Part shown: in pieces, positions 1 to 11,129 of the stretch
Position numbering within the stretch: the stretch's first letter is position 1
Layout of the letters: each line of letters starts with the position of its first letter
IMG/VR virus record: IMGVR_UViG_2617270947_000015
Source: a virus
Taxonomy: Duplodnaviria; Heunggongvirae; Uroviricota; Caudoviricetes
Length of the DNA stretch: 11,129 nt
Reading direction: 5' to 3' (one strand)
Notes under the pieces: generated by a model
The model's database searches: none
What the model was told of the DNA's origin: nothing
The model's input: the letters and a program-made list of their open reading frames with translations, nothing else
Position numbers and translations under genes: made by a program

Positions 1-327
1 TCACTTTTTCCAGAGGCGGTCGAACTCCGCCTTCGCAAAATAAGCGGAAGCCTGGCGAAGGATATCGTTACTGCGGCGCAGTTCACGATTTTCACGTTCC
101 AGCTCTTTCAGACGCTGACGTTCAGCGGTGGTGAGCCCTCCATCACCGCCCCCGGTATCCCGCTCATGCTGGCGAACCCAGACACGCAGAGTCTCCGGCG
201 TACAGCCAATCTTTGGAGCAATGGAACAAATTGTCGCCCATTGTGAGTCATATTCGCTCTGACTTTCCAGAACCATACGGACTGCCCGTTGACGGACTTC
301 GGGGGAAAAACGAGTATTTTTAGTCAT
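1..327 (-). CDS. IS3-family transposase OrfA (108 aa, HTH protein)
   Basis: Translation [21 protein letters not shown]...[32 protein letters not shown] has the typical IS3-family OrfA HTH plus leucine-zipper layout. It lies 54 bp inside the terminal inverted repeat. Confidence 0.85.
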
Positions 328-381
328 CCTGTTTACCTCTTTCTCAGGAAGTTTAGTCTCCAGGATTCCCGGGGCGGTTCA
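1..381 (-). mobile_element. Partial IS3-family insertion sequence (IS629/IS1203/IS3411-like); one terminus at 381, remainder off the left edge
   Basis: Read on the minus strand from 381 the sequence is TGAACCGCCCCGGGAATCCTGGAGACTAAACTTCC...AGGTAAACAGG-ATG, which matches my recollection of the IS629-type terminal inverted repeat followed directly by orfA. The orfA ORF is complete; orfB would lie beyond position 1. Confidence 0.8.
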
Positions 382-716
382 GGGGCTTCGTTCGTCCTGA
401 AAAACAGAATCTGCAAAATTTTGCCGAAATTATTCCGGTTATTTCCGGCCTTACTGGCGGGAGTGAAACCAATATTGTTAACGCCAGAGCGTTGCAGATG
501 TTTGATGATAAAAAGGGAGTAAATTTAACTTACACCCCTGACGGCAATCAGAATATGAGCATTATCTCTGAGTCAGGTTTCTACAAACTAATAAAAACAA
601 AAAGCGCCCCGTTGCCGGAGCGCCTTTGTGAACAATTAACCTACTGCGCAAAAAATGAATCTGAGCAGTGGGATTATATCAACCATGTGGAGAAGCGCCA
701 CAATTGCCGAATAACG

Positions 717-747
717 GGCAAAACAAAGGCCACCCGCTACGGTGGCC
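717..747 (-). terminator. Rho-independent terminator for the leftward small-gene operon
   Basis: Perfect 7-bp stem GGCCACC (728-734) / GGTGGCC (741-747) with a 6-nt loop. On the minus strand it is followed by TTTGTTTTG. It sits 80 bp downstream of the minus-strand ORF that ends at 827. Confidence 0.6.
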
Positions 748-826
748 CCTCGACACAAGCTACACGTTATCCCCAACGCATGAGCATTGCCAACAATGCC
801 ACATTTGCGGCTGGTGGGCAATGCAA

Positions 827-1000
827 TCAGTCTGGTTCAGTTCGTTGCCATACCTGCAATGAGCGCTTTTCCCTGTACTCTTTAAGGAATTGCTCAAGGG
901 CAAAAGCACATGGCGCGAATCTTTCTGATTCATGCTCTATCTTTCTGCGCCGTCTTTTCCGTGCCGGTGATAATGTTTTGGTCAATTCTTTATCGGTCAT
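827..1000 (-). CDS. Hypothetical small basic protein (57 aa from the second ATG)
   Basis: Lys/Arg/Glu-rich translation MTDKELTKTLSPARKRRRRKIEHESERF.... An AGGA lies about 9 nt upstream of the ATG at 1000; the ORF-track start at 1015 has no Shine-Dalgarno. It is second in the leftward operon and is followed by the terminator at 717-747. Confidence 0.5.
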   Translation of the reverse strand: MTDKELTKTLSPARKRRRRKIEHESERFAPCAFALEQFLKEYREKRSLQVWQRTEPD

Positions 1001-1057
1001 TGTGTTGTCCTGCATAGCAATGCGCCGTAGTTACTCACACCACGGCGCTGGTGATGG

Positions 1058-1237
1058 TTACTCCTGCTCTTTGGCCTTGCGGCGCTGGCGGCGTTTGATT
1101 TCGCCGCGCATGGCTGCGTTTATAAACTGTCCCGTGCTTTCGCCTTCTTCTTTCACGTTCTCCATGCCTTCAATAATTTCATGGGCAATACGTGCAGTTA
1201 CAGATTGTGATTTTGCATTCTTTGGACCCGTTGCCAT
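1058..1237 (-). CDS. Hypothetical small protein (59 aa); candidate regulator, first gene of the leftward operon
   Basis: The internal ATG at 1237 is preceded on the minus strand by GAGGGG at good spacing (GAGGGGTTAAAC-ATG). Translation is MATGPKNAKSQSVTARIAHEIIEGMENVKEEGESTGQFINAAMRGEIKRRQRRKAKEQE. It sits directly beside the operator-bearing divergent promoter region. The ORF-track start at 1276 is probably too long. Confidence 0.5.
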   Translation of the reverse strand: MATGPKNAKSQSVTARIAHEIIEGMENVKEEGESTGQFINAAMRGEIKRRQRRKAKEQE

Positions 1238-1257
1238 GTTTAACCCCTCATGTTTTT

Positions 1258-1339
1258 GGTGTAAGACAATATACACGAAAAAAAAATATTTTGAAGGGTT
1301 GACGTGTAAGACACCATTGTTTTACATTGTGTCTTACAC
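1258..1339. promoter_or_regulatory. Divergent promoter region with three copies of an 11-bp operator-like motif
   Basis: GGTGTAAGACA at 1258-1268, GTGTAAGACAC at 1304-1314 and its exact inverse GTGTCTTACAC at 1329-1339. Rightward candidate promoter: TTGACG (1299-1304) and TACATT (1323-1328), 18-bp spacer. Leftward candidate on the minus strand: TTCAAA and TATATT around 1270-1297. The motifs overlap the spacer or sit just downstream of the -10 of both promoters. Confidence 0.55.
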
Positions 1340-1436
1340 CTTATTGATGAAAGGCACAGAAACGACGAAACCCCGCACTGTAGGAGCAGTAACGGGGCTT
1401 CTAACCACCAACGATAGCAACAGTATCGAGGTAGCT

Positions 1437-1637
1437 ATGAGAAATCATACCACACACCCGAAAGGGCGGGACTCGCACAACCTGAATAAATACATCTGGC
1501 GTTTTATCGCCCTGAGCACGGCACAACCGCGCGTGATTACCATTGAGGCCACCAGCGAACAGGAAGCACGCCAGCAATCTCCGGCTGGCTGCGTGATGGT
1601 ATTTGCTGCCCGTATTCGTCAGGGGGTAGGCTTATGA
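1437..1637 (+). CDS. Hypothetical protein (66 aa), first gene of the rightward operon
   Basis: GAGGT Shine-Dalgarno 5 nt before the ATG at 1437. Translation MRNHTTHPKGRDSHNLNKYIWRFIALSTAQPRVITIEATSEQEARQQ.... Its stop overlaps the next start (ATGA). The long 492..1637 track ORF is in the same frame but its upstream part looks non-coding. Confidence 0.5.
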   Translation: MRNHTTHPKGRDSHNLNKYIWRFIALSTAQPRVITIEATSEQEARQQSPAGCVMVFAARIRQGVGL

Positions 1638-1864
1638 GCCAGGAAATCACACTACAACAGGCAGCAGAACGCGCCCACCAAATCGAAGTTATTTGCGCAC
1701 TGGCAGAGGATTACCCTAGCATGATGACCGACAGCGAATCAGGGGCAATCATCGGCTTACTTAAACGCCTTAGCGGTGAGGTCTGCGTATTCCTGAGCGA
1801 TGAACAGGAAAGAAGAACGCTTATTTCTAACGAAAAAAAATGCGGAGGGGTACATGTGCAATAA
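1634..1864 (+). CDS. Hypothetical protein (76 aa)
   Basis: AGGGGGTAGG Shine-Dalgarno upstream and ATGA overlap with the preceding gene, indicating translational coupling. Translation MSQEITLQQAAERAHQIEVICALAEDYPSMMTDSESGAIIGLLKRL.... Confidence 0.55.
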   Translation: MSQEITLQQAAERAHQIEVICALAEDYPSMMTDSESGAIIGLLKRLSGEVCVFLSDEQERRTLISNEKKCGGVHVQ

Positions 1865-2084
1865 AACCACACCGGACGCAGCAGAAGAAGCAATGCAAAT
1901 ACTGATACGTGCGCTCGTTGATGTTACCCACATGGTGGAGATTATGGAGAGAAAATCACAGTCGGAGCACGACAAAAGAAAACTTAAAACAATAAAAATA
2001 ATTGCCAAAAACTCGCTGATAAAAGTTACAGACATCCTTAATGAGGACATTAAAAGAATAAGGGAGAAAATTTGTGATGCATAA
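1854..2084 (+). CDS. Hypothetical protein (76 aa), AT-rich cargo gene A
   Basis: Internal ATG at 1854 preceded by GGAGGGG; the ORF-track start at 1800 would overlap the previous gene by 65 nt. Translation MCNKTTPDAAEEAMQILIRALVDVTHMVEIMERKSQSEHDKRKLKTIKIIAKN... is predicted helical. The local sequence is visibly more AT-rich than its flanks. Confidence 0.5.
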   Translation: MCNKTTPDAAEEAMQILIRALVDVTHMVEIMERKSQSEHDKRKLKTIKIIAKNSLIKVTDILNEDIKRIREKICDA

Positions 2085-2304
2085 AATCCCTTTTGAAGTA
2101 TTAATCCACTCTGAAAACGCATTAATTAAAGCACGCGAAATGAATGCGTTGTTAATTAAATTAATTGAAGTGCCGGAAGGTGGCGAAGATCATTCATCAT
2201 TAATGTTTGCCGCTGTTCAGACATTATTGACACCTGTTATTGATGAACTCAATAAGGCTATGGCAATTCACGAGAATAATAAAGCGCCCCACACCGGAGA
2301 ATAA
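2077..2304 (+). CDS. Hypothetical protein (75 aa), AT-rich cargo gene B
   Basis: ATG at 2077 overlaps the stop of the previous ORF (GTGATGCATAA) with AGGGAG upstream. Translation MHKIPFEVLIHSENALIKAREMNALLIKLIEVPEGGEDHSSLMFAAVQTLL.... AT-rich. Confidence 0.5.
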   Translation: MHKIPFEVLIHSENALIKAREMNALLIKLIEVPEGGEDHSSLMFAAVQTLLTPVIDELNKAMAIHENNKAPHTGE

Positions 2305-2309
2305 AAATA

Positions 2310-2609
2310 ATGAAACTTAAATATTCTGGCTTAACTGCCAGTGGCAAAACTCGCACTAAATTCATGCGCGGTGATATTTACCGCGACCAGTACGGCGGCA
2401 CGGTAATGATTAAGGGCGTGGAGGAACGGCGCGTAACCTACCGTCGTGAAGGCTACGAATATGATTGCGTGATGCCTGTTTATCAGTTCGATCGTGATTT
2501 TTCTCTGGTGCAGGCCGTACCGCGTAACGTGCCCACCAGCAGGGAGAAAGCACGCGCCAATATTCAGGAAATAAAAAAGATGCTTAACGTATTCAGGGGT
2601 AAGAAATGA
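2310..2609 (+). CDS. Hypothetical protein (99 aa) immediately upstream of and coupled to the primase gene
   Basis: GGAGA Shine-Dalgarno upstream; its stop overlaps the primase start at 2606. Translation MKLKYSGLTASGKTRTKFMRGDIYRDQYGGTVMIKGVEERRVTYRREGYEYD.... Confidence 0.6.
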   Translation: MKLKYSGLTASGKTRTKFMRGDIYRDQYGGTVMIKGVEERRVTYRREGYEYDCVMPVYQFDRDFSLVQAVPRNVPTSREKARANIQEIKKMLNVFRGKK

Positions 2610-4360
2610 AACTGGCACCGAACGTAAAAAAACAACCACGCGGAATAAAACACAAAGACACAGAGGTAATTATTTTCGCGGGTAGTGATGCGTGGTCACA
2701 TGCAAAACAGTGGCAGGAGCAGGACGGCCCCGCATCCGGCGATAATGTGCCGCCTGTGTGGCTTGGGCCAAATCAGCTTGCCGAACTTGATGCGCTGAAA
2801 ATTGTTCCGGATGGGAAAAAGCGCGTAAGGCTGTACCAGGCCGGAGAACTGGATTTAGTGGAGACCAAAAAGATTGGTCAGAAGCTGGCGGCGGCAGATA
2901 TTCAGGACGCAAATTTTTACCCTGATGGTATGCACGGTCAGAAGGTGGAGAACTGGCGCGAATATCTGGCCCGTGAGCGCCAGAATCTTTCTGATGGTCT
3001 GGTCATTGAGCTTCCGGTAAAGCAAAAGGCGCAACTTTCGCAGATGGCGGACAGTGAGCGCGCGCAGCTGCTTGCCGATCGCTTTGATGGCGTTTGCGTA
3101 CATCCTGAAAGTGAAATCGTTCACGTATGGCGCGGCGGGGTATGGTGTCCGGTCAGCACAATGGAACTTAGCCGCGAAATGGTGGCGATCTATTCAGAGC
3201 ACAGGGCCACTTTCAGCAAGCGCGTAATCAATAACGCCGTGGAAGCGTTAAAAGTTATTGCCGAACCAATGGGCGAGCCGTCCGGCGATTTGCTGCCGTT
3301 CGCCAATGGTGCGCTTGACCTGAAAACGGGGGAATTTTCCCCGCACACGCCGGAGAACTGGATCACCACGCACAACGGCATTGAGTACACGCCACCAGCA
3401 CCAGGGGAGAACATCCGCGATAACGCGCCAAACTTTCATAAATGGCTTAAGCACGCAGCCGGAAAAGACCCGCGCAAGATGATGCGTATATGTGCCGCGC
3501 TGTACATGATTATGGCGAACCGGTACGACTGGCAGATGTTTATTGAGGCCACCGGAGACGGCGGGAGCGGTAAAAGTACATTCACGCACATAGCCAGCCT
3601 TCTGGCAGGGAAACAGAACACGGTAAGCGCTGAAATGACATCGCTTGATGATGCTGGTGGACGTGCGCAGGTTGTCGGGAGTCGTCTTATCGTCCTAGCT
3701 GACCAGCCGAAATATACAGGCGAAGGAACGGGCATCAAGAAAATCACGGGCGGTGACCCCGTGGAAATTAACCCGAAATACGAAAAGCGTTTCACGGCTG
3801 TAATCAGGGCGGTGGTGCTGGCGACCAACAATAACCCGATGATATTCACCGAACGGGCCGAAGGTGTGGCACGTCGTCGCGTGATTTTCCGTTTCGACAA
3901 TATCGTCAGTGAGGCCGAAAAAGACAGGGAGCTACCGGAAAAGATCGCGGCTGAAATCCCTGTCATTATCCGCCGATTGCTGGCGAACTTTACCGACCCT
4001 GAGAAGGCACGGGCTTTACTACTGGAACAGCGTGACGGTGATGAAGCACTGGCAATAAAGCAACAGACGGATCCGGTTATTGAGTTTTGCCAGTTCCTGA
4101 ATTTTCTGGAGGAAGCGCGCGGCCTGATGATGGGGGGCGGTGGCGATTCAGTGAAGTACACGACCAGGAACAGCCTTTACCGCGTCTATCTGGCGTTTAT
4201 GGCATACGCAGGCAGGAGCAAACCGCTAAACGTAAATGACTTTGGAAAGGCTATGAAGCCTGCCGCAAAAGTTTACGGACATGAATATATTACGCGGAAA
4301 GTTAAGGGGGTAACGCAGACTAACGCAATAACAACAGACGAGTGCGACGCGTTTTTATAA
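2606..4360 (+). CDS. Satellite/phage replication protein: P4/D5-family primase-helicase-like NTPase (584 aa)
   Basis: Walker A GDGGSGKST and Walker B-like RLIVLAD motifs in the C-terminal half, with the overall D5_N / P4-family primase C-terminal (SF3 helicase-like) layout. It is followed immediately by an iteron array. The N-terminal ~300 aa are of unclear domain identity. Confidence 0.85.
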   Translation: MKLAPNVKKQPRGIKHKDTEVIIFAGSDAWSHAKQWQEQDGPASGDNVPPVWLGPNQLAELDALKIVPDGKKRVRLYQAGELDLVETKKIGQKLAAADIQDANFYPDGMHGQKVENWREYLARERQNLSDGLVIELPVKQKAQLSQMADSERAQLLADRFDGVCVHPESEIVHVWRGGVWCPVSTMELSREMVAIYSEHRATFSKRVINNAVEALKVIAEPMGEPSGDLLPFANGALDLKTGEFSPHTPENWITTHNGIEYTPPAPGENIRDNAPNFHKWLKHAAGKDPRKMMRICAALYMIMANRYDWQMFIEATGDGGSGKSTFTHIASLLAGKQNTVSAEMTSLDDAGGRAQVVGSRLIVLADQPKYTGEGTGIKKITGGDPVEINPKYEKRFTAVIRAVVLATNNNPMIFTERAEGVARRRVIFRFDNIVSEAEKDRELPEKIAAEIPVIIRRLLANFTDPEKARALLLEQRDGDEALAIKQQTDPVIEFCQFLNFLEEARGLMMGGGGDSVKYTTRNSLYRVYLAFMAYAGRSKPLNVNDFGKAMKPAAKVYGHEYITRKVKGVTQTNAITTDECDAFL

Positions 4361-4373
4361 TTTTTTGTAATTG

Positions 4374-4600
4374 CTGTCTACCCTGTCTACCTGAGTAAAG
4401 AAAAATACATTTAATTCAGTGCATTAAGTTAGGTAGACAGCCTTTTTTTACTGTCTACCCACTATCTACCCTCTCTACCTGATTTTACCTGAATCAGACA
4501 GGGAGGTAGACACGGGGTAGATAGTGGATAAAAGCACTCTACCCCGCTGAAAGCCGCGCCATTACTGGCATGAGGGCCACTAAGGTAGATAAGGTAGACA
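4374..4600. repeat. Iteron array, putative replication origin
   Basis: At least 11 copies of an 8-mer TGTCTACC / GGTAGACA (variants TATCTACC, GGTAGATA, CTCTACC) in both orientations, e.g. 4376-4383, 4384-4391, 4432-4439, 4452-4459, 4463-4470, 4505-4512, 4517-4524, 4584-4591, 4593-4600. Non-coding and directly downstream of the primase-helicase gene. Confidence 0.8.
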
Positions 4601-4648
4601 AGGGGAGGCACAACTCAAAACTTTTTAAACGAGGGGGTAAAAATAAAT

Positions 4649-4927
4649 ATGCACACTTCAGGGAAATTTAATAAATCACTCAAAAAACGCAGAGACAGAA
4701 CAGAACCGAAATATCGCGCGTTAGACATGACAGAGCACGCTTTAAAGGTGGCAATCAGAACGATAGACCGCCACGCGGGGGAAGGATACGCGAAAGCACA
4801 TCCCGAACTGATAAGCGCATTCATGACCACGACGGCGGCAAATTTTGCCACGCTGACAGAGCGGGAGATTGCCGAAGCGGAACAGGTAACAACCATCAAC
4901 GTTAAAACCGGAGAGGTGGAATCATGA
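4649..4927 (+). CDS. Hypothetical protein (92 aa)
   Basis: GAGGGGG upstream of the ATG at 4649. Its stop overlaps the SSB start (ATGA at 4924). Translation MHTSGKFNKSLKKRRDRTEPKYRALDMTEHALKVAIRTIDRHAGEGYAKAHPEL.... Confidence 0.55.
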   Translation: MHTSGKFNKSLKKRRDRTEPKYRALDMTEHALKVAIRTIDRHAGEGYAKAHPELISAFMTTTAANFATLTEREIAEAEQVTTINVKTGEVES

Positions 4928-5346
4928 CAGCACAGATAGCAGCTTACGGGCGGCTGGTGGACGACCCGCAGGTAAAACAGACCAGCAAGGGCACACCGAT
5001 GACGCTGGCGCGTATGGCGGTCCCCCTTCCGTGCAGCCAGGCAGATGACGGAACGGCGACGATGTGGTTATCCGTCCTGGCATTTGGCAGACAGGCCGAA
5101 GCACTGGAAAGGCACCGCAAGGGTGAACTCCTGAGCGTGGCGGGTAACATGCAGATCAGCCAGTGGACTGGGCAGAACGGAGAAACGCGGCAGGGCTGGC
5201 AGGTTATCGCAGACAGTGTAATCAGTGCGCGAACGGCGCGACTGGGCGGCAAAAAAGGTCAACAGGGCCAGGCTACTGACGCGCTGAACAGGGCAAAACA
5301 ACAGGCGGGGAATGATGATCCGTACGGGGATAACATACCGTTTTAA
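4924..5346 (+). CDS. ssb: Single-stranded DNA-binding protein (SSB-like, 140 aa)
   Basis: GGAGAGG Shine-Dalgarno. OB-fold-like core (LSVLAFGRQAEALERHRKGELLSVAGNMQISQWTGQNGETRQGWQVIADSV) followed by a Gly/Gln-rich linker and an acidic C-terminal tip DDPYGDNIPF, resembling the SSB DDDIPF tail. Confidence 0.8.
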   Translation: MTAQIAAYGRLVDDPQVKQTSKGTPMTLARMAVPLPCSQADDGTATMWLSVLAFGRQAEALERHRKGELLSVAGNMQISQWTGQNGETRQGWQVIADSVISARTARLGGKKGQQGQATDALNRAKQQAGNDDPYGDNIPF

Positions 5347-5362
5347 GCGACGAGAGACAGAA

Positions 5363-5384
5363 GCCGGAGCAATCCGGCTTTTTT
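5363..5384 (+). terminator. Rho-independent terminator after the replication operon
   Basis: Stem GCCGGA (5363-5368) / TCCGGC (5373-5378), loop GCAA, then TTTTTT (5379-5384). Nearly identical to the hairpin at 7804-7826. Confidence 0.7.
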
Positions 5385-5450
5385 ACGGGTCCTCCTGGCG
5401 GGGTGGGCCTGAACACGGGGCGGGAAGCGCGGAAAAAAGCGCATTTTTGT
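5385..5450 (+). other. Degenerate cos-like sequence (direct, diverged copy of the cos site at 7827-7900)
   Basis: ACGGGTCCT...ACGGGGCGGGAAGCGCGG...GCATTTTTG aligns with ACGGGTCCTTTCCGG...ACGGGGCGGCGACCTCGCGGGTTTTCGCTATTTATG of copy A, but with many substitutions inside the cosN-equivalent. Confidence 0.5.
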
Positions 5451-5565
5451 GATTTTATCGTCATCATCATCATGAGCGTAATTTATTGTTTTTAATTGTT
5501 TTGATGCAAAAAAGATGATGGTTGTGGTTAATTTTCGTTCGACATCTTTGCAGGCAGATAAAAAA

Positions 5566-5602
5566 GCCCGATAAGGTCAGAGGTGGCTTATCGGGCTTTT
5601 GC
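5566..5602. terminator. Strong hairpin flanked by A/T runs on both sides (potentially bidirectional terminator)
   Basis: Perfect 10-bp stem GCCCGATAAG (5567-5576) / CTTATCGGGC (5588-5597), preceded by AAAAAA and followed by TTTTG. It lies in a ~400-bp stretch with no convincing ORF. Confidence 0.6.
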
Positions 5603-5677
5603 ATATGAGGCTTTTTGGTGCACTGACACACATGAGCGGGATCATCATTTCATAATTTGCAACACAACTCAATATCA

Positions 5678-5726
5678 TTGCACAAAACGCAATCCTGATT
5701 ATAATCAGAGCTGGATGAACATCCAG
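5678..5726 (+). promoter_or_regulatory. Candidate promoter of the capsid operon with an operator palindrome at the predicted start
   Basis: TTGCAC (5678-5683), 16-bp spacer, perfect TATAAT (5700-5705). A perfect 7-2-7 palindrome CTGGATGAACATCCAG (5711-5726) follows immediately downstream of the -10. Confidence 0.5.
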
Positions 5727-5761
5727 TTATGATTTTTTAAGTCGAAGAGGAATTTCTTACT

Positions 5762-5968
5762 ATGGCTGAAGAGAAAAAAGGCGGTGTTTCGGTGTACATA
5801 AGCCCCGAAATCGTGGAGGTGCTCAAGCAGCGCCACAAAAAAAACTATGAGGCTGGCGTGGCGGCTGGACTGGATCCGCTGATGACGCCGGAGCCGTCGA
5901 TAGGTTCACTTGTACGCTCTTATTTACTTGCGGCGCTTGGGATGCATAAAAATTATGGGGGTGAATAA
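5762..5968 (+). CDS. Hypothetical small protein (68 aa), translationally coupled to the major capsid gene
   Basis: GAGGAA Shine-Dalgarno; its stop TAA overlaps the capsid gene ATG at 5968 (TAATGG). Translation MAEEKKGGVSVYISPEIVEVLKQRHKKNYEAGVAAGLDPLMTPEPSIGSLVRSYLLAALGMHKNYGGE. Confidence 0.55.
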   Translation: MAEEKKGGVSVYISPEIVEVLKQRHKKNYEAGVAAGLDPLMTPEPSIGSLVRSYLLAALGMHKNYGGE

Positions 5969-7023
5969 TGGCAGGCAAAGCAACGGCACTTAACACTAAC
6001 CAGCTTTTCATGTACCTGAATCGCGGGGATATTGCGGATTTTAAATTCAGCCCTCTGTTTACTACGCTGTTTTTCCCGAACGTGGCGACATTCAGCACGC
6101 AAAACATCATGCTGGATACCCTGGACATTGAAGAAGTCACCATGTCGGCGTTTTGTTCGCCTATGGTGGGTAGCCAGGTTCAGCGCGATAAAGGGTACGA
6201 AACCAGCACGATTAAACCTGGCTACATGAAGCCAAAGCACGAAATCGATCCAACGAAAACCATCATGCGCATGGCTGGAGAAGATCCGGCACAGCTTAAC
6301 GACCCTACCTATCGCCGTATGCGCCTGATTACTGGCAATATGCGCCGCCAGATAAACGCCATAAAAGCGCGCGTGGAATGGCTGGCGGTAAATGCGGTAA
6401 CGACCGGAAAAAACATCATTGAGGGCGAAGGCATAGAGCGCTATGAAATCGACTGGAAGATACCGGAAAAAAACATCATAGAGCAGGCCGACGGGAAAAA
6501 ATGGTCAGAGCAGGACAAAGAAACCCACGATCCAATCTATGATATCGAACTATACGCCGATCAGGCTGGTTGCCCCGCAAACGTCATGATTATGGGCGCT
6601 GAGGTATGGCGAACGTTACGCAGCTTTAAAAAATTCCGTGAGCTGTACGATCTTTCCCGTGGTTCAGAATCCGCCGCCGAACTGGCCTGTAAAAACCTGG
6701 GCGAAGTGGTGAGCTTTAAAGGCTATCTTGGTGATCTGGCCCTTATCGTCTATTCCGGCAAATACACTGACAGCGATGGTACCGAAAAATATTTCCTTGA
6801 GCCTGATTTGCTGGTCCTGGGCAACACCAACAATAAAGGGCTGGTGGCCTATGGTGCGATAATGGATCAGGAAGCGGTAAGAACGGGCGCAACACAAAAC
6901 ATGTTTTACCCGAAAAACTGGATTGAGGACGGCGATCCGGCGATTGAGTACGTGCAGACACACAGTGCACCGCAGCCGGTACCGGCAGATATTCGCAAAT
7001 TTGTTACCGTCAAAATTGGTTAA
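5968..7023 (+). CDS. Major capsid protein, lambda gpE-like (351 aa)
   Basis: Collinear similarity to lambda gpE as I recall it: FKFSPLF..LFF, TIKPGYMKPKHEIDP, EDPAQLNDPTYRRMR, KWSEQDKETHDP, LRSFK, SFKGYLGDLALIVYSGKY, LVLGNT, YPKNWIEDGDPA, with similar length. Strong GGGGGTGA Shine-Dalgarno. Confidence 0.85.
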   Translation: MAGKATALNTNQLFMYLNRGDIADFKFSPLFTTLFFPNVATFSTQNIMLDTLDIEEVTMSAFCSPMVGSQVQRDKGYETSTIKPGYMKPKHEIDPTKTIMRMAGEDPAQLNDPTYRRMRLITGNMRRQINAIKARVEWLAVNAVTTGKNIIEGEGIERYEIDWKIPEKNIIEQADGKKWSEQDKETHDPIYDIELYADQAGCPANVMIMGAEVWRTLRSFKKFRELYDLSRGSESAAELACKNLGEVVSFKGYLGDLALIVYSGKYTDSDGTEKYFLEPDLLVLGNTNNKGLVAYGAIMDQEAVRTGATQNMFYPKNWIEDGDPAIEYVQTHSAPQPVPADIRKFVTVKIG

Positions 7024-7035
7024 CGGGGGGATTCT

Positions 7036-7371
7036 ATGGACACTCCATACATTGAGTTATTTGCAGGCAGTCAGCAGGTCGCCACGACGCTGGTACATTT
7101 TGCCGCTGATGCTGGCGTTATTCAGGAATTTACCCCGCTGATGCTGGCAGACAATGGCGAGTTTAAGCCGTGGGATGGTCAGGAATCTGGCAAGGCTGTT
7201 TATCTGACCTCGTACCCTGTGGACACGTCAAAGCAGAAATCAGCACAGTGTTACAAGACGGGGATTTTCAATATTGCCGCCGTTAACTGGCCTGAGAGCG
7301 TCGACACCGATGCGAAAAAATGCGCCGCCTTTGCGGGTTCTGGCGTATCCGTTCAGCCGCTGGCCCGATAA
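7036..7371 (+). CDS. Head decoration protein, lambda gpD-like (111 aa)
   Basis: Same length class as lambda gpD with shared motifs TPLML, WDG, YKTGIF (lambda YKSGTF), WPE, DAKK.AAFAG. GGGGGG Shine-Dalgarno. Adjacent to the gpE-like gene. Confidence 0.75.
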   Translation: MDTPYIELFAGSQQVATTLVHFAADAGVIQEFTPLMLADNGEFKPWDGQESGKAVYLTSYPVDTSKQKSAQCYKTGIFNIAAVNWPESVDTDAKKCAAFAGSGVSVQPLAR

Positions 7372-7383
7372 GCAGGGGGAACG

Positions 7384-7797
7384 ATGGCAACGAATGAAAG
7401 CGTCATGACGCTACCGCTGGCGAGTAAATTTAAAGCCGAAGCGCGGGCAATGGCTGACAGAGGTTTATCAACCTACGAGGCCGTATATCAACTCAACAAA
7501 CTGGAAGAGCAGGACAAGCCGCGCGCTGATGCGATTATGGCGCTTCATGAACATAACGACTATCAGCCGCTGTTACGTGCAATGGCAAACGTGCCATGTA
7601 TTAGCGTCGATAATGCTCGTGAAATCCTGAACATGACCATAGAGCAGGAGCGCCCAAAGGTTGCGCCGGAGCTTACCGCAGCCTTTGAAAACTTTATGGA
7701 CATGCACAGCCCGAAAGCCGTATCACCCGGCATGGCATACGACGGCAGAAACCAGGGCGATGAAGGCGACGTCGATCGCATACTGAAAACCATCTGA
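7384..7797 (+). CDS. Hypothetical protein (137 aa), last gene of the capsid operon, immediately upstream of cos
   Basis: GGGGGAACG Shine-Dalgarno. Translation MATNESVMTLPLASKFKAEARAMADRGLSTYEAVYQLNKLEEQDKPRADAIMALHEHNDYQPLLRAMANVP.... The terminator hairpin and cos site follow directly. Confidence 0.6.
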   Translation: MATNESVMTLPLASKFKAEARAMADRGLSTYEAVYQLNKLEEQDKPRADAIMALHEHNDYQPLLRAMANVPCISVDNAREILNMTIEQERPKVAPELTAAFENFMDMHSPKAVSPGMAYDGRNQGDEGDVDRILKTI

Positions 7798-7803
7798 CAT
7801 AAG

Positions 7804-7826
7804 GCCGGAGAAATCCGGCTTTTTTT
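7804..7826 (+). terminator. Rho-independent terminator fused to the upstream edge of the cos site
   Basis: Stem GCCGGA (7804-7809) / TCCGGC (7814-7819), loop GAAA, then TTTTTTT (7820-7826). Confidence 0.7.
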
Positions 7827-7900
7827 ACGGGTCCTTTCCGGCATATGGACCCGTTACGGGGCGGCGACCTCGCGGGTTTTCGCTATTTATGACGTTTTTC
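7827..7900 (+). other. Lambda-type cos site (cosQ-cosN plus start of cosB), intact copy A
   Basis: ACGGGTCCTTTCCGG...GTTACG-GGGCGGCGACCTCGCGGGTTTTCGCTATTTATGA. The 12-nt lambda cohesive-end sequence GGGCGGCGACCT is exact at 7859-7870, and the flanks match the lambda right-end/left-end junction as I recall it. A Nu1-like gene follows, as in lambda. Confidence 0.85.
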
Positions 7901-7959
7901 CGTGAAGGTGACACCACCACCACTTGATTAATATTTAACCATGCGGTTAAGGTAACATT

Positions 7960-8400
7960 ATGATTGATAAAGCTTGTTTTGTAAGTCAGCAGGAAATAGC
8001 TGAACATTTCAAGGTTAACAGAACCACTATTCGCGCATGGACCAAACAGGGGATGCCGTATCTTAATGCGGATCGCGGAAAGTCTGGCGGTTATCACATC
8101 GGGCATACATTGCTTTGGTCTTCAGGTAAAAGCCGTCTTGAGGCCATCAGATATCACGTAGAAACCAGTGCGCTGGAAAAAATTATGTTTGCCAGGCTGC
8201 TTTCATCTGAGCGTGACGAGTACTCCAGTGAAGAAACAGAACATCGATTTGATGAAGGTTTGCAGATTTACGGCTATTCACCGGAAGATGTGAGCAAGGC
8301 ACGAAATAAAATGGCTGGCTTTCTGGCTGGGTGGCGTCATGCCGTAAGCGTTCGCCGTGCCAGCATGGAACAATCAGTCGTTACAGAACAGCAAAGTTAA
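7960..8400 (+). CDS. Small-terminase-like DNA-binding protein (lambda Nu1-like winged HTH N-terminus, 146 aa); candidate cos-recognition / packaging-redirection factor
   Basis: N-terminus VSQQEIAEHFKVNRTTIRAWTKQGMPYLNADRGKSGG aligns with lambda Nu1 VNKKQLADIFGASIRTIQNWQEQGMPVLRGGGKGN. It sits about 60 bp downstream of cos, in the lambda Nu1 position, but no large-terminase gene follows. Confidence 0.7.
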   Translation: MIDKACFVSQQEIAEHFKVNRTTIRAWTKQGMPYLNADRGKSGGYHIGHTLLWSSGKSRLEAIRYHVETSALEKIMFARLLSSERDEYSSEETEHRFDEGLQIYGYSPEDVSKARNKMAGFLAGWRHAVSVRRASMEQSVVTEQQS

Positions 8401-8430
8401 AAATCACTTTCTGTTACGCCATCAAATACG

Positions 8431-8580
8431 CAATACAACAACCACGTATTTTTTTAAAACTATTTGATTCAATTAGCATTTTTTTATTTTTAGCATCAAA
8501 AAAACACTATCAGGTTGTTGTATTGCTCTTTATTTTTACTTAGTTATCAAATGGATATGACAAACAATTAAACAACAACC
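8431..8580. repeat. AT-rich non-coding region with three copies of a GGTTGTTGT-type motif (candidate cosB-like protein-binding sites for the inverted cos copy)
   Basis: CAATACAACAACC at 8431-8443 and its perfect inverse GGTTGTTGTATTG at 8513-8525, 69 bp apart, plus AAACAACAACC at 8570-8580. The sequence between them is extremely AT-rich. Confidence 0.5.
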
Positions 8581-8595
8581 TCCCTCTAAAAAAGC

Positions 8596-8663
8596 TCATA
8601 AATAGCGAAAAACCGCGAGGTCGCCGCCCCGTAACGGGCCATAATTCCAGGAAGGACCCGACG
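8596..8663 (-). other. Second lambda-type cos site in inverted orientation (copy C)
   Basis: Minus-strand reading is GGGTCCTTCCTGGAATTATGGCCCGTTACG-GGGCGGCGACCTCGCGGTTTTTCGCTATTTATGA. The reverse complement of the 12-mer, AGGTCGCCGCCC, is at 8618-8629. About 65 bp are near-identical to copy A, but this copy lacks the upstream terminator hairpin. Confidence 0.8.
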
Positions 8664-8693
8664 ACACCAGACTATCAGAACGATGGGGGCACA

Positions 8694-8975
8694 ATGACAG
8701 AAGCCGAAATACTGCGATTAATCCGCCGCGTTGCCGGAATCAGCCAGCAGCATGACGAACAGGCCACGCAGCCGGACAGCGTGACCGCTGAAAATTATGT
8801 GCGTGTTGTTGCTGAGGTGATGCGCCGTGATGGTATCCAGCTTAATGATGTTGATATGCGCGACATACGGATCCGCGTTCTGGAAATGCTGGCCTACAAT
8901 CGCCGCGTTGAACTGTATCGGGAGAAAGAAAAAATAACGTACCACTGGAAGAAGCCGGAGCGGTTGCGGCGGTAA
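8694..8975 (+). CDS. Hypothetical protein (93 aa)
   Basis: GGGGG Shine-Dalgarno 5 nt upstream of the ATG. Translation MTEAEILRLIRRVAGISQQHDEQATQPDSVTAENYVRVVAEVMRRDGIQLNDVDMRDIRIRVLEMLAYNRR.... Confidence 0.55.
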   Translation: MTEAEILRLIRRVAGISQQHDEQATQPDSVTAENYVRVVAEVMRRDGIQLNDVDMRDIRIRVLEMLAYNRRVELYREKEKITYHWKKPERLRR

Positions 8976-9587
8976 CTGGTTGATATTTTCGAAATTCGCC
9001 AGCGGCGAACATCGGGGAAACCAGCCTAACCCGTTGATATTTTCGGAAACCTCAATTTGAGGAAGTCGGCGCGGTAACTCGCTGAACTTAAAGCAAAGCG
9101 CAAAATTGCGCTTGCTGAATAATCATTATGATTACGCAGATGATTAAGGAATGACCGAAGGCGGAAATTCGCCTGTGGTTAATGGGGGAGTTGCAGATCT
9201 GCAACTCGACCATGAAACTACGGAAACTACCCGTAGTTTGGGTAGTAAGAGTAACACCCAGATTTTGGGGCTTACTCGTGATACCCAAATTTGGGGTATC
9301 GGTGGCAACCATAACGACTTTCGTTACGGTTGATGCTTTTACCCCATTGGGGGAAAGGTATTACGATAATCATAACACCTACCGAACAGGTAAAGCCCAC
9401 CAGCCTGATTAACGTTTAACCGGAAAAAAATTCCGGTAGGTGGGGATCCCCATATAGACATTAACGCCCCTCATGAATTGGTGCGCTTCCCCCTGGAAAG
9501 ATGATCCGCCTGTATATTTCTTGTGTCTATTTGTTCCACGTTGTTTCATACGGTGCACCGAACGGTGTAGTTAATGGTGTAGTCAAT
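8966..9587. repeat. Repeat- and palindrome-dense non-coding region between the last island ORF and phoQ (candidate att arm / regulatory region)
   Basis: Direct repeats GTTGATATTTTCG(A/G)AA at 8979-8994 and 9033-9049; GCGGTAACT at 8968-8976 and 9071-9079. Palindromes AAGCGCAA-aa-TTGCGCTT (9096-9113), GTTGCAGATCTGCAAC (9190-9205), AAACTAC-cc-GTAGTTT (9224-9239), CCGGAA-aaaaa-TTCCGG (~9420-9437), CGGTGCACCG (9551-9560). Tandem GGTGTAGTTAAT / GGTGTAGTCAAT (9564-9587). Confidence 0.5.
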
Positions 9588-9668
9588 TTGCGATTTTTGG
9601 CACTTTTTCAGTGTAGATTATTTAATTAAATCAATGGTTTGTCTTGATATAGTGATAAAAGGGCATAT

Positions 9669-11129
9669 TTATTCATCTTTCGGCGCAGAATGCTGGCGAC
9701 CAAAAATCACCTCCATCCGCGCACCGCCCAGCATGCTCTCTCCGGCGACGATTTTACCCTCATATTGCTCGGTGATTTCGCGGGCTACCGCCAGCCCTAC
9801 ACCTTGCCCAGGGCGTAAAGTATCAACCCGTTGACCACGGTCGAAAATGACCTCTCGCTTGCTTAATGGAATACCGGGGCCATCATCCTCGACCACAATA
9901 TAGAGATGCTCGTCGGTTTGCCTTGCAGAAATTTCGACAAACTCGAGGCAATATTTACAGGCATTATCCAGCACGTTGCCCATCACCTCGACAAAATCGT
10001 TCTGCTCACCGACAAAGCTGATCTCTGGCGAAATATCGAGAGAGATATTGACCCCTTTGCGTTGATACACTTTGTTCAGCGCTGAGGTGAGATTGTCCAG
10101 CAGTGGGGCGACCGGATGCAGCTCGCGGCTGAGCAATGTCCCGCCGCGCATACTGGCACGATGCAGGTAGTAGCCAATTTGCTGTGAAATGCGGCTGATT
10201 TGCTCCAGCATTACCGGCTCAGCATCACTGACGCTCATCTTTTCACTACGCAGAGAACGCAGCGTACTTTGCAGCACCGCCAGTGGCGTTTTCAGACTAT
10301 GGGTCAGGTCGGTGAGCGTCGTACGGTATTTGTCGTAACGTTCGCGTTCACTTTTTAACAATCGGTTCAGGTTTCGTACCAGACTGGTCAGTTCTCGCGT
10401 TGTGGCTGGATTGAGCAATTCGCGGTTATGTTCTTCCAGTTCGCGGACTTCTTTTGCCAGGGCTTCGATGGGGCGTAAACTCCACCAGGCGGCGACCCAC
10501 AGCAGCGGGATCACTAACAGCAGATTGGCTGAGAGCACATAGATAAACCAGCTCCAGACCATATAGGAACTTTTTAGCTCCACCGGAATGGTATCCACCA
10601 CCACAATGGTTAATTTTGGCATCCGCGATGTTGCCGGGTAGACGTTTACTGCCACCGAGTGGGTCATCTCCGCGTCGTCATCATCTTCCCGCACTTCCTG
10701 CAACTGTTGCTGTATCGAATGATCTCCACTCAGCAAGAGGCTGGTATCGTTAACATCCGCTTCAATTTCATGAAAACCATTCGATTTCAGCCAGTCAGGC
10801 TGGATCATCTTCATCAGCCAGGGCACGTCACGTTGCGCCCATAAAAGCTGCCCGTTCTCATCATAAATTAGCGTCATGGTGGGGCTTTGCTTGTCGATAT
10901 TTTCGGGTAACTCGACATGCAACTTATTGTTTTCCCACTTCGCAAGGGTATAGAACAGATTGCTCTCGCCACGTAACAGCCGAAACGTAGTTTTATCGAA
11001 ACTGACGCTATAACCGATCAGCGCGACCATTCCGTAGGCAAGCGAAAGCACCAGTACTACCGCTGCCGTTGCCAACAGAAAACGTACCCGCAGCGAGAGC
11101 GGGAAAAAAAGACGCAGTAATTTTTTCAT
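9669..11129 (-). CDS. phoQ: Sensor histidine kinase PhoQ of the PhoP/PhoQ two-component system, complete, 486 aa
   Basis: Translation [83 protein letters not shown]...HSAPKDE matches E. coli PhoQ: two transmembrane segments, periplasmic sensor domain, HAMP, DHp histidine box ([12 protein letters not shown]) and HATPase domain. The start codon is the last three bases of the window. Confidence 0.97.

What the first reader, a model, noticed from the sequence alone, without database searches (positions are those of the whole stretch)
7804..7900. Intact lambda-type cos site with the exact 12-nt cohesive-end sequence, fused to a terminator hairpin
GGGCGGCGACCT (7859-7870) and its flanks reproduce the lambda cosQ-cosN junction, but the cosB side is far shorter than in lambda: the Nu1-like gene starts about 60 bp after it. 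A terminator hairpin abuts the cosQ side, so the capsid operon does not read through cos. This looks like a satellite cos built to be cut by helper terminase while carrying its own recognition flank.
Basis: partly seen in the sequence, partly recalled or inferred. Interest (0 to 1): 0.75.

Follow-up and report, generated by a model that had tools for sequence, protein, structure and literature searches.

The report
Known satellite-island packaging site (cos1)
This is a real lambda-type DNA packaging (cos) site, nearly identical to the already characterised cos1 site of the E. coli satellite island EcCICFT073, which uses its own protein (RppA) to redirect a helper phage's packaging enzyme onto the island's DNA.

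Summary
GGGCGGCGACCT sits at 7859-7870 with lambda-like cosQ and right flank, and an intrinsic-terminator hairpin (7801-7826) lies 2 nt before cosQ.

It is not new. The stretch differs at 2 positions in about 230 nt from the published, tested cos1 of the island EcCICFT073. The "Nu1-like" gene (7960-8400) is RppA, not a small terminase. Published work shows that the RppA-TerS complex recognises the cos1 flank and blocks phage cos use. Murialdo and Feiss (2022) proposed the short N15-like flank with one "R3-PICI" element. My 11-locus comparison supports that proposal: the cut site varies, while CACCACCACCAC[T/A]TGATTAA stays fixed at bp 54-73.

Three further results are not in the literature I could search:
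- Its inner flank is a complete phage-type cosB with three GGTTGTTGT repeats, 77-79% identical to the region just upstream of terS in lambdoid prophages.
- CFT073 carries a different phage's cosB at the same place.
- The rppA segment between the two cos sites is inverted in 15 of 84 E. coli islands.

Verdict: a real feature, already known, interpretation supported. Interest is low for the finding itself and moderate for the cos2 and inversion side results.

The parts
7801..7826 (+). Intrinsic-terminator-like hairpin (stem 7801-7809/7814-7822, GAAA loop, T run 7820-7826). It closes the capsid-like gene module 3 nt after the stop of ORF 7384-7797.
   Evidence: The fold gives -17.4 kcal/mol, z = -3.0. 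The hairpin is identical in CFT073 and GmF052. A hairpin plus T run sits directly 5' of cosQ in 8 of 10 Rpp islands, with three different stem sequences. Lambdoid phages have a GATAATCATTATC element at this place instead.
7824..7841 (+). cosQ block TTTACGGGTCCTTTCCGG (core GGGTCCT at 7829-7835). In lambda this element is needed to terminate packaging.
   Evidence: It matches lambda at 18/18. The core GGGTCCTT lies 30 nt before cosN in the 10 Rpp loci whose cosQ is within the fetched DNA.
7859..7870 (+). cosN, the 12-nt cohesive-end sequence GGGCGGCGACCT. By analogy with lambda, the nicks are predicted at 7858/7859 (top strand) and 7870/7871 (bottom strand).
   Evidence: Exact match. It is identical to lambda, phi80 and EcCICFT073 cos1.
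7871..7903 (+). cosN-proximal right flank (bp 13-45, CGCGGGTTTTCGCTATTTATGA...), shared with lambdoid phages.
   Evidence: It matches lambda at 29/33. Phage matches to the window stop at about 7910.
7906..7931 (+). Candidate Rpp-TerS recognition element. It covers R3-PICI as proposed by Murialdo and Feiss (bp 48-65 = 7906-7923) and the conserved block CACCACCACCACTTGATTAA (7912-7931, bp 54-73).
   Evidence: There is a single copy in the window. The block is invariant apart from one T/A position in 10 of 11 Rpp loci (the Klebsiella locus has a 2-nt insertion). Its distance from cosQ is fixed at 82-83 nt, while cosN varies among 8 sequence types. The proposal is in PMC9026076. Binding has not been shown biochemically.
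7900..8040 (+). Equivalent of the cosB(cos1) fragment that made a phi80 chimera RppA-dependent in the published experiment.
   Evidence: The primer sequences phi80quimera-cosB-3m and -4c in the supplement of PMC6739421 map to window 7900-7921 and 8019-8040 (read).
7960..8400 (+). rppA (146 aa), the redirecting-phage-packaging protein. Its N-terminal winged helix-turn-helix mimics the TerS DNA-binding domain.
   Evidence: PDB 6HLK/6HN7 RppC, E = 5.7e-31, and lambda TerS only E = 0.08. It is 98.6% identical to CFT073 RppA. Its N-terminus is identical to RppA in Fig. S1 of PMC6739421.
8401..8617 (-). cosB of the second cos site (cos2), a complete phage-type cosB. The R3-like (8572-8580), R2-like (8513-8521, opposite orientation) and R1-like (8435-8443) copies of GGTTGTTGT flank an AT-rich stretch of 27.5% GC.
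   Evidence: There are three exact copies against 0.12 expected. The region is 77-79% identical over about 190 nt to the region ending about 10 nt before terS in lambdoid prophages, with the three repeats conserved. It is unrelated to the CFT073 sequence at the same place.
8618..8660 (-). cos2: cosN (8618-8629) and the cosQ core (8653-8659) on the minus strand. This is the right arm of the 72-nt inverted repeat 7828-7899 / 8589-8660.
   Evidence: 86% complementary arms. It corresponds to the published EcCICFT073 cos2.

Best explanation
Window 7801-7959 together with rppA (7960-8400) is the Rpp-dependent packaging site, cos1, of an EcCICFT073-family phage-inducible chromosomal island inserted next to phoQ.

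Proposed mechanism:
1. After a lambda-like helper phage is induced, the island makes RppA.
2. RppA heterodimerises with the helper's small terminase (TerS). This stops TerS from binding the phage's own cosB.
3. The resulting hybrid DNA-binding module recognises the island's flank instead. The most likely target is the single R3-position element CACCACCACCACTTGATTAA at bp 54-73 (7912-7931).
4. TerS brings the helper's large terminase (TerL) to the lambda-identical cosN (7859-7870). TerL makes nicks 12 nt apart, and the DNA is packaged rightwards into helper-made heads.
5. cosQ (7829-7835) serves termination at the next cos1 copy in the concatemer.
6. The hairpin plus T run immediately upstream ends transcription of the capsid-like gene module before cos.

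What is shown and what is inferred:
- Shown here: the sequence anatomy, the identity with published cos1 and RppA, and the conservation pattern.
- Shown in the literature for the near-identical CFT073 element: cos1 function, its requirement for transfer, its dependence on RppA and TerS, and phage interference.
- Inferred: the exact Rpp-TerS binding element, the nick positions, terminator activity, and whether this particular copy is still mobile.
For: - **Sequence.** cosN is exact, and cosQ and bp 13-45 are lambda-like.
- **Identity with the published site.** From the terminator to the end of rppA the window differs from CFT073 at only 2 positions upstream of rppA (7828 and 7945). It matches the cos1 sequence printed in Fig. 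S1A of PMC6739421.
- **RppA.** Identified.
- **Published experiments.** The cloned cos1 makes a plasmid transducible by lambda and phi80. Deleting cos1 strongly reduces island transfer, and deleting both cos sites abolishes it. RppA raises cos1 transfer and lowers phage-cos transfer. Swapping cosB between cos1 and cos2 moves the RppA dependence. A phi80 chimera carrying cosB(cos1) becomes RppA-dependent.
- **Comparative data.** In 11 Rpp loci from E. coli, Klebsiella, Phytobacter and Salmonella-type islands, cosN varies among 8 types. The CACCACCACCAC[T/A]TGATTAA block keeps a fixed 82-83 nt distance from cosQ and always precedes an rpp gene. This matches the R3-PICI proposal of PMC9026076.
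- **Context.** The gene order and the phoQ-adjacent position are the same as in EcCICFT073.
Against: - Nothing was tested on this exact copy.
- The island's left part is cut by an IS3-family element (window 1-382). No integrase or alpA lies in the window, so this copy may not excise.
- Direct binding of Rpp-TerS to the CACCACCAC element has never been shown. The only functional cosB fragment, 7900-8040, is larger and overlaps rppA.
- cos1 plasmids are transferred at low frequency without RppA, so some Rpp-independent use exists.
- The terminator is a prediction only.
Confidence: 0.9

Rival explanations
1. cos1 is used directly by a helper small terminase without Rpp. On this reading it is simply an N15-like, single-R phage cos that the island copied, and RppA acts only as an anti-phage interference protein.
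For: cos1 plasmids are transferred by lambda and phi80 at reduced frequency in the absence of RppA. The layout, with a single R element and the gene starting at bp 102, resembles N15, where gene 1 starts at bp 89.
Against: RppA increases cos1 transfer. The RppA dependence follows the cosB(cos1) fragment in the swap and chimera experiments. The flank shows no similarity to lambda or phi80 R sites. Among phage records, matches stop at about bp 50. The CACCACCAC block is found next to rpp genes and not next to terS.
Confidence: 0.05
2. The site is an inert relic: the leftover cos of a decayed lambdoid prophage, or of an island copy that is no longer mobile. Its intactness would then reflect recent descent and not current function.
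For: An IS3-family element truncates the left part of the island in this window. No integrase or alpA is present in the window. There are no experimental data for this strain.
Against: All elements (terminator, cosQ, cosN, R3-PICI and an intact rppA ORF) are preserved at 99% or more relative to the functional CFT073 copy. The same module is conserved across genera with the invariant R3-PICI block. The surrounding genes are those of the PICI and not of a prophage. Even an island that cannot excise can be packaged from cos in situ.
Confidence: 0.04
3. The 12-mer and its flanks are a chance resemblance with no packaging role.
For: None beyond the general possibility.
Against: 0.03 matches are expected and 2 were found. 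About 80 nt of flanking similarity to phage cos sites scores E = 1e-15 to 4e-25. The stretch is near-identical to an experimentally validated site.
Confidence: 0.01

Closest known systems
EcCICFT073 cos1 with RppA (c1503) (Fillol-Salom et al. 2018 ISME J, PMC6092414; 2019 Mol Cell, PMC6739421)
   Same: Same chromosomal position next to phoQ and same gene order. The sequence from the terminator to rppA differs at 2 positions (7828 C versus T, 7945 G versus A). RppA is 98.6% identical. The rpp start is at bp 102.
   Different: The window's RppA has a slightly different C-terminal end (146 versus 144 aa). The flank of the second cos site is a different cassette. The left part of the island is interrupted by an IS element.
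Bacteriophage lambda cos (cosQ-cosN-cosB, with Nu1 at bp 191)
   Same: cosN is 12/12, the cosQ block is 18/18, bp 13-45 are 29/33, and the cosQ-to-cosN spacing is the same.
   Different: There are no R3-I1-R2-R1 TerS sites, and identity falls to 24-30% beyond bp 45. The downstream gene is rppA and not Nu1, and it starts 89 bp closer. A terminator hairpin replaces the GATAATCATTATC element upstream of cosQ.
Phage N15 cos (single R3, gene 1 at bp 89), as discussed by Murialdo and Feiss 2022 (PMC9026076)
   Same: The architecture is the same: one R-type element at the R3 position, no I1, R2 or R1, and a short distance to the downstream gene.
   Different: The recognition sequence and the protein differ: here it is an Rpp-TerS hybrid and not TerS alone. 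The N15 sequence was not aligned here.
R3-PICI proposal (Murialdo and Feiss 2022)
   Same: The conserved block I derived independently (7912-7931) contains their bp 55-63 core and lies within or adjacent to their bp 48-65 site.
   Different: My comparison adds Salmonella-type, Phytobacter and Klebsiella loci. It shows that conservation extends to bp 73 and that cosN varies while the block does not.
cos-type staphylococcal islands (SaPIbov5, SaPIbov4) and the satellite P4, which carry a helper-type cos
   Same: A satellite carries the helper's cos cut site so that helper terminase packages it. SaPIbov4 is also reported to have two putative cos sites.
   Different: As far as is known (my own knowledge for P4), those elements copy the helper's recognition. 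They do not pair a private recognition flank with a TerS-retargeting protein. No sequence relationship was tested.

Membership tests
Lambda-type phage cos site | 12-nt cohesive-end sequence (cosN) GGGCGGCGACCT | tested here: met
   Exact match at 7859-7870.
Lambda-type phage cos site | cosQ element about 30 nt upstream of cosN | tested here: met
   TTTACGGGTCCTTTCCGG matches lambda at 18/18, and the core lies 30 nt before cosN.
Lambda-type phage cos site | cosB with TerS-binding repeats R3-I1-R2-R1 on the right of cosN | tested here: not met
   Identity to lambda is 13/55 for bp 46-100 and 30/100 for bp 101-200. There is one copy of the island-specific element and no repeats. The second site (cos2) does meet this feature, with its own repeat type.
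Lambda-type phage cos site | Small-terminase gene (Nu1/terS) immediately downstream | tested here: not met
   The downstream ORF is RppA (6HLK, E = 5.7e-31). Lambda TerS matches only at E = 0.08 over the winged helix-turn-helix. There is no alignment to a prophage TerS.
Rpp-dependent PICI cos (EcCICFT073 cos1 type) | Sequence identity with the experimentally defined cos1 | tested here: met
   2 differences between the terminator and the rppA start relative to CFT073. It matches Fig. S1A of PMC6739421.
Rpp-dependent PICI cos (EcCICFT073 cos1 type) | rpp gene directly downstream, starting near bp 102 | tested here: met
   The ATG at 7960 is bp 102.
Rpp-dependent PICI cos (EcCICFT073 cos1 type) | R3-PICI element at bp 48-65 with a conserved bp 55-63 core | tested here: met
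   CACCACCACCACTTGA lies at 7912-7927. It is conserved at fixed spacing in 11 loci.
Rpp-dependent PICI cos (EcCICFT073 cos1 type) | Lies within a PICI (integrase, alpA, primase/replication module, helper dependence) | tested here: inconclusive
   The primase (D5_N/DUF5906), SSB, Icd-like and capsid-like genes and the phoQ-adjacent position match EcCICFT073. Integrase and alpA are not in the window, because an IS3-family element ends at 382.
Rpp-dependent PICI cos (EcCICFT073 cos1 type) | Helper TerS- and RppA-dependent packaging, with ends formed at cosN | not testable with these tools
   Shown only for the CFT073 copy in the literature.
N15-type cos (single-R cosB) | Single R element at the R3 position, with no I1, R2 or R1 | tested here: met
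   One copy of the conserved block and no further copies with up to 3 mismatches. This holds at the level of architecture only.
N15-type cos (single-R cosB) | R3 sequence recognised by N15 or lambda TerS | not tested
   The N15 sequence was not fetched. Published RppA dependence argues that the recognition differs.
Intrinsic (Rho-independent) terminator | G+C-rich stem-loop followed directly by a T run | tested here: met
   7801-7826, -17.4 kcal/mol, z = -3.0, 7 T. Analogous hairpins occur in 8 of 10 islands.
Intrinsic (Rho-independent) terminator | Stops transcription in vivo | not testable with these tools
   No transcript data are available.

The most novel reading that the evidence does not exclude
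The finding is one half of an invertible, dual-specificity packaging cassette.

- **cos1** is private to the island and depends on Rpp.
- **cos2** faces cos1 and is a complete cos captured from a particular class of lambdoid phage, with that phage's own R3-I1-R2-R1 flank.

If so, the island can be packaged in two ways: by hijacking TerS through RppA, or directly by phages whose TerS DNA-binding domain matches cosB2. Exchanging the cosB2 cassette (window type, CFT073/PhiR12 type and RppB-island type were all seen) would retarget the island to locally available helpers. The 72-nt inverted cos repeats would allow the rppA segment to flip and to recombine between islands.

The sequence-level parts are shown here: the homology to phage cosB next to terS, the cassette differences, and the inversion in 15 of 84 islands. 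The functional part, Rpp-independent packaging by cognate phages, is untested. [quoted passage not shown]
Probability: 0.4. Interest if true: 0.55.

Novelty: already known. Interest (0 to 1): 0.2.

Why it matters
The reported feature itself adds nothing new. It is another copy of the well-studied EcCICFT073 cos1/RppA system, the textbook case of a satellite retargeting its helper's terminase. It is useful as a positive control showing that a sequence-only reading can recover this logic.

The side results matter more:
- They give comparative support for the proposed Rpp recognition element. It stays invariant while the cut site varies.
- They give a concrete, testable answer to why these islands carry a second cos. 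It is a swappable copy of a specific helper-phage cos, held in an invertible arrangement.

This bears on helper range and on how virulence-carrying islands spread.

Tried and rejected
- **Search for Rpp relatives in genome contigs** (search for related loci with an Rpp alignment): 154 pattern matches but none confirmed. I used the look-up of encoding contigs on individual homologues instead.
- **Exact 16-mer CACCACCACCACTTGA in viral contigs:** Only 7 of the 120 stretches carried an rpp gene. The 16-mer alone is therefore not diagnostic; its position after cosQ and cosN is.
- **Consensus terminator scan:** it missed the hairpin, so I folded the stretch directly.
no similarity.
- **Window cosB2 against the phage collection:** no match. 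The matches were found in prophages of complete E. coli genomes.
- **Rfam:** no RNA family anywhere in the window.
- **Cut-and-flip inversion.** I considered that cutting at both cosN sites alone could invert the segment, since both inner ends would carry the same overhang. In strain WP4-S17-ESBL-08 the cosQ-to-cosN spacer on the left is of the cos2 type. That points to recombination or gene conversion within the repeat. The mechanism is unresolved.

Full report
**Observation**

The 12-mer GGGCGGCGACCT is present at 7859-7870 on the plus strand. With one mismatch allowed, 0.03 matches are expected in the window and two were found. The second is on the minus strand at 8618-8629.

Anchored on cosN, the site compares with lambda (DE3 prophage copy) as follows:
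- 28/40 identical in the 40 nt upstream, including the cosQ block TTTACGGGTCCTTTCCGG at 18/18.
- 12/12 in cosN.
- 29/33 in bp 13-45.
- Then background identity: 13/55 for bp 46-100 and 30/100 for bp 101-200.

phi80 gives the same picture. HK97 shows no similarity. The cosQ-to-cosN spacer is identical to that of the temperate phage PhiR5_1. Among 50,697 phage records, matches to window 7780-8700 cover only about 7822-7910.

The hairpin AAGGCCGGA-GAAA-TCCGGCTTT plus seven T (7801-7826) folds at -17.4 kcal/mol, z = -3.0. It ends 2 nt before the cosQ core. The simple scanner missed it.

**Identity**

The window is an island of the EcCICFT073 family inserted next to phoQ (9669-11129, minus strand). 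It has the same gene order as in CFT073: DUF4222 protein, D5-type primase, SSB, a 68-aa protein, a lambda gpE-like capsid protein, a gpD-like decoration protein, a 137-aa protein, then cos, a 146-aa protein, an inverted cos and a 93-aa protein.

From the terminator to the start of the 146-aa gene, the window differs from CFT073 at two positions, 7828 and 7945. It matches the "EcCICFT073 cos1" sequence printed in Fig. S1A of PMC6739421.

The 146-aa protein is RppA. It matches PDB 6HLK/6HN7 (RppC) at E = 5.7e-31, whereas lambda TerS matches only at E = 0.08 over the winged helix-turn-helix. It is 98.6% identical to CFT073 RppA, and its N-terminus equals the published RppA.

**What is already published for the near-identical element**

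- Both island cos sites, cloned in pET28a, allow transduction by lambda and phi80, at lower frequency than the phage cos sites.
- Deleting cos1 strongly lowers island transfer. Deleting cos2 raises it. Deleting both abolishes it.
- RppA binds helper TerS. It lowers transfer of phage-cos plasmids and raises transfer of cos1 plasmids.
- Swapping the cosB parts of cos1 and cos2 moves the RppA dependence with cosB(cos1).
- A phi80 chimera carrying cosB(cos1) needs RppA. The fragment used in that chimera corresponds to window 7900-8040 (primers), so it includes 80 bp of rppA.
- Murialdo and Feiss (PMC9026076) proposed that PICI cosB is N15-like. It would hold one R element, "R3-PICI", at bp 48-65, with bp 55-63 identical in four islands and rpp starting at bp 102. 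In the window these are 7906-7923, 7913-7921 and 7960.

**Comparative test done here**

I collected Rpp loci through homologues of the window protein and from viral contigs. In the 11 representative loci I aligned (E. coli RppA, RppB-like and RppC-like islands, Klebsiella, Phytobacter, Salmonella-type islands), the layout is constant:
- cosQ core GGGTCCTT.
- 30 nt further on, cosN.
- A ...TTATGA motif.
- The block CACCACCACCAC[T/A]TGATTAA, 82-83 nt after cosQ.
- An rpp gene.

cosN itself occurs in eight sequence types: GGGCGGCGACCT, GGGCGTCGACCT, GGGCGGCAGACT, GGGCGGCAGACG, GGGCGACGCGCT, GGGCGGTTGGGG, GGGCGGAGCGCT and a GTACGTGTACGC type. The block is invariant apart from a 2-nt insertion in the Klebsiella locus.

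So the cut site tracks whatever helper terminase is around, and the block tracks Rpp. That is what is expected if the block is the Rpp-TerS recognition element. There is one copy in the window. This supports the published proposal but goes no further than it.

A hairpin plus T run directly before cosQ is present in 8 of 10 islands, with three unrelated stem sequences. It is absent from the four lambdoid phage cos regions examined. This favours a real insulating terminator.

**Mechanism**

The best-supported account is the published one:
1. RppA pairs with helper TerS.
2. The hybrid DNA-binding module binds the island flank, probably at 7912-7931.
3. TerS delivers TerL to cosN, where staggered nicks give 12-nt 5' overhangs.
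4. DNA is packaged rightwards, and cosQ serves termination.

The binding element, the nick positions, terminator activity and the mobility of this copy are inferences. One caveat for this copy is that window 1-382 is the end of an IS3-family element, and no integrase or alpA lies in the window.

**The second cos site (outside the finding's coordinates)**

Arms 7828-7899 and 8589-8660 form a 72-nt inverted repeat, 86% complementary. The two cos sites face each other with their cosB sides inward, around rppA.

Window and CFT073 are nearly identical through rppA and again from cos2 outward. They are unrelated in the roughly 200 bp between the rppA stop and cos2 cosN.

*Window cosB2.* The stretch 8401-8606 carries three exact GGTTGTTGT copies (8572-8580, 8513-8521 inverted, 8435-8443; 0.12 expected). 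They follow the lambda R3/R2/R1 topology around a 27.5% GC stretch. The first copy sits at bp 50-58, where lambda R3 sits. This stretch is 77-79% identical over about 190 nt to a region that ends about 10 nt before the terS start codon in lambdoid prophages of many E. coli genomes, with the three repeats conserved.

*CFT073 cosB2.* It is 98.4% identical over 123 nt to the cosB of phage PhiR12_1 upstream of Nu1, with three CCGGACAT repeats.

*A third type.* The cosB2 of an RppB-like island is 86% identical to the region just upstream of terS in another prophage.

*Matching TerS proteins.* The two prophage TerS proteins are 73% identical over residues 25-168, nearly identical from about residue 95 on. 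Their N-terminal DNA-binding parts (about the first 50-80 residues) differ, matching their different cosB repeats.

So cos2 is a complete phage-type cos, and its cosB is exchanged as a cassette. The 2018 and 2019 papers compared the site only with lambda and phi80 and reported no phage cosB. I found no later discussion in the held library.

In the RppC-like locus L140, cos1 and cos2 even have different cosN types. Klebsiella, Phytobacter and Salmonella-type loci lack cos2.

**Inversion**

The junction predicted for an inverted rppA segment (93-aa-gene side, cosQ2, cosN, cosB1, rppA 5' end) exists as a collinear 333-bp stretch at 98.8% identity in 15 of 5,426 complete E. coli genomes. The window orientation is found in 69 genomes.

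In strain WP4-S17-ESBL-08 the 727 bp between the two cosN sites are 100% identical to CFT073 but inverted, and rppA lies opposite to the capsid genes. In strain 135 both cos positions carry phage-type cosB, and rppA is reduced to 3' remnants.

**Comparison, novelty and verdict**

The feature works like, and is a member of, the Rpp-dependent PICI cos1 class. It meets three of the five defining features of a lambda phage cos (cosN, cosQ, proximal flank). It fails two, the R3-I1-R2-R1 cosB and a downstream terS.

The corrections are that the downstream gene is RppA, that the extent of the flank is not defined, and that there is a second inverted cos.

Interest is low for the finding as given. The cos2 and inversion observations are the only parts that go beyond the literature I could reach, and they need experiments.

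Noticed in passing
window 8401-8660 (minus strand): A second cos site (cos2) lies in inverted orientation. Its inner flank is a complete phage-type cosB with three GGTTGTTGT repeats. It is 77-79% identical to the region just upstream of terS in lambdoid prophages and unrelated to the CFT073 sequence at the same place.
   Followed up: yes
window 7871-8617; L147 (strain WP4-S17-ESBL-08), L002 (CFT073): The rppA-containing segment between the two cosN sites occurs in both orientations in nature. The inverted junction is found in 15 complete E. coli genomes and the window orientation in 69. In L147 the 727-bp inner segment is 100% identical to CFT073's but flipped.
   Followed up: yes
L144 2940-3560 (E. 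coli strain 135): This island variant carries phage-type cosB at both cos positions (PhiR12 type and O111-prophage type). rppA is reduced to two 3' remnants lying tail to tail.
   Followed up: partly
L014, L125, L140, L017, L011, L018, L021 (cos1 regions): cosN differs among Rpp islands (eight types) while the R3-PICI block is invariant. In L125 both cos sites share the same single change (GGGCGTCGACCT). In L140 cos1 and cos2 have different cosN types.
   Followed up: partly
L011 2576-3429, L018 2573-3441, L013, L019: Salmonella-type islands embedded among prophage late genes carry two tandem rpp paralogues, 35-37% identical to each other. cos and the CACCACCAC block lie upstream of the first one.
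   Followed up: no
window 1-382: This is the end of an IS3-family insertion sequence, with orfA on the minus strand at 1-327 and a terminal sequence ending at 382. It interrupts the left part of the island. Relatives align only from 382 onward.
   Followed up: partly
window 5762-7797: The island encodes a lambda gpE-like major capsid protein (5968-7023), a gpD-like decoration protein (7036-7371) and a 137-aa protein weakly similar to the C-terminal, scaffold part of head maturation protease (7384-7797). The 2018 paper states that EcCICFT073 lacks capsid morphogenesis genes.
   Followed up: no
window 7908-7964: Two sigma-70-like promoter matches (GTGACA-16-AATATT at 7908-7935 and TTAACC-18-TATGAT at 7935-7964) overlap the R3-PICI block, just upstream of rppA. 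A 6-nt inverted repeat TTAACC-ATGC-GGTTAA lies at 7935-7950; its right arm is disrupted in CFT073 by the A at 7945. This may be an rppA promoter or operator.
   Followed up: no
window 8973-9216: Between the 93-aa gene and phoQ there are direct repeats TAACNGGTTGATATTTTCG (8973-8994 and 9027-9048) and a 19-nt palindrome with adjacent arms (9179-9216). These may belong to the island's end or attachment region.
   Followed up: no
L143 3205-3711 versus L146 1672-2181: The two prophage TerS proteins have nearly identical C-terminal halves (from about residue 95; 73% identity over residues 25-168) but different N-terminal DNA-binding parts. This matches their different cosB repeat types (GGTTGTTGT versus CCGGACAT).
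   Followed up: partly

What the first reader, a model, noticed from the sequence alone, without database searches (positions are those of the whole stretch)
8431..8663. Second cos site in inverted orientation with its own repeat-rich flank, convergent with the first
About 65 bp including the cosN 12-mer recur on the opposite strand at 8596-8663. The flank on the cosB-equivalent side of this copy is an AT-rich stretch with three GGTTGTTGT-type repeats (two as a perfect 13-bp inverted pair), reminiscent of the R-site/bend layout of a cosB but with unrelated sequence. Two convergent cos sites bracketing a Nu1-like gene is not the lambda arrangement. Possible explanations: dual-helper compatibility, packaging in either direction, an inversion or recombination scar, or a decoy cos.
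Basis: seen in the sequence. Interest (0 to 1): 0.85.

Follow-up and report, generated by a model that had tools for sequence, protein, structure and literature searches.

The report
Second, phage-type cos site in satellite
A phage-parasitic island of E. coli carries, back-to-back with its own packaging site, a second complete packaging site copied from a different group of lambda-like phages. The second site is already published for a sister island, but its phage origin offers a testable reason for why it is there.

Summary
A 72-nt inverted repeat (7828-7899 / 8589-8660) holds cosQ, cosN and I2 of a lambda-type cos. Three exact GGTTGTTGT copies lie in the 27%-GC flank, against 0.12 expected by chance.

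The window is a phage-inducible chromosomal island (PICI) of the EcCICFT073 family, next to phoQ, and the "Nu1-like" gene is rppA. The two sites are the published cos1 and cos2 of EcCICFT073 (Fillol-Salom 2018, 2019), so the core finding is already known.

The papers I could search do not say what the cos2 flank is. It is a genuine phage cosB:
- It is 76-79% identical to the cosB just upstream of terS in prophages of E. coli O111:H8 and VR50.
- Its repeats run forward, reverse, forward, like lambda R3, R2 and R1.
- Bp 48-59 (GAGGTTGTTGTT) equal the experimentally defined N15 R3 site, in sequence and position.

Sister islands carry other phage cosB types at cos2: PhiR12_1/O157-prophage type, phage-21 type and SerU-LTIIb type. 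In 15 of 79 rppA islands the whole cos1-cos2 segment is inverted.

Best reading: cos1 serves Rpp-TerS complexes, and cos2 lets helpers of N15/Monarch specificity package the island in the opposite direction. The function is inferred, not shown.

The parts
7384..7797 (+). 137-aa gene just upstream of cos1. It is the last gene of a capsid module: a gpE-like major capsid protein (5968-7023), a gpD-like decoration protein (7036-7371), and this Nu3/gpC-C-terminal-like protein.
   Evidence: Pfam PF03864 and PF02924. phrog_1999, and phrog_53 'head maturation protease' positions 495-567 at E 2e-9. The same genes are annotated in CFT073.
7828..7899 (+). cos1 core, the left arm of the inverted repeat: cosQ GGGTCCT at 7829-7835, cosN GGGCGGCGACCT at 7859-7870, then the I2 region. 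Packaging from here runs rightward.
   Evidence: It is nearly identical to the EcCICFT073 cos1, which is required for transfer by lambda and phi80 (PMC6092414, PMC6739421).
7906..7923 (+). Proposed Rpp-binding site 'R3-PICI', bp 48-65 of cos1, containing ACACCACCACCAC.
   Evidence: The position is the one proposed by Murialdo and Feiss (PMC9026076). The motif is conserved in Klebsiella and Salmonella Rpp islands and in L032-L034.
7960..8400 (+). rppA, the redirecting phage packaging protein (146 aa).
   Evidence: RppC structure 6hlk, E 5.7e-31. The first 139 residues are identical to the CFT073 protein, and the DNA is nearly identical.
8415..8596 (-). cosB of cos2, Monarch/N15 type. On the - strand from the nick it reads: R3 GAGGTTGTTGTT at 8582-8571 (bp 48-59); an IHF-like site at 8545-8557 (bp 73-85); R2, inverted, at 8513-8521 (bp 109-117); a second IHF-like site at 8457-8469 (bp 161-173); R1 at 8443-8435 (bp 187-195).
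   Evidence: 76-79% identity to the cosB directly upstream of terS in the O111:H8 and VR50 prophages, with the repeat boxes invariant. N15 has the same 12-mer at bp 48-59, mapped by mutagenesis (PMC4669245). IHF-like sites 12/13. Repeat statistics.
8589..8660 (-). cos2 core, the right arm of the inverted repeat: cosN at 8618-8629, cosQ at 8653-8659 (both read on the - strand), and the I2 region. Packaging from here would run leftward, towards rpp and cos1.
   Evidence: It is identical to the EcCICFT073 cos2 core, which confers lambda- and phi80-mediated transfer on a plasmid (PMC6092414).
8694..8975 (+). 93-aa ORF of unknown function flanking cos2 on its cosQ side. It is conserved in all islands of the family.
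   Evidence: phrog_1561, E 3e-57. Annotated as a hypothetical protein in CFT073, PMV-1, O157 and GmF052.

Best explanation
The window holds the packaging module of an EcCICFT073-family PICI, with two complete cos sites that point at each other.

cos1 (cosQ-cosN-I2 plus the Rpp-specific site) is followed by rppA. It is the site used when Rpp forms a complex with the TerS of lambda-, phi80- or 21-type helpers. This is published for the sister island.

cos2 shares the TerL-read core (cosQ-cosN-I2). On its cosB side it carries an entire phage cosB of the N15/Monarch specificity group: three GGTTGTTGT TerS sites in forward, reverse, forward order, with an IHF-like bend site between R3 and R2. The terS gene that follows this cosB in phages is absent.

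Proposed mechanism (inferred):
1. Unmodified terminase of a helper with an N15/Monarch-type TerS binds this cosB.
2. It nicks cosN2 and packages the replicated island concatemer leftward until the next cos2, without Rpp.
3. This widens the helper range to phages whose TerS has a different DNA-binding domain.

The inverted orientation would keep the two systems apart. Termination needs cosQ ahead of cosN and does not depend on cosB type. A direct-repeat cos2 would therefore end cos1-initiated packaging, whereas an inverted one is presumably not read by the translocating terminase. That last step rests on my recollection of lambda packaging polarity. I did not find it stated in the papers I read.

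Shown: the anatomy, the homology to phage cosB, the identity to the mapped N15 R3, the co-variation of TerS DNA-binding domain and repeat type, and conservation and swapping among islands.

Inferred: that cos2 is actually used by such helpers, and that this is why it is kept.
For: Family and prior experiments
- Same island family, position and orientation as EcCICFT073 cos1/cos2.
- In that island both sites were shown to work. Each cloned site makes a plasmid transferable, the double deletion abolishes transfer, and only the cos1 cosB responds to RppA (PMC6092414, PMC6739421).

The flank is a real phage cosB
- It matches 299 E. coli genomes.
- In O111:H8 02-3334 and VR50 the match ends about 10 bp before a terminase small subunit gene, which is followed by terL and portal genes.
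- The repeat boxes and the IHF-like block are the invariant columns, while the spacers diverge.

Link to N15/Monarch specificity
- Bp 48-59 of cos2 is the same 12-mer as in N15, GAGGTTGTTGTT. Block mutations there lower yield 7- and 100-fold. The Monarch group has this R3 in a three-R cosB with an IHF site. N15-specific DNA is not packaged by lambda or 21 (PMC4669245).
- The TerS of the matching prophages shares the N15 recognition helix (ISVQAFDKW).
- Phage TerS proteins with nearly identical C-terminal halves but different DNA-binding domains sit next to different repeat types.

Other islands
- Three other cos2 flank types also match phage cosB next to nu1/terS: PhiR12_1 (97%) and an O157 prophage; phage 21 (90% over bp 28-88 of the phage 21 cos record); SerU-LTIIb.
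- cos2 is kept in all 64 forward and 15 inverted rppA islands and in all complete IMG/VR loci.
- The 176-bp cosB is 100% identical even where rpp is 91% and the neighbouring ORF 83% identical.

Orientation
- Termination is not cosB-specific and needs cosQ, cosN and I2 (PMC4669245).
Against: - No experiment has tested an N15/Monarch-type helper on any PICI.
- In EcCICFT073, deleting cos2 raised lambda-mediated transfer (PMC6092414). cos2 is therefore a cost with at least one helper.
- RppA lowered transfer of plasmids that carry phage cos sites (PMC6739421). A cos2 read by free TerS may be shut down whenever Rpp can bind that TerS. Whether Rpp binds Monarch-type TerS is unknown.
- Genomes with this cos2 are not enriched for a resident prophage with the same cosB: 2 of 32 against about 1.6 expected.
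- No sequenced phage in the INPHARED collection has this cosB or this TerS DNA-binding domain above 62% identity. The cognate helper is known only as prophages.
- More distant Rpp islands in Klebsiella and Salmonella manage with a single cos.
Confidence: 0.6

Rival explanations
1. Tolerated recombination scar. cos2 is left over from exchanges between the island and helper phages at the shared cos core. It has no selected role, and is mildly harmful because free terminase cuts the island DNA there.
For: - Island-phage and island-island recombinants at cos are common: rpp-less islands with two phage-type cos sites in 3 genomes, and a phage cosB plus 9 terS codons fused into rpp in L037.
- Deleting cos2 improves lambda-mediated transfer of EcCICFT073 (PMC6092414).
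- Distant Rpp islands lack cos2.
- There is no enrichment of matching resident prophages.
Against: - cos2 is present and complete (cosQ, cosN, I2, all three R boxes) in every rppA island examined: 64 + 15 genomes and about 20 IMG/VR loci.
- No decayed copies were seen.
- The boxes stay intact at 81-85% overall identity, even in islands with a different cosN.
- The noncoding cosB is better conserved than the flanking genes.
- terS is removed cleanly in all four flank types.
Confidence: 0.2
2. Decoy or interference site. cos2 attracts unmodified helper terminase (TerS homodimers) to island DNA, draining it from phage genomes, or it is cut to modulate packaging. It would not be a productive start site.
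For: - PICIs interfere with helper packaging through Rpp (PMC6739421).
- A perfect phage-type cosB would compete for TerS.
- Island concatemers would present many copies.
Against: - Terminase bound at a complete cos with cosQ-cosN-cosB would be expected to package what it cuts, so decoy and start site are hard to tell apart.
- The EcCICFT073 cos2 supports transfer on its own, both on a plasmid and as the residual transfer of the cos1 deletion (PMC6092414).
- No interference phenotype has been assigned to cos2.
Confidence: 0.07
3. The inverted cos pair exists to make the rpp cassette invertible or exchangeable. It would be a switch or shuffling device rather than a second start site.
For: - A clean inversion of the whole cos1-cos2 segment is found in 15 of 79 rppA islands. 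L010 is collinear at 98.8% with an in-silico inversion of CFT073.
- The arms are sometimes homogenised.
- The segment between the arms varies (rppA, or a 180-aa TerS-like gene with its own cosB), while the arms stay conserved.
Against: - The 15 inverted genomes look like one lineage (same 98% identity, similar map positions), so this may be a single event.
- No window-type island is simply inverted.
- On a circle or concatemer both orientations are functionally equivalent, so a switch would change nothing obvious.
- No recombinase is associated.
- In L032-L034 the two cosN cores differ.
Confidence: 0.08
4. Assembly artefact: a collapsed or chimeric repeat.
For: None found.
Against: The same structure is in 64 independent complete genomes, in CFT073, and in IMG/VR contigs. 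Both sites of the sister island have been cloned and tested (PMC6092414).
Confidence: 0.01

Closest known systems
cos2 of the PICI EcCICFT073 (Fillol-Salom et al. 2018 ISME J; 2019 Mol Cell)
   Same: Same island family and attachment region (roxA/phoQ). The cos1 and rppA are nearly identical. cos2 is at the same place, between rpp and the 93-aa ORF, in the same inverted orientation, with an identical cosQ-cosN core.
   Different: The roughly 195-bp cosB side (window about 8400-8596) is a different sequence with sharp boundaries. It is N15/Monarch-type here, and PhiR12_1/O157-prophage type in CFT073. The papers do not mention the orientation in their text. They state that no phage cosB could be identified.
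Complex cosB of the 'Monarch' group of lambda-like prophages, and R3 of phage N15 (Feiss et al. 2015, PMC4669245)
   Same: GAGGTTGTTGTT lies at bp 48-59 from the nick. There are three R boxes with R2 inverted and an IHF-like site between R3 and R2. The flank is 76-79% identical to the cosB of O111:H8/VR50 prophages, whose TerS has the N15 recognition helix.
   Different: No terS follows. The cosB abuts the 3' end of rpp in tail-to-tail orientation. I did not compare it with the Monarch prophage sequence itself.
Phage lambda cos (cosQ-cosN-I2-cosB with R3-I1-R2-R1)
   Same: Exact cosN 12-mer, exact cosQ heptamer at -30..-24, a conserved I2 region, and the same subsite order and orientation pattern.
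   Different: The R sequences are unrelated to lambda's. According to PMC4669245, lambda terminase does not package N15-specific DNA.
cos SaPIs with two putative cos sites (SaPIbov4), cited in PMC6092414
   Same: A satellite with two cos sites.
   Different: Gram-positive host, unrelated sequences, and no Rpp. I did not examine it.

Membership tests
lambda-type cohesive end site (cos) | cosN with the 12-nt cohesive-end sequence | tested here: met
   Exact GGGCGGCGACCT at 8629-8618 on the - strand.
lambda-type cohesive end site (cos) | 7-bp cosQ upstream of cosN at the conserved distance | tested here: met
   GGGTCCT at -30..-24 (8659-8653, - strand). PMC4669245 states that the 7-bp cosQ is highly conserved. 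The sequence and position of the lambda cosQ are from my own knowledge.
lambda-type cohesive end site (cos) | cosB with TerS-binding R sequences (R3, inverted R2, R1) and an IHF site between R3 and R2 | tested here: met
   The three 9-mers run forward, reverse, forward at bp 50-58, 109-117 and 187-195. An IHF-like 12/13 site lies at bp 73-85 and is conserved in phage homologues. This is met at the sequence level only.
lambda-type cohesive end site (cos) | terS (Nu1) gene immediately downstream of cosB | tested here: not met
   On the - strand the cosB runs into the 3' end of rpp. There is no ORF of 40 aa or more on the - strand at 8107-8717. In the homologous prophages terS starts about 10 bp after the match.
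lambda-type cohesive end site (cos) | Cleavage by terminase and ability to initiate packaging | not testable with these tools
   Shown only for the EcCICFT073 cos2, which has a different cosB (PMC6092414).
N15/Monarch packaging-specificity group | R3 sequence matching R3 of N15 at the same distance from the nick | tested here: met
   12 of 12 at bp 48-59 (PMC4669245 section 16).
N15/Monarch packaging-specificity group | Cognate TerS with the N15 recognition helix | tested here: inconclusive
   The island encodes no such TerS. The prophages with the homologous cosB do (ISVQAFDKW identical). The helper for this island is unknown.
EcCICFT073-family PICI (Rpp-type) | Rpp gene preceded by a cos with the Rpp-specific site | tested here: met
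   RppC 6hlk, E 5.7e-31. The first 139 aa are identical to the CFT073 protein. cos1 plus ACACCACCACCAC.
EcCICFT073-family PICI (Rpp-type) | PICI gene content and chromosomal island context (integrase, primase, attachment site) | tested here: met
   D5-type primase, DUF4222 and SSB. phoQ lies at 9669-11129. The near-identical GmF052 island (98.7% identity over window 7700-8800) has an integrase and sits between roxA and phoQ. The layout is the same in CFT073. The integrase itself lies outside the window.
EcCICFT073-family PICI (Rpp-type) | Helper-dependent induction and transfer | not testable with these tools
   Published for EcCICFT073 only.

The most novel reading that the evidence does not exclude
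The convergent cos pair works as a recombinase-free, terminase-operated cassette. Cutting both cosN sites would release a 771-bp fragment (cosB1-rpp-cosB2) whose two ends carry the same 5'-GGGCGGCGACCT overhang. The fragment could then re-anneal and ligate in either orientation, or be swapped with the equivalent fragment of a co-replicating island or phage. This would explain the natural inversion (15 genomes), the sharp-edged swapping of cosB types, and the rpp/terS cassette diversity between conserved arms. Ordinary RecA recombination between the 72-bp arms explains the same data and is more likely. The junction polymorphisms I examined do not discriminate between the two.
Probability: 0.1. 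Interest if true: 0.8.

Novelty: new member of a known kind. Interest (0 to 1): 0.5.

Why it matters
[quoted passage not shown] They also reported that no phage cosB could be recognised in either site.

This analysis gives a concrete answer that can be tested. cos2 is a whole phage cos whose cosB belongs to a known packaging-specificity group, N15/Monarch in this island. Sister islands carry cosB types of other lambdoid phages.

If confirmed, these satellites use two keys: a hijacking protein (Rpp) for one class of helper, and a borrowed native site for another class. The swappable cosB would then be a readable marker of which phages can mobilise a given island. That bears on predicting the spread of island-borne virulence genes. 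Reagents for the test already exist: lambda-N15 hybrid phages and the cos-plasmid transfer assay.

Tried and rejected
- Assembly artefact: rejected, because the structure is in many independent complete genomes.
- DNA search of the window's flank against 50,697 phage records: no match. The homologues are only in prophages. The nearest sequenced TerS DNA-binding domain is N15's, at 62%.
- Scan of species-representative genomes with the 137-aa protein: nothing confirmed. I used IMG/VR and exact-protein look-ups instead.
- Test for a matching prophage in the same genome: no enrichment, 2 of 32 against about 1.6 expected. This neither supports nor refutes helper matching.
- RNA gene, promoter or terminator in the AT-rich flank: no Rfam hit at gathering threshold, and no promoter-like or terminator-like site inside 8401-8590.
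- Simple inversion of a window-type island: none among 5,426 genomes. Only three rpp-less recombinants carry this cosB type in direct orientation.
- Separating terminase cut-and-religate from homologous recombination by arm polymorphisms: inconclusive, because some islands already have identical cosQ sides in both arms.

Full report
**Observation.** The window has a 72-nt inverted repeat, 7828-7899 and 8589-8660, 86% complementary. Each arm contains an exact lambda cohesive-end 12-mer, GGGCGGCGACCT: 7859-7870 on the + strand and 8618-8629 on the - strand. Each also has an exact GGGTCCT 24-30 bp upstream of the nick. The arms stop about 41 bp past the nick. What is duplicated is therefore cosQ-cosN-I2, the part common to lambda-like phages, and the copies diverge where cosB begins.

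The flank on the cosB side of the second copy (8401-8590) is 27% G+C against 49% overall. It holds all three occurrences of GGTTGTTGT in the window, against 0.12 expected, and none of 200 shuffles reached three. Two of them lie in a perfect 14-bp inverted pair.

**What the locus is.** The ORFs are a D5-type primase, DUF4222, SSB, a gpE-like major capsid protein and a gpD-like decoration protein. There is also a 137-aa protein with similarity to the C-terminal (Nu3-like) part of head maturation proteases. phoQ lies at the right end. A near-identical island (98.7%) sits between roxA and phoQ in strain GmF052, with an integrase. CFT073 has the same island at the same place. This is EcCICFT073, the model Gram-negative phage-inducible chromosomal island (PICI).

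The "Nu1-like" ORF 7960-8400 matches the solved RppC structure (6hlk, E 5.7e-31). It is identical to the CFT073 protein for its first 139 residues. It is rppA, not a terminase subunit.

- Each cloned site makes a plasmid transferable by lambda and phi80.
- Deleting cos1 reduces island transfer.
- Deleting cos2 slightly raises phi80-mediated transfer and significantly raises lambda-mediated transfer.
- Deleting both abolishes transfer.
- Only the cosB of cos1 responds to RppA.

[quoted passage not shown] Its cos1, rppA and cos2 core align almost perfectly with the window. The core of the finding is therefore already known.

**What the flank is.** The window and CFT073 differ completely in one block, about 8400-8596. 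This runs from the stop codon of rpp to about bp 33 of cos2.

Read on the - strand from the nick, the window's block has GGTTGTTGT at bp 50-58, its complement at bp 109-117, and GGTTGTTGT again at bp 187-195. An IHF-like 12/13 match lies at bp 73-85. This is the R3-I1-R2-R1 pattern described for lambda-like phages, with R2 inverted (PMC4669245; PMC9026076).

The block has no match in 50,697 phage records, but it matches 299 of 5,426 complete E. coli genomes. In O111:H8 02-3334 and in VR50 the match (76-79% identity) lies in lambdoid prophages. It runs from cosN to about 10 bp before the terminase small subunit gene, which is followed by the large subunit, head-tail joining and portal genes. 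Across ten island and prophage copies, the three repeat boxes and the IHF-like block are the invariant columns, while the spacers vary.

**Which specificity.** Phage N15 has GAGGTTGTTGTT at bp 48-59. The window's cos2 has the same 12-mer at the same position, 8582-8571 on the - strand. In N15 this is R3, defined by block mutations that lower yield 7-fold and 100-fold (PMC4669245, section 16).

The same paper describes a "Monarch" group of prophages with this R3 and the N15 recognition helix, but with a complex three-R cosB and an IHF site. That is the anatomy seen here. It also reports that N15-specific DNA is not packaged by lambda or 21 terminase.

The TerS of the O111-type prophage shares the N15 recognition helix and most of the first 43 residues.

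Two groups of prophage TerS have nearly identical C-terminal halves but unrelated N-terminal DNA-binding domains, and they sit next to different repeat types: GGTTGTTGT versus ATGTCCGG. This co-variation supports reading the repeats as TerS sites.

**Generality.** The three other cos2 flank types also trace to phage cosB.
- The CFT073 block is 97% identical over 138 bp to the region just upstream of nu1 in phage PhiR12_1. It is 89% identical to an O157:H7 prophage.
- The cos2 flank of the PMV-1 island matches bp 28-88 of the phage 21 cos record at 90%.
- The flank of an O157:H7 island matches the nu1 region of phage SerU-LTIIb at 72%.

All six E. coli islands inspected directly have convergent cosN pairs. 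So do all complete IMG/VR rppA loci, with either the window-type or the CFT073-type cosB. The window-type cosB stays 100% identical over 176 bp in an island whose rpp is 91% and whose neighbouring ORF is 83% identical.

A more diverged group (L032-L034) has a different cosN core but the same convergent layout and the same three boxes. Klebsiella and Salmonella Rpp islands have a single cos. cos2 is therefore an addition in one clade, not an ancestral feature.

**Rearrangements.** Of 607 genomes with the island family, 64 have rppA in the forward orientation and 15 have it reversed. One reversed island (L010) is collinear at 98.8% with an in-silico inversion of the CFT073 segment between the two cosN sites. 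The 15 look like one lineage.

Three genomes carry an rpp-less recombinant with two phage-type cos sites facing each other. One IMG/VR island has a phage cosB plus nine terS codons fused into rpp.

It looks like a by-product of inverted homology.

**Mechanism.** My best reading is a two-key system. cos1 is used by Rpp-TerS complexes (published). cos2 is a native phage start site for helpers of another TerS specificity, which would package the concatemer leftward.

Termination needs cosQ, cosN and I2 and ignores cosB type (PMC4669245). A direct-repeat cos2 would therefore act as a terminator for cos1-initiated packaging. An inverted cos2 presents cosQ after cosN, and I expect it to be ignored. 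This point rests on my recollection of lambda packaging polarity and was not tested here.

The main points against:
- The measured cost of cos2 with lambda.
- The possibility that Rpp blocks the very TerS that cos2 needs.
- The absence of enrichment for matching resident prophages (2 of 32).
- The lack of any experiment with an N15/Monarch-type helper.

I put 0.6 on this reading, 0.2 on a tolerated recombination scar, and small weights on a decoy or a designed invertible cassette.

**Verdict.** What I could not find in the searchable literature is the following:
- The assignment of cos2 flanks to specific phage cosB types.
- The identity of this flank's first box to the N15 R3 site.
- The swapping of cosB types among islands.
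- The natural inversion.

This makes a stated open question directly testable. Interest is moderate.

Noticed in passing
window 5762-7797: The island encodes homologues of the lambda major capsid protein E (5968-7023) and decoration protein D (7036-7371), plus a 137-aa protein resembling the Nu3/gpC C-terminal scaffold region (7384-7797). CFT073 has the same genes. Yet the 2018 paper says EcCICFT073 lacks capsid morphogenesis genes and is packaged in phage-sized capsids. What these genes do is unclear.
   Followed up: partly
window 4374-4530: Just downstream of the primase gene there are direct repeats CTGTCTACCCTGTCTACCTGA / CTATCTACCCTCTCTACCTGA (4374-4394, 4462-4482). There is also a 16-nt inverted pair (4456-4471 / 4515-4530). 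This looks like an iteron-type replication origin.
   Followed up: no
window 5363-5384 and 7804-7825: The same hairpin plus T-run (GCCGGAGnAATCCGGCTTTTTT, 95% identical) occurs twice, after the SSB gene and just before cos1. These are probably two copies of one intrinsic terminator. The simple terminator scan of 7700-8800 did not list the second copy.
   Followed up: no
L010 (E. coli WP4-S17-ESBL-08), 5259-6009; 14 further genomes: The whole cos1-rppA-cos2 segment is inverted relative to CFT073, so the phage-type cos faces the chromosome side and rppA is on the opposite strand. In this island both arms have the cos2-type cosQ side.
   Followed up: yes
L006 (STEC2018-607) 3972-4507; L011 (JNEC-KY203); strain GF4: These are rpp-less islands with two phage-type cos sites facing each other: a Monarch-type cosB in direct orientation at the cos1 position, and a CFT073-type cosB at cos2. 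They are separated by about 100 bp of the reversed rpp 3' end. The islands sit next to yejO, not phoQ.
   Followed up: partly
L037 (IMG/VR) 2302-2710: cos1 is followed by a PhiR12_1-type phage cosB and the first nine codons of phage terS. These are fused at a GCCAGGC microhomology to codon ~78 of rpp, which removes the Rpp DNA-binding domain but keeps its C-terminal half in frame.
   Followed up: partly
L032-L034 (IMG/VR), about 2357-2433 and 3116-3192: These diverged islands have non-lambda cosN cores (for example CACCGGGGGTAGCCATACGCGC), and the cores of cos1 and cos2 differ from each other within one island. The two sites would then give different cohesive ends. The host species was not determined.
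   Followed up: no
L002 (CFT073) 7559 and 44745: The island's cos1 and the cos of the neighbouring icd prophage ('phage 4') have the same orientation and lie 37.2 kb apart, spanning phoPQ-purB-icd. Packaging that starts at cos1 in situ could in principle end at the prophage cos and carry this chromosomal stretch. This is speculative.
   Followed up: no
L003 (PMV-1) 6161-6848; L004 (O157:H7) 3157-3844: Sister islands have a 180-aa full-length TerS-like gene in place of rpp, with an N15-like DNA-binding domain. Its own three-repeat cosB follows cos1 (GGTGGTGGTGG..., CAATACACCAACC, TTGGTGTATT) and is 61-62% similar to the window's cos2 cosB.
   Followed up: partly
L041, L044 (Salmonella enterica): These Rpp-type islands are followed directly by lambda-like FI, FII, Z and U genes, so they seem to be embedded in a prophage late region. 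Their single cos lies upstream of a 141- or 142-aa gene that abuts or overlaps rpp, unlike the E. coli layout.
   Followed up: no
window 492-1637: This 381-aa ORF has no Pfam match. In GmF052 the corresponding place holds a truncated BRO-N pseudogene, so the accessory region of the island differs between otherwise near-identical islands.
   Followed up: no

What the first reader, a model, noticed from the sequence alone, without database searches (positions are those of the whole stretch)
8966..9668. About 700 bp of palindrome- and repeat-dense non-coding DNA at the junction with phoQ
Several perfect palindromes, one of 16 bp, and three families of short direct or tandem repeats occur with no ORF. 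These features fit integrase arm-type sites and accessory-factor binding sites of an attachment region, but the density is unusual. I found no tRNA-like sequence here.
Basis: seen in the sequence. Interest (0 to 1): 0.6.

Follow-up and report, generated by a model that had tools for sequence, protein, structure and literature searches.

The report
Satellite's array of helper-phage operator copies
The 700 non-coding bases next to phoQ are the right end of an integrated phage satellite: the last 130 bases are an ordinary integrase attachment arm, and the rest is an array of palindromes, several copied from sites inside regulator genes of the helper phages the satellite exploits.

Summary
Perfect hairpins occur 23 times in 8966-9668, against about 2 in shuffles, and there is no tRNA, no Rfam match and no supported ORF.

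The attachment-site reading holds only for 9531-9670. This stretch carries two tandem arm-type integrase sites, an IHF consensus, a core-type site and the 10-bp core GGGCATATTT, which overlaps the phoQ stop codon. An island-free K-12 lacks the whole region.

The palindrome-rich part (8973-9460) is a mosaic array found behind a conserved 93-aa ORF in most related E. coli satellites, including EcCIEDL933-like cf-PICIs. Three units pair an IHF consensus with a palindrome centred 29-30 nt away. The palindrome sequence varies between units through fully compensatory changes.

Four palindromes of this window match palindromes inside the N-terminal coding regions of phage Rha/Roi and KilA-N regulator genes. 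HK022 roi has the same IHF-plus-palindrome geometry.

My best reading is that the satellite carries a panel of helper-regulator binding sites, acting as a decoy or a sensor. Binding and physiological role are inferred, not shown. I found no published description of this.

The parts
8694..8975 (+). Conserved 93-aa ORF (phrog_1561, function unknown) that precedes the array in the related satellites examined. Its last codons and stop (GCGGCGGTAAC) form the start of the first unit.
   Evidence: No Pfam family. The AF2 model has three helices, pLDDT 72, and no fold match.
8973..9026 (+). Unit A1. An IHF core consensus TATCAACCAGTTA lies on the - strand at 8973-8985. The palindrome TTCGCC-agc-GGCGAA lies at 8995-9009.
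   Evidence: It matches 35/43 inside the Phage_pRha gene of Stx2 phage Stx2_EH2201, codons 41-55.
9027..9074 (+). Unit A2. An IHF core consensus TATCAACGGGTTA lies on the - strand at 9027-9039. The palindrome CCTCAA-t-TTGAGG lies at 9050-9062.
   Evidence: It matches 33/36 inside roi of HK620, H-19B and Stx phages, codons 41-53. All 52 phage hits lie in genes annotated roi, anti-repressor or DNA-binding protein, or at unannotated positions.
9075..9115 (+). Unit B. The leader TAACTCGCTGAAC is degenerate and is not a perfect IHF consensus. The palindrome AAGCGCAA-aa-TTGCGCTT lies at 9096-9113.
   Evidence: It matches 21/21 inside Rha-family regulator genes of Stx2a phages, codons 58-65.
9120..9179 (.). 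Two further palindromes: TAATCAT-t-ATGATTA at 9120-9134, and the imperfect ACCGAAGGCGGAAATTCGCCTGTGGT at 9154-9179.
   Evidence: The second hairpin sits before module C here but after it in L006, L007 and L089. No phage counterpart was found.
9183..9305 (.). Module C. It contains the 20-bp perfect palindrome at 9188-9207, interlocked AAACTAC / GTAGTTT repeats at 9215-9246, and GATACC-N9-GGTATC at 9280-9300.
   Evidence: It is 94-96% conserved in satellites whose flanks are unrelated. The 20-bp palindrome matches inside KilA-N genes of SfII (26/30) and Pasteurella phage Pmp14 (20/20).
9304..9470 (.). Module D. Hairpins lie at 9312-9326 and 9419-9437 (ACCGGAA-aaaaa-TTCCGGT), and the palindrome TGGGGATCCCCA lies at 9441-9452.
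   Evidence: It is absent from satellites with the same arm-type sites (L006, L007), so it is not part of the att machinery. Its function is unknown.
9531..9660 (+). P arm of attP, seen here as attR. A 58-nt block at 9531-9588 is duplicated in the P' arm. It is followed by the arm-type Int sites at 9564-9575 and 9576-9587, the IHF consensus AATCAATGGTTTG at 9629-9641, and the core-type site TGATAAAA at 9653-9660.
   Evidence: The arm repeats co-vary with the element (GGTGTAGTCACT in both arms of L002). Homology with elements at other att sites stops about 25 bp before the core.
9661..9670 (.). att core GGGCATATTT (overlap region GGGCATA). It overlaps the phoQ stop codon at 9669-9671.
   Evidence: The same 10 bp occur at attL (L001 ~9509-9518), at attR and in the empty site of K-12.

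Best explanation
The 700 bp is the non-coding right end of a roughly 11-kb phage satellite (PICI type) inserted between roxA and phoQ. It has two functionally separate parts.

(1) 9531-9670 is the P arm and core of the satellite's attachment site. A tyrosine integrase encoded at the other end would bind the two tandem arm-type repeats and the core-type site. IHF would bend the DNA at 9629-9641.

(2) 8973-9460 is an array of palindromic protein-binding modules.
- Its first three modules are composite units. Each has a conserved leader, which on the complementary strand is an IHF core consensus in A1 and A2 and degenerate in B. Each also has a palindrome whose centre is fixed 29-30 nt from the start of the leader and whose sequence differs from unit to unit.
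- The same composite site lies inside the roi genes of lambdoid phages.
- Other palindromes of the array are copies of palindromes inside phage Rha and KilA-N regulator genes.

I propose that the satellite displays a panel of binding sites for these helper-encoded DNA-binding proteins, helped by host IHF at the composite units. Once the satellite replicates, the sites would either soak these regulators up (interference) or report which helper has entered lytic growth (sensing).

Shown: the anatomy, the fixed geometry, the compensatory variation, the family-wide presence, and the sequence matches to the phage genes.
Inferred: binding by IHF and by Roi, Rha or KilA-N proteins.
Speculative: the physiological role.
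For: Attachment site.
- The core is shared by attL, attR and empty K-12.
- The arm repeats are duplicated in both arms and change together in a related element.
- The reconstructed attP core is TGATAAAA-GGGCATA-TTTTATCA.
- A related satellite is on record as a 10.79-kb circle with the right end joined to int.

Array.
- The hairpin excess is 23 against 2.0 +/- 1.7.
- It is family-wide: 5.6 against 0.75 in 44 distinct right ends.
- Composite units are found only at 8973, 9027 and 9075 in the window.
- The IHF consensus occurs 4 times in the window against 0.52 expected, and 3 of the 4 are in this region.
- The palindrome centre lies 29-30 nt from TAAC in 50 of 53 distinct units, whatever the stem length, 5-12.
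- There are 23 palindrome types, never repeated within one satellite.
- Formal covariation gives 22 double-sided changes and 0 one-sided ones, with 0 of 500 shuffles as high.
- 31 of 66 distinct units have a perfect IHF core, with 8 different N4.

Matches to phage genes. Where the record is annotated, every match to a composite unit lies in a gene annotated roi, anti-repressor, DNA-binding protein or regulator. The phage genes fetched and scanned carry a Pfam Phage_pRha or KilA-N domain.
- A2 matches roi, 33/36, E 4e-4.
- A1 matches the pRha gene of Stx2_EH2201, 35/43.
- B matches Rha genes, 21/21.
- The 20-bp palindrome matches KilA-N genes of SfII and Pmp14.
- Units of other satellites match phi330 roi and ST64B/UPF_BP1 KilA-N genes.
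- HK022 roi has AATCAATGATTTA plus CTGCAaTGCAG at the same spacing.
- The satellite copies are equal or better palindromes than the coding copies.

Background. Roi and Rha are linked to IHF by the titles of Clerget & Boccard 1996 and Henthorn & Friedman 1995. That Roi binds a site within its own gene next to an IHF site is from my memory of the 1996 abstract. That paper is not held.
Against: - No binding has been tested for any of these sites.
- The statement that Roi binds inside roi rests on memory of an abstract I could not retrieve.
- Three of the matches (B; the 20-bp palindrome against SfII; the same against Pmp14) have E-values of 2-4 on their own. They persuade only because they land in the same two gene families.
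- About 9 of the roughly 13 hairpins in this window have no phage counterpart.
- The middle hairpin of module C is not kept in the one divergent copy (L089).
- The known helpers of the cf-PICI that shares this right end, HK106 and HK446, are not among the phages with the cognate roi allele.
- The array sits over 9 kb from the alpA control region in the integrated state, which is awkward for a sensor.
- No composite unit occurs near alpA or int.
Confidence: 0.5

Rival explanations
1. The whole 700 bp is one large attachment region, with the palindromes serving as accessory-factor (Xis/AlpA, IHF, Fis) sites.
For: The region ends in a genuine attP arm. IHF consensus sequences occur in units A1 and A2 as well as next to the core.
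Against: The palindromes lie 200-690 bp from the core, far beyond the 130-150 bp arms that are duplicated around the core. Modules A-D are present, absent or reordered among satellites with the same arm-type sites. Conversely they are shared by satellites with different integrases and att sites (phoQ, tqsA, clpS, phage capsid gene). Each palindrome is different, which does not suit a single Xis.
Confidence: 0.08
2. The array is transcribed and works as RNA. It could be a string of hairpins that stabilises or terminates the late transcript. It could instead be a set of antisense modules that pair with helper roi, rha or kilA mRNAs, by analogy with the P1 c4 RNA acting on ant (from memory).
For: Both strands fold far better than shuffles, z -10.0 and -9.6. 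In the Roi, Rha and ST64B matches the satellite + strand is antisense to the phage gene. The array follows ORF93 directly and would be read by run-through transcription.
Against: There is no Rfam match. Promoter-like and terminator-like sites are no more frequent than in shuffles. There is almost no strand asymmetry in folding. All 22 changes in the unit palindromes are double Watson-Crick changes, with no G-U intermediates. The conserved leader positions are those of the IHF DNA consensus while the N4 positions vary. The palindrome centre, not the stem ends, is fixed. The SfII and Pmp14 KilA-N matches are in the sense orientation.
Confidence: 0.15
3. The region has no function of its own. It is an empty cargo hotspot filled with scraps left by recombination with helper phages, and palindromes survive because they are recombination-prone.
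For: The region is extremely mosaic, with sharp module borders and repeated GCGGTAAC junctions. One relative carries an Abi gene here, and others carry IS or small ORFs. The matches to phage genes are short, 20-47 nt.
Against: The satellite copies are perfect palindromes, as good as or better than the coding originals. Module C is 94-96% identical where the flanks are unrelated. The unit geometry is fixed in 50 of 53 units. Changes are compensatory. No palindrome is duplicated within a satellite. The similarity stops at the borders of the site and does not run into the gene. A small satellite limited by its capsid keeps 500-900 bp of it in 38 of 46 distinct right ends.
Confidence: 0.15
4. The sites are origin-like. 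In Eru-type Stx phages the Phage_pRha gene sits directly after cro, where lambda has O, and lambda's origin lies inside O. The satellite would then carry copies of helper origins so that helper initiators replicate it.
For: The Stx2_EH2201 pRha gene follows cro. The Eru-phage paper places pRha genes in the replication position and says their replication proteins are unknown. Unit A1 matches that gene.
Against: Roi lies in the nin region of phages that have ordinary O/P-type replication genes. Each site is a single palindrome, with no iteron set and no clear AT-rich unwinding element. The satellite has its own primase-helicase and an iteron origin at 4360-4620.
Confidence: 0.07

Closest known systems
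attP of lambda- and P4-type tyrosine integrases
   Same: It has a core shared with attB, inverted core-type sites around a 7-bp overlap, tandem arm-type repeats in both arms, an IHF consensus between arm sites and core, and int next to the P' arm.
   Different: This accounts only for 9531-9670. The palindrome array is outside the arms and is exchanged independently of them.
Intragenic Roi-binding site with adjacent IHF site in roi of phage HK022 (Clerget & Boccard 1996, J Bacteriol 178:4077; content recalled from memory, title confirmed)
   Same: It has an IHF core consensus followed by a palindrome centred about 29.5 nt from the TAA of the consensus. A2 is 33/36 identical to the HK620 and Stx-phage allele, and A1 is 35/43 identical to a Stx2 phage allele.
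   Different: The satellite copies are non-coding, tandemly arrayed, each with a different palindrome, and sit in a satellite that encodes no Roi, Rha or KilA-N protein.
E. coli PICIs and capsid-forming PICIs (EcCICFT073, EcCIEDL933; Fillol-Salom 2019, Alqurainy 2022 preprint)
   Same: The host element has the int-alpA-primase-ori-capsid/packaging layout. An EcCIEDL933-like element carries a 98% identical copy of 9026-9634.
   Different: The papers I searched describe cos, Rpp and the capsid genes. Term searches found no mention of this non-coding right end. The window's element has lambda E/D-type capsid genes and a lambda-type cos, not the HK97-type module of cf-PICIs.
BIME-1 / RIP elements of E. 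coli (an IHF site flanked by REP palindromes; from memory)
   Same: It combines an IHF site with extragenic palindromes in a mosaic arrangement.
   Different: It is not REP sequence. There is a median of one place per genome, and every context inspected was a satellite right end. The palindrome sequence is variable and matches phage genes.
Titration (decoy) site clusters such as datA for DnaA (from memory)
   Same: The proposed logic is the same: clustered high-affinity sites, with IHF as cofactor, that lower the free concentration of a regulator.
   Different: Here the proposed target proteins belong to another replicon (the helper phage), and several different specificities are combined.

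Membership tests
Attachment site of a tyrosine-integrase element | A short core identical in attL, attR and the empty attB | tested here: met
   GGGCATATTT occurs at window 9661-9670, at L001 ~9509-9518 (attL) and in the K-12 roxA-phoQ spacer.
Attachment site of a tyrosine-integrase element | Arm-type repeats, unlike the core, in both arms | tested here: met
   GGTGTAGTYAAT occurs twice at 9564-9587 and twice upstream of int. The pair changes to GGTGTAGTCACT in both arms of L002.
Attachment site of a tyrosine-integrase element | Inverted core-type sites flanking the overlap | tested here: met
   The reconstructed attP is TGATAAAA-GGGCATA-TTTTATCA.
Attachment site of a tyrosine-integrase element | Excision to a circle carrying attP | not testable with these tools
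   There is only indirect evidence: a related satellite is deposited as a 10,790-bp circular record with the right end joined to int.
Attachment site of a tyrosine-integrase element | All of the 700 bp belongs to the arms | tested here: not met
   Arm homology spans about 130 bp. Modules A-D are exchanged independently of the int/att type.
Roi/Rha-type intragenic operator with IHF site | An IHF core consensus next to a palindrome at fixed spacing | tested here: met
   Perfect consensus occurs at 8973-8985 and 9027-9039. The centre is 29-30 nt away in 50 of 53 units. The geometry is the same in the roi genes of HK022, HK620, phi330 and Stx2_EH2201.
Roi/Rha-type intragenic operator with IHF site | Sequence identity to the site inside phage pRha or KilA-N genes | tested here: met
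   A2 33/36, A1 35/43, B 21/21, 20-bp palindrome 26/30 and 20/20. The domains were confirmed by Pfam.
Roi/Rha-type intragenic operator with IHF site | Binding by the cognate protein and by IHF | not testable with these tools
   This needs EMSA, footprinting or ChIP.
Phage satellite of PICI type (host element) | int, alpA-like regulator, primase-helicase with adjacent iteron origin, capsid or packaging genes, no tail or lysis genes, about 10-15 kb | tested here: met
   See the annotation of the 99.8% identical L001, Pfam and PHROGs hits, iterons at 4360-4620 and lambda-type cos at 8600-8670.
Phage satellite of PICI type (host element) | Induction and transfer by a helper phage | not testable with these tools
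   This has been shown only for EcCIEDL933 in the literature.
Known structured RNA families (Rfam 15) | A match to a covariance model | tested here: not met
   No match at E<=1 on either strand of 8600-9800, and no tRNA or tmRNA.
Replication origin (iteron type) or cos site | Iterons of the satellite's initiator, or cosQ-cosN | tested here: not met
   The CTGTCTACC / GGTAGACA iterons are at 4360-4620. The cos site (GGGTCCT...GTTACG|GGGCGGCGACCT) is on the - strand at about 8600-8670. Neither is in the finding.
REP/BIME dispersed extragenic palindromes | Hundreds of dispersed copies per genome | tested here: not met
   There is a median of 1 place and at most 7 per genome, and all inspected places are satellite right ends.

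The most novel reading that the evidence does not exclude
E. coli phage satellites carry a diversifying 'operator library'. This is a tandem array in which each unit copies the autoregulatory IHF-plus-palindrome site of a different helper-phage Roi, Rha or KilA-N regulator. Through it a satellite detects, or disarms by titration, whichever of several helpers has started lytic growth. This would be a new, cis-acting, protein-free layer of satellite-helper conflict. It would also show that many Rha and KilA-N genes hide their own operator in the codons of their DNA-binding domain.
Probability: 0.3. Interest if true: 0.8.

Novelty: new variant of a known kind. Interest (0 to 1): 0.65.

Why it matters
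How Gram-negative PICIs recognise that a helper phage has entered lytic growth, and how they interfere with it beyond packaging, is largely open.

A non-coding array of helper-regulator binding sites is present in about 30% of complete E. coli genomes (1609 of 5426 have a match). It is shared by the experimentally tractable EcCIEDL933-type elements. That gives a concrete, easily deletable candidate for such cross-talk.

The finding also points to an overlooked feature of phage biology. Regulators of the Rha/Roi and KilA-N families, which are common and poorly understood, carry a conserved palindrome inside the coding region of their own DNA-binding domain. In Roi it has an IHF site at fixed spacing.

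For genome annotation, the result fixes the exact right boundary of this satellite (core 9661-9670) and separates the att arm from the rest.

Tried and rejected
- Rfam scan of 8600-9800 at E<=1: nothing.
- tRNA/tmRNA scan: nothing.
- Promoter and terminator scans: at chance level. The one useful hit was the lambda cosN, which lies outside the finding.
- Replication origin: rejected, because the iterons lie at 4360-4620.
- cos or cosB: rejected. The lambda-type cosQ-cosN is at 8600-8670 on the - strand, with cosB to its left. The array is also present in cf-PICIs that have a different packaging module.
- Cargo genes: most relatives have none here.
- ORF93 as the binding protein: no Pfam hit, no solved relative and no fold match, and one protein cannot explain 23 palindrome types.
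- sigma-54 promoter, XerCD/dif-like site and oriT-like nick sites: considered by eye and rejected because spacing or sequence did not fit.
- G-T versus A-C mismatch asymmetry next to the stems (40 versus 14): not used, because the units are not independent.
- Genome-contig scan with ORF93: only one locus.
- Literature: no paper linking PICIs with Roi, and no term-search hit for this region in the three PICI papers I searched. Clerget & Boccard 1996 could not be read.
- Known helpers HK106 and HK446: not among the phages with the A2-type roi allele.
Full report
WHAT THE WINDOW IS

A 99.8% identical stretch lies in E. coli MEI4BO-21 between roxA and phoQ. The annotation there reads: tyrosine integrase, AlpA-like regulator, Icd-like protein, DUF4222, primase-helicase, SSB, PerC, major capsid protein, head decoration protein, three hypothetical proteins, then phoQ. 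Pfam and PHROGs confirm a lambda E-type capsid protein, a D-type decoration protein, a scaffold-like protein and a TerS/Rpp-like HTH protein.

Directly after the primase gene, at 4360-4620, lies a typical iteron origin (CTGTCTACC / GGTAGACA). A lambda-type cosQ-cosN (GGGTCCT...GTTACG|GGGCGGCGACCT) lies on the minus strand at about 8600-8670.

The window is therefore the right 11 kb of a PICI-type phage satellite. The finding is its non-coding right end.

THE OBSERVATION

Perfect inverted repeats (stem >=6, loop <=8) occur 23 times in 8966-9668, at about 13 places. Shuffles give 2.0 +/- 1.7 and the rest of the window gives 0-8 per 703 bp. The '16-bp' palindrome is the centre of a perfect 20-bp one at 9188-9207. 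The three repeat families are real. There is no tRNA and no Rfam match.

THE ATTACHMENT SITE

The empty site in K-12 reads ...tatGGGCATATTTattcatc... in a 75-bp roxA-phoQ spacer. The same 10 bp form attL in MEI4BO-21 and attR at window 9661-9670, where they overlap the phoQ stop codon.

Joining the two ends gives TGATAAAA-GGGCATA-TTTTATCA. This is a perfect 8-bp inverted pair around a 7-bp overlap.

A 58-nt block at 9531-9588, ending in the tandem GGTGTAGTTAAT GGTGTAGTCAAT, is duplicated just upstream of int. In a relative inserted in tqsA both arms carry GGTGTAGTCACT instead, so the repeats go with the element. An IHF core consensus sits at 9629-9641. Homology between elements at different sites stops about 25 bp before the core.

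A related satellite is even deposited as a 10,790-bp circle with this end joined to int.

THE REST IS SOMETHING ELSE

A search of 5,426 complete E. coli genomes finds parts of 8966-9640 in 1,609 of them, but in pieces. Eighty IMG/VR loci, fetched through the conserved 93-aa ORF that precedes the region, show the same picture.

The region is a mosaic of modules:
- A units (8973-9074)
- B (9075-9149)
- C (9183-9305)
- D (9304-9470)
- the arm

These modules are present, absent, repeated or reordered. They are shared by satellites with different integrases and sites (phoQ, tqsA, clpS, a phage capsid gene) and with different capsid and packaging modules, including EcCIEDL933-like cf-PICIs.

Module C is 94-96% identical where the flanks are unrelated. 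Hairpin richness behind the ORF is family-wide, at 5.6 distinct perfect hairpins per 450 bp against 0.75 in shuffles, over 44 distinct right ends.

THE COMPOSITE UNIT

Across the satellites I found 66 distinct units of one design. Each has a leader TAAC-NNN-YTGATATT-YYCG-RAA followed by a palindrome.

- On the other strand the leader reads WATCAANNNNTTR, the IHF core consensus. It is perfect in 31 of the 66 units, with eight different N4. It is perfect at 8973-8985 and 9027-9039 in the window, where the whole 11 kb is expected to hold 0.5 such sites.
- The centre of the palindrome lies 29-30 nt from the T of TAAC in 50 of 53 units, whether the stem is 5 or 12 bp.
- There are 23 palindrome types. 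No satellite carries the same one twice.
- On 18 units aligned without gaps, 4 of 7 pairs show changes on both sides. There are 22 such cells and no one-sided change. No shuffle out of 500 does as well, and slid controls pair at 30-48% against 84%.

A fixed centre, full Watson-Crick compensation without wobble, and conservation of exactly the IHF consensus positions all point to a double-stranded DNA site for a dimeric protein placed next to an IHF bend. They do not point to an RNA.

WHERE THE PALINDROMES COME FROM

Every match to a composite unit or to the 20-bp palindrome lies inside a phage gene (or at an unannotated position). Where I ran Pfam on the gene, it carries a Phage_pRha or KilA-N domain.

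- Unit A2 is 33/36 identical to a stretch inside roi of HK620, H-19B and many Stx phages. This was the only phage match of the whole region at E<0.01. All 52 phage hits of A2 lie in genes annotated roi, anti-repressor or DNA-binding protein, or at unannotated positions.
- Unit A1 matches, 35/43, the same codons (41-55) of a 59%-identical Roi homologue in Stx2 phages.
- The palindrome of unit B is 21/21 identical to one in Rha-family regulator genes of Stx2a phages.
- The 20-bp palindrome of module C matches inside KilA-N genes of Shigella phage SfII (26/30) and of a Pasteurella phage (20/20, identical even at synonymous positions).
- Units of other satellites match the roi allele of phi330 and the KilA-N genes of Salmonella phages ST64B and UPF_BP1.

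Pfam confirms Phage_pRha or KilA-N in every fetched gene scanned. In each case the matched palindrome is the outstanding one in the N-terminal domain coding region, at codons 43-60.

HK022 roi, the gene studied experimentally, has a perfect IHF consensus (AATCAATGATTTA) and the palindrome CTGCAaTGCAG at the same spacing.

The satellite copies are as good as or better palindromes than the coding copies. The similarity ends at the borders of the site.

LINK TO KNOWN BIOLOGY

The titles of Clerget & Boccard 1996 and Henthorn & Friedman 1995 tie Roi and Rha to IHF. From memory of the 1996 abstract, Roi binds a site within its own gene, closely linked to an IHF site, and IHF stabilises the complex. 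I could not retrieve that paper, so this step is recalled and not verified. If it is right, the satellite units are copies of that operator.

MECHANISM PROPOSED

The satellite carries a panel of binding sites for helper-encoded Roi, Rha and KilA-N proteins, each unit with a different specificity, with IHF as cofactor at the composite units. After the satellite replicates, the sites would be present in large numbers. They could titrate these regulators, or they could serve to detect a helper in lytic growth.

The anatomy and the homologies are shown. Binding is inferred. The role is speculative.

POINTS AGAINST

- Most hairpins of modules C and D have no phage counterpart.
- One hairpin of C is not kept in the divergent copy of L089.
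- The known helpers of EcCIEDL933 are not among the phages with the cognate roi allele.
- The array is far from alpA in the integrated state, and no unit occurs near alpA or int.

RIVALS

- An RNA function is weakened. Folding is equally strong on both strands.
- Recombination debris in an empty cargo site fits the mosaicism and the occasional cargo gene. It does not fit the perfect palindromes, the fixed geometry or the conservation.
- An origin-mimic reading is suggested by the pRha gene that sits after cro in Eru-type Stx phages. It does not fit Roi, which lies in the nin region.

NOVELTY

The PICI and cf-PICI papers I could search describe cos, Rpp and the capsid genes; term searches in them found nothing on this right end. 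No paper links PICIs with Roi. The att arm is ordinary. The operator-copy array appears to be undescribed.

Noticed in passing
window 8600-8670 (- strand), with AT-rich 8400-8600: A lambda-type cosQ-cosN (GGGTCCT...GTTACG|GGGCGGCGACCT) is oriented opposite to the capsid and TerS-like genes. Packaging would therefore run leftwards, and ORF93 plus the array would be packaged last.
   Followed up: partly
window 4360-4620: An iteron origin lies directly after the primase-helicase gene. At least eight copies of CTGTCTACC / GGTAGACA-like repeats, in both orientations, surround an AT-rich stretch.
   Followed up: partly
L096 6656-7381 (HK022 roi); L004, L090, L092: In four Roi alleles the protein segment that differs most (about residues 42-50) is encoded by the palindrome itself. 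In phi330 two amino-acid changes lengthen the palindrome from 6 to 8 bp per arm. The gene seems to encode its own site and its variable segment in the same codons.
   Followed up: partly
L095 1001-1030 and L097 901-920: KilA-N genes of a Shigella phage and a Pasteurella phage share the palindrome AGTTGCAGATCTGCAACT, which encodes LQICNS. All synonymous positions are identical, which implies selection on the DNA and not only on the peptide.
   Followed up: partly
L007 (NZ_CP148328.1, whole record): A 10,790-bp circular 'plasmid' is in fact an excised satellite of this family, with int, alpA, primase, a protease-capsid fusion, ORF93 and module C. It gives a natural attP junction.
   Followed up: partly
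L089 2097-3700: This is a satellite of this family inserted in the major capsid gene of a lambdoid prophage. It carries an 'abortive infection family protein' gene on the opposite strand just after a 75%-identical module C.
   Followed up: no
L057 2876-2990: In this relative at the phoQ site a unit leader is fused directly to the att core (...TTGATTCTTTCGG|ACATATTTATTCATC). The rest of the array and the whole P arm are deleted, so the element is probably immobilised.
   Followed up: no
L004 636-1358 (HK620 roi): The gene holds five perfect 6-bp-stem palindromes, where codon shuffles give about one. Only the one at codon 44 is matched by the satellite.
   Followed up: no
window 5968-8400: The satellite encodes lambda E-type capsid, D-type decoration, a scaffold-like protein (the C-terminal part of a prohead protease family) and a 146-aa TerS/Rpp-like HTH protein. 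It has no portal or large terminase. This set differs both from classical PICIs and from HK97-type cf-PICIs.
   Followed up: partly
window 9182-9412 (+): A mechanical 76-aa ORF starts MGELQICNS..., the same peptide as the KilA-N motif, because it reads through the 20-bp palindrome. RefSeq calls a second hypothetical protein in this region in some strains. There is no evidence that it is a gene.
   Followed up: no
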